A stretch of 63,655 nt of DNA, counting the filler, from Guillardia theta CCMP2712 (lineage: Eukaryota; Protista; Cryptophyta): assembly GCF_000315625.1 (NCBI RefSeq). It is 7 parts of 7 records of this genome, joined end to end, with 100 filler letters (N's around TTAATTAATTAA, not from the genome) between each part and the next. Parts side by side here need not be neighbours in the genome. Positions count along the whole stretch, not along the records: positions 13,166 to 32,651 come from NW_005434617.1; 6 more parts are not named here. One strand, 5' to 3'. The position numbers and the translations under genes are program-made. The notes beneath the pieces are model-generated. The model made no database searches, had not been told where the DNA came from, and saw only the letters and a program-made list of their open reading frames with translations. Positions 1-63,655 of the stretch are shown in pieces. Positions within the stretch are counted from its first letter, which is position 1. Each line of letters starts with the position of its first letter.

Positions 1-84
1 GATAATGATGATGATGATGATGATGATGATCAATTTTGAGATAAAGAAGATCAAAGATTGGTGACTGTGAATGTTGTTCCATAC

Positions 85-3000
85 CTCAACACGAGCCGCA
101 TAATGGTGGCCATCCCATCCCTACCCTCAAATATCACAATCCTCCTCCTCCTCCTCCTCCTCCTCCTCCTCCTCCTCCTCTTCGTCAAGTCCAGTCATCG
201 ACACCGCACCTTCTCACTCTCAACAATGTGGACTTTCTCGAATTGAATCTCTTCGCAACATTTTGCTTCCGCCTCTCCAGCTTCTTGTTTCTTCTCCTCC
301 TGCAATGACATGCTTGCGTCCAGCAGCAACTGCACCGCTGCCTCAGTCCCCAGCCCGTTCACCTCCTCCTCGATTTTCGTCACCTCGGTGCAACCTGACA
401 CAGGGAATCAAAATTCTCCCTCAAAATTTGAAAATAGACAAGGTGAAAATGAGGTTTCGACAACAAGAGCCAGGGAGCGGTAGCTACACGACGACTCACC
501 TTGTTCTTTTCTTGCCCCAACATCATCGAACTTTGACAACTTGACAGCACACGTTAGAAGGAGGAGAGTGGGGACAAGGAGGAAGAGGAGGCATGATGAT
601 GATGATGATGGAGATGATGACGAGGGAGATGATGACGACAACGATGATGGTGATGATGATGATGATGATGATGATGAAGGCGAGGAGTACGAGGAGGAGG
701 AGGCAGCGTCCACACCTCACTCGTCGCGCTCATGAATTCGGAGTTGTGGTTTATCCCCTCAAACTTGCCCTTCATCGATCGTCAAGGTCATCAGGAAAGA
801 CGACAACAACAACATCTATTCACCACTGCCGCAGCTGCTTCAGCGTCGCCATTATTTACAATCGGGTCGTAGGCGCCATTGGTTATGTTCACGACAGCTG
901 TTACATCCCTGGCCCCTTCGCCCTTGGGTCTGATGTCCGTGAGGAGAGAGTTGGAAGCGAAGAAACCTGGAAAGTTGAAACACAATGAGGTGAATCGACG
1001 GATTCAAGACATGTTGAGCAGCGAAACTGTTGTCACCTGTGGTTATCTGGGGTAGAAAGTTTCCGAAAGGAACGAAGAAAAAGCGAAAAAGCTGTAGGAT
1101 CCCATCAGAGTCAACTGAGATAACAACGACAGGAGTCTGAAATCTCTTCATTTCACGTTTCCATGGCGCAACTCTATCATATCAGCACCGAAAAGGTTCT
1201 TCAACACGTCAAGATACAGGGAGGCAGCACATTCACGTCATAAAGTCTTAGCTCCGCTCTCTTCAACACGTCAAGATACAGGGTGGCAGCACATTCACGT
1301 CATCAAGTCTTAGCTCCGCTCTCTTCAACACGTCAAGATACAGGGAAGCAGCACATTCACGTCATCAAGTCTTAACTCCGCTCTCTTCAACACCTTCATA
1401 CCTGCGAGAAGATCATCCTTGCTGTAGAGAGCGTTGACTTGAGGAGACTTCCAACTACAGGTAATGACATGATCGCCTGCGTTCTTTAGTGAGCAGTGCA
1501 AGTCTGTCAACAACAAGATCTCACTGTTCCGAAAGTTGTGACTGTCGGAAAGACGACGCGAGCGACTGACTTTTCTGGCTCTTGTTCAACTCGGCCTGTG
1601 CTGACCACAACATTCGTCGATTGCTCTTCATTGTTTGACGGCTTGTTCGCGTTCTGTCAACGCACGGGTTATGCCTTGACGACGTGGAGGCGGGAGGGAT
1701 GGAGAGGAATGTCGAGTGGAGGGGAGGACAGGACGAGAGAGAGGAGACGGGGAGAAGAGACAAGAGGAGTGGAGTGGAGTGGAGTGGAGTGGAGTGGAGT
1801 GGAGTGGAGTGGAGGGGAGTGGAGTGGAGAGGAGAGGAGAGGAGAGGAGAGGAGAGGAGAGGAGAGGAGAGGAGAGGGGAGGGGAGGGGAGGGGAGGGGA
1901 GGGGAGGAGAGTGGAGGATAGAGTTTTAACCTGATCCTGAAGGAAGAACATCGCCTCCTCCATCTCTTCTTCGATCGCAACTCTGTAGATCTTCTCGGGG
2001 TGCACGACTGAGATTTCTCCTCCCAGCCAAGCGACCAGAATCTGTAGAGGCAAAGTTGAGATTCCCTTCCGCAGGCCTCCCTGCTCCTCTCGTGCCTACA
2101 CGCCTTCACGCTCCCGCTCTCGCTCGTACCTCCCCCCCACCCCCCCCTCCACCCCTTCATTCCTTTTCCTTCTCCTCCTCTTCCTCCACTTCATTCCTCC
2201 GCCTCTTGCGGTGTCTCCTCTTCCTGCCCTTGCTCCACCTATTTCCCCTGCTCACCTTCCCGTTCGGCTCGATGTCCACCACTTCGCCAACAGAACCATT
2301 CCATGCTCTTTCCTCTTTCTCCCCGCTGTTCTGCTCCGCGTCTCCAGCCTGGTGATCACACGACCCTCCCGCTGCTGATTCCCACGCACAAGTCCTTTCC
2401 TCAGTATCTAAACGAGTTGCTGTTGGGATTCCTTGTACGTCTCCCCCCTCCAAACTTCCATTCTCATGGGCCGCCACGTTTCCTGCCGGCTTTTCTGAAG
2501 CAGAGTTTTCATCCTCCTCCTTCATTCCCTTGCTTGTGCTTTCCTCCTCGTTGCCCGAAGGTTTGCCCCCGTCTGTGCATGCTCCTGTCTCCAGCCTTAC
2601 CACTACATCTCCCATACGGAAGCTGAAATCTTGATGAGCCTGGTACAAAGCTCAATGGCTTGCAAGGGAGGGAGGGAGGGGCCAGAAAAGGAAGAAGAGA
2701 AGGGAGGGAGGGGGAAGGGAGGGAGGGGTAAGAGAAGGAAGAAGAGAAGGAAGGGAGGGGAAAGGGAGGAAGGGATTCAAGGAGGAGGATGGACGGAGAA
2801 TGGAGGCAAGGAGTAGGGGCGCGGGAAGGGGGAAGAGGGAAGATGAGGGAAAGCTGGAGAAGGGAGAATCGGGGAGGAAGGAATAACGAGAATGAGTATA
2901 GAGAAGGGAGGGAGGGATGGAGCAAGGAGTGACGGAGGAGAATTGAAGAGGGAGGATTCAGGAAAGGAGGAGGGTGCAGGGGCGGATAGAGGCGGGTGGA

Positions 3001-4525
3001 AGGAAAAGGGAGGGGTCTGAAAGAGGAGGCAGGTTGAGGGGAAGGCAGAGAAGGGAGGATCGGTGAAGGAAGGATCGAAAGAGATGAGTCTGGACCTGAA
3101 GGTCGAATGCGCTCATCACTTCATAGTCGTTCTTGTTCGCATCTGTTGGCTCGGCTACTTGCCCCTCATCCAAGACCTGGTGATGGAAGTATGAATATAA
3201 GAACCAGTGAGATCAGCAGCGATAAAGAAACTTGTTATTGCGAGAGAGAAAGCTCATCGTCATAGAAACATTCTCTCACACGATTGATGATATACTTCCA
3301 ACTGAAAGAACGGAAAGAGAGATGGAGATGGAGATTGAGGGATGAAGAAAGCAGGAGGTACAAGAGGAAAAGGTGGAGAGAGTGAGAGAGTGAGTGAGTG
3401 AGTGAAGGAGTGGAGGGAGGGGGGATGGGGGGGCCGGGAGAGACGGGGCGGATGGATGGAAAAATGGATGAATGGAAGGATGGAGTCGCGAGCATCACAG
3501 AATCTCTTCACCTTGCGAACGAGGGCCATCCTCGACCTTTCATCAGCGGAGATCACGACATACAAGTTGGACCGACTGACAGGAGCCGAGTTGTCCTTCT
3601 CGCACAGGAGGTCTCCGGGATAGAACTCGTGAGGCCCCGGGTTGAACATATGTGTGTCGACCGCAGACACTGAAGACGCGCTGGTACCATCCATGTACTT
3701 GATGTCAACCTCAGTCCTCGTCGCGATCACTTCGCAGCAGTTGGATATGTCGTCGAAGGGGACCCCCTCGTCACGGGGGTAGGACCCTCGATCTCCGAGC
3801 CTCCACCACGTGTTCCCAAAGTGATTGAGGACTTGAAGCTGGTCTGGTGCACAGTTCACCCTTGGAGGAAGGGAGGAGGCGCCCTGGAGGGCCGTGATCC
3901 ACACCACCAGCACCTCCGACGGTTTGATCGACACTATCACCCCCTTTGTCTGCCTCTCGTAGCTCCCAAAGATCCACTGGCTGTTCTTGAACGTGTCGGG
4001 ATTGTTCGCTTTCACCATCATGGAAGGAAAGAAAGGGCTCCTCTCGTACATCTTTTGTACGGGCACAAGATCGCTGCTCGAGTTGGAGGAAACCAGGCAG
4101 CTGGCGCCGTCGTCGAACCTCACAACAATGTCCTCCTTGCAGTTCAACACTCGGCCGAGCCAGCCCTCGGATACAACCCAGTTGCCCTGCCTCATGGGTT
4201 GCAGATGTCGCATGTCCCTTGTGTCCACGTCGTTGATCAGCATCCCGTCCGAGAATCTGATGTCAACATGTATCCTCGTTGAAGTCACAACACCCTTCTT
4301 CCTGTCATGTATCACCGTATCTCCATGTAGTAGCGTTCGATCAAGCACCCGCAGGTCCGTTATCAGCTCCATCTTATCATTATCATATTCTCGCATCCAA
4401 TACACATGGGCTGTGGGCGCAGAATTCCTATTCTCCTCATCCTCACCGACACAACACACGATTCCGATGGCTGCGGGGTCAGCGACGAGGGAAACAACAT
4501 CTTCAGGACATATTCTTGTCGCCAT
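85..4525 (-). CDS. UBE2O/UBC23/PHO2-like E2-E3 hybrid ubiquitin-conjugating enzyme, multi-exon, 3' end (UBC domain) beyond left edge
   Basis: Large exon in ORF 3260..4720 has LRVLDRTLLHGDTV, GNWVVSEGWLGRV and VVRFDDGASCLV. Further exons read EVMSAFDLQ, AHQDFSFRMGDVVVRL, VGEVVDIEPNGKV and VAWLGGEISVVHPEKIYRV. The last visible exons, FEKVHIVESEK|GWDGHHY, resemble the DHHF motif that precedes the UBC domain. Exons between 400 and 1400 are uncertain. Confidence 0.8.
1198..1393. repeat. 62-bp tandem repeat, 3 copies plus partial, inside the UBE2O-like gene
   Basis: tcaacacgtcaagatacaggg...gtcttagctccgctctct recurs at 1201, 1263 and 1325, with a partial copy at 1387. Confidence 0.95.
1766..1910. 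repeat. Intronic (GGAGT)n/(GGAGA)n/(GGAGG)n pentamer microsatellite
   Basis: Direct reading. The same family occurs at about 9950-10030, 11160-11310, 12190-12270 and 35450-35575. Confidence 0.95.
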
Positions 4526-5093
4526 CCCTGTAATAACCTGTCCTCTACTATCTACTTCACGCGCCCTATTTCGAGAAGGTCCTGCCCGCCATGCGATCCA
4601 GCCACCTCCTAGTTGCTTCCATAAACTTCCTGTGCTTGCTGGAGTCGAATGACAATCAACAAGGTACCTCCCAGCCCGAACAGACCTGACAGCAATGTCA
4701 GTTCCGATCAAAGGATTCAAGCTGCGAGATCATGCGTAGCTTCCATGTGCTATCATGACAACCAATGTTTCTTGCTAACGGTCTTCCAGTCTCTTTATCA
4801 TTGGAGCATAAAGCACAGGATGATCAACTTGTCGCCTCGAAATTCATCTCACCAGTGCAACCTTCCAAGATCTTACAACAATCTGTACTCTTCATGGACT
4901 GGCCCTTGAAATACCTCCTCCCCTACCTTTCTCACTCGATTCCACCTACCTCTTTCACACTCAATCAGTCAATCAGGGCCTCTCTTCCTCTCCCATTCCC
5001 GCACCCCCTTATATCCTCTCGCTGGTCTCCTTCACTTCAGTTCTCCTTCCCCTTTGCTCTCCTCTTCTTCCCTCCTCCTGCTCGCCTGCCGAA

Positions 5094-5434
5094 TTCCTCC
5101 TTCCTTCATCCTTGTTCGATTCTCTTTCCTTCCTCCTTCCTTCATCCTTGTTCGATTCTCTTTCCTTCCTTCCTCCTTTCTTCCTCCTCTCCTCTCCTGT
5201 CCTCCTGTCCTCCTGTCCTCCTGTCCTCCTGTCCTCCTGTCCTCCTGTCCTCCTGTCCTCCTGTCCTCTGTTCGAGAAAATTTCGCTGGTCTTTTTCACA
5301 AAACAAAAAAATTGCTCTCCTGCTCTCCTGCTCACCAGCTCTCCTGCTCTCCTGCTCTCCTCCTCTCCTCGTCTCCTGCTCTTTTTACTACTGTATACCC
5401 GGATATCGTGATCTGTATACCCGGATATCGTGAT
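5094..5434. repeat. Cluster of short tandem repeats: 36-bp duplication, (TCCTCCTG)n, 22-bp duplication
   Basis: ttcctccttccttcatccttgttcgattctctttcc x2; an 8-mer array at about 5195-5268; ctgtatacccggatatcgtgat x2 at 5391-5434. Confidence 0.9.
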
Positions 5435-5782
5435 GATATCAATAGAACCTTCGAGATCGGCTGTAGTAAAGTCCCAGTTTTCCCCGACTGCGGGTCGGAG
5501 TTCTTGTTAGAGCTGTGGCACTTTGCATGNNNNNNNNNNNNNNNNNNNNNNNNNNNNNNNNNNNNNNNNNNNNNNNNNNNNNNNNNNNNNNNNNNNNNNN
5601 NNNNNNNNNNNNNNNNNNNNNNNNNNNNNNNNNNNNNNNNNNNNNNNNNNNNNNNNNNNNNNNNNNNNNNNNNNNNNNNNNNNNNNNNNNNNNNNNNNNN
5701 NNNNNNNNNNNNNNNNNNNNNNNNNNNNNNNNNNNNNNNNNNNNNNNNNNNNNNNNNNNNNNNNNNNNNNNNNNNNNNNNNN

Positions 5783-6012
5783 TTCGGGCAGCGGCCGCGG
5801 GACTGAGGCCGCGCCGGGGCGGCAAGCCTCACTCAGTGAGTCGCGGCCGCCGGGCCCCCGGCCGGGCACTTCCGCCGGGCCCGGCTCAGTGCCATGCGGC
5901 CACTGGCCCGGCCAATCCGATTCGGCGGTCCCGGGCCGGTCGGTCTGACCGCCGATACTAGCTACCACCGCCTACGTAGTACCGCGGCGTGACGGTGCCG
6001 GGCATCACGGTG
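5783..6012. repeat. GC-rich short-palindrome block
   Basis: Dense gcggccgc, ccgggcccgg and actcagtgagt words, the same vocabulary as the blocks at 22200, 27640, 34410 and 62870. Confidence 0.6.
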
Positions 6013-6857
6013 CAATGCAGGGGCTCTGTTAATCGCCCTGTTACACAGCCTGAGAGTACTGAGAGAAAATGATGGTGGTACTACTGCTTATAATCTACTA
6101 TTCTTGTAACAGGCTGTAAAACGGAGTAACAGAACTTATCGGAAAGGCGACCGTGACCACAAGCCAGAGACATACCTTGAATGCAAGGGGTCTCCGGACT
6201 CTGCAGTAAAGTAGCTGCTGCACGGATACCACCCCTACCCACTCTTTTCATTTGTGAAACACCCACACCTTTGGTTCGCAGTTATCTACTTTTCTATGAT
6301 CAGCCGCGGAAGATCTGAAACATCCCTTGTTGGGATATGTCAGATTTGAAACGCTGTATCTCTGGTCGTTACAACCCTTTCCGTGACCGGAAATGATCGC
6401 GAAGAAGCAATGTTTCGTTCCGAGATTCAATCCTCGATGAGTAAACATTTGTACTCTCAGTTTTCTCATATCAAGATATATGGGTGGGGGTTACCACCCT
6501 CTTACTACTTACCCTATCAATATTTTGTGTACCCCAAATTTCAGATGGTAATACCCACCCCTCTCATGGGTATTGGAATGGTTTGAAATAGACTACCCTA
6601 TTATCACCACCCCATGGGGTTTTAGAAGTACCATGTCGGCGATGCACTCCATAAAAGATATCTCCCCTTTTGACCCTTCCAGGGAGACGATTTGAGCAGT
6701 ATACTGCTGCCGCTGCCCGTCCTCCGTCGCCTCCATCTCGGAATCTCCTCTCGTCTGCTCTGATCTCGTAGTCTCCTGCAGCTCTTCCTTTACCTTCCTT
6801 CCAATCTACCCCAGGCTGTGGAAATTCGACCCGTCATTACTGTAAACTGCTGCGAAG

Positions 6858-7352
6858 ATGAAGAAGTTTGTTAGCTGCCTAGACCTCGAGAGGATTGAAA
6901 CCGATGGCACTTCCAAGAATGATACATCTCTCGTCAGAAATAGCTCCCGTTCGTCTTCACTTTCCGACGCATCCACCATCTGTTCCTGTGGCACAGCAGG
7001 AGATCTGCATCAATTCGTTCATCCTACCATGGACCAGATCGTTGTTGATAAGAAGCACAGGTTCCACGTGCACGAAATCAGAGCAGCCGCCTCGGAGATC
7101 GAGCAAGAAGCCGAGCAAGAAGCGCAATCGCCGCACCCATTGAGGCAGCAGTCGATGCCGTCCAAGGCTGAAATGTACTTCTTCCACGAGCTCAGTCAAA
7201 GTCTCTGCCGCTCGGAAGCTGCGGATTGGTTTGCCTCGCAGGTGCTCAAGGGGCGAACTTCGAGCAGCCCGGAGATGGCTAGAGAAGTTCAGGGGATGAA
7301 GAGGAATTCCTCTATGGCCACTTTCAGCTTCTCTGGGAGGAGATGTGACTAG
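6858..7352 (+). CDS. Hypothetical protein (164 aa, Ser-rich)
   Basis: ATG-initiated, non-repetitive ORF followed by an AT-richer 3' region. No recognisable domain. Confidence 0.45.
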   Translation: MKKFVSCLDLERIETDGTSKNDTSLVRNSSRSSSLSDASTICSCGTAGDLHQFVHPTMDQIVVDKKHRFHVHEIRAAASEIEQEAEQEAQSPHPLRQQSMPSKAEMYFFHELSQSLCRSEAADWFASQVLKGRTSSSPEMAREVQGMKRNSSMATFSFSGRRCD

Positions 7353-7728
7353 AACCGATTTCAGAGTGACAAGAAAGTGATCGATGAAGGATTGGAATTG
7401 TTTTATGTAAGGGAGGTCTTTACTGCCTTGTATCCATATTCAAATTGAACTTTAAGGTTGTGACGTATACACCTTACAGTCTTCAACATCTTAAACATGA
7501 AAATTATTGAATCTGCAAACTTTACATTGTTTTGCAATTGTCACAAGTACTTTTTCCTCTGAACATAATGATTTCATTCCTGCCCTTAAGTTCTTTCTCT
7601 TTAATGTTAAATACACCGTCTCTTTGTACAAAAATCTAGATTGCCATCTTGGGGACAACTCGTAACTATAAAACTCTGTTCCGTCCAACAATTGTTGGCG
7701 TCAGAACTGGCGGTCAAATATTTTTGTT

Positions 7729-9810
7729 TCACATCCTTGACCTTCTCCTGGAACAGCGTTAGTTAATCAGTCTAAGACAAGAAAGACACGTTTGCACGAT
7801 ATGCAAAGTCAGACAGCAGAGCATCACATCACCTGGTTCTATTGATGATCAACAATCCCAGAATGATCGCAATCACAGCAATGAGCAGGACAACGATGTT
7901 GCCCATGAACTGCGGAGTAACGGTGAGATTGCGAGGTATGAGAGAACGTCTCACAAAGTAGTTCCCTGAAGGCAACAGCGACACATCTGCCTTCACTCGG
8001 GTCTCTACAAGCTCTTGCGCTGCGTTGAGCATCAGCAGATGCCGCTACCGAGATCGAGCGGGGTCACCTTTGCCTCGCATCGAGAAATGTGGTTCTTGTA
8101 TCTGTAAAATTTGAAATTTTGAGTCAGATATCATGTTGGTGAGCTAAAATTGGAGCAAGGTAGTGAAATGTCTCAATCCCACCGGTCCGAGTGCTGGCTT
8201 TCCGGCAATGCAAACGAGATCGATACAATATCTCGACCCCTTGTTGTCTGCACCAGAGTTTGCAAAGGGAGAAACACAGGTGTTGGATAAACATCACAGG
8301 AAGTAGGACAAACATCACAGGAAGTAGGACAAGCATCACAGGAAGTAGGACAAACATCACAAGGAAGTAGGACAAACATCAGATGGAAGTAGGACAAACA
8401 TCACAAGGAAGTAGGACAAGCAACTCGGCAGGAAGGACAAACCTGGGAGATTGTGGCCTAGATGGGTTCCGCAGACCGATCGCACTTCACCATCTTGCTC
8501 GACAACAACGTTCTGACGGTTGTGCGATGAGACATCAAATGAGCGAGGATAGGAGATCTCACCTCCCGCACCACTTCAGCATCTCTGCAAATCATTCGTC
8601 ATGACACCAGATCAAAGGCGAGATATAAGACATGAAACAAGGCTAGATGTACACATCCTGATCTAGATGCGATACAAGAGACAAGACTAGATGCAGTACA
8701 AGAGACAAGACTAGATGCAGTACAAGAGACAAGACTAGATGCAGTACAAGAGACAAGACTAGATGCAGTACATGCAGTACAAGAGACAAGACTAGATTTG
8801 ATACAAGAGGTAAGACTAGATCCGATACAAGAGGTAAGACTAGATCCGATAAAAGAGGTAAGACTAGATGCGATACAAGAGACAAGACTAGATGCGATAC
8901 AAGAGACAAGACAAGTTGTGATAAATGTTCACCTGAACGAAGGCCAACCATGTGCCAGGCTCTCACTGTACCACTCCTGCATGCTCCTACAGCAGGAGTG
9001 TCGGTCGTTCCTGCCTGCGCAAGAAGGAAGGCGTACCTTCCGATGGGAGCCCGGAACAGGGGAACGCCGCACACAGAGTCCTGGGCCATCTTGACGTCAA
9101 TGAGAAAAAGTCTGTTAAAATCGCATCACATAGAAGGTGTGATATTTCTCCTCGGGCTGGAACTGCCCGAACAAGTTGATGTTTGCGTTGTTAAAGTAGC
9201 CTGATCACAACTATCATGCACTGACCCCTCCTCGTGCCTCTCCATCACTGGCAAACCTGAAGGCTCCGCATATTTCTTGTTGTGACAGCATATTTTGTTT
9301 GCCAGCTCCCAGTCTGCCTTGGTTCCAAACCTCAGGTCCTGCATTACCTGGTCCGCGCGGTCAAGCATCGCCTCACGCCTCTCTCCTCCATCTCACAGGA
9401 GCATCGCAGAAGCCCCGGAGAGCACTGTTTCGATCCGAAGCTCCCAGGGCGACCATGGAAAGGAACTGCCCCTCGCATGTCAGCTACGACCGCCCCGCAC
9501 AACCATGCTGGCCACAGCTCTACTTTGCCCATGTTTCTGCGTACTACTCCAGTCCTCCATCATTTCTTCTTCTCACGCCTTCTGAACCGATTGTTGTCCC
9601 ATTCTCTTCTCATCATACTCTGTTCTTCATTTCCTTGGCTTTCCAGCCACCCAGTCCTCCTCCAACAGCATCTCTCATCCTACTCTTCTTCAGAGCCTCA
9701 CTGACTCTATCTCATCATCATTGTCTTCTTGATCATCATCATATCAATCTCACATGCCAGTCTCTTTCCCTCACCATCAGCGCCGATGTCGCTTTCCCAA
9801 GAGGCGCCAT
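7729..9810 (-). CDS. MsrB-like (methionine-R-sulfoxide reductase fold) protein with signal peptide and C-terminal TM helix, multi-exon
   Basis: Manual splicing at GT-AG introns gives MAPLGKATSALM|FLSMVALGA...FCDAP|VMQDLRFG...ICCHNKKYAEPSG|YF...TFY|DSVCGVPLFRAPIGR|SMQEWYSESLAHGWPSFR|DAEVVRE|NVVVEQDGEVRSVCGTHLGHNLP|DNKGSRYCIDLVCIAG, then IVVLLIAVIAIILGLLII. GWPSF, HLGH and RYCI are MsrB signature motifs. Confidence 0.8.
8288..8421. repeat. 21-22 bp minisatellite in intron 8248..8442
   Basis: aacatcacaggaagtaggaca, about 6 copies. Confidence 0.95.
8663..8914. repeat. 24-bp minisatellite in intron 8585..8932
   Basis: ctagatgc(a/g)(g/a)tacaagagacaaga, about 10 copies with variants. Confidence 0.95.
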
Positions 9811-10189
9811 GCCGTGAGGGGGGGGTACAATACAGGGCGGGCCTGTAATAAGCGGGCCCGGGAGGCCCGGGTAGGACCGGGCAACACCGCACCAACAGCT
9901 AGGTGGCGTGACACAAAGAGTCCTCTAAAGAGCAAAGACCGTTGGGAGGGAGGGGAGGGGAGGGGAGGGGAGGGGAGAGGAGAGGAGAGGAGAGGAGAGG
10001 AGAGGAGAGGGGAGGGGAGGGGAGGGGAGGGGAGCAGGACAGAGCAGATCAGAGCAAGATGGGAGGGTAAAATTGGTGGAGCAAGGAGTCGAGAGGAGAG
10101 GAGTCCTCGTAAGGGAAGGGACTAGAGGAGAAGTGTGATCAGGGCAGCTTAATTTGTTTCTGTGTTGCTGACATGCTGACTCGATGTAA

Positions 10190-13065
10190 AGGTCCGAAAT
10201 TCAGTTGGATGCTTTGAAGTATGAACAGATGAGAAAGTTTGAGTACGACTCGTTAATTCAATCTCATCTCAAACCGCATGTACGGTTCTCTGGACAGAAG
10301 TTTTCGCTCCTTACCAAGTTTCTGTCTCACAGGCCTTTGGTAGTTGGCAAGAAGGGCTGTATCGATGGGATCACAATCAAGTTGTGCCATCGCATACAAC
10401 ACCGCCGAGTTCTTGTCGCGTTGTTTGCAGGCATCAGCAACAGTCATCCATGATTGCAGACGACAAGTGTGTGTCGATATCCTACGATGGGAAGCTTGTA
10501 GAGGAAGCGAGGCAGGAGGACACGAGAAGGTACTGGTGGGGAATGTCGAGCAGAGAAGTTCCTTGCTCGAGTAGAAGGTGATAGCTGACGCAAGAAGTCC
10601 AGGGTTGACATGTTGGACAGGATGATTGACTGTGCTAGCATATCTACCTACGCGCCCTTCCTTCTCGCTCAATCTCGTCTCTACAAACAGCTGCCATGGA
10701 GTAAGAGATCGTTGTTATCTTGTGTCCATGATGGGCCTGATGTGTTTCCAAGGAGTATGGTCGAAGAGCGTGAAGCTGAATTTAGCAGAGTTCTGTGGAG
10801 ATTATCATGTGAATCTGTGGAGCAACAAGCAGGAAGGTTGCTACAGGTTGCAATCAGGACCTCGAGGATACTTGAGTGGTGATGCTGCTGATAGCAAGCA
10901 TGTTGAACAACAAGGATGTCTAACTTGATCATATCAGGTCATGGGTTGTCATTCTGGTTGTTTGCGATGGATGTGATTTGAAGGAAATTCTCTAACTTGT
11001 TTGCTCACAGCGTCAAAGTTGCAAGCAATGTAGATGTGAAGGTGTGAGAGATGGATGTGTAAGAGTGACACTGATGTTGTAAGAAGCTCAACGCTCTCTG
11101 TTTGGGATCTTCTTCTGGCGGTGCGAACATCCCGCAGGCATGTTCACTTGAGACAGAAGAGGAGAGGGGAGGGGAGGAGAGGAGAGGAGAGGAGAGGAGA
11201 GGAGAGGAGAGGAGAGGAGAGGAGAGGAGAGGAGAGGAGGGGAGGGGAGAGGAGAGGAGAGGAGAGGAGAGGAGAGGAGGGGAGGGGAGGGGAGAGGAGA
11301 GGAGAGGAGAGAGGAAGGAAGAGAGGGGGATGGAAGGAGGGTAGAGAGATTGATCAGAGGAAGGAAGAGAGGGGGATGGAAGGAGGGTAGAGAGAGGGAG
11401 CAGAGAGGATAAATATGTAAAAGATTGTCATCAGCATGTCAAGATCTATGCCAAACTTGGTGTTGGCCTTGTCCCCACAGGAGAAGAGGTGACGGGATGT
11501 TAGGAAAGATGGCGAACATACTGAAAGTTTTCTTCAGGATGGCTGGACGTGTGTCTGTTCATCAGATGACTGTTTTCTCCCTCCTTTCGACATGCCAAGT
11601 CCTACCACGAGCCCTCTGGCGTCTTCAGACTTGGAAGGAAACGAAGCAAAGAAAAGAGCTGCGGCGTCAGATAGCAACGAAGCATGTGAAGGTCTTGCTC
11701 CTTGTTCTGTTCCTTTTCTTCTCTCCTCTCCTCTTTCTTGTTCCTTTTTCTTGCCCCGTACTCTGTGTTCATTACAAAAATTTTGCGCTCATGGAAAAGT
11801 TTCTTTCTTTTTTTATCCATATTCCTGGTGTTCTTTGTTGTTTCTTCTTTGTTGTTTCTTCTTTGTCTTCTAACAGAGTTTTCAGAGCATCGAACGGAAC
11901 TTCTTCGATTGACATTCAATCGCGAGGTAGGCTCTGGCTTCCTTGTTCCCCTCGTTTTCTCTTTACCTTCCTCCTCCCTTCCATCTCCCCTCCATCAACA
12001 TTATGATCAATTCTTTTGCTCTCTGTTGCTTTCAGTCTGTATTGATTTTGTTGTTTGCCTTCATTGATCATGTTCATGTTCCTCTATTCTCTTGAATTTC
12101 TGTTCATAATATTCTGTTTGCCGGTCTCTTTGTCCTCTCGCCCTCCCTAATCTGCATTTCCTCCACGTTCTCGTCTGACTTCTCTCCTCTGCTCTCCTCC
12201 TCTCTCCTCCCCTCCCCTCTGCTCTGCTCTGCTCTGCTCTGCTCTGCTCTGCTCTCCTCTCCTCTCCTCTACTCGCCATCATACTGCCATGTCAGCTCGT
12301 GATAGCACGAGGCAGCACCTTGCGCCTCCTTCTCCTCTCCTCTTCTGCCCATGGCATTGCCCTGAGGACCCATCAGTGAGTTTTTCGCTCCTCCTCCACC
12401 CTCACAAAGTTTCTCATCATCTCAACCAGGCAAACAAGTCAAGTGCAAGTTACAGACTATGATGACACGTACTGGATGCTCCTTCCCTGCGTCCTCGTCC
12501 TCGTCCTCTTCTTCCTCCTTTTCCTTCTCCTCCTCGTCCTCCATCTTCTCTGCCTACTTCACCATCTTATTCTGCCCGTGCTCCTGGTCCTGGTCCTGAT
12601 CGTGCTCCTGTTCTCTTCCCACATTCACTTCTCTCCTCTTTGTTTCAATCCTGACATCTTTGTGGTCATACAGAATTTGCCTGTTTGCTGGGAGACTGGC
12701 GAATGGTCATGATCCTTTTACAAGTACAAGAAAAATTCTAGGTGTGAATGGAAAGTGAAAATCAGAGGAACGTTACTCATGTTCGTACAGGTTTTGAGGT
12801 GAAGTCCAGTAGGAGACATGAAGTAAGTTGGGTTGTCAGATAAGAATTTGATGCTGATCTCGTTTGTTGCAGAATGAAGTTGATCGATCGATGAAAGTGT
12901 CAAGATATGATGAGAGAAAAACAAGGTGAAAGTTGAATACCTTCCACGAAAACTCACTGATGAGAGAGCTCGCAGGTCAATCGCGTCTGCTATTGGAGGT
13001 CAGATTGTCGGGTTTGCAGGAGGTGTTGAGTATGAAGTACTTTCGAGATGAGATTGAAAGATTAT
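10190..13065 (+). CDS. Probable multi-exon hypothetical gene(s), unidentified, running into a contig linker
   Basis: Non-repetitive segments alternate with short GT...AG intron-like segments. No domain recognised and the structure is not resolved. Confidence 0.3.
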
Positions 13066-13165
13066 NNNNNNNNNNNNNNNNNNNNNNNNNNNNNNNNNNN
13101 NNNNNNNNNTTAATTAATTAANNNNNNNNNNNNNNNNNNNNNNNNNNNNNNNNNNNNNNNNNNNN
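13066..13165. other. Artificial contig linker (N44-TTAATTAATTAA-N44)
   Basis: Identical 100-bp six-frame-stop blocks also at 32652-32751, 48155-48254, 56816-56915, 58613-58712 and 62084-62183. Confidence 0.95.
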
Positions 13166-13284
13166 TTGCGGATAATCTCTTGCTCGCTGTTGAGAGCGGG
13201 CAGTGTCAGAGGTTATCAGACAACCTCGTCGCTCCTGTCACCTGCTGGTGGGCGAGGTTCTGCTGGAGATCGGGAGCATGCAGC

Positions 13285-15194
13285 TCATCTGATAGAAAGA
13301 AAGCATTGAGAGACGCAGGGGAGGGCCACAATATTCAAAGTCAGGAGGAGGAGGAGGAGGAGGAGGAGGAGGAGGAGGAGGAGGAGGAGAAGTAAACTTA
13401 TCACCTGCCGCTGTGGCGCAGGGAGCAAGGAGTGCAGTTGGACCAGCTGGGTCATATCGGAGAATCCGAGCAGGAGCCTAACGACGGCAGTGCTTCTGTT
13501 CCCGCGAACTTCCTCCGCACAAGACAGCTGGGTCGAGAGCAGAGCAACAGCGTCCACCAGCCCGACGAGCTCAGTCGCCAGCGACTCGGACGACTCCAAG
13601 TACTTGCCGTCCGCCGGGCCACAGGGGACGAGGAGGGCAGCGGAGGCGTCCTCCTCCCCCCGAGCCAATGACCACGAGCGCAGGCGCTGCAAGAAGCTCG
13701 CCTTGGACTTGTTCTTCCTCCTCTCCCCCATCTCACCGCAAATCACCATGATGACGTCACCGGAGGCGAAGCTGCCGTAAGAAAAATTTCCTCTCTCTAC
13801 CTCCACCCAGCTCGTCCTCCAAGCTCTGTCTTGCGGCAGGACGGTCTGCTGCACGTAGAAGCGGGAGGGAGACGAGATGGTCCTGCCCAGCCAGACAATG
13901 TTGACTATCTTCTGACTTGCGTTGCTCTGCTTCAGATAGAGATCTCTCCTACCGCCGTCTACCTCCTGCAAGGAAAACTCCTCCTCCCCAACTGACTTTA
14001 GCCTATCCATCGCCTCCTCCAACGTCCTCTGCCTGCCTTCCGCCTTCTCCCCCGCCCCCCCCTCCTCCTGATCCTCCCCTCCCTCTCCCCTCCCCTTCTC
14101 AACATCATCAGGAGGAAACGGAAGCTCATCATCCTGCATGTAGTTCTCCGGAGCGAAGTCGTCGACCTGGCGGTTCAGCAGCAGCACAGGAAGCTTGGGG
14201 TTGAAGATCTTGGCGAACGCCGAGAGGAGGGAGGAGGTGCGGAGGAGGAAGCTTGTCCTCGACAGCACCAGACTCTCCACCAGCGCCTCCTGCCCCTTCC
14301 TCATCGGCGACCCCTCGAACTCCCACGCCCACAGCGGCATTGCGTCTCCCCCCGCGTCCTCAGACCGAAGGAAGCCCTCCTGCGTGACCATCGCACCTGG
14401 GGGCAGGCGCTTAGAGAGGAACTCGATGAATCGTCTCTCATCAGTCGCCACGTAGACGAGGGAGGAAGGGAAGTGCTTGCGGTAGCGCTCTATCGCCCTC
14501 AGCACTTCGTCCCACGGCACCCGCGGGGCCTCTCCTCGGCTCCTTCCGCTCTTGTCCAGCCCCCGGTAGTGGACCCCCAGCACATGCTTCCCCCCGAACA
14601 CTCGCTCCACGTACGACTGCACCTGCTCCAGCACCCAGCGCTTTGGCTGGAGAAAGGACGTGACGATGTCATGATCGCTGCTCAGGTTCCGAAGCTTGCG
14701 GGGGATAACGACGGTCTCCTCGTACCTCCGCTGCTCCTCCTCCACATGCTCCACCTCCCCCCGGGCAAGATCCTCATCATCCCTGTGGGAGCCTTGGAGA
14801 GCCAGTCCTCTCCTCTCACCGCGTCCGCGTACTTGTCGAGGTAGGGCGCCAGAACCTTCCTCCGAATCGCCTCCCTCTCCCTCTCGCTGACCATGGGCTG
14901 AGTGAAGAAGTACTCGATCCAGTTGTCGCCGTATGTCTCCTCCCAGAAGTTCCCTCCATGGAGGAAGAAGAAAGGCTTCATCCCCAGGTGCCGAGCATAG
15001 CGCACCATGTTGGTCACGTAGCTCAGGTGCGCGAAGAACCCGCTCAGTACGAGGTTGCACACCAAGATCCCCCGCACGATCCTCTCGTCCTCCTCGTCCT
15101 CTTCCTTCGGCGTCGGAGCAAGTGACACATGGAAGTGTAGCAAGAGCAGCACCGAGAGCAGGAGGAGAGGAGGAAGTCGAGCAGCAATCGCCAT
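13285..15194 (-). CDS. NodZ/GT23-like fucosyltransferase with signal peptide and C-terminal extension; apparent 1-nt frameshift near 14760
   Basis: Leader PPLLLLSVLLLLHFHVSLA; SGFFAHL...DNWIEYFFTQP; GDP-fucose-binding motifs LGVHYRGLDK, VYVATDE and EALVESLVLSRTSFLLRTSSLLSAFA. ORFs 14682..15200 and 13285..15060 join if one G is added to a G6 run. Confidence 0.75.
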
Positions 15195-15471
15195 CCTCAC
15201 ACTTTCATCAAGGTTCCAACCTCACGCTCCAGCCTTCCGTGTGCCGGCGACGGACTGCTTCGAAGATGACGGGCATGTTGGTGGTGATGTTCAACACTAC
15301 CAAGTCTTCATATCATGCCCTGAGCGAACATGTTACGAAGACGACTATGGCCATGGCGAGATTCTCGTTTTCTGCAACGGGGGCAAAACAATCAGAACAG
15401 AAGAGAATCAGGAATCTGTCGAAGTTCAATGTTCAGAAGTCATAAATGGGACAAAGACACTGCTCGAGAAA

Positions 15472-15534
15472 TCCTCATCCTCATCCTCATCCTCATCCTC
15501 ATCCTCATGCGCATGCTCATGCTCATGCTCATCC

Positions 15535-15620
<86 letters not shown>

Positions 15621-15660
15621 TTCTTCTTCTTCTGCTCCATCTTCTTCTTCTTCATCTTCT
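15472..15660. repeat. (TCATCC)n/(TCATGC)n/(TCA)n/(TCT)n compound microsatellite
   Basis: Direct reading. Confidence 0.95.
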
Positions 15661-16183
15661 CCTTCCTCTCATCTCTCTCCTCGCCCTCTCCCTCCGTGCA
15701 CAAAAGATCTCCGCCATATCATTGAACCCCCGACAAGGTTCGGTCCTATCAGAAGGAGGGGTGAGGGTCATATACCCCACCGTATCTTTATCTATCAATA
15801 TTGAGCTCTTGGTACCGGTGTGAATTAGTCCACAGGGGTACCATATTCTCGCAGATGGCGTTGGGGGTTGGGTTCTGCATAGTATTCTACTCCAAGAAAA
15901 AAATGGGGTACTTTATTGGTAAAATATGGGGTGGGGTAAAGTCATTGTGGGAATTAGTACGGTGGGTGGTTGTGGTACAAGGGCGGGGATCATGGCAAGG
16001 CAGGGAGGAAGAACAGGACGGGAGGAGGAGGAGGAGGAGGAGTAGCAGAGGAGGGGAGTGAGAGAGACAGCGTGAGAGACTTCATCTGGATCCCCTTACG
16101 CTCCTTCTGTGCTTCATTTGATCTTCCTGTCCCGTCACCGTCTGCGCTCTGCATTGTTCGGAACAAGTTGGACGCAGGAAAGC

Positions 16184-18927
16184 ATGGGATCGCGCGAAGT
16201 CATGGGTGCACTGATCTTTGTCGTCATCGCGACGTTCTGCAATTCTTTGGAGAGCAGCTTTCCCGTTGCCAATCGTCTGCTCCGCCCGGCATGCAGGGTT
16301 GTGCGCTTGAGGGGAGGGAGTGAGAGCACGGCGATACAGCCCTACGATTCTGTCGGCAAGCAGCTGGAGAGTGATGAGATTGAGCCAGGGCTGAATGCCA
16401 CCTACCTCAAGCAGGGAGAAGGCTTCATGCGCCCTGGCGCTGAGGACGAGATCCTCGTATCCTACGTAGTGAGGAGCCATGGCGAGGTGTTGAGGGAGCA
16501 GGAGGTGCCGGTTTGGGTGTACCTGGGGCAGGGCGCCTTCCCCGACCATGTGGAGAGAGCGATCCGCAAGAGGCTGACGCGGTACTCGACGCTGAGTATC
16601 GTCTACAACGAGACGGAGGAGGAGTTCGAAGTCTCCCTCCTGGACTGGAACACCGTGTGGACGTCGGGTGACGGGAGGATTGCTTTCAAGTCCTATGGGC
16701 AGCCGACCAACTACAGCCCGCCGGTGGGGGACAGCGACAACATCACTGTCGCGCTCTCGGAGAAGAGAGTCTCATGGTGGAGCAACGTCAGCAGCAGCAA
16801 GGACGCCATGGTGAGCTACCTCCGGTCGCTGGACGAGGAGCGGGAGGGGCTGAAGACAGTCAGCGCCAAAGTCCCCCAGACTCTAATGAGCATGTCGCCC
16901 GAGATGCTGCAGCTGATGTCGAAGACGGCGGCGTCTCTCAAGGTTCAGGACGGCTTCCTGCGGTCGAGGAGGAGGCAGGTCACCGCGGTGCTGGGGAACG
17001 AGGAGGTGCAGCCGCAAGAGCTGGAGCTGGCACTGCACTTTCTGCGGCCCGGGCAGAACGCGACCTTGCTCGTGGCCGTCAACCACACGCTGGAGGAGGG
17101 GAAGGAGACGCAGGTCGGCCGTCTGGCCTGTCCTCTCCCCCTGCCGTTGGGAGGTGCGCTGCAGTTCTGATCGACTTCCTCCCAGGTGGACGAGGGTACC
17201 GCGATCCTATACCACATTGAGCTCATCAGGGATGACTCAGCAGATGAAGTCAGCACAGAGCAGAGGTAGGAGCGGGACGCACGCGTCCTTCACCTTCCTC
17301 CTCCCCTGAGCGCTTGGAGCACAGGCTTCAGATCGCGTTGCAGAGGAAGGAGAAAGGAAACTTCTACTTCGGCCAGAAGAATTATGCCCGCGCCCTCACC
17401 CTTTATGGCCGAGCTATGACCATGGTGCTCCTGCTGTATATTCCTGCTCCTGCTCCTGCCCCTACCCATCATCGTCTTAGACCTCTCGTCATCCTCTGCT
17501 ATCCTTCGTCCCGTCTGCCCCTGCCGCCTCCTTGTCTGCATCTTTCTGTTTCTCTCCTGTTCCTCCTCTTTACCTGGACCGTCAGATTGGCGCGAGTGCG
17601 GATGACGAGCATGTTCGCAATGCTACTTCCAACCAGTACGCGAAAACGGAGCTGGCAGATGAGGTATCTTTGCTTGTACTTCCCCTACTCTGTTATCTTC
17701 TCTCCCATCCTCCAAAACCCTCACTGTTGTTCTCCTTCGTCTTACTCCCTCATCCTTCGTCTTCCTCCCCACTCCCTCGCTCCCTCGCTCCCTCCCTCAG
17801 TTCACGACCGCCATCGCCGCTGATCTCCTGCAGGTGCGCGAGATCGAGGTCTCGCTCCTCTTAAACGCTGCCTCCTGCCACCTTCGCATGCCGAAAACCC
17901 TCATGTCCTCAGAGCAAGTGAGCGCGCTAGGAGGAAGCAAGGACGCGCATCCTGCTCAACGAGCGCTGATCGCCATCGACCGAGCCATCACCTTGAAGCC
18001 CAACAACAGTGTGTCACCTCCTCCCCTCCTCCTCCTCCCCCTCGTCACGGGTGGTTGCAGCAAAAGCTTTCCTGCGGCGGTCCGAGGCCCACGAGCAACT
18101 CAGAGAGTATCATATCGCTATGCAGGATGTGAAGATGGTCGTAATATCCCTCCATCCTATCTTCTTCGCCGCGTTCCTTATCTCCTCAGATTCGTTCCTG
18201 TCCTGTGCTTCTCGCCCTCCTCTTCTCTCTCCCCTCCCTTCCTCTCGTTTCTGTTCCTCCCTCCATTGCCCCATCTGCCACCAACCTCCCTCCTGCTCAC
18301 TTGAAGTTAGGCGATGATCTTGCAAGGAGATGTAAACTCGACGGCGTGCGACAAAAGGATGGGCAGGTTGAAGCAGCTCGCGCGCATACAAGACAAGAAG
18401 GACGCCAAGGTCTTTGCCAAGATGTTTGAGCCGAGCAAGGAGAAACCTCGCATCAAGTCTCGATCGCAGGAGGAGGAGGAGCATGTGAGACGCTGGACAG
18501 GGAGAGGAAAGGGGATGACGTGTGCGGCAGAGGATCGAGATGCTCGAGACGAACATCAGTGCCACGGACGACGCCAAGACGTCGCGGTGAAAATCCCTCT
18601 GCCCCCCAGCTCCTGCCGGCTCCTCTCATCCTTCTCTCCTTATCGCCTCCCTTAAATTTGACATGCTTACCCCCCCCCCCCCCCCATCCCCCCCGACATC
18701 CTCTGACCTTCTGCAACAGCATGAAAGCGGCTCAACAAGCCCTGCCTGTTCCCCCCGTCGAGCCGTCAACCTTCAAGGAAGCACCTGCTGAAGTCGTTCC
18801 TCTTCCTCCACTCAACACTTCCAGTCGCATCCTCGTCAATGACGCTGAAGCCCGGCAAGTCATCCAGCAAGGAGGATGGCTGTACGAGCCTGACAACGAG
18901 CCGAGGGATGGCTGCGAGGTGAGGTAG
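16184..18927 (+). CDS. FKBP-like domain(s) + TPR protein with N-terminal signal peptide, multi-exon
   Basis: KQGEGFMRPGAEDEILVSY...LGQGAFPDHVERAI...FEVSLLDW and VLGNEEVQPQELELALHFLRPGQNATL (degenerate FKBP folds). TPR exons: ALQRKEKGNFYFGQKNYARALTLYGRA, LLLNAASCHL, DRAITLKPNN|SKAFLRRSEAHEQLREYHIAMQD. Confidence 0.75.
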
Positions 18928-19249
18928 TGGAGTGAGGAGGGTAAGATGATGATGAAGCGATGGGATGAAGTTGGATGAAGGGCATGTTTGATCGAGTGAT
19001 GATGAAAGTGCTTGTGCGATAATGCACTGAGAAGCATCAACTCACGTAAAAGAAAGACTTAACAAACTTCGAGATTTTCTCTGTTTAATGTTTTCAACCT
19101 TGGGGAGCAAAGAAAAATGAGCACATTTTCAACGAGCTCGCCCAAGCACGCGTTCTAGCATACAGATGCTTCAATGTACAACTTCTATACAAACACAGTG
19201 ATTGCCGCCAGCGGCAAACAACAGAACTTCGTCTTCCGGAAGAATGAGC

Positions 19250-20406
19250 TCAGTTATTCTTCCAGAAGTCCGTCAAAACCGTGTTCATGCAATCTTCCAT
19301 GAACTTCCTGTGAATCGAGAGGTTGTCGTCCTTGACCTCATGCAGGACTTCCAACCAGCACTCAGCCACATTCTGTCGCTGCGCCATGATCCTCGCTCCC
19401 ATGTCCAGCGGATCGATAAGACACAACGTGTCAGCATCGCGTCCCGTTCCCGAGATCACACGAGGAGGCTCGTTCAGGATGTCGTTAAGAAAGTTCCATC
19501 CCACTCGGCGAGTCTGGACGGTCCCGAACGAGCGGGTCCCTCTGTTCTGCATGTACTCCTTGAGCCAGATGGCCGAGTGCTCGTCCTTGGGGTTCGCTGC
19601 CAGCTCCTCCATCACCTGCTCACAAGCGATGTGCGTGCAGAACTTGATGAGGAGGTCGTAGTTGTCGATCCGCAGAGCAGAGTCATCGTCAGTGGTGATG
19701 AGGAGCCTGTGCTGCTTGTGGAGCTCGGGGTCGGTCCCGTTGTGCTGGACCTTGGCAAGATGATGGCGCCAGTGCTCGGCGTTCTCCCGGGCAACGAGCT
19801 GCAGGTCCTTCTGCCATTCACCCGCGATGTGCTCGCGCAGCTCCATGATCGCAATCGCAGCCTTTCTTGGCCTGATCATCGTCGAGATCTCCATGAACTG
19901 CTCCTGGATGTATGGGTTGCCGCTCGTTCCTCCTCTGTATAGCATCCTCTTCATCTTGTACTCTGAGTCTGCCTGACGATAGAGCTTGGAGATGTACTCA
20001 TGCCATCCGACCTTGAGAGCTCCGTACCCATGCAGGTTGCAAACACCTGATAAGGCGATCAGACTACTAAAAGCATTTAAACACGCAAACACACACCTTG
20101 ATGCTCCATGAAGTCTTCGATGTAGTTGAAGTTTGGGTGGTCACCAACTTCCTTGAGGTTGTGCAAGTACGTCTGGAGGGACCTCTGCGTCAGGAAGTCC
20201 TTGAGGACGTTGGCATGCCCTCTATTCATCTTCATGACCAGGCGGTCTGCGAGCCTTGCTCCGTGGAGCGGGCGAGCAGAAGATTGCTTGAGGCATGCCT
20301 TTTTGAAGTAAAGATTGGGTGCGAATGCTGGTTTCGTGCTGGTAGGAAAGCTTGTAGCAACATTCAGGACGAAGAGGACCGAGCTTAGATACATAAATGA
20401 TCCCAT
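19250..20406 (-). CDS. Putative plastid-targeted protein with two tandem RbcX-like domains (2 exons, intron about 20048-20097)
   Basis: Signal peptide MGSFMYLSSVLFVLNVATS-F plus a basic Ser/Ala-rich transit-like region. Repeat 1: DFLTQRSLQTYL...IMELREHIAGEW...ENAEHWRHHL. Repeat 2: KFCTHIACEQVMEEL...AIWLKEY...RIMAQRQNVAECWLEVL...DNLSIHRKFM. Confidence 0.7.
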
Positions 20407-20829
20407 GGTTTCGATTTCACAGAATAGATGATGTCAATGGCTCTGATAAGGGGGCCAGAACGAGAGCTGGAGCAGAAGGATGGAACAACTGAAGGGACGA
20501 AGTGGATGCAGCGGCCAAACCAGTCCACCAACGATGATTTTCGTGCGAGACTGCCTAGTTGCACTGCGAGCGAGATAAGTCCGTTGACTTGTAAGCCCGC
20601 ACTTCCTGTGCTTGCCTGGGAGAGCAAGAGCAAGAACTGGGAAGAGGGAGAGAGCAGAGGTGAATGCCTTGCTCAGAGGGCCGGGGAAGGTGTGGGAGCG
20701 AGAGGATGGGTAAGGAGGATGGGAGGAACGGATCTGCAGGATGCAATTAAGATCGAGGGAGTAGAGCGGGAGGAAAGGGTTCCGGTCAACCGGCCCCAAA
20801 TATCCGGTGAGGGTGTTGAAATTATGGAA

Positions 20830-22145
20830 CTTTGATAATTTTGTTTTTTCAACATTTCAAAACTGAACGAATATTTATTAGTGATTACACACCTTTGTGA
20901 GCCCTTGGCACGAAATACTTGAGCGTATTGACCCCAACATTGAAACAGCTCCACGAAAGGGCCTCCCTAGCTTCTATGAACTTTCCTATGACCTTGCAAT
21001 GTATGTATGCTAGCACCCCCTAGTATTTCTGCAATGTAGAGTCGCTACGACCCACAGGTAGCCTGTTTACGGGGGATCTTAAAAAGACAATTTAAAATTT
21101 AAAACTGTATTTTGAGGTGTGAGTGGTACCGTGTAAGGTTTTACCTTTTTAATTTCAAAAATAAAGTAGAGAATTTGTTTATATATTCTTTTTACTTATA
21201 CGTACAATCTAGAAGGAACGACCCTTCGTTTATAACTGATTTCAATCTGTACCAGGTCTGACCCTTAGCGGACGCAATGAGCTGAAAAACAAGCTTTTGG
21301 CGCCCCCATCCAAATTTACAGCGTTTTACACTTTATTCTGTATGTTTGGGTTTTTAAAACTTAGGAAAAAAACGGTTCCGCCCGTTCGAATTTCAATCTA
21401 AACACCAACTAAACTACTTTCTACCCACCCTGTCTCTCTTTCTACCCTTACCACCAAGCATCCATTCGTGCTGAAGACGATAATATAGCATCAGTATAGG
21501 AAAAACCTTGTAGGGGCCCACCTACCCTGTTTGGAGAAAACTCCATTGCATAGTACCCTACCGATGAACCTTCAAATAGGCCACCATACCCATATCCATG
21601 AATTGAGTTTATTTCCGGAGGCGGGAAACAACTTCGAGAAAGGGTAGGGTAGTGGATAATGATAAGTCCTTTCAGGCATGGAGGCTTTATCAGGGTAGGG
21701 TACATGTTTACAATGGCAGAGAACGGAATGGAATTGGTAGGGGTTCTAAAATTGTGAGAGGGGGTACTTTTGTCCTGACAAAAGAACTGGATTGGTGATG
21801 CTCGATTTTGTTTGCCAGGGGTGGGGTAGGTTTATATGGGGTAGGTACACCTAGTTGCAGGTATATAACTGTTTATTGGTTAAAAAATATAAAACCAATG
21901 GTATTTTTAAAAATGAAAACAAATCTAAAAATACACCTTTTACTTCATCCGTTGAATCGAAACCGAGTTTTTTTAACATGGCGCGCCTCGGAACTGAATC
22001 GTAGCTCTGCAACCTCATGTCAGAAGGTTCTTCAGCACGATTTCCAGGGTGGTGGGTACCAATATACCCCTCCGATTATATCTTTAAAATTAGGGGTACT
22101 CGTATATGAGTAGAGGGTGGTTGAATCCACAGGGCCAGGGGATAG
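20830..22145. promoter_or_regulatory. AT-rich intergenic block rich in GGGTA/TACCC motifs (putative divergent promoter region)
   Basis: More than a dozen copies, e.g. gggtagggta near 21641, gggtagggtac near 21692, ggggtaggtac near 21838, gggtacc near 22055 and ggggtac near 22093. Lies between divergent genes. Function is inferred. Confidence 0.4.
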
Positions 22146-22199
22146 TAAAGATCCTGATCACGGCGAGTCACTTATGACTTCAGTTCAGGCCCTTCGTCA

Positions 22200-23200
22200 A
22201 CAGCTACGAGGATCCGGACGGTCCGGGACTCCCGGACGGTGCCCAGCCAGGCATCTTATTACTAGCCCTTTGAGTAAAGAATCCCGGGCTTGACTGACTC
22301 TGCCATTGTGACTCAGTGAATCGGAAACCGTACTCCGACTCGGCCCGGGCCGCGCCGCACCGTCACTGTGACCGGGCCACACTGACCGTTTCAGCCGGCC
22401 CGAGGCTCACTGCCGCAGTGCTCGGAGCCTCGGACTGACTCCTTCGTCGGAAGTTCACTGGGTCAAGTTCGGACGAATCAAGTTGAATCATCATTCAAAT
22501 CATAGTAGCCAAGTCAGGCTAGTACCGCCGGTAGTACCGTGCTCAAAATTGAAACTCCGAGTGCATGGCGTGACTGAGTGCGGCCCCCGGCGCCGCCCCC
22601 GCGGCTTGCCAACCGTAACGTCAGTGCGGCGACCGGACTCGGGGTGACTCCTGAGTCGGACCGGACGCCGCCGGGGTCCCCGGTGTGGCGCAGTCCGACC
22701 GTATCGGACTGGCACGGTCCCGCCGGACTCACGACTCAAACCCTGACCGTTGCTGAAGGTCCGACCGTCCGTACTGATCGGACTCCCGGGCCGGAGTCCG
22801 AGTTCGGTCCCGGGGCGGATTCACAGGGCCCGGGGCCCGGCCGGGCAGTGCCGCACTCAGTGCGGCAACCCGGCGTTGGCAAGTTCAACAGTACGGTACG
22901 GTCCGACGGTCCTGGCCCAGCGGCGAACCGTCGACGGTCACCGGGGTCACCCCCTGGCCCGGCGCCGCGCCCACCGTCACGGCGGCCCGTGTCCTCAGGC
23001 TGATCATCCGGCCCGGTCGTCCGAGCCGGGTGACACTGACCCGTGCAGTGAGACTGCCGCCTCCGAGGCTCGGCGGCCCCGGGCACGGTGAGTGACAATG
23101 CGGCCGGCACTTCCGAAGTTCGGGCCACCTGGCCCGGGCGGCGGCGCGGCGACCGTCACTCGGACTGGACCGACCGTCGACGAGGCTCATCGCCAGCGGC
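22200..23200. repeat. 1-kb GC-rich short-palindrome block upstream of the SLC17 gene
   Basis: Repeated words gactc/gagtc, cccggg, ccggcccgg, cggtcc/ggaccg, gtacggt and cagtg/cactg, without a fixed period. Confidence 0.65.
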
Positions 23201-23208
23201 CAGCTGGG

Positions 23209-24798
23209 ATGGCGGCGTCTTCTTCGGCAGGGGGCGCGGGGCCCTCGGCAGCCCCTGCTCCCTCCTCCTTCTCGCTCTCCACGGCTCATGTACGACCAAC
23301 TCCCTTGAGAAATGATGCAGGGTTCACAGGGAGAGGAGAAGGGGGGGAGGCAAACGAGGACGGGGGTGGGGAGGAGGAGGAAGAGGATGGGGGGAGAGTT
23401 GACGATCCGTGGGAGGAGAAGAAGCTCTTGCACGATACCCCCAGGGGATACATCCCGAAGAGATTCATCCTCTCTCTCCTCTTGCACCTGGGTCTCTTCG
23501 TGGTTTATGCTCTTCGCGTTTGCATCAGCGTGGCAGCGGCAGCGCCAAGCGCCCACGCCCTTCCCTCCAACTCCTCGGTTCCCACAGAGGTCACGGGCGT
23601 GAGCATGTATACGGAGTACTCGTGGACCAACACGGAGCAGGGCATCATCTTGGGCTCGTTCTTCAATGGCTACATCACAACCCAGATCATCGGAGGGATA
23701 CTCGCCCGCAGGTACGGGGGTAAGTCTGTCCTGTTTGGAGGGGTCCTGCTAGCCTCTCTTTTCACCTTTCTCACCCCTCCTGCGTCCAAGAACTTCACCA
23801 TGCTGGTGATCTGCAGAACTCTCATGGGCGCGGTGGAAGGCGTTTCGTTTCCTGCCATCCTCACCATCATTGGTCACTGGGCCCCTGCCCAGGAGCGCTC
23901 GACCATGGTCGGCTTCGTTTACGCGGGTGCGTACACGGGCAACGTCGTGACCTTCCCGCTATCTGCATGGATCATGGACACGTACGGATGGCGCACCATC
24001 TTTTACTTCTTTGCTTGCCTGGGCTTCCTGTGGTGCCTGCTGTTTCACCTGTTCACAACCTCCACTCCCTCGCAGCACAGGAGCATGCATGCGGCCGAGC
24101 TCAACAAGATCCTGGCGACGACACAGGTAGCAGAAGACGTTCCTGCCACTGTTCCTTGGAAGAAGATCCTGGTCTGCATGCCGGCGTGGGCACTGTTCGT
24201 TGTTCACACGTGCTTCAACTGGGCCTTCTACACGCTCCTGACCCAGCTCCCCTCCTATATGGCGCTGGTGCTCGGGTTCAACATGCAGCAGTCCGGCTTC
24301 TTGTCTTCCATGCCCTACCTCTTCATGTTCATCGTCTCCATCCTAGGAGGGATGCTGGCCGACTGGACCATCTCCCGGGGCCTCCTCTCCAGGACGAGGG
24401 TCAGGAAGACATGGATGGTGACTTCCCTCATGGTCCCGGCCTGCTGCCTCGTCCTCTGCGGCTATGCCTCCTCCTGGCCCGTCGCCATCTTCTTCATGAC
24501 CTGTGCCCTGGGCTTCTCGGGGCTGAGCAACGCGGGTTACAGCGCCAACTACCTGGAGATCTCTGCTGGACTCTCGGGCATTCTGATATCGCTCGGCAAC
24601 ACTTTGGCGACGGTGCCTGGGATGGTGTCGCCTGTCTTGACCGGCGTCATCATGGACGCGCACGGATGCTCGATCGAGCATGTGAGCAGCTGCCAGCAGG
24701 CCTATCAGACTGTCTTCTGGATCGCCTTCATGGTGTACACCTTCGGTGCTGTGTTCTATGCTACTTTCGCAACGTCGGAGCGTGTGCTCAAGTTCTGA
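23209..24798 (+). CDS. MFS anion:cation symporter (SLC17/sialin/PHT4-like), intronless
   Basis: IPKRFIL...YALRVCISVA, YSWTNTEQGIILGSFFNGYITTQIIGG, EGVSFPA...WAPAQERS, VPWKKIL, LLTQLPSYM...GFLSSMPY, GNTLATVPGMVSP; about 12 TM helices. Confidence 0.95.
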   Translation: MAASSSAGGAGPSAAPAPSSFSLSTAHVRPTPLRNDAGFTGRGEGGEANEDGGGEEEEEDGGRVDDPWEEKKLLHDTPRGYIPKRFILSLLLHLGLFVVYALRVCISVAAAAPSAHALPSNSSVPTEVTGVSMYTEYSWTNTEQGIILGSFFNGYITTQIIGGILARRYGGKSVLFGGVLLASLFTFLTPPASKNFTMLVICRTLMGAVEGVSFPAILTIIGHWAPAQERSTMVGFVYAGAYTGNVVTFPLSAWIMDTYGWRTIFYFFACLGFLWCLLFHLFTTSTPSQHRSMHAAELNKILATTQVAEDVPATVPWKKILVCMPAWALFVVHTCFNWAFYTLLTQLPSYMALVLGFNMQQSGFLSSMPYLFMFIVSILGGMLADWTISRGLLSRTRVRKTWMVTSLMVPACCLVLCGYASSWPVAIFFMTCALGFSGLSNAGYSANYLEISAGLSGILISLGNTLATVPGMVSPVLTGVIMDAHGCSIEHVSSCQQAYQTVFWIAFMVYTFGAVFYATFATSERVLKF

Positions 24799-24949
24799 GG
24801 TGTAGAAGCGAAAGGAGAGAAAGGAGAGAGGATGGATGAGAGAAGATGGATGCTTGTGTTGTAGTTGTGGGTGGTGGTGGAGAAGAAGACGATTGTCAAA
24901 AATAAGGGAATTGCAAGAATTTGTTATGGCGGAAGGAATTTGGGGCTTG

Positions 24950-27177
24950 TTAAGAATAGGTTTGAGACTTCACTTTCACTTTCCCGTGCCAGGAGCATTC
25001 AACGCAGGGACACACCTGCTGCTTCCCCTTCTTTTGAGAGGATCCTGCAACATGCTCCTCTCCTCTACTTCTTCTCCTCCGTATCCTGCAGGATCTGCTC
25101 TTTCAGGGCGTTCAACCTGCTCCGCACGTCACGCGCCGGCTCTCCCCTCCTCCTCTCACTCACTTCTCTGGAGTGATGAGAGACCCCGACCCCTCCGCAA
25201 GCGTCTTCCTCGACCTCTGCATGCTCTCGTACACTCCCATGGCGGCGCCGATCTGCCAACGTGGGTCACCTCTCCAAGAAGCAGCATCGCTGACGTCACC
25301 ATGGAGGAAGGGTCCGCAGGGTTGGCAGGAAGGAGCACTGTAGTGCTCTCCTTTGCCACCTTGCTGAAGCCCTCCAGATACTTCTCGGCGATCTTGAGAG
25401 CTACCTGCGATCATGCAGGATTGAGACGAGAAGGGAAGAGAGGAGGAAGAGAGGTGTGCGAAGAGGGTCAACCAAGATTCTCACGCAACCCCATCCCACT
25501 AACGAGAAACAGAGGTATGTCCCTTTCTCTTCCCCTCCCTCCGTCCGCTCCCCCTCCTCCCTGGACTGCCTCCCACCCTCTACTCACAGCGTCTTTTCCT
25601 CCAGCCACTTGGATGGCACCAGCGAGTCTCTCGATACTCTTTGCTGTCGCGTCCGCAACTGCTCCGAGTCAACGCACGGCGGGGAGGAGGAGGAGAGCGA
25701 ACGCAAAGGGAGCGAGCATGAGAGAGCATGCTCAAAGAGCAATCAGTCCTCACCGACTAGGATGGCCTCAGCCTCTCCTCTAGCTTGATTCACTCTCTCC
25801 TGATACTCTCCCTCCGACGCCAGCACCTGTGCTCTCTTCCTTCCCTCCGCGATGTTGATCTCTGAGAACTGCTCTGCCTCGGAGTCGAGGATGTGTGCAC
25901 GTTTCCTCCTCTCTGCCTCAGCCTGCGGCCCAAGAACAGCATCAGCGCACGTTTCCTTCTCGTGGAGGTAGAGACCTGCTGGTCCATGGCCTCCTTGATC
26001 TTCCTGGGAGCCTGGATGTCGCGGATTTCATACCTGACAATTATGATCAGTACATGAAGCATGAAATCTTTTGAGGGCAACATAAGACACAGCTGGAAGT
26101 GGCAGCTGCGAATTTAGAAGGAAGATGGTGGTGAAGGTGGTGGTGGAGGAGAAGGAGAAGGAGGAGGAGGAGGACAGGTAGCAGTTAAGGCAGGAACAGC
26201 GAGATGGAGCAGAGCTCGTATCTTACCTCATGCATTCCACCCCCCATGACTCTGAAGCAGCTTGGATGTTGCGCACAACATTTAGGTTGAGGGTCTCGCT
26301 GACCAGGTGAAGTCTCACTAAACAGGAAACCGAGGAGGAAGGGGAGGAGGAAGGGTGGGGGGGATGCAAGAGGGTGTGTGCGCGGAAGAGTGGGAAGGGG
26401 TAGGGGCTGGGGGGAGAGGGGAACAATCCACTTGTTCTCACCGATCCTTGAACGTCTGGTCGAGGGAAATCTTGCCGATCTCAGATCTCATGGTCGTCTG
26501 AGCCAGCTGGGAAATGGCGAACCAAGCATCTCTCACCCCGTAGGAAGCCTTGTACGCATCCACAATGCGGATGTAGAGGACCCCGTCGATCTGGAGGGTC
26601 ACGTTGTCGGAGGTGATGGCTGTCTGGTTGGGGATGGTAAGGGCCTCCTCCTTGAGGGAGTGTACGTAGGCGATCTGATCAACGAAGGGGATGATGAGGT
26701 TGAGCCCGGGCGCGAGCACAGTGTGAAACTTCCCGAACCTCTCTACAACCTGCGAGATCAGACCTTCGTCAGTGCTCTGCGACCCACGTGGTACTTGCGC
26801 GGACATGATGCAGCCGAGGAGGAGCCGGAAGAGGAGCAGCAGGAGCAGCAGGAGCAGGAGCAGGAGGAGGAAGAGTAGGAGCAGGAGCAGGAGGAAGAGC
26901 AGGAGAAGGAGCAGAAGCAGGAGCAGGAGCAGGAGAAGAGAGAGCTACTTACGTATGCCATCTGGTGGGGTACCACCACTGCTCCTATGTTCCAAGGTTT
27001 GTCTGACCTCCCTCCCGCCATCTGCAGCCTTGCGCCAGACGCATGGAAAGCTCTGGATCCTCTCAGATGCGATGGGTTCCTGGACTTCACAGACGCTGCA
27101 CGGCAAGCCTGCAGGGTCGAGTGGCATCTAGCCGCTACTTTAGAGGCTACAGGACGTAGAAGTTTACGTGTATCCAT
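24950..27177 (-). CDS. STOML2: Stomatin-like protein 2 (SPFH/Band 7, mitochondrial), multi-exon
   Basis: Arg-rich mitochondrial presequence; VVPHQMAY|VVERFGKFHTVLAPGLNLIIPFVDQIAYVHSLKE...QTAITSDNVTLQIDGVLY...SQLAQTTMRSEIGK; WGVECMR|YEIRDI; YLEGFSKVAKESTTVLLPANPADPSSMV. The 3' end is approximate. Confidence 0.9.
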
Positions 27178-27639
27178 GCTGAAAAGAAGTTGCGGCACTG
27201 GGCTAGAATGAGGGAGTGGGCAACTATGGAAGGGTCACGAGAGGGAGGACAAGACTGATGCGACCAACTAGGCGATATGCCAGCGGAATCGATGATACAG
27301 AAGAAGGATACGAGGATGTAGAGGGAAGGAGGAAGGGTTTAGTTGTGGGAAAAGGTCACGACTCCCAACGATAGCCGACGGCTATGTCGAGAGTAAAGCG
27401 GTTGAGATGTGGAGGAGAAGGGAAGAGGAGAAGGGGTCAGAGCAGCTAGAGTTGAAGCTGCTGGGGTAGCAGCTGGGGAGAGGATGGGAGGGAGGAGGTT
27501 GTGGAGACTGAGGGGGGGGAGGACGGGAAGAAGGAGAGGAAGGAGGAGCGAGGATTGCTGCACGCATACAGTCATAACGGGAATATAACGGATATTGATG
27601 AACCGTTACATTAAACGTTGTGTCGATGATTACTGGCAG

Positions 27640-28075
27640 AAGTGCTGCCGGCCCGGCGCTGGCTGGCGCGGCCGCGCCGGGCGCGGCCGCGCGCCGCGGC
27701 AGGGCAGGCTACCCTTCTGACGGTCTTCTTCTGACGGACTTAACTTTGAGTAGAGACGGGCAGGGGCCGAGTCACTCCGCCGCCGCCCCGCCCGGCCACG
27801 GCACGGTCCGATCATGACTCAGCCGGGCCCCGCCCGGGCCGGCCGTGCCGGCCCTGGTGACTGATCGGACCGTCAGTCGGACCGTAGGAAAGACCGTACT
27901 ACGGTAGGAGGCTGAGCCGGGGGCCGGGGCGGCAGTCTGCCCGGCCCGGCCGGGGGCAGTCACAGTTCGGAATTGATATGAAAATTTACGGTTCAAAACG
28001 CTTGACGTGCCTGACGGCATGGCGGGAGAGTGAAAGGACCGAATCATGCCGCGATCAGAGTCGCTCGCAGCGGCC
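27640..28075. repeat. GC-rich short-palindrome block between divergent genes
   Basis: gcggccgcgccgggcgcggccgc, acggtccgatcatgactcagccgggcc and gatcggaccgt. Confidence 0.6.
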
Positions 28076-28205
28076 AGGTGAGGATGAGCCTTGAAGGCTG
28101 ACGACTGAAGAGAAGGCTGTTGATAGAGGAAGGGAGGGAGGAGGGGAGGACTTGGAGAAATCAGATAGAAGGCCGGGAGGAAGGCTGCAGAAGCACAGGA
28201 CGAGA

Positions 28206-31200
28206 ATGTTCATGCGAGCATTGAGGGGATCATGATCAAACACAGCACAGATTACCAGCTGATGTACAGCGAGGTGGTTCAAAAGTTGGACAGATAAGGA
28301 ATGTGCTGTCGAAATGGCAACCATGACCTTTGAACTTGTTCACTTCAATGATTTGACACTGACTCGGATCACGAATTCTCTCGCGCCAGCAGGGAGGTCC
28401 TGGAGAGCCCTATCCTGAGACGTCCTGTATCAAGGAGGACAGCAGCGTATGCTGATGCTCGACCAGGGAAAGACAGGTAGGGCACTATTTTCCTCCGAGA
28501 CTGGCTGTGATGGGACATGCCTGCAGCCAACATCAACCCGCCTCAAGAGCTCGCCGCAGCCTGTCTGACGTGAGTTCGACACTGAGAGGACAGATGCGTC
28601 GGTGCTTGTTCTGAGACCTCGATCTTTACCTCCAGTCCGAGGACGAAAGATCTCCTGTCCTCTCGCAAGACCAGGGCCTGATGGACTCTATCAAAAGGTA
28701 GGGCGTGGAGAAGCCGTTTGCCGCCATGATCGCTTTCTCCTCGCAAGGCTGCTGGAGAAGAAGGCGAAGGCGGCACAACAAAGCTCACAGTCAAGTCCAA
28801 AGAAGAACAAAGAGGCTCATCGGGTACTTGCGAAGTTAATGATGAGCTCCAGTTTATGAGCAATGGTCGCAGAAGGTCGAAAGGAAGTCATCGCCGAGAC
28901 TATGGCAGCCCTTGTTGATGTTGGTTGCGCTTCTCACGACAATGGCAGGGAGAACGAGCCGGTTGAAGTCTACAAGCTGAAGAAGAAGGTGAGGATGGAG
29001 AGATGGCGCGAGATTCGTTGGAGCGCTGTTGTCGTGACTTCATATCTGTGCCAGATTGCTGAGATGCAGAGGCATCATGAGCAGGTTGGTGGGAGGCGCC
29101 GGGAAAGGTGGAGGGTCGAGTCATGTTGCTTCGATCAGTCGTTGAAAGAAGCTCACGCCTTGCTGCTGGAGTACGAGCGAGAGAACGTTGGAAGGTGAGG
29201 ATTGAGCAGGATGACGATGTTCATGCTCGGAACATACCTGGAGTCTGTCGCGTTCGCCCCTCACTCCCCAACTCATCGTGCGATGTTGACAGTTGGTGAT
29301 TTTGTTGTCGATAGTGCGACAGCCGCCCTGCCCGCCGCCACGAGCGATCACAACAAGGTTTACGCGCTGGTTGCTGCAAGACTTGTTGTGCATCAGTTCT
29401 CATCTTGTCTGCTAGACGTCTCCCAGTAACACACGAGATCCTGAATTCATCAAGAAGAACTGGATCGGTCTGGAGGACATTCTAAGAGGTGACTTGCTCG
29501 CCTTCCCTCCTCGATGCTCATTCTCCCCGTGTTGTCATCCTGGAAGACTCCGGCGATGCCTCGCAGGACGGAGGCAGCGGGGCTTCGAGTCTAGTGGAGC
29601 GGAAGAAGGTGGGGAGGGAGGAGATGTTTCAGCGAGGTCGGAGCAGCACGAGCTCGTCGAGCAACTTGCAGGGCCCGTTCGAGATCGTCCCGGCGGCTGA
29701 GGAGGAGCTGGTGGCAGAGCGGGACAGGAGCGCGAGGCTACAGAGAGACTTGGCGAGCTGCCAGTCATTCCTGCGGGACCTTGTCGCCTCGCTGGATACG
29801 TTCAGGGAGGAGGGAGCCGAGATGTCGAGGAGGATCGTAGAGGCGGAGGATGCGAGGAGGGAGACAGTAAGCAGTGTGAGGATGCAGAACTCGAGGCTGC
29901 TGGGAGCGTTAAGGGACGCCATGTCGGAGAAGGAGGAGCTAGAGAAGCAAGTGAAGGGTAGGAAGGGCCAGGGTGAAGGGCCAGAGCCTGACGTGCCTGT
30001 CTTAGTCCTGAGCGCAAAGTGCGAGGAGAGCGCGAGGGGGAAGGAGGAAGATCAGCGGAAGATCGAAGGCCTGCAGGCGGAGTGCAGGAGGCTGTCGCAG
30101 GCCGTGGAGGCGATGAAAAATGTGGAAGTGAGCGGAGAAAAGGAGATGGGGGAGCTGCAGGTGAAGTATGAGAGGACGGCAGCGTCGTGACTGACGGCAT
30201 GGCAGAGGAGAGTGGCAATCTCGCAGAGTGACCTAGTCCAGGAGAGGAAGGCGAGGCTGAAGCTGCAGGTAGACAGTTGACTGTCGGGGCGGGTGGTTGA
30301 CAGGAAGGAAGGATGAGATTGAGAAGCTCAAGGAAGCGGGGGAGAAGAACGAGGCGGAGGGTCAGAGGTTGGAGAGAATCATCTCCGACAACGAGCAGGC
30401 GATTGAGAAGGTAAATCTGCGTCCTCCTCCTCTTGCTCTTGTCTTGCTCCTCCTCCAACCTCTTCTGTCCCCCCCGCCCCCCTCGTTCTTCTCCTCCTCA
30501 TCATCAACATCATCATCAACTTTGCGTCCAACTGCTGCTCCCACCTTCCCCGTCCCCCTCCTTTTCCTTCTGACTGTCCAAGAAGCTTTTGAAAGGGCAG
30601 GAAATCCTCAAGGAGGAGGGGAGGCAGAAGGAGGCGGAGATCGACTGGCTCAAGTCAGAGGAGAGGAGGAGAGCTGAAGAGATCGAGAGGCTGTCCCGCG
30701 AGCTCTCTGTTGAGCGCACCAAGAGGTCAGCTGTGAAGTCTTTATGTCCTGCCTGACTCGCTGAACCTCCGGCGGCAGCGAGGAGGTGCAGGCGCAGCTG
30801 AAGCACTCAAGCGATCTCGTGAAGGAGCTGAGGCAGGTGGTCCTCCTGAAAGACGACGAGGTAGCTACCTGCTTCTTCTCCTCCTTCTCCTCCTGCTCCT
30901 TCTCCTGCTCCTCCTGCTCTTCCTCCTTCTCTTCCTCCTCCTCTTCATCATCACCATCCTCCTCCTCCTTTTCCTCCTTCTCTCCTCCTGGTCCTCCAAC
31001 AACACAACCACCACCTTCTCCTCCTTTTTGAGAGCCGGCTTGCAGATCAATCAGATCGAGCTGCAATCCGCCATGAAGGACAGGAAGCTCGAGCTCTACG
31101 GCAATTCCATCAGGTTGTCAACTGTCGTCGCATTCCCACGGCTTACTCGTTTGCCAATGCACAGAGAATTGGAGGATGTCAAGTTTGAGCTGGTACTGAA

Positions 31201-32530
31201 ATTCCTCCTCTCTCCTCCTCCTCCTCATCCTCCTCTCTCCTCTTCCTCCTCCTCCTCTCTCCTCCTCCTCCTCCTCCTCCTCCTCCTGTACTTTCATCCC
31301 TCTTACCCGACAGTTCTAACATGCAAGAAATTCCCTTGTCTTCCTCAGGAGTCTCAGGTCAAACAGCTCAAGGCTGAAAGGAAGACGTTAGTCGAGGCCG
31401 GCGAGCGTGCCGAGCGGGAGAAAGTTGACGCGGAGGAGAGAAGTAAAGCAATCATTTCGCTGGCAGGACACGTTCGTGTTGACTGTGTGTTGTTTGTCCA
31501 GTGATCGCGTACAAGGAGGAGGTTCAGTTGCTGCAAGCTGCTAGCAGAGAGCAGGAGAGGGCGCGGGAGCAAGGTGAGGTGTACTTGTACCATAACGAGG
31601 ACTACTGAGGGGTGCTCTTCCTCAGCCAGTATGAGAGACAGCACAGCAAGCATGACAGCATTCCCTCCTCGCAAAGGTGCCGAGGAGAGGAGCGCCTGCT
31701 AGTGTTGCTGAGTCTTGTTGTCAGATGCGACAACACAGAGTTCTCAAGTATTCCGATGCTTGTTTGTAACCCAAGGTGATGATGGTGTCTCGTCTGCAGC
31801 AGGAGAATTTCCCCAACTTCCTCGCGGGGCTCGAGACTTCTCAGTCGACAAGGTCGTTACACTATCCTTGCTGCCTGCCCTTTGACATGACGATGCGCCA
31901 GGACGCTGCAAGGCACGAGCAACACCAAGAAGGTATGAGAAGAGAGATGAAGGGAGGGAGGAGAGAGGGGAGGGAGGAAGAGAAGGAAGGGAGGGAGGGA
32001 GAGAAGGAAGGGAGGGAACGGAGTAGCTCTCGAAGCAGACTTGCTGACTTTTCCTCTAAAGCTTGAAGACTTCGAGCTGAGCTGGAAGTTGTATTCTGAC
32101 TCTGTTCACCTCCGCGTCCTCGACCTCGACCGGACTTCGTCCTCTAGTGAGTTTCGACCGAGGCAGCCCCGAGGGCGGGGGGCACGAGCTGACGCCTGGA
32201 GCTCGCAGTCGAGAAGTGCCTGGCGATCCTGGACGCTGCTCTTGCCAGGTAGCAACGCGGACGAGCTGTGGGCTATGCATGCAGGATGGTGATGCTTTCA
32301 GCGACAGAAACAGCGTCAGTCGGGAGAGCGAGCAGCAGGAGCTCATGGCAGTGAAGGAAGTGCCCAACACTGCTGCTTGTCTGACCCCCTGCCATTTGCC
32401 GTGCTGATGCTGAAATGTATCTACATAGGTGGGAACATGGCCCCTCAGTCTTTATTGACACAAGCTCTCTTCAACATGGAAGACATATCGGTGATTACGC
32501 AGAACTTGATGTCTCCCTCATCGCCCCGTT
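28206..32530 (+). CDS. Multi-exon coiled-coil protein
   Basis: Glu/Arg/Lys/Leu heptad exons (AERDRSARLQRDLASCQSFLRDLVASL, QRKIEGLQAECRRLSQAVEAM, DEIEKLKEAGEKNEAEGQRLERII) separated by SSR-rich introns. Boundaries are approximate. Confidence 0.6.
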
Positions 32531-32751
32531 CCCTCGCCCTCATTTCCTTCACTGTTTGTACTCTTCCCCATTCCACTCCTTCTCCTCTGCTTCTCCCCTT
32601 CCCCTCCCCTTCCTCTCCCTTTCCTCTCCCTTCCATTCCCCTTCCTCGACCNNNNNNNNNNNNNNNNNNNNNNNNNNNNNNNNNNNNNNNNNNNNTTAAT
32701 TAATTAANNNNNNNNNNNNNNNNNNNNNNNNNNNNNNNNNNNNNNNNNNNN

Positions 32752-34058
32752 CCGTCCTCGCAAGCGATCGCACTGCAGTTGCGACATGTCGTGTCTGACG
32801 TCCCGTTACACGAAATGCTTTCAAATTGATTATCTGAACAACTTTGAGCAAGACGTACATCGACCTGCAGCAAGACCTAAGCCGAAAAAAAACCCCAAAA
32901 CTATACAAGTACCACTGATAACAAACCCATGTGGACACAACGAAAAAACGAGCAGCTCGTCCCGCTATACCCCTCGTAGCAGTCGCACTCCCCCGTCTAG
33001 CCCCGTTTGCACCGCCCGTTCCCGCTGCAGTTCTTGAGCATGTCGCACTCCTCCGTGCAGCTCGCTCCGTACGAGTTCCTCCCGCACACTCCTCCTCCCC
33101 CTCCTCCTCCCCCGCCCGTCCCCTCTGAGCAGCTCGTCCCGCTATACCCCTCGTAGCAGTCGCACTCCCCCGTCTGCCCGTTGCACCGCCCGTTCCCGCT
33201 GCAGTTCTTGAGCATGTCGCACTCCTCCGTGCAGCTCGCTCCGTACGAGTTCCTCCCGCACACTCCTCCTCCCCCTCCTCCGCCCCCGCCCGTCCCCTCT
33301 GAGCAGCTCGTCCCGCTATACCCCTCGTAGCAGTCGCACTCCCCCGTCTGCCCGTTGCACCGCCCGTTCCCGCTGCAGTTCTTGAGCATGTCGCACTCCT
33401 CCGTGCAGCTCGCTCCGTACGAGTTCCTCCCGCTCCTCCTCCTCCTCCTCCTCCGCCCCCGCCCGTCCCCTCTGAGCAGCTCGTCCCGCTATACCCCTCG
33501 TAGCAGTCGCACTCCCCTCGTCTGCCCTCTGAGAGCAGCTCGTCCCGCTATACCCCTCGTAGCAGTCGCACTCCCCCGTCTGCCCGTTGCACCGGCCGTT
33601 CCCGCTGCAGTTCTTGAGCAAGTCGCAGATCAAATTACAGCCAGTTGCATATTGGTTTCTTGCGCAGATTGACTGTGGGAGGGCTTTGGATGTATTGAAT
33701 GTCATGTTGAATTGAATGGTAATTGTCGTGTTAGTTCTTGGATACAAATTTTGTTCTGTCACATTGCTGGCCTAAGATAGAGTATTTTCAAAAATCAAAG
33801 TTGTTGTGAAAGGATTGGAAAGATTTTACCTGGTTGAGGTTGAAGATTCCGAGAAGCAGCAAGATGGCGAAGGAGATTCTCAGTCTGAGAGGATTCCTGC
33901 GTTGGATGGGATTAGTACATTTGTATCTCAGCAGCTGTGAGAAACAGAGTGTTCAACCACACTGAGGAAACTGATTTTTCGGTTCCGAACCTTACTAGCA
34001 CCGGGACAGCACAGAACAAAACCGCAAAGATAGAGCAAGCAGCATGTTCGCTCACCAT
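32752..34058 (-). CDS. 5' part of a secreted/surface protein: hydrophobic leader, EGF-like repeats, then TNFR-like CxxC repeat; truncated at linker, with apparent frameshifts
   Basis: RISFAILLLLGIFNLNQ|ASNVTEQ...; repeats of CSGNGRCNGQTGECDCYEGYSGTSC; ends in CNGTSDTTCRNCSAIACEDG. Confidence 0.7.
32951..33620. repeat. 174-bp (58-codon) tandem EGF-coding repeat, about 3.5-4 copies
   Basis: ctgagcagctcgtcccgctatacccc at 33125 and 33299, with further copies near 32951, 33472 and 33534. Confidence 0.9.
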
Positions 34059-34619
34059 ATAATCCTTCGATGTTCGTTGATTCCTCGCCTCCGCCCTCTC
34101 TGCCGCTGGTCCCGCCCAATATCTCGCATACCCCCTTGCATTGCGCGCCCACTTATCTATCAACTTCCAAGGAAGTTAAAAATATTTTTGCTTGAATCTA
34201 TTGAGATTACACTTATTTTTAACCCAAAACTTTCTAAATAGCATACCTCAATGTAAATTATGTATAATTCGCCCTAATTTAACCGTTTTACTTGTAATTT
34301 AGCAACTTTGTCCCCCACGGTGACTACACAGTACTGCAAAATAAACACATTCCACTTAAAATTAACTAAACTGTCTTGCGCCTGCCCCTATCTTCCGTTG
34401 TCATCATCCCTCATGCCGCCGGGCCGACCCGGCAGCGGGCGGGCCTACTAGACTCACGGCCGGGTGCAACCGTCCGACTCGGTGAGTCACACGGGGCCGA
34501 GGTGACGGAGCACAAGTGCTCAAGACCGAGTTTAATGCACACGAAACCAGAATTGAGGAGCATATGACAGATAGACGGTATGCTAGGACATAAAACCCAA
34601 GCCGCATCCAGACATGAGA

Positions 34620-36700
34620 GGACCTTAGCAAGACGGCTAGGAAAGCCCCCTCTTCGTCACACATGCTACATGGCCGCCTTGAAACACGTAAGTCGTCTTG
34701 GTTTACAGGAGAGTTTTTGTTAACTCGGCGCTATCTGACTGGCACGGCTGGCATACGATCCATCACGAGGCCTGGTGGAGTCAGTCCACAGCGATAGGGC
34801 CGCCCCGCTGGCTGCACTGCTTGTGTACTGCTTCAGCACTGCGGCACAGGTAGGCCGCGTAGTAGCGGCTACCGCAGGCCCGGACAGCGCCAGTCCGGCT
34901 CGGAGGACACTCAGGGACTTGAATCATGCAGAGATGTCTCGGATCCTTCCTCTCCATGTCTACTAAACAAGAAGTTAAAAGGTCCAAGGTAACCTTGAGT
35001 CAGAGCCTGGTGGTCAAACGTGGCCAGAGGCAATCAAACAAACTGAAAACTACTCCAGCTCATCACTCTGCTGGTTGATTTGACTCAAAGGCTTGACTCT
35101 CATTCGACTCCCGCGCCTCGGACTCCTTGTCATGCTTCCACTGACAGACTCTTCCCCTCCCCTCCCCTCTCCTCTCCTCCCCTTCTCGTCTCCTTCCTCC
35201 CCTCCCCTCTCGTCTCCTTCCGCTCTCCTCTCGTTTATCTACTCCCTCCGCTTTTCCTCCCTTCCCTTCCCTCCCTTCTTTATCTTCCCATTGTGCACCT
35301 TTGCCAGTTCATCCTGCAAGTCCGCTGATGCCTGCAGCACTGAAAGTCAAGCGCGGACAGGAGCGAAGGAGAAGCCAACTTTGACACTTCAGCCTTGAGC
35401 GACGAGATCGTCTGCAGTGCAAGAGCTCAGCTACTCACAGCTCCTGCCTCTCCTCTGCTCTCCTCTCCTCTCCTCTCCTCTCCTCTCCTCTCCTCTCCTC
35501 TCCTCTCCTCTCCTCTCCTCTCCTCTCCTCTCCTCTCCTCTCCTCTCCTCTCCTCTCCTCTCCTCTCCTCTCCCCCTACCGAGTTGAATTGTGCGTTGCG
35601 AGAGCAGGAAGTCTTGCTGATTCTGTCGTTCTCTTGCTGCGAGAGCGGTAGTCAGCTCCGACTTCGATGCCGAGATCCTCCACCTCCAGTTCCTTCACGG
35701 CCGCTGTCAAGCTCTCCACCTGCTCTTCCAGCTCTTTGACGCGATCCTACTAGGAGTCAGAGCGGCTCGACGGCTTTTCAGCTTTGCCTTCATGTGATCC
35801 TCCTTCTTTGCCCAACTCGCCCGCGATGCAGAGAGCTCCTGGTCCTGCTTCTTCATCAGAGCTGTGAGCTCCTTTTCATGCGCAGCCTCCATCTGCATCA
35901 ACGGTTGACAGATGTCGTCACGCCTCATCCCTTGACCTCGGCCTTGTTGTCTGCTGCTTCTTTCCTGATATGCCGCAACTTCTCTTCCACTGTGGAGCAG
36001 GAGCGTGAGAGACATCGAGGGGCAGGAGACTGTCACATGTCACAAGCTGATCTCTCATATTCTCGCATTCTATCTCCGTCGAGGCATAATGTTCCTTGAG
36101 GCTCGAGATCTCAACGATGCCGTCACGTCTCAGTCTTGCATGCAAGATTCACCTGTGTGCTCAGCGTTGCAACTTTCCTTTTCTCGATGGCGAATGCCTC
36201 CTGATAGAGCAGTTCAGTCCCATCCACGTACTCAGGGTACCACGATACCTCAGCGCGCATGGCGCGGAGCTTCTCCTTGTCAATCGACTATAGCCGACAG
36301 AAGTGGATTGTCGTGCTCGTTATGTTTTAGTAAACGCAGCAGTGATTGCTCTGGTGCTCTCCCACATTCCTGAAGGTTGTGTATACAACACATCTTTCTT
36401 TATTCACATTTTTTATGTTAATGCTTGTTGTTGCAGATAATTTTATACAACTAGTTTTTGGTTGGGAAGGCGTTGGATTGTGTTCGTATCTATTAATCAA
36501 TTTTTGGGCGACTGGAGATCAACCTATGTCTGCCCTTGCGGGGTTCTCAGGTGAAAACTCAGCTGGAAGGGAGTTGGATTGATTGTGACGCAGGCTGACA
36601 TGGACAGAGCCTCTTTCGTACAGATCGGGCTTGTGCCGGTCTGACATACAAGGACGAATGGGAACTGCACAACGAGCAACGAAGAACCTCACAAACTCTA
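34620..36700 (-). CDS. Probable multi-exon coiled-coil protein
   Basis: Exon-like segments [59 protein letters not shown] and [21 protein letters not shown]. Ends are uncertain. Confidence 0.45.
36391..36507 (+). pseudogene. nad5: NUMT: fragment of mitochondrial nad5
   Basis: AT-rich island translating [39 protein letters not shown], the canonical ND5 motif. Confidence 0.9.
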
Positions 36701-36738
36701 GACATTCATTACATCGCCTTATAAGCGTCATTACCTCA

Positions 36739-39700
36739 CTACGAGATATTACGAGCTGAGAAAGGATACATTTCATCATCCGAATCTGTATGGCCCTCTG
36801 CCGTCGCTCTTCCCGCTCGGTTCTCACTCGTCAAAGCTTCAACAGTCTGAGCGTCTTCCGTGCCCTCGATGGTCTCAGCTGCGCTCTGTCCTACCTGCTG
36901 CGACTCTTCGCTCTTGACATCCGGGTTTACAGGAGGGATGGAGAAGGCAACCGTTGTGACAGTGGAGGTGTAGATAGCCTCCTGCACTTGGGCGTTGGCG
37001 CCTCCAGCACGATGGCACGTCCAGCAGCGAGCTTTCGGTCCTCGCCTGCAGTATGTACAAGCAAAGCACATGCACATCGTTCCCGCTATGCAAGGAAGGA
37101 CACAGATCAAGACCACATTGATAGACGAACTGATCTTTCCTTCTGCTGTTGGTGGAAGGGGCGTGGTGGACAGCGGCAAGGTGGTCTCCTGTGGCGCGTA
37201 GGATAGCTTGGTTGTAGCTGCTTCAGTTGTCCCATCGACATACGGGCCAGACGTCGAAGCAGTTTGAGAACCTCCAACAAGGTACACGGACACTGAAGGA
37301 TATTCCAAGATCTGCACATTCTGAAGCCCTTGTCCTCTCAGAGCCTCTAGAAGCTTCTCTGACCCCAGGTTAGATTGCACGCTCTTCCATTCCGCGTTCA
37401 GCTCAAGGAAGACTTGATAGCCCACATCGTACTCTACAGCCAGTGCCCGACGAGCTCCATGCACCTCCCGTATGTACGTGATGTTCACGCTACTGCTGTT
37501 AACCCCTGCTGCTGCCGCCAACCCCAATATGAACTTTCCTCTCATAGTCTCATTCAGGCTGCTCCCCACCCGCACTGCTCCTGTCAGCACGAGCAACTTC
37601 GTCCCAGTTGCTGTCCCGTCAGCCGTGTCGATGCACACAGCGTCTTGCGACGCCGAGTTCTCCCCACAGCTCACGAGCTGGCGCTGGTTTGCTCCACACC
37701 TCGTGCATGCGACACAGCTACCTCTGCCTCCCCCGCCGCACGCTGATCTGCGGTAGTCTTGGTTGCAGTACAGCTGAGAGCAGGCGGCGCATCGTCGGTT
37801 CGCGGAGGGCGAGCAGTCCGTCAGCATGTACTCGCTCTGCGTGCACGTGGAACACGTCAGGCACTCTCCCCGGGACCCGTTGCCGCAGCCAGACAAGTAC
37901 TGTCCTCCAGTGCAGTTCTTGCTCATCAACTCACAGTCGTACGTCTGAAACTCGCCGACCGCTATCACTGTTACACCTTGGAACGTGGCCGGCTGCTGGG
38001 CTAGCCTCCTTCGAGCCCCTGGTACTCCGACCGAGCATCGACAAGTCACCGTTCCAGCCGTCAGGTCCACCCCTTCTACACTGCACCCGCTGTCTTCAAA
38101 CCCTCCGTTGCTCCACCACACACATCTCGCCACCAGCACAGACTGTGACGCAGTCACGACGGCCGTCCGGCTCACCGGCATCACGATCGAGACTTGAGAT
38201 ATCGGGTTGCTCACTGACATGGAAACTCCTACCAGCGGTGTGAGTGGAGTGGATCCGTTCACTGGACCGCTCACAGCTCCGTACATGTGAGCTCCTACTG
38301 TTACTCGCCCCGTCACTCCCGTCTGACCAGACGAGTATCGAAACGAGGCGTTCTTCGCCTGAAACATGCCCATCAACCCTGGAGGCACATCCAATATGCT
38401 CTTGCCTCCCACAACCCCCTCCACGTTGTCGGCAACCAATCGATGTGACGAGTACTGCTGTACGTACTGCACGCTTTGACCTGTTGCAAGGCTGACTGAG
38501 AAACCCTCCGTCACCGCAGCCGTGTTTGACGTCACCCGGTCTAGGATGGGACCGTCCGTGTATGACCCGGTCTCCATCCATTTCATGGCGACACCGAAGA
38601 TTTTCAACACATGCAGCATGATCCCTTCCACTGTCTCCCCGGCATAGCGCTGCAACAGACCATCCACCTGCTCGACGATCTGCGAAACCGATGTGTTGCT
38701 CTGCAAGCCCAGCTCGCTCCCTACGCTCTCAAGAGTGCTCAGCGCATCGGACATGAAGTCCGTAGTGGCCGGATACGATCCGTACGTGGGCTTCAGCAGC
38801 GACAGCATGTACATAATCAGCGTACGAGAATGAGACAAGTCCGTCACATTTGCATTCAGTTGAGCCACAAGCTCCAGTGATACCGAAGTGATAAGCTGGT
38901 TGAGTCCTGCTACGTTCTGCGTCTGCGCCTTCTCGCTCATGTCCTGCGTCACGCTGGACCAGTCACTCGCTGCTTGTAACAGCCTTCTCCCCGTCGTCAC
39001 AGTCTTGACGGTATCCTGCATGACGGACGTGAAGGCGCCTCTGCCGTCCGACACAATCGCGTTCATCTGGATGGCACTGCTTGACGGAAGCCGCATGATC
39101 AGGTAGGGCAGCGTCGTGGGCTGAAACCACTTGGTGATTGTCTCCCCGTCCTGCACGTAGGAGAACCCGAACTCGTACGTCAGAGGCGTGTCTGGGTCTA
39201 TCCAGTTCGCGCAAGTAACGACGAACTCGTCCAGCAGCGGCCTACCTTGCTTCGTGCAGCTCCCAGAGTCTGACACCAGGCAGGCATAGCATGTCCCTCC
39301 CTGAGGAGGAGTGTTGACCAAGAAGCTCGNNNNNNNNNNNNNNNNNNNNNNNNNNNNNNNNNNNNNNNNNNNNNNNNNNNNNNNNNNNNNNNNNNNNNNN
39401 NNNNNNNNNNNNNNNNNNNNNNNNNNNNNNNNNNNNNNNNNNNNNNNNNNNNNNNNNNNNNNNNNNNNNNNNNNNNNNNNNNNNNNNNNNNNNNNNNNNN
39501 NGACATACAGAGCTGAAGGATAAGGACAAGAAGCCTCGTACACGAGTTTGTCTCCCTGGTTGACGATGCCCATGGCACCATCGTACGTCTGTACGTTTGA
39601 CGTCAGCATCACCGCCGGCACGAAAGCTTTCGTGACTTGCACGCGCTTCGAGGCCGTTGAAGGAGTCTTGTCTCCCTTTGGACACTACCAGCGAGAACGT

Positions 39701-42700
39701 GTAGAAGAGCTCTCCGGTGTCCGTCAGCGACCCTCCCGGGACGACGAGCTGGGCCCCACTGGGAAGCTCAAGCAGTTGCTGATTCTTGTTCAAGCACGGC
39801 ATTGAGAAGGTTCCATCCGAGAAATAGCAACTCCAGTCGTAGGTCAGCCCCTGGTCAACGCCTTTCTTCACGTCAAAGTCTCTTGAGCTGCTTGCATCCA
39901 ACCGGAGCTCCGAAACCTCCGACATCTGGATCAGATCGCCGCCAGCTATCGCACCCATCAGCGGCAGGTTCCCTATTGTAAGAGTGAAGCTCGCCGTCGT
40001 AGAAACCGAGCTGTCTCCCTGCAGGCTTACGCTGACGTCAAACGTGTACGTGTTCCCAGCTTGTAGCTCATACTTGGGTATCCAGAGCTGCGACGTGCTG
40101 CTTGGGACGTAGCTCGTAGACACGGCAACGCCGGAAGATTGCGACCACTGAAAGATCATGTCGTTCTTTGCTACTGGGCATGACGAGAACACAGCGGTTG
40201 CAGTGATAGTGACATCCTGATCTACAAACGTTGATAAGGGTGACTGAGGCGTGAAGACAACAGTAGGGGAAGGGAAGGCTTTCTTGGTTATCGACGTCAC
40301 CGCCTCCTTGCTTGAGAAACCCAAGAAGTCCTTCACTGTCACTCCGATCGTGTATGTCTTCCCCGTCGAAGCCATCTCAGCCACTCCAGCTTCAAATTGT
40401 ATGATGCTCGTGCTTGGCAGCAAGCTTGCAAGGAATGTGTTCAGCCCATCGTCGTTAAGACACCGCCACGTGTAGCTCAGCTGTCGAGCGCTCTTAGCAA
40501 GGGCTCGCACTGTGAGAGGCGAGCAAGGGTCCACCTCTTGTGGGGCGCTGATCTGCACCGAGGGGTACAGAGGAGAAAGAGGTTTCTCGACCCTGACAGC
40601 AGCAAGCATGGGCATCGAGACTTGATTTACAGACCGGATGCCTCTGACGGTGATGAGCGAGCTTGGCAAGACGGTGGCGCCGGGGGAGAGGAAGATGTTG
40701 AAAGCTTGATCTGTGGTCCACACGCATCTCGGTGCCGTCTGGCCGAGCAGACCCGCCTCGCTCCCCACGAAGCCATCGCACGAGGAGCCCGACGCCTGCA
40801 TAAGGGACCGCCCGTCGGTTGCTTGATCCAGAGTCACGGTGATGAAGGCTGCGGTTGAGTCGAAGCTTGCTCGCGTCACCTTCGGGCTGGCCCAATACAC
40901 AAAATCTGTGCGAGCAACGATCGATGGGTCAGACCTCATGGTCGCTTGAAATGTCACCGTCGACGACCCAGCCGATACTGTGCAAGCTGAGCATGTGTAC
41001 TCGGGGGGGTTGACAGAGATGATGATCATTGTAGTGTTGCATGAGACAACTGTAAAGTCTGCACGCAGTGAGCCTATCATGATGACGAGCTGGTCTTGAG
41101 CCGCGCTCCTGGTGGTGAGAGGAATGTTCTTGATAGACGCTATCAGCGGCGACGGATTCGTCACAGACGCTACGCATGACCTGGACACGCACTTGAGCTC
41201 CCTCCTGTCATCGACCACCTGCATCTGGAAGGCCACCGTCCAGCTCAACATCGAGCTTTCACTCGTTCGAAGAGACACAGTACAGGCAATGCTGCCGATC
41301 CCTTGAATCGCCGGGATCTTCGTTTGGAATATCGCGCTGTGAGCGTCAACCACCGTCACCGAACGAAGTCCGCTGCTCGCGTCCACCACGCCTTCATCGC
41401 TTCCGAAGGTCACAACAAACCCAGCTGACCCTACAAATGTTCCATCCTTGGCGATGCTGACCGCTATCCAGTCTTCGATGTTTTCTACAGCCACTTCAAC
41501 GATGTTGCCGTTCGACTGCTGGAGGTCTGACCAAGTCACGTACCCTGTCTGCGGAGACTTGCCGTTCCCGCACACGCCATTCACGATACACATGCTCCCG
41601 GGATTGCACGTCCTACAGAAGCGCACGAGCTTCACGGCTGGAGTTGGCTTGTAATACGTGAAAGACGTCGAGGCTTCTCTGATGAAGCCTCTCAGCGCTC
41701 CTGTGTTCACCTGCCGTACACTGACGCTTGTTTGGCCCGAGTTCATGCCTCCCAGCACAGCAGATGCCGGAGGTACGACGATCTGCATCTCTGTGTAGGC
41801 ACTTGTACTTGTCAGCCGCACAATCCCACAGTACAAGCTGCAGGACGGCAGCACACACTGGCATTCGACGCTCCCGAACTTCAACGACACCTCTGCTGGA
41901 GACTTTACGATGGGGAAGTTGACGATGGTAAGGGTTGTCATGTATGCTTGGTCTCCCACTAGGCTCGGGTACGTCCTACCCTGTGACGTCGCCACGTTGG
42001 GTACAAGGCTTGAGATCGCAGGTCTGTTCACGTAGTCGAAGTAGAACTTTGCCGATGAGAGGTCATAACCATTCCCTACTACCCCTATCGCACTTCCAAT
42101 GCTTTGAGCTGCCGGTGCAACATACGACAAGTAAACATAGTTCCAGGGCGAGGAGTACTGACGTAGAGTCCATCCTACTATCTGCGTGCTCTGCACGGAA
42201 ACACTCAAGTTGCCAGGTGAGGGCAGCAGCCCCCAGGCTGACACGTTCATCTGGATGCCTCCGTCTACCGGACAATCGACTGGATCCACTTGAGCTTGCG
42301 GAATCAGATACGCGAAGTCATTATATTGCACCTTCTTGGTGCCGTTAGCGATCTCAACGCTGCAAGCACCTGGTAGAAACGAGGGAGGGACAACAAAGCT
42401 GAGCTGAAGCAGTCCGTTGACAACACCGAGCACTACGCTAGCAGGACTCGAAGAAACCGATCTCACGGTGAAGGTGATATTGATCCCTGCTTGCTCAGCC
42501 GTGCATTGCGAAGAGGCACATGGAGGCATAAAGTTCTCAACCAAGATACTGGCCCTGGAAGATTGAGCTTGGCAGCTGACACTGCTTGGCTGCTTGCAGA
42601 TGTACTGCGAAGAAGGTTGGAAGAGCCTAATCTTGGGAGCATTGCTCGCAACGTACTGAAAGTCAAAGGAAACCGTCTTGTACTGATACGTGACAGTGAC

Positions 42701-45700
42701 CTGCGCTATCCCTACGTATCCCTGTAATGCTGGCATCAGGATATCTACGTCATGCACTGCACACTCCGGATACAAGCAGCTTGGGTTCTTTAGACTGATG
42801 CTCACTACACTGACCATCTTGACTTCATTCTGTGTGGTGTGCAGGCTGACATTCAGCTCTGTCACCGAAGTACCTGGTCTCAGGTAAGCAACCGTGAACT
42901 GAACTGCGGTATTCACGTCCGTCGGCCCTGATGTTGGATAGAAGCGCATCAGTCTCGGAGGAGGAGTGTCTTGCACAGTGATTTGCATCTTCGCTCCTCG
43001 AGCGCATAACACTTCTCCAGTACAGTCCTTAGCACCAAGTCCGTACAAGGCACAGACTTCGAGCGATGCCCGATAGCAAACTGAAATCGATATCAACCCC
43101 ACGGACCAACCCGACTTGGGGGCCGCTACACGTATCAGCAGGTTCGTGCTCTTGGAGTTTGACGCGAAGATGGTGCTGGTTGGCATGGACTGTTGACTTA
43201 GCGAGGAAGATGCTAAGCTATATAGGATTGATGAAGCATTGTAAGGGTACTTGAGCTGAGGTACGTTCACAAGCTCAGCTTGTAGAGTGAGATCATCTGT
43301 TCGCATGATGGTTGTCGGAGAGAATGATCGTACAGTTGCGTTCCCACTCAGCAAGCGAAGATATTGATACTGGAACGATGCCGTTCTGATTGCAGAACCC
43401 AAGGTCAACGTGAGGGTGACTGTTGCAAGCTGATCCTCATCGATTCTCACGGAAGGAATCGTCATCACTAGCGAGCCCGTGGAGCCTTGCAGGCTAGATC
43501 CTCTTGCTAGGCTCAAACTCTCCGTAGCAACAATCAGCTGGATGCCAGGAATCCTCAACATCCCCTCGATGTCTGCAGGTTGAGTGATGGGAAGTTACTA
43601 AACTCAACCAGCACCTTGTTCCCTCCAGTGGCCACACCAACAGTTTGATTCACAGATAGAATCGACGCGTCTGGAACCAATACTTGTTTCACGCAGAATT
43701 GTGCGTTGCATTGTGCAGCAGACACGCCTTGCAGCAGCAACACATCTGGAACCTCCTGCAGACTACAAAATGTCTCATAGTTGCACGGCAGGTACGTTGC
43801 TACTGAGCGAAGGTAGCTGCTTACCCCTGAGCCATTCCACACCATCAGCTTCACCGTCGCATTGCCCAGTGAGCTCAGAGGCGTCAGCAGCACCTTCAGC
43901 CGTGTCCGATTGCAGTCTGGGACCCCGGGCTGGCACGTGGCTTCATTGGAAAGCGAGACCACCTGTGATGTGTATCCATTCACTGTGACATTGAGCTGAC
44001 CAGCTTTCAAGTCTTGCGGACAGTTGGCAAGAAGCAACGTGACCTCCGTCCTGTAAGCAAGGGTTCGTCCAAATACTGAAGTCGACACTGGCACTCCATC
44101 GGGATTCATGCTCAGGATTCTCAAGGCAAAGCCGTCGAAGAAGGTATAGTCAAAGTTGACAGATTTCACGAGGCTTCCTGATGTGACGTTGATGGACACA
44201 AGCACGTGCTCTAAAGCTGGATACGCTGGCAACTTGACACGTATCCTTGTCACTTTATCGTCAACCCTGCTTGGAGGAGAGTCTATACTCGCTGCCATGG
44301 TCACACTTCCTTTGACCCCAGCAGTCAAGGCAGAGTAGGTCTCCCAAGGGAAGTTCACAAGGTATATGTCTTCATACAAGGATGCGCTTTGAGCACTTCC
44401 CTGAGTGGGTATTGGATTCACGATTCCAAGTACACTCATATCCTGCTGGAAAAAGCTGAAGCGACTTTGCTGGCAGCTTGCTCCACATCCGGTCGCTTTC
44501 ATGACAACCGCAACCTCCCCCGGTGCAGTCGCAGGCGTGATGATGTTGAGAACGCACGAGAGTCGCGATGACAGTTTTGATATTGAGACGGTTCCTGCAA
44601 GTCTGTCACACGTTGTTGCTGCTGGGGCATCAGCCAGGATGGTCGACCCGAATTGCACTGTGAGGCATTGTGACGGCACATCAATGCAGCTCTCGATGGC
44701 CGTGGGATACCGGAAGTATCCAATCTCCACCTTGATGGCTTGACATCCAGTGCTCGGGCCAGATGTTGCAGAAACTGAGTTGAGCTGTTGTGGTGAAGCA
44801 ATGTACGTGTAGTTGAAACGCACAGCTTTGAGAAGGTTGCTTGTCGGTAGAATGCGAACTTCCACTGTCTGCTGCGCATTCGATCCTAGATCAAACGGCG
44901 AAGGAAACACTCTCACTTCCGTCACTTCAATCACAGACCTCAGCAAAAGCCAGTTGCTCGTCGACTGGTTCTTTCCTGCGATCTGTATTATCAGATTCTT
45001 CGTGGTCACCAAGGGAAAGTTTGCAATGCCAATGTCGATCGAGTTTCCTCCGGTATCCGGCCCCTGCGAGCTTGAGACATATTGCACGTAGGGCTCCCTG
45101 TCGTCATAATAACTCACTGTGAAGCAGTTGCTCACATACGGCCTACACGCGGTATCGCATGACATCTGCTGACAACACGAAGTAGGACAATCTACAACCC
45201 CATGCACCAAGATCCCTCCTACTGTCCCTGCTGAAACAACCCCTTCGATCATATTAGCTTGCACCTCAAATTTGATGATTCCTGTACGAGTTTCGGCGTT
45301 CAAGGATACCAACAGAACAGGGAAGCAGTCCGAATAGCTAGTGCAGTTGTTGCGATACCGATATTTGCCCACCATGATTGTGTATTCAGAAGGCATGACC
45401 GATGAATCGATATTCTCTATGAAAAGAGACACCCTGGTAGTGGTGCTTCCCTTGGCCCTGATCGTATTCACACCAGTATCGCCATACTCGTTCAGGATCA
45501 AGTAGATCCTCGCTTTTCTATCATTGAAGAATAGAAATGAGTCGAAAGTAGCTTTTGCATCAGTGTTCTTCACGTTCACCATGCTTGTAGAGTATCTCTT
45601 ATGATACACAATGACATTCGCGTATCCAGGGGACACGGAATCACCGCTTGGGGATGACACATCGACGGTCATGGGACCGAGCATGTAAGACGCCTTCTGT

Positions 45701-48150
45701 CTCTGACAACTCTCCAGCCGTCCTGACAAAGAAGTCGCATTGGTCAGAGATGCGCTGACAAACAAGACTCCCACGTCCGTGCAGCCATTGCCTGCCGCGT
45801 CGGTCTCGGGAAAGTTTTGTATCGAGATTTGTATCCGCACTGGCTGCGACACTCCCCCTGTGGTGGGGAACATTGAAGCCACTTCAACGCTCGGAGCTGC
45901 AATGTACTGAAACTCCTGTAACTCCAACCGGAAAGTCGACGATCTCCGACTCAAGCTCCCAATGATTGTTGGCCTCACAGCAGCACTGGCAGACATCGGG
46001 GGCAGGAGAAACTGGATGGTCGCCAAGTTCGAACAGAACGGCGAAGCCTCGTATGTCACGCTTGACGCATCTATAGATTCGTTGGTTGGACTTATGACTA
46101 TTCGCACAGCAGTGGCTGTGAGACCTGCAGGTACATTTGATAGTCGTACAATGTATGGAGTGTAGGAGAACCGATACCCCGACGAAGGAAAGGAATCAAT
46201 CAATGTCACTGCTGTCTGGCTGATCAATTCTACCAGGAAGCTTGTGTTGCGAACACAAGGCGAATGCTGGCAAAGCATGACGTCGATACCGTATACACCC
46301 ATCAAGCTTGGACCAGATTCTATCACCACATCCAATGAGATGATCTGCTTGCTGGTATCGTACTGCGGAGAAAGAGCCGTAGTATTCATGGAAGGCGAAG
46401 AGACTCTAGTGATAGGAAGGTCCTCAATCTGAGGGGAGCGGATTACTATTCGAGCCACAAAACTTCGTCCACTGCATCCTGAAGATGGCGTCACACTCAC
46501 AACAGACGGGAACTCCCAGCAAGTGCCTTTGCTTCCATTTCCGCATCCAGCCAAGTAAGTGCCCGGAGGACACTGGATCTCCGAGCATTCGTGACATACT
46601 CGATTCGAATATAGCGAACATGCAGAGTACTCGTACTGCGTGCCTGAACAAGCACGGCAGTCTGAACAGTTTGTGTTCTGGAACTTGGTGCAATTTGACG
46701 TCACGAATTGATTCGACAAACAGCGATGACACTGCGTACAAGTTCCTGCACTTCCATTGCCACAACCTTGAAGGTACTCACCAACATTGCATGGCCTCAG
46801 GTTGCAATCTGAGCACACACGATCTGCACTTTGACTGCACGATGACACCTCGTACTGAAAGGAGGAACAAACCTTGCAGCCTAAACACTCTCCCATGGAA
46901 CCGTTCCCACACCCACTTCGATAGAAAGCATCTGAACAACGCAATGACGAGCAGTTCAAACAAACTCGATTTGATAATGAGCTGCACGGAGAAAGCTGAT
47001 ACTGACTTGGCGAACAGATGCCACAATCCTCACAGCTGCCAGTCAGCCCGAAGCCACAGGATTGTANNNNNNNNNNNNNNNNNNNNNNNNNNNNNNNNNN
47101 NNNNNNNNNNNNNNNNNNNNNNNNNNNNNNNNNNNNNNNNNNNNNNNNNNNNNNNNNNNNNNNNNNNNNNNNNNNNNNNNNNNNNNNNNNNNNNNNNNNN
47201 NNNNNNNNNNNNNNNNNNNNNNNNNNNNNNNNNNNNNNNNNNNNNNNNNNNNNNNNNNNNNNNNNNNNNNNNNNNNNNNNNNNNNNNNNNNNNNNNNNNN
47301 NNNNNNNNNNNNNNNNNNNNNNNNNNNNNNNNNNNNNNNNNNNNNNNNNNNNNNNNNNNNNNNNNNNNNNNNNNNNNNNNNNNNGTCAAGTACTCCCCGG
47401 CCCTGCAGCTCCCGCACCCTGTGCACGTCCCGTTCGACTGACCCCCGCATCCCGGTCAGGTACTACCCCGGCCTTGCACGCCTCTGCCGGGCACGCCCTG
47501 CACTCGCCCTCGCTGCCTCTCCCGCACCCGGCCAGGTACTTGCCGTCCTCGCACGCGATCGCACTGCAGTTGCGACACGTCGTGTCTGACGTCCCGTTGC
47601 AGCCTCCGGCCTTGTACTCGCCCTCCCCGCACTCCCGACATCCCCGGCACGTCCCTGCCAGCCCAAGCAAGAGTCAGTCTCCCCTCCCCTCTCGGCCCTG
47701 CCCTGCCCTATTCCCTCTGACCCCTTGTCGACCTCGGTCCCCTGCGCCCAGCCCCTCCCCATCACCGCCCCCTACCCTGGCCCTCCTCGTCTCTACCCAG
47801 CCCTCCCACAGCTTGCTTACCGTTGCTCCGCCCTCCGCAGCCTGTCAGGTACTCCCCGGCCCTGCAGCTCCCGCACCCTGTGCACGTCCCGTTCGACTGA
47901 CCCCCGCATCCGGTCAGGTACTCCCCGGCCTTGCACGCCTCTGCCGGGCACGCCCTGCACTCGCCCTCGCTGCCTCTCCCGCACCCGGCCAGGTACTTGC
48001 CGTCCTCGCACGCGATCGCACTGCAGTTGCGACATGTCGTGTCTGACGTCCCGTTGCAGCCTCCGGCCTTGTACTCGCCCTCCCCGCACTCCCGACATCC
48101 CCGGCACGTCCCTGCCAGCCCAAGCAAGAGTCAGTCTAATGGGTTTCCGC
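36739..48150 (-). CDS. Giant (about 3,700 aa) type I membrane protein: TNFR-like Cys repeats, multiple IPT/TIG-like domains, REJ/PKD-like region, GPS-like motif, Cys repeats, SEA-like region, S/T stalk, one TM; 5' end at linker
   Basis: ORFs 43555..46959, 39242..43561 and 36739..39642 join by single-base indels. TIG-like starts VSVTPSSG, FYPTSGPT and SATSGPSTG; REJ-like LRLDASSSRDFD...LTYDWSC and VNTPPQGGTC...NWIDPDTPLTYEF; GPS-like CVWWSNGGFEDSGC...TVTCRC; TM VVLICVLPCIAGTMCMCFACTYC. Confidence 0.85.
47390..48137. repeat. Near-identical duplicated Cys-repeat block (offset about 458 bp)
   Basis: 47390-47680 matches 47850-48137; encodes GTCRGCRECGEGEYKAGGCNGTSDTTCRNCSAIACEDGKYLAGCG. Confidence 0.9.
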
Positions 48151-48282
48151 ACGANNNNNNNNNNNNNNNNNNNNNNNNNNNNNNNNNNNNNNNNNNNNTT
48201 AATTAATTAANNNNNNNNNNNNNNNNNNNNNNNNNNNNNNNNNNNNNNNNNNNNAAGAGTATCACAACCGAAAATAGACACT

Positions 48283-48612
48283 CACCCTCCCTCCCTTCGC
48301 TCCCTTCCCTTCGCTTCCTCCCTTCGCTCCCTCCCTCTCTCCCTTCCTCCCCTCGCTCCCTTCCCTTCGCTCCCTTCCCTTCGCTCCCTTCCCTTCGCTT
48401 CCTCCCTTCGCTCCCTCCCTCTCTCCCTTCCACCCCTCGCTCCCTCCCTTCGCTCCCTTCCCTTCGCTCCCTTCCCTTCGCTTCCTCCCTTCGCTCCCTC
48501 CCTCTCTCCCTTCCTCCCCTCGCTCCCTCCCTTCGCTCCCTCCCTTCGCTCCCTCCCTTCGCTTCCTCCTTCCCTTCGCTCCCTCCCTCGCACCCTTGCC
48601 CTTCGTTCCCTC
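48283..48612. repeat. Complex (CCCTTCGCT)-based minisatellite
   Basis: Direct reading; 9-14 bp variant units. Confidence 0.9.
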
Positions 48613-49288
48613 CATTCTTCCGGCTCATTCCGTATGCATATTTTCTCAGAATAGAAAAATTTCTGCCCCTCATACCGTCACCCACTGAGAGGCTTTCAGT
48701 GTCGATGCCTCTCAAACTGTGAGGCTCCGAGCCCCGGGGGGTACCAGCTGTGATGTAACCGGAGGGGTACTAAGAATAAAAGGTTTTAGAACTGTACCGT
48801 GAGGCAATTAGATTTAAGAGAATTATTATAGAAAGGTACAGTAAATAATTGTTTTATGGATGAAGTGACTTATATATTTGTATTTATAATACTCATTGTA
48901 TCTTTGACTTGTACAATAATAGACACATGGTACTTTTGTTTGAATTTTGAAAACAAAAAGATTTGAGAAGAACAATCTAGAATAGATATTAATTAGACCT
49001 TTTATAATATATTTTTGACGTAAAATCGACAAAATTATTGTAAAGAATTTGATAGTATCTAATTTTTACATACATATTTATGTTTAATATTCTTTTTCCT
49101 GCCACGCCGCGCCGTCACCTTTGCCATTCAAGATTGGCGGCTTCGAATAAGAATAATAGCTATTAATAAGCGATTTACTTTTATTTCATATGTTCTCAAC
49201 GAGCAGTTTAGGTTGGTTTTCGAGAAATTAATCGACTATTTGTTATTTTGCACGCCAACTCCACGCCATACCACCGAGGCTCTTTACC

Positions 49289-52286
<2,998 letters not shown>

Positions 52287-52419
52287 GTCAGATCCGTGAA
52301 TATGACGACCATGCAAGATCCAAAGAAAGACATTCGTTTCAGAGAGTGAGAGGAGCTTGAATTTCTATGCCTTTTTATTTTTTTTACAAAGAACAATTCT
52401 GCTAATACGTGGATGTCAC

Positions 52420-54716
52420 TGCCTACTTGATCGCCTGCCGTTGAAGTCAGACGGATGATGCCATGGAACTGGCCTTACGTACCGGAAGATGGACTTGCTG
52501 ATTGATGACGATGCTTTCCTTCTGCTCAGTTGTCAGTTCGTGTTCATCATCAGCAGACGCTTTGCCTCAGGTGTCATTTCAGGCTTCCTCCCTTCCGTCA
52601 CGAGGGCTCTGCAATGTTGGTCACAGAAGTACGGAAGATCGACGGGAGGAGGGAAAGGAATTCTCAGGATTTTAGGGATGTTATCACTTCGATCGCGGAG
52701 ATGCTGTTTCCGCCGCAGGAGCAGACGGACGTCGAGTGGTACCTGCAAGGGCGTGAGTCCCAGGGGAGGAGTTGGAAGGGACTGTAGAACGTGGGGAGTC
52801 GCGCATCTCCCGAGGCGTCACCACCCGTCTGTTGGGGGACTTCCCTAGGAGCAGATGAGAAGTGAATGTGCAGACAAGGTGAGGACCTTGACCCGCCAGG
52901 TCTTGTAGGGACCCGTCCGGATACACTAGAACAACCTTGTCGCTGACTCCGTGGTAGAACCTCCCGTCTGTTCCCTTGACCCGCTCCGACACTGTAGCTC
53001 ATGTTACAGTCCCACCAACACCTCTCCCCCTCACCGTAGGCAGGCATGGGGAGGTTGCGATGGGCGGGCTTGTCTTTGGTCTCGGGCTCCTCTGGGGCTC
53101 GACGAGCTGGAGAACTTTGCGGAGGCTTGAGCAGGTACACGTCCTTGGTGTAGCCGACAGCGTTGAGGAAAGCCGCCTTGCTCTGCTCCTCGAGAACCTC
53201 CCGCATGATGCCGCTGACGAAGCCTTTGTCCGCCTTCTTGGTCATGGTCTGATGTAACGACTTGAAGGCCCTCCATAGCTCCTGGATCTCATCGCTCGCC
53301 TCCTGCATCTCCGTCAGTCTTCCCATCGCTCGAGGCTCTGTAGACCTCGCCCGTAGCGAACCCTCGCACGCGATCCATGCTCTGTTGGACCTGAGAAAAG
53401 ACATCTTGCAAGATAGACCGCACGTACGAGCGATCGACTTTGTCTTCCAGCTCCTCCTGCTGCGCTTTGGAGTCCAGGTCCTTTTCCATCTTCACCATAG
53501 TGCGAAACAGAATCTGCAGCTCCGCGTTGTGCGTCTTGAGGGTCTGAGAGATCTGCTGCATCTGCGTGGGGTTGGGGGGCATGTGGACGTACGTGCTGAC
53601 TTCCCTGACCGGGTTGGCGATGGGGGAGGAGGTGAGGAGCTTGGTAGTGCTGGAGATCTTCTCCTTCAACATCTCAAGAGCGGAGAGGAACTCCTTTGAC
53701 GTCATCTCGGTGACCTGTGCGTTCTCCGCCATGCTCGAGTCCATTGCTCGCAGCTTCTCCTCCAAGACGTTCTGCGTCTGCGCAATCCTCTCAATCTGCT
53801 GAGAGAGCTCTGCTTGCGAGCTTGACGCCAGCTCCTCCATTTCCCTTCTCATCCTCTCCTGCTGCTCGGCGATCTCCTCGAGTCGCGTCCAGATCGCATC
53901 TCCGTCCACCGGGGACGCTGACTTGCCCCGAGGAGCTGGACTCGTCGACACTTCTGCCATGTTGGGTCCGTCAACCTGCACCTCTGATGACGTCGACTGA
54001 GGATGCTGCGCTGTTTGCTGCAGGAGCTCCACGGCCTCTCCCAGTTGTTGTATGCTCGACCTCATGTCGTTGATGGAAGAGCCAGCTATCAACCGCTCGT
54101 ACTCGTGTTGCAGGTACTGCACTGATAGGAGGTGTTGTGATATCTCCTCCCTCACACTTGATACTGTGTTGGTGTTCTCCTCCAGCACAGGCTCCACCTG
54201 CGTCATGACGCTTTCTAAGTTCGTCACGGTCGCGTGTTTGAGCTCAGCTAGGAGTTCGTCCTTGAGCTGAGCGAACTTGATCTCGAGCATGGGCATCAAC
54301 AGCGCTTTGACGTCTTGGTCTGAAAGTGAAGCTGGAGATGAATTGCTGTTTCCTAAGGAGCGGTGGAGCTCCCTAATCTCCTTTTCTATCTGCTCTCGCT
54401 CAGCTTTTTCCCTTTGGAGCAAGAAGACAACTTCGTCGTTCTTCTTCTGGAGATCCTGGGTGGCTTTATGCATCTCCTATTAACACATCGCACATTACAT
54501 GCCGCCAGTCACTCTCTGACTGCTCCCCCTCCCTCCCTCTTGCCCATGACCCTCACTCATTCTAAGTCTCTTCTCCCCTGCTCTGTCCTGTCCTCTACCG
54601 TCATCTACTGTGCTCTACTGTGCTCTCCCTCTCTCTCCTCCCTTCCCCTCCCTCCCCCCCTCTCTCACCTCCATCTTCCGCCGCAGCGGCGCATCGTCGA
54701 TGAGAACTTCCGGCAT
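52420..54716 (-). CDS. Long coiled-coil protein, possibly QRICH2/DUF4795-like, multi-exon
   Basis: 394-aa heptad ORF 53289..54473; KAQQEELEDKVDRSYV, KKADKGFV and VKGTDGRFYHG. The family call is tentative and the 3' end approximate. Confidence 0.6.
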
Positions 54717-54943
54717 GAAGGCGATGGTAGTAAGAAAGGGTGGGGGTACATAGGAATACCCTTTATTTGTAAGGTAATCCATAGGAAATGTAGCGGGTGG
54801 GTAGTGATAGTGAGGGGGTGGGGTATTCCTCAACGGCTTGTCAAATGCCTCCACACAACCGTTATCAAGTCGTTGAAATCGTTTTTAACCGTTATACTTC
54901 TTTCAGTTTTCATGTCGGGCAATGCCTACTAAGAAACCGAAAG

Positions 54944-56773
<1,830 letters not shown>

Positions 56774-57006
56774 GCTCCCTCCCTCCCTCCCTCCCTCCCT
56801 CCCTCCCTCCCTCCCNNNNNNNNNNNNNNNNNNNNNNNNNNNNNNNNNNNNNNNNNNNNTTAATTAATTAANNNNNNNNNNNNNNNNNNNNNNNNNNNNN
56901 NNNNNNNNNNNNNNNTCCCTCCCTCCTCCCTCCTCCTCCTCCTCCTCCTCCTCCTCCTCCTCCTCCTCCTCCTCCTCCTCCTCCTCCTCCTCCTCCTCCT
57001 CCTCCC

Positions 57007-57045
<39 letters not shown>

Positions 57046-57118
57046 TCTCTCCTGCCTCCCGCTACTTCCTCCTCCTCCTTGTCCTGCCTCTCGGTCGCTT
57101 GTGCTCGCTGACGGCGGG

Positions 57119-58400
57119 AGCAGGAGGATCGAGCAGATGAAGAAGACCATCGTAATCTACCCGCAGCCGCAGCTCGTGGGGAGGGCAGACGAGCGTCCGG
57201 ACCCCTGCACCATCGAGCCGGACGAGAACGGCTGGACGAACTTGCAGCTGCCGGTGCTGGTGGAGGCTCATCGCCCCTCCCCGACCTCCCCCAGATCATC
57301 TTCGATCAGTGCAAGCAGCTGGGGCCCCTGCTGGTGGACGCGGAGAACAGCAAGATCAGCAACAAGCAGCTCAAGCAGCTGGTCCTCGACCTCCAGCGCT
57401 CCGGCCACATCCGCCGCCTCGTGCGCCTCAACCTCGGAGACAACGACCTGCGCTGGGAGCGCGAGCTGGTGGGAGTGATCGTGACGCTGCTCAAGGAGGC
57501 GAAGGAGCTTGAGGTGCTGGACCTCACGGGAGCTCACTTGACGGAGGCGGACAAGAAGGAGCTCGCGGCTGAGCTGAAGAAGCAGGAGATTGACCCGTCC
57601 AAAATCACCTACATCAAAGACCTCTCTTCCGTGTACAGGTCTCCTCCTCCTCTCCTCCTGCTCTACATCATCATCTCTTCTCTCTGCCTTCCTCCTCCCC
57701 TCTGTCCTCTGCTTGGCTCACTCAGTTGTCAGTCACGGGCCCAGCAGCGGTCACCTCATGTCTGCCATCGGCACCAGCGTCCGAGCAACTCACAGTGAGT
57801 GATGCCATGAGAGACGAGGCGAAGGGAGCGAGCGAGCGAGGGACGGAGAGACGGAGAGAGCAAGGGAGGGAGGGAGCTAGGGGAAGGAGGGAGGGAGGGA
57901 GGGAGGGAGGGAGGGAGCTAGGGGAAGGAGGGAGGGAGGGAGGGAGGGAGGGAGGGCAGTACCGCTGACGATTTGGTTTGCAGCTCACATCGGAAGGAAG
58001 CAGCTCAACATGCGGGTCGATCGCGCGCGGTCGCGGGTGGAGGACGAGAGGAAGGGGATAGAGAAGTACATCTCCTCCGGTCCGTCCGCGTCATCCAAGC
58101 ATGTAACGTATGAGGAGGTCGCGATCTAAGAGGTGGAGGAGAATGTGAACGTTTTCACACGTCTGTACTATCAAGTAAGCCAGTGAATCTCCTACCATCT
58201 CCTCTCATCTCCTCCTCTCCTCCTCTCTGATTCCCTCTACTCGCCTCGTCATCTTCCAGCTCGGTTCTTCAACGATTTGCTCAATCCTTTTATCCGACTC
58301 CTTGAGGCAAGGTGAGTGAGGAGGAGGCGAGGGAGTTGTAGACAGAACCTCTTCTTAGCATCAGTTGACTGCTCAGCATCAGCTTGAGAGTCAGGAGGAA
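57119..58400 (+). CDS. Fragment of protein with RI-like leucine-rich repeats, on a short contig
   Basis: LVRLNLGDNDL...LKEAKELEVLDLTGAHLTEADKKELA. Neither end is resolved. Confidence 0.55.
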
Positions 58401-58758
58401 TATCTGGATGTAAATCAAACTCTCCTCCTCCTCCTCCTCCTCCTCCTCCTCCTCCTCCTCCTCCTCTCTCGACTACCTCGACCCTTCCCGCTCGTCACAA
58501 CCTGCAAGACGCGTCAACTCCTCTGGCCTCCTGCTCCTCCTCTTCAAGTACTCGCCTCAACCTGTGGAGGGCTCAACGTTTCCCTCCTCCTCGCGTCTCT
58601 GATCATGAAGACNNNNNNNNNNNNNNNNNNNNNNNNNNNNNNNNNNNNNNNNNNNNTTAATTAATTAANNNNNNNNNNNNNNNNNNNNNNNNNNNNNNNN
58701 NNNNNNNNNNNNCAGTGAACTAGGCCACAAGCTGGGAGAGCCCGGGAAACTCGATGAA

Positions 58759-59755
58759 TTACAGCGGCATCCGTCTTATAAAGGCCAATAGTGAAGGGAG
58801 CGAAACCATAATCCCCGTGATTATCGTCATGATTGTCNNNNNNNNNNNNNNNNNNNNNNNNNNNNNNNNNNNNNNNNNNNNNNNNNNNNNNNNNNNNNNN
58901 NNNNNNNNNNNNNNNNNNNNNNNNNNNNNNNNNNNNNGATTCCTGATTCGAGCTTGACCATCCTTGATCCGATGTTCTCGATTCCTGATTCGAGCTTGAC
59001 CATCCTTGATCCGATGTTATGTACGTTTTGCTCCATACCCTGGCGCACATCGTCTATCAGTGTTCTCACAGCAAGGGCAGACCTGCTGCCCGATTACCTT
59101 GACAGATTCTCAGAGGATGCCTTCTCCTTGCCGCGGCGGCCATATTTCTTTGGACCGCAAGACTNNNNNNNNNNNNNNNNNNNNNNNNNNNNNNNNNNNN
59201 NNNNNNNNNNNNNNNNNNNNNNNNNNNNNNNNNNNNNNNNNNNNNNNNNNNNNNNNNNNNNNNNNNNNNNNNNNNNNNNNTCTCTTCTCACAACAGGCAT
59301 GTTCCCTGGCATGAGTGCAAAGAAACGCTGCTCATAATCATTCTCTGTTTCACACTCTCGCGCTGAGTTAAGTCTTGTTACATCGCCTTGTCCCTGTTCT
59401 GCTCTGTCCACTTTCATCCCCGACCCTTCATCCTTGAGATCTGTCCCGCCGTAGGCGTCGCAGGCGAGGAGGTTGTCAGTCTTCAAGCCCTCGAGCTTCA
59501 CATCCTCGATCCTCTACATAGACCCTTCATTCGCCACCTCTCCAGGTCGCTCTCACCTGCCCAATGCTTGCAAGGCTGCTATCCCGCTGCTCGTGCAGCT
59601 CTGTCGACATCTTCTGCGGGTCCCAGTCGCTGAACTGCATCGTGAAGAAGCAGTTCCCTGAGCTCACAAGGAGGAAGAGGAGGAGAGTCTGCAGGAAATG
59701 TTAGATGCCCCTTCCTGACATCAGCAACAAGAACCTTGAAAGCGCTTTCGGACAT
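58759..59755 (-). CDS. Left, shorter copy of inverted gene pair (coiled-coil repeats + C-terminal TM; lacks the middle domain); gapped, possibly a pseudogene
   Basis: Reverse-complement near-identity to the right copy at the start (MSESAFKV), in 59281-59530 and at the 3' end. Contains a 42-bp repeat encoding SRMVKLESGIENIG at 58939/58981. Confidence 0.5.
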
Positions 59756-60185
59756 GCTGAGGCAGAAAGCGGGAGGGCACAAAAAAAGGCGGGAACCTTT
59801 GTAGAACCACAAACCTGGTACCCACCCCTACTTTGACTGATAAACATGGGTAGTTCGACTTCGGAAGAATTGATTTGTACCGGATTTGCAAGGATCTTCG
59901 ATTTTGGTACTGTCAGAGAAAAATATTTGTACCTGATTTTCAATTAGATCTTGAATTAGTACCAAGAAGATGGAAAAGGAGGGTTGCAATTCGGTACAAA
60001 ATTTGTTGGAGGTCCATAGATTAAAATGACTTTTTCCAATCCTACCAGAAAAGTTTGCCTGCGTTTGTTTTTAGCGAGAGAGAGGGGGAGCAGGAGGGAA
60101 GGAAAAGAGGCTGTGGGGTGATTGACCAATAAGACAAACGGTCTGTCTCAGCTTGTCTGATTGCTTGACTCTAGCAGACCTCATC

Positions 60186-61657
60186 ATGTCCGAAAGCGCT
60201 TTCAAGGTTCTTNNNNNNNNNNNNNNNNNNNNNNNNNNNNNNNNNNNNNNNNNNNNNNNNNNNNNNNNNNNNNNNNNNNNNNNNNNNNNNNNNNNNNNNN
60301 NNNNNNNNNNNNNNNNNNNNNNNNNNNNNNNNNNNNNNNNNNNNNNNNNNNNNNNNNNNNNNNNNNNNNNNNNNNNNNNNNNNNNNNNNNNNNNNNNNNN
60401 NNNNNNNNNAATGAAGGGTCTATGTAGAGGATCGAGGATGTGAAGCTCGAGGGCTTGAAGACTGACAACCTCCTCGCCTGCGACGCCTACGGCGGGACAG
60501 ATCTCAAGGATGAAGGTTCGGGGATGAAAGTGGACAGAGCAGAACAGGGACAAGGCGATGTAACAAGACTTAACTCAGCGCGAGAGTGTGAAACAGAGAA
60601 TGATTATGAGCAGCGTTTCTTTGCACTCATGCCNNNNNNNNNNNNNNNNNNNNNNNNNNNNNNNNNNNNNNNNNNNNNNNNNNNNNNNNNNNNNNNNNNN
60701 NNNNNNNNNNNNNNNNNNNNNNNNNNNNNNNNNCATGCGTGTTGTGAGAAGAGAAAGCATCATCTTGACTGTTGAGAGTGCTGACAAGCTGGACAAAAGC
60801 GGGATTTGCTCACCTGGACATCTCAGCAATGTCAATCGTATTGCCGGAAAACTGCAGCTGGAGCAGGCAAAGTCTTCCGGTCCAAAGAAATATGGCCGCC
60901 GCGGCAAAGAGAAGGCATCCTCTGAGAATCTGACGGGCAATGGGACGACGAATAAGCCGTTGGCTGGGAACTCGTACCAGGCTGACTTATGCTTGAAATT
61001 CGAGCAGGACGTCTACCTGCGGGACGTCTTCCAGGGCCACATTGCATCTCCCGATCATGTCAAGTCAGTAGCTAGTAGCAACAATGAGTGCTTCAACAAC
61101 GTTCTTGTCAAACGAGGAGAGTATATCTGCTTCGAGATCACCAAGCCCTCCAACCAAGCACTCACCAAGATCCATCAGCTTTCACGATTGTATTCACAAG
61201 AAGGCCTCAAAGACGACTTCATTGGACGCGGCGCAACCATTGCTGCTTTCGGCCTGATTGTAAATGGAAACAGGCAGAAATTTGAAGAAACTGCGGAAAA
61301 AGTTAGGAAATTTTTTGTCGAAGCAGCAAAGGACCGTGAGATATCCAAGAAGCTGATCGACCAACGGNNNNNNNNNNNNNNNNNNNNNNNNNNNNNNNNN
61401 NNNNNNNNNNNNNNNNNNNNNNNNNNNNNNNNNNNNNNNNNNNNNNNNNNNNNNNNNNNNNNNNNNNNNNNNNNNNNNNNNNNNNNNNNNNNNNNNNNNN
61501 NNNNNNNNNNNNNNNNNNNNNNNNNNNNNNNNNNNNNNNNNNNNNNNNNNNNNNNNNNNNNNNNNNNNGATCAAGAATGACAATCATGACGATAATCACG
61601 GGGATTATGGTTTCGCTCCCTTCACTATTGGCCTTTATAAGACGGATGCCGCTGTAA
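60186..61657 (+). CDS. Right copy of inverted gene pair: possible PD-(D/E)XK nuclease-like domain and C-terminal TM; gapped
   Basis: YQADLCL...YICFEITK...KIHQLSRL...FGLIVNG; C-terminus MTIMTIITGIMVSLPSLLAFIRRMPL*. Confidence 0.55.
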
Positions 61658-63559
61658 TTCATCGAGTTTCCCGGGCTCTCCCAGCTTGTGGCCTAGTTCA
61701 CTGCCAACCTACCTTGCGTCATCGGCAGCTTCTTCTTAGACCTCTTTCTTCCCTATTAGTCAGCGATCAGTCTCTCCTTGGTGTTTTTTTTCTCTTGAAT
61801 GTTAGTAAATATGTAGACATTGAAGTGGTTGATGTTCTGAGGTCAGAAGGAAGGATCTCTGTCGTCTAAACTGTCAACCTTAGCCCGTCTCCCACAGCCC
61901 CAGCCACGTGCTGGAATCCGTTGCTCTCTTCTCAAATTCAGCAGTGGGCTGAAGCTTTGCCTTGTCGAGAAAGAGTCTCCTACTCAAGATTCATATTATT
62001 ACGTTTGTTCCTCCTGGTCCATCTCTCCCCTTGCAACGCCGTTTGTCATACCGACGAGTGCAACTGTAGCCCAGGAAAAAAGANNNNNNNNNNNNNNNNN
62101 NNNNNNNNNNNNNNNNNNNNNNNNNNNTTAATTAATTAANNNNNNNNNNNNNNNNNNNNNNNNNNNNNNNNNNNNNNNNNNNNGGGCCGGAGAAAACTGG
62201 TGAAGGAGGCAAAGGAGTGGGGAAAAAAAGACCTTTCATACGTCGATTTTAGAAAATACTTGTAAAACTATTTGTACCGCAACAAGGACAAGTCGGTACA
62301 AATCGCGGAGTACCGGTTGTTCTGGTACCTAACGTCCTATGAAGGAGGTGGTCATGCGCCCTTGGTGAGGCTCAAAAAGACAACGTTTCAGCAACCCCAG
62401 GTGCTCAACAAATCGTATTTCGCTGTCTTTCGGACCCGGTGCGAAGAGACTTGCTCAACTCCCCAAAAAGAGCTACGAAGCGACGCGAAAATAAGTCTTT
62501 TTGATACACTTTTTTCGCCAAGTCACGAAATCGCCATGGTAGCAGCATGGCGCTCCAGCTAAATTACCACATAAGTCCCTTGAATCGTTGTTGGGGTATC
62601 CTTCACCCCTTCTATCATTCACTTATTGTCTCACTTGAAATTATCTCCCACTCACCTCATGTGCTGAAACCCCTGTGCTCAATATGGTAGTTTAACCGGA
62701 AGAGTTTTGGTCACGGCACTGCAACCTCGAAGTTTGTTGAGACCACCCCGTAACGATGACCCTCTGGAACCTCTCGGACCCTCCCCCTCACCCTGTTCTG
62801 CTACCCGTTCCTCTCCCATAACTAGCTCAACCACCCCCTAGGGGCTGGTCCATTAACACCTGGAACCTTTCAGTAGCCCGCAGAGCTGTCGGGGGCCGCT
62901 CGGCCTGTCACGGGCTCTCCATCGGACGGGCCCGTGCCTCCCCCGCCGGCCCCCGACGCCGTGATCACTGATATCTTTCTACTTGTACCTGATTTTTTTT
63001 ACTCAAAGTTAAGTTAAAAGTCAGTACGAGGACAATCTGGTTTCACTTAACTGACTCTCAGTGATTCTAGTGCCATCGGCGGCGGCCCGGCCGCTGGCAC
63101 CCCGGGGCTACCGGATCCCAGAGCATGGTGATAGGGGAAGACAGCGGGGAGGGTGGAGGGAGGGAGGAGACGGAAAGTTTGGCGACGATGCTTGAGAGCT
63201 TTCAGGTAGTTGCATCCTACCTCCCCTTCCTCCTCTTCCCCCCTCCAACCATCCGTCCCACCACCCATCCACTCTCCCTCCCTTGCTCCTTCCCTCCATG
63301 AATCCATGAATCCACTCCAATGGCTCGCTCGCTCGCTCCTGTTCATTTTCCCTGGTTTTCAGGAAATATTGTCCAACATGAAACGAATATGTCTGCCTCC
63401 CGAAGGAGTCTTTCGAGTATGCGGTAACGGGAGCGTGCTGGTGTACACGTGTTGCTGATCAACCAATAGCACTCTCAGGACGAACAGAAATTGTTCCCGA
63501 GAATTGGTCACGTGACAGGTCGACGCCCATGCCGGATCCTATCAACACTGTGATGAGGT

Positions 63560-63655
63560 GAGGAGGAGGAGGAGGAGGAGGAGGAGGAGGAGGAGGAGGA
63601 GGAGGAGGAGGAGGCACCTGGAGGAGGAGGAGGAGGAGGAGGAGGAGGAGGAGGA
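63560..63655. repeat. (GAG)n microsatellite
   Basis: Direct reading. Confidence 0.95.

Follow-up and report, generated by a model that had tools for sequence, protein, structure and literature searches.

The cryptophyte Guillardia theta CCMP2712 encodes, in a single protein chain, two diverged copies of RbcX, known so far only for aiding Rubisco assembly in the green lineage. The gene lies on the minus strand at positions 19250 to 20406 of the window, by which we mean the whole 63,655-nucleotide stretch of DNA analyzed here. This work newly shows that both halves are RbcX, that they form a conserved tandem fusion with hairpin insertions, and that the resulting family extends across the red lineage; the family is also a new candidate assembly factor for Form ID Rubisco. 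A match to the Pfam RbcX domain (PF02341) is already in databases, since automatic annotation flags some members. A search of the full-text literature, with subscription journals outside its coverage, returned no paper on a red-lineage RbcX, on the tandem family, or on the SWYDxGxRL motif that some members carry.

The gene consists of two coding exons and specifies a 368-aa product. From the start ATG at 20406 the reading frame is open to a GT at 20096; it resumes after the AG at 20047 and ends with a TGA (19252 to 19250). Coding exon 1 (20097 to 20406) covers aa 1 to 103 and the first base of codon 104, as indicated by translation, an RNA contig junction, and the proteins P0001 and P0160. Coding exon 2 (19250 to 20046), defined by translation, covers the rest of codon 104, aa 105 to 368, and the stop. 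The 50-nt phase 1 intron between them (GT..AG, 20047 to 20096) is removed exactly in two transcript contigs from separate studies, X1 and X5 (lengths of 1598 and 1579 nt, with full coverage), and its sequence is retained in a DNA run, X16. Both transcript contigs reach past 20700, giving a 5′-untranslated region (UTR) that extends at least from 20407 to 20700, and the frame is closed by a TGA 9 codons upstream of the ATG. The 3′-UTR (19100 to 19249) continues past 19100 in the RNA contigs, and raw RNA reads, which are 3′ biased, pile up on a single strand at 19100 to 19600, as expected for a minus-strand mRNA at its 3′ end. After splicing, the product matches JGI protein P0001 exactly, as well as a 368-aa open reading frame from an MMETSP transcript. 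We number residues on the 368-aa protein; numbers in P0001 (364 aa, beginning at Met5) are 4 lower. We conclude that the gene is nuclear and transcribed; it lies on contig C57 of the 669-contig, 87-Mb G. theta assembly. It is annotated as GUITHDRAFT_74455, “hypothetical protein.” A GenBank model in the same cluster as the window protein, XP_005828732.1 (EKX41752.1), has 309 aa and, by its length, would therefore begin at Met60 and have no leader. The gene span and strand of the initial annotation of this DNA hold up; the intron, the β-hairpin insertions, the four paralogues, and the breadth of the family in the red lineage were not mentioned there.

The protein is expected to be imported into the plastid stroma, judging from a bipartite leader that we read by eye. 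The predicted signal peptide occupies aa 1 to 19 (MGSFMYLSSVLFVLNVATS; 20350 to 20406), with a hydrophobic core at aa 6 to 17, A-x-S at −3 to −1, and Phe at +1, so that the predicted cut falls before F20. It is followed by a transit-peptide-like stretch (aa ~20 to 58; 20233 to 20349) that is basic, rich in Ser, Thr, Lys, and Arg, and contains one acidic residue; this stretch is disordered in the AlphaFold model (pLDDT, <50) and lacks conservation among homologues. Stromal proteins of the cryptophyte complex plastid are expected to begin in this way, with a signal peptide ahead of a transit region that starts with Phe. Cryptophyte-type homologues likewise have a signal peptide and then A-F(A/V)P at the same place as the cut in the window protein. 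An alternative cut, between aa 27 and 28 (KPA-FAP), would match the A-FAP of the homologues but was judged less likely than ATS-F because position −3 would then be Lys and the cut would fall 10 residues beyond the hydrophobic core. Both the ATS-F signal peptide and the transit-like region named in the initial annotation can be read in the translation.

The remainder of the protein divides into two RbcX-like domains. Domain 1 (aa ~60 to 212; 19721 to 20229, interrupted by the intron) is delimited by profile, Pfam, and structure matches, and domain 2 (aa ~213 to 368; 19253 to 19720) is delimited by profile and structure matches and contains the best Pfam RbcX stretch. The two are similar to each other, as the initial annotation had proposed: hhalign of aa 60 to 212 against aa 213 to 368 gave a probability of 89% and an E value of 2.3e-6 over 118 collinear columns, and half-specific HMMs cross-matched the last helices of the opposite half in most of 166 family proteins. 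The Pfam RbcX model scored 34.7 bits on the whole protein (gathering score, 27; E value, 2.3e-8) and 29.2 bits on exon 2 alone, and single halves scored below the cutoff of 27, at 20.4 and 21.0 bits (E values of 6.6e-4 and 4.3e-4). Across the family, the model was matched independently by 27 of 65 N-terminal halves and 14 of 65 C-terminal halves. When solved structures were searched with a single sequence or with a 12-sequence profile, no match was found; deeper half-specific profiles reached RbcX. Thus, a profile of the first half (65 sequences) matched RbcX chains 2PEO_A (E value, 3e-5) and 7XSD (8.7e-5), and a profile of the second half matched 2PY8_A (4.8e-5) and 2PEO_A (3.9e-4). In both halves, the motifs LT(Y/Q)(Q/R)A, WLxxF, and RI(M/L)xxRExIAEE are in register with those of RbcX. 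The strings on which the RbcX assignment had originally been based are all present, in repeat 1 (FLTQRSL, IMELREHIAGE, and ENAEHWRHHL) as well as in repeat 2 (FCTHIAC, AIWLKEY, RIMAQRQNVAE, and DNLSIHRKFME). A Pfam RbcX scan of the whole G. theta genome overlooked the window gene itself; its sole match (C22:144739-144870; E value, 0.38) falls among open reading frames that do not resemble RbcX, and we took it to be due to chance.

Structure comparison gave the same assignment. The AlphaFold model of the full-length protein has a pLDDT of 76 and a pTM of 0.70, and the first half modeled alone has a pLDDT of 95. With the first half as query, RbcX filled the first 19 places among PDB entries (Z scores of 9.3 to 11.7, with 103 to 110 residues aligned, covering whole chains), and the next entry had a Z score of 4.2. 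For the second half (220 to 364 in P0001 numbering), the top 14 entries were all RbcX (Z scores of up to 9.7; 103 to 115 residues), and the next fold scored 5.3. When 48,161 representative chains were compared exhaustively, the five RbcX representatives took the top five places. Both halves contain the RbcX fold, a bundle of helices 1 to 3 followed by a long, kinked helix 4. The kink in helix 4, a feature of RbcX dimers, is present in each half of the full-length model, which is compact; no solved chain spans an RbcX dimer.

We considered whether these similarities could be a chance likeness between helical bundles in a protein unrelated to RbcX. Foldseek E values for the whole model are weak (0.2 to 1), middling Z scores are frequent among helical proteins, and the single-sequence search of solved structures was empty. 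However, each half matches independently by profile with its motifs in register, and RbcX fills all the top ranks, 4 to 7 Z units above the next fold and over whole chains. A chance resemblance is thus contradicted by profile and structure results for both halves, and we regard it as extremely improbable. The match of each half to RbcX, on which the initial annotation had rested its proposal, was obtained with profiles (best E values of 3e-5 and 4.8e-5) and with structure searches in which RbcX alone filled the top ranks. We concluded that the homology of both halves to RbcX is established.

We used an exhaustive HMM search of 1.84 billion representative sequences to determine how widely the family occurs. 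The search returned 680 proteins with E values of ≤1e-3, including 346 at 1e-10 or better, and among the 150 matches listed, all members long enough to judge had the N-then-C tandem order. Named members come from cryptophytes (G. theta and Hanusia phi), red algae (Porphyridium purpureum KAA8495437.1 and Rhodosorus marinus KAJ8903756.1), a haptophyte (Haptolina ericina), and a raphidophyte (Fibrocapsa), and all are labeled “hypothetical” or “uncharacterized” in databases. Diatoms account for most of the ESM Atlas clusters that share this two-domain shape (TM score of 0.74 over 305 residues), and the only green-lineage Atlas match is one cluster, a single-domain RbcX. Homologues were therefore present in each of the groups for which the initial annotation had suggested a survey: cryptophytes (Hanusia), haptophytes (Haptolina), ochrophytes (Fibrocapsa and diatoms), and red algae (Porphyridium and Rhodosorus). 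Homology searches with a 42-sequence alignment and with the Porphyridium protein, which used an insensitive word index, added almost nothing. The host is of the red lineage, as claimed at the outset, being a cryptophyte with a red-derived complex plastid. Both G. theta and the named relatives are organisms with red-type rather than Form IB Rubisco.

On contigs C175, C45, and C62, G. theta carries three additional paralogues, each with multiple exons and both halves, which belong to different subfamilies. In a quick tree, the window gene belongs to a clade of cryptophyte-type sequences with 99% support, to which Rhodosorus is sister (85%); the sequences from Porphyridium, Fibrocapsa, and Haptolina group in clades elsewhere in the tree, and there are many deep clades overall. 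By these sequence comparisons, the tandem fusion is old, because the N-then-C order is constant across a family that comprises red algae and algae with red-derived plastids. The shared tandem form, together with the distribution of paralogues over different subfamilies, implies that the fusion probably predates the spread of red plastids and that diversification came later.

Red algae, cryptophytes, haptophytes, raphidophytes, and diatoms carry Form ID Rubisco (PMC9833100), and organisms with red-type Rubisco have been said to have no homologues of RbcX, Raf1, or the remaining green-lineage factors (PMC9833100; PMC6508576). The premise of the initial annotation, that the field treats red-type Rubisco as RbcX free, is thus a fair account of these two papers. 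The statement that RbcX is absent needs correcting, since divergent tandem RbcX homologues with predicted plastid leaders occur across the red lineage. Heterologous assembly of Form ID Rubisco has not been achieved; efforts to express the red-type enzyme in tobacco failed, and unknown chaperones are suspected and were blamed for the failure (PMC9833100; PMC6508576).

We favor a reading in which the window protein is a single-chain, pseudo-dimeric assembly chaperone for Form ID RbcL, and we consider it quite possible, if a little short of probable. The predicted direction to the plastid, the RbcX fold, and the restriction of members, as far as they are named, to organisms with red-type Rubisco all suggest such a role. 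After import into the stroma, the two halves would pack against each other like the subunits of an RbcX homodimer; we infer this packing from secondary structure and from the pTM of the model. A single, asymmetric central cleft would result, with helix 1 of both halves as its lining, and the C-terminal tail that newly folded Form ID RbcL leaves exposed would be held there. RbcL dimers or the L8 core would be stabilized in this way until RbcS displaced the tandem protein. A hairpin loop of the first half (RGGxxGNPY), together with Q74, R75, and Q78 on helix 1 of that half, would form a lineage-specific contact surface. Since the halves have diverged, we propose that one functional edge and one functional face suffice. 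That Form ID assembly is suspected to need additional chaperones (PMC9833100; PMC6508576) is an observation on the side of this reading. A broader claim, which we put forward as possible but doubtful, is that the lineage-specific assembly factor still missing for eukaryotic Form ID Rubisco is the tandem family, whether singly or as several paralogues together.

The tail that such a chaperone would bind is well conserved. In red-type RbcL tails from more than 120 metagenome contigs, ALDLWKDI(S/T) and the residues that follow are nearly invariant, with the core W-K-[DE]-I-x-F-[ND]-Y-T imposed by the search pattern and the flanks free to vary. The red-type tail, WKDISFNY, keeps the Ile and the first Phe of the green-type WKEIKFEF, which occupy two pockets of RbcX (PMC4549274). 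The rbcL gene is not in the G. theta nuclear assembly, and for cofolding with aa 60 to 368 we took a 40-residue metagenomic red-type tail (L066:1060-1179:-). The score was 0.00, with no verdict, in a setting where peptides are outside the tested range of the method and the family alignment was unused, and we count it neither for nor against binding.

We compared the residues of the window family with those that are important in RbcX. The tail of RbcL is held by Tyr17 and Tyr20 in cyanobacterial RbcX and by Leu57 and Phe60 in Chlamydomonas, and Gln29 and Arg70 (Gln69 and Arg118 in Chlamydomonas) are critical for function (PMC4549274). Using this description, we mapped each position through alignments of the half profiles with RbcX and counted residues over 65 family members. 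The first cleft position is hydrophobic (F71 and F239), with F or L in 60 of 65 N-terminal halves; in C-terminal halves it is mostly L, A, F, or M. The second is polar and so departs from the RbcX pair: it is an almost invariant Gln74 (60/65), not an aromatic residue, in half 1 and His242 in half 2 (Q in 18, H in 17, and R in 11 of 65). The peripheral polar pair is also not reproduced. The Gln29 position is unconserved (Asn83 here; Tyr, Leu, or Thr in most N-terminal halves and Glu, Asp, or Ser in C-terminal halves), and, at the position of Arg70, the window protein has Ala169 in half 1, where 38 of 65 members have Arg, and Arg322 in half 2, where 29 of 65 have Arg or Lys. The Arg that matches R75 of Synechococcus 7002 is kept in 56 first halves and 61 second halves of the 65. 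The retention of a hydrophobic first cleft position and of this Arg in both halves speaks for a chaperone of RbcL, and the altered second cleft, Gln29, and Arg70 positions speak against it.

Other features of the family have no counterpart in RbcX. A β-hairpin insertion between helices 3 and 4 (aa ~131 to 161; 19874 to 19966) was identified by DSSP in both models and is missing from RbcX chains, which align over 103 to 110 residues with no hairpin; N147 and P148 in its loop, R-G-G-x-x-G-N-P-Y, are found in 63 of 65 members. A shorter second hairpin (aa ~299 to 314; 19415 to 19462), assigned by DSSP and in hhalign register with the first, ends in L-I-D-P, whose Pro (P316; 312 in P0001 numbering) is also present in 63 of 65. 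Helices 2 and 3 of the first half are joined by a conserved loop. Among residues peculiar to the family, conservation is highest at Q74, R75, and Q78 (helix 1 of half 1), H109, N147/P148, E180, D184/L185, R229, P316, R327, and W334. Mean column identity is 30% for the first half and 24% for the second, an inequality that is possible only in a fused pseudo-dimer.

These differences bear on the main rival to the chaperone reading, in which the RbcX fold was kept and its client changed. The proteins would then be plastid chaperones or adaptors for extended tails other than that of RbcL, each paralogue with its own client, and the red lineage would have held on to the cyanobacterial RbcX gene and put it to new use once its Form IB Rubisco had been replaced. 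The replacement or variability of the equivalents of Tyr20, Gln29, and Arg70, which are mutationally important in RbcX, fits a change of client, as do the conserved insertions, two in each half, and the new invariant residues (all those listed above except L185, P316, R327, and W334). So do the four G. theta paralogues and the many deep clades, which suit diversification to several clients and count to that extent against a dedicated RbcL chaperone. A further point on this side is that the hairpin of red-type RbcS has been reported to substitute for RbcX, leading reviewers to hold RbcX superfluous where red-type RbcS is present (PMC9833100). On the other hand, the RbcL-tail residues that serve as anchors are conserved, and named members of the family are confined to organisms with red-type Rubisco. 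Few other plastid features join red algae, cryptophytes, haptophytes, and diatoms yet miss the green lineage. To our knowledge, Rubisco assembly is the only use of the RbcX fold, with no other client on record. We judge a change of client to be rather unlikely.

The protein might instead act on assembled Rubisco, docked on the holoenzyme as a client or adaptor of the pyrenoid or of a Rubisco condensate, for example in quality control or in recruitment of activase. G. theta possesses a pyrenoid, as is generally known. In three family members, the C-terminal tail is disordered and contains 2 to 4 copies of S-W-[YF]-D-x-G-x-R-L, and others terminate in PPGF(V/E)W, a layout like that of sticker motifs. 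In Ulva, an RbcX-like protein whose C terminus bears a Rubisco-binding motif has been localized to the pyrenoid matrix (bioRxiv 10.64898/2026.07.16.738900), and the repeated tail motifs, compared with this Rubisco-binding protein, are also an observation in favor of an RbcL chaperone. However, the window protein has no repeated-motif tail, such tails are missing from the Porphyridium and Rhodosorus sequences seen, and the tail motifs are uncharacterized, with nothing on them in the literature search. A role on the holoenzyme is in our view improbable.

If the broader claim, that the tandem family is the missing Form ID assembly factor, is correct, supplying it would permit red-algal or diatom Rubisco to be assembled in E. 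coli or in the chloroplasts of plants. The enzymes of best CO2/O2 specificity are found among the Form ID Rubiscos. The family provides concrete candidate genes for coexpression, namely, the four in G. theta and orthologues in transformable diatoms. The broader claim would also mean that the red lineage kept and fused its cyanobacterial RbcX after exchanging its Rubisco for a proteobacterial one. The family would be, in addition, a natural case of the passage from a homodimeric chaperone to an asymmetric single-chain pseudo-dimer, an arrangement that leaves the two halves free to specialize.

Among the closest known systems is cyanobacterial RbcX (PF02341; Anabaena CA, 2PEO and 3RG6; Synechocystis, 2PY8; Synechococcus 7002, 2PEM). 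The window protein shares with it the order of helices and the long helix 4, as well as L-T-x-x-A in helix 1, W-L-x-x-F in helix 2, and R-I-(M/L)-x-x-R-E-x-I-A-E in helix 4, with structural Z scores of 9 to 12 across complete RbcX chains. Whereas cyanobacterial RbcX is a homodimer of ~15-kDa subunits, the window protein is one chain with two diverged copies. Helices 3 and 4 are consecutive in RbcX, and in the window protein they are separated by a hairpin of ~30 residues in half 1 and ~16 in half 2; the conserved loop between helices 2 and 3 is likewise unlike the cyanobacterial protein. Relative to cyanobacterial RbcX, Tyr20 has become Gln or His, Gln29 is unconserved, and Arg70 is partly kept. 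The gene is nuclear, its product has a predicted complex-plastid leader, and the host has red-type Rubisco, unlike in cyanobacteria.

The eukaryotic proteins RbcX-I and RbcX-II (Arabidopsis, 4GR2 and 4GR6; Chlamydomonas RbcX-IIa, 5BS1 and 5BS2) are likewise nuclear encoded and imported into the plastid. Cleft residues in eukaryotic RbcX can be aliphatic or Phe (Leu57 and Phe60 in Chlamydomonas; PMC4549274), comparable to F71 and F239, and green algal RbcX also has lineage-specific loop insertions. However, RbcX-I and RbcX-II are single-domain, green-lineage homodimers that act on Form IB RbcL and conserve Gln69 and Arg118, whereas the window family is tandem fused, belongs to the red lineage, and is more divergent (11 to 17% identity in structural alignments). 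The Ulva RbcX-like protein, UM003_0241, has extra features beyond the chaperone core, including a C-terminal short linear motif (bioRxiv 10.64898/2026.07.16.738900). Its layout is resembled by the repeated tail motifs of some tandem members, although not by the window protein, which lacks a tail motif; UM003_0241 itself belongs to the green lineage and is described with one RbcX domain and a green-algal Rubisco-binding motif.

The GenBank model of the tandem RbcX-like gene, XP_005828732.1, has 309 aa and thus falls 59 residues short of the transcript-supported 368-aa open reading frame (ORF); the region concerned is positions 20229 to 20406 of the window, on the minus strand. Judged by length, translation of the model would start at Met60, and the model would hence lack the signal and transit peptides. 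A targeting survey built on the annotation would therefore overlook the RbcX-like protein.

We identified three additional multi-exon paralogues of the gene in the G. theta genome, at G000:C175:73888-75264 and G000:C45:241234-245191 (both minus strand) and at G000:C62:162648-162955 (plus strand). Each has both the first-half and the second-half domain, and each has a different nearest subfamily. Within its own piece of the window, the RbcX-like gene had no evident link, as judged by Pfam matches, to the other long ORFs. Its neighbour at 23092 to 24795 (plus strand), a 568-aa ORF, matches PF07690 (E value, 1.8e-46) and is a transporter of the Major Facilitator Superfamily; no Pfam match was found for the remaining long ORFs, at 13288 to 15060 (minus strand), 16109 to 17167 (plus strand), and 24836 to 25780 (plus strand).

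In three members of the tandem family, all from transcriptomes or metagenomes, the motif S-W-[YF]-D-x-G-x-R-L recurs two to four times within a disordered C-terminal tail (P0021, aa 411 to 563; P0043, aa 264 to 330; P0061, aa 428 to 462). A literature search returned no match to this string. A PPGF(V/E)W-like motif lies at or close to the C terminus of P0043 and of two other members, P0024 and P0075. Both motifs may serve as stickers or as Rubisco-binding elements.

One short metagenome contig, Ga0180037_1075804 (L011), has two red-type rbcL 3′ ends that face each other approximately 1 kb apart (1005 to 1036, plus strand; 2089 to 2120, minus strand). This pairing could have arisen by inverted duplication, or it could be an artefact of assembly. 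Among the RbcL tails fetched from metagenome loci L008 to L127, a minority end with ALEVWKDITF(N/D), nine further residues, and a TPT-containing terminus, whereas the others end in a different 26-residue sequence. The minority probably represents a distinct group, either bacterial Form IC or another type.
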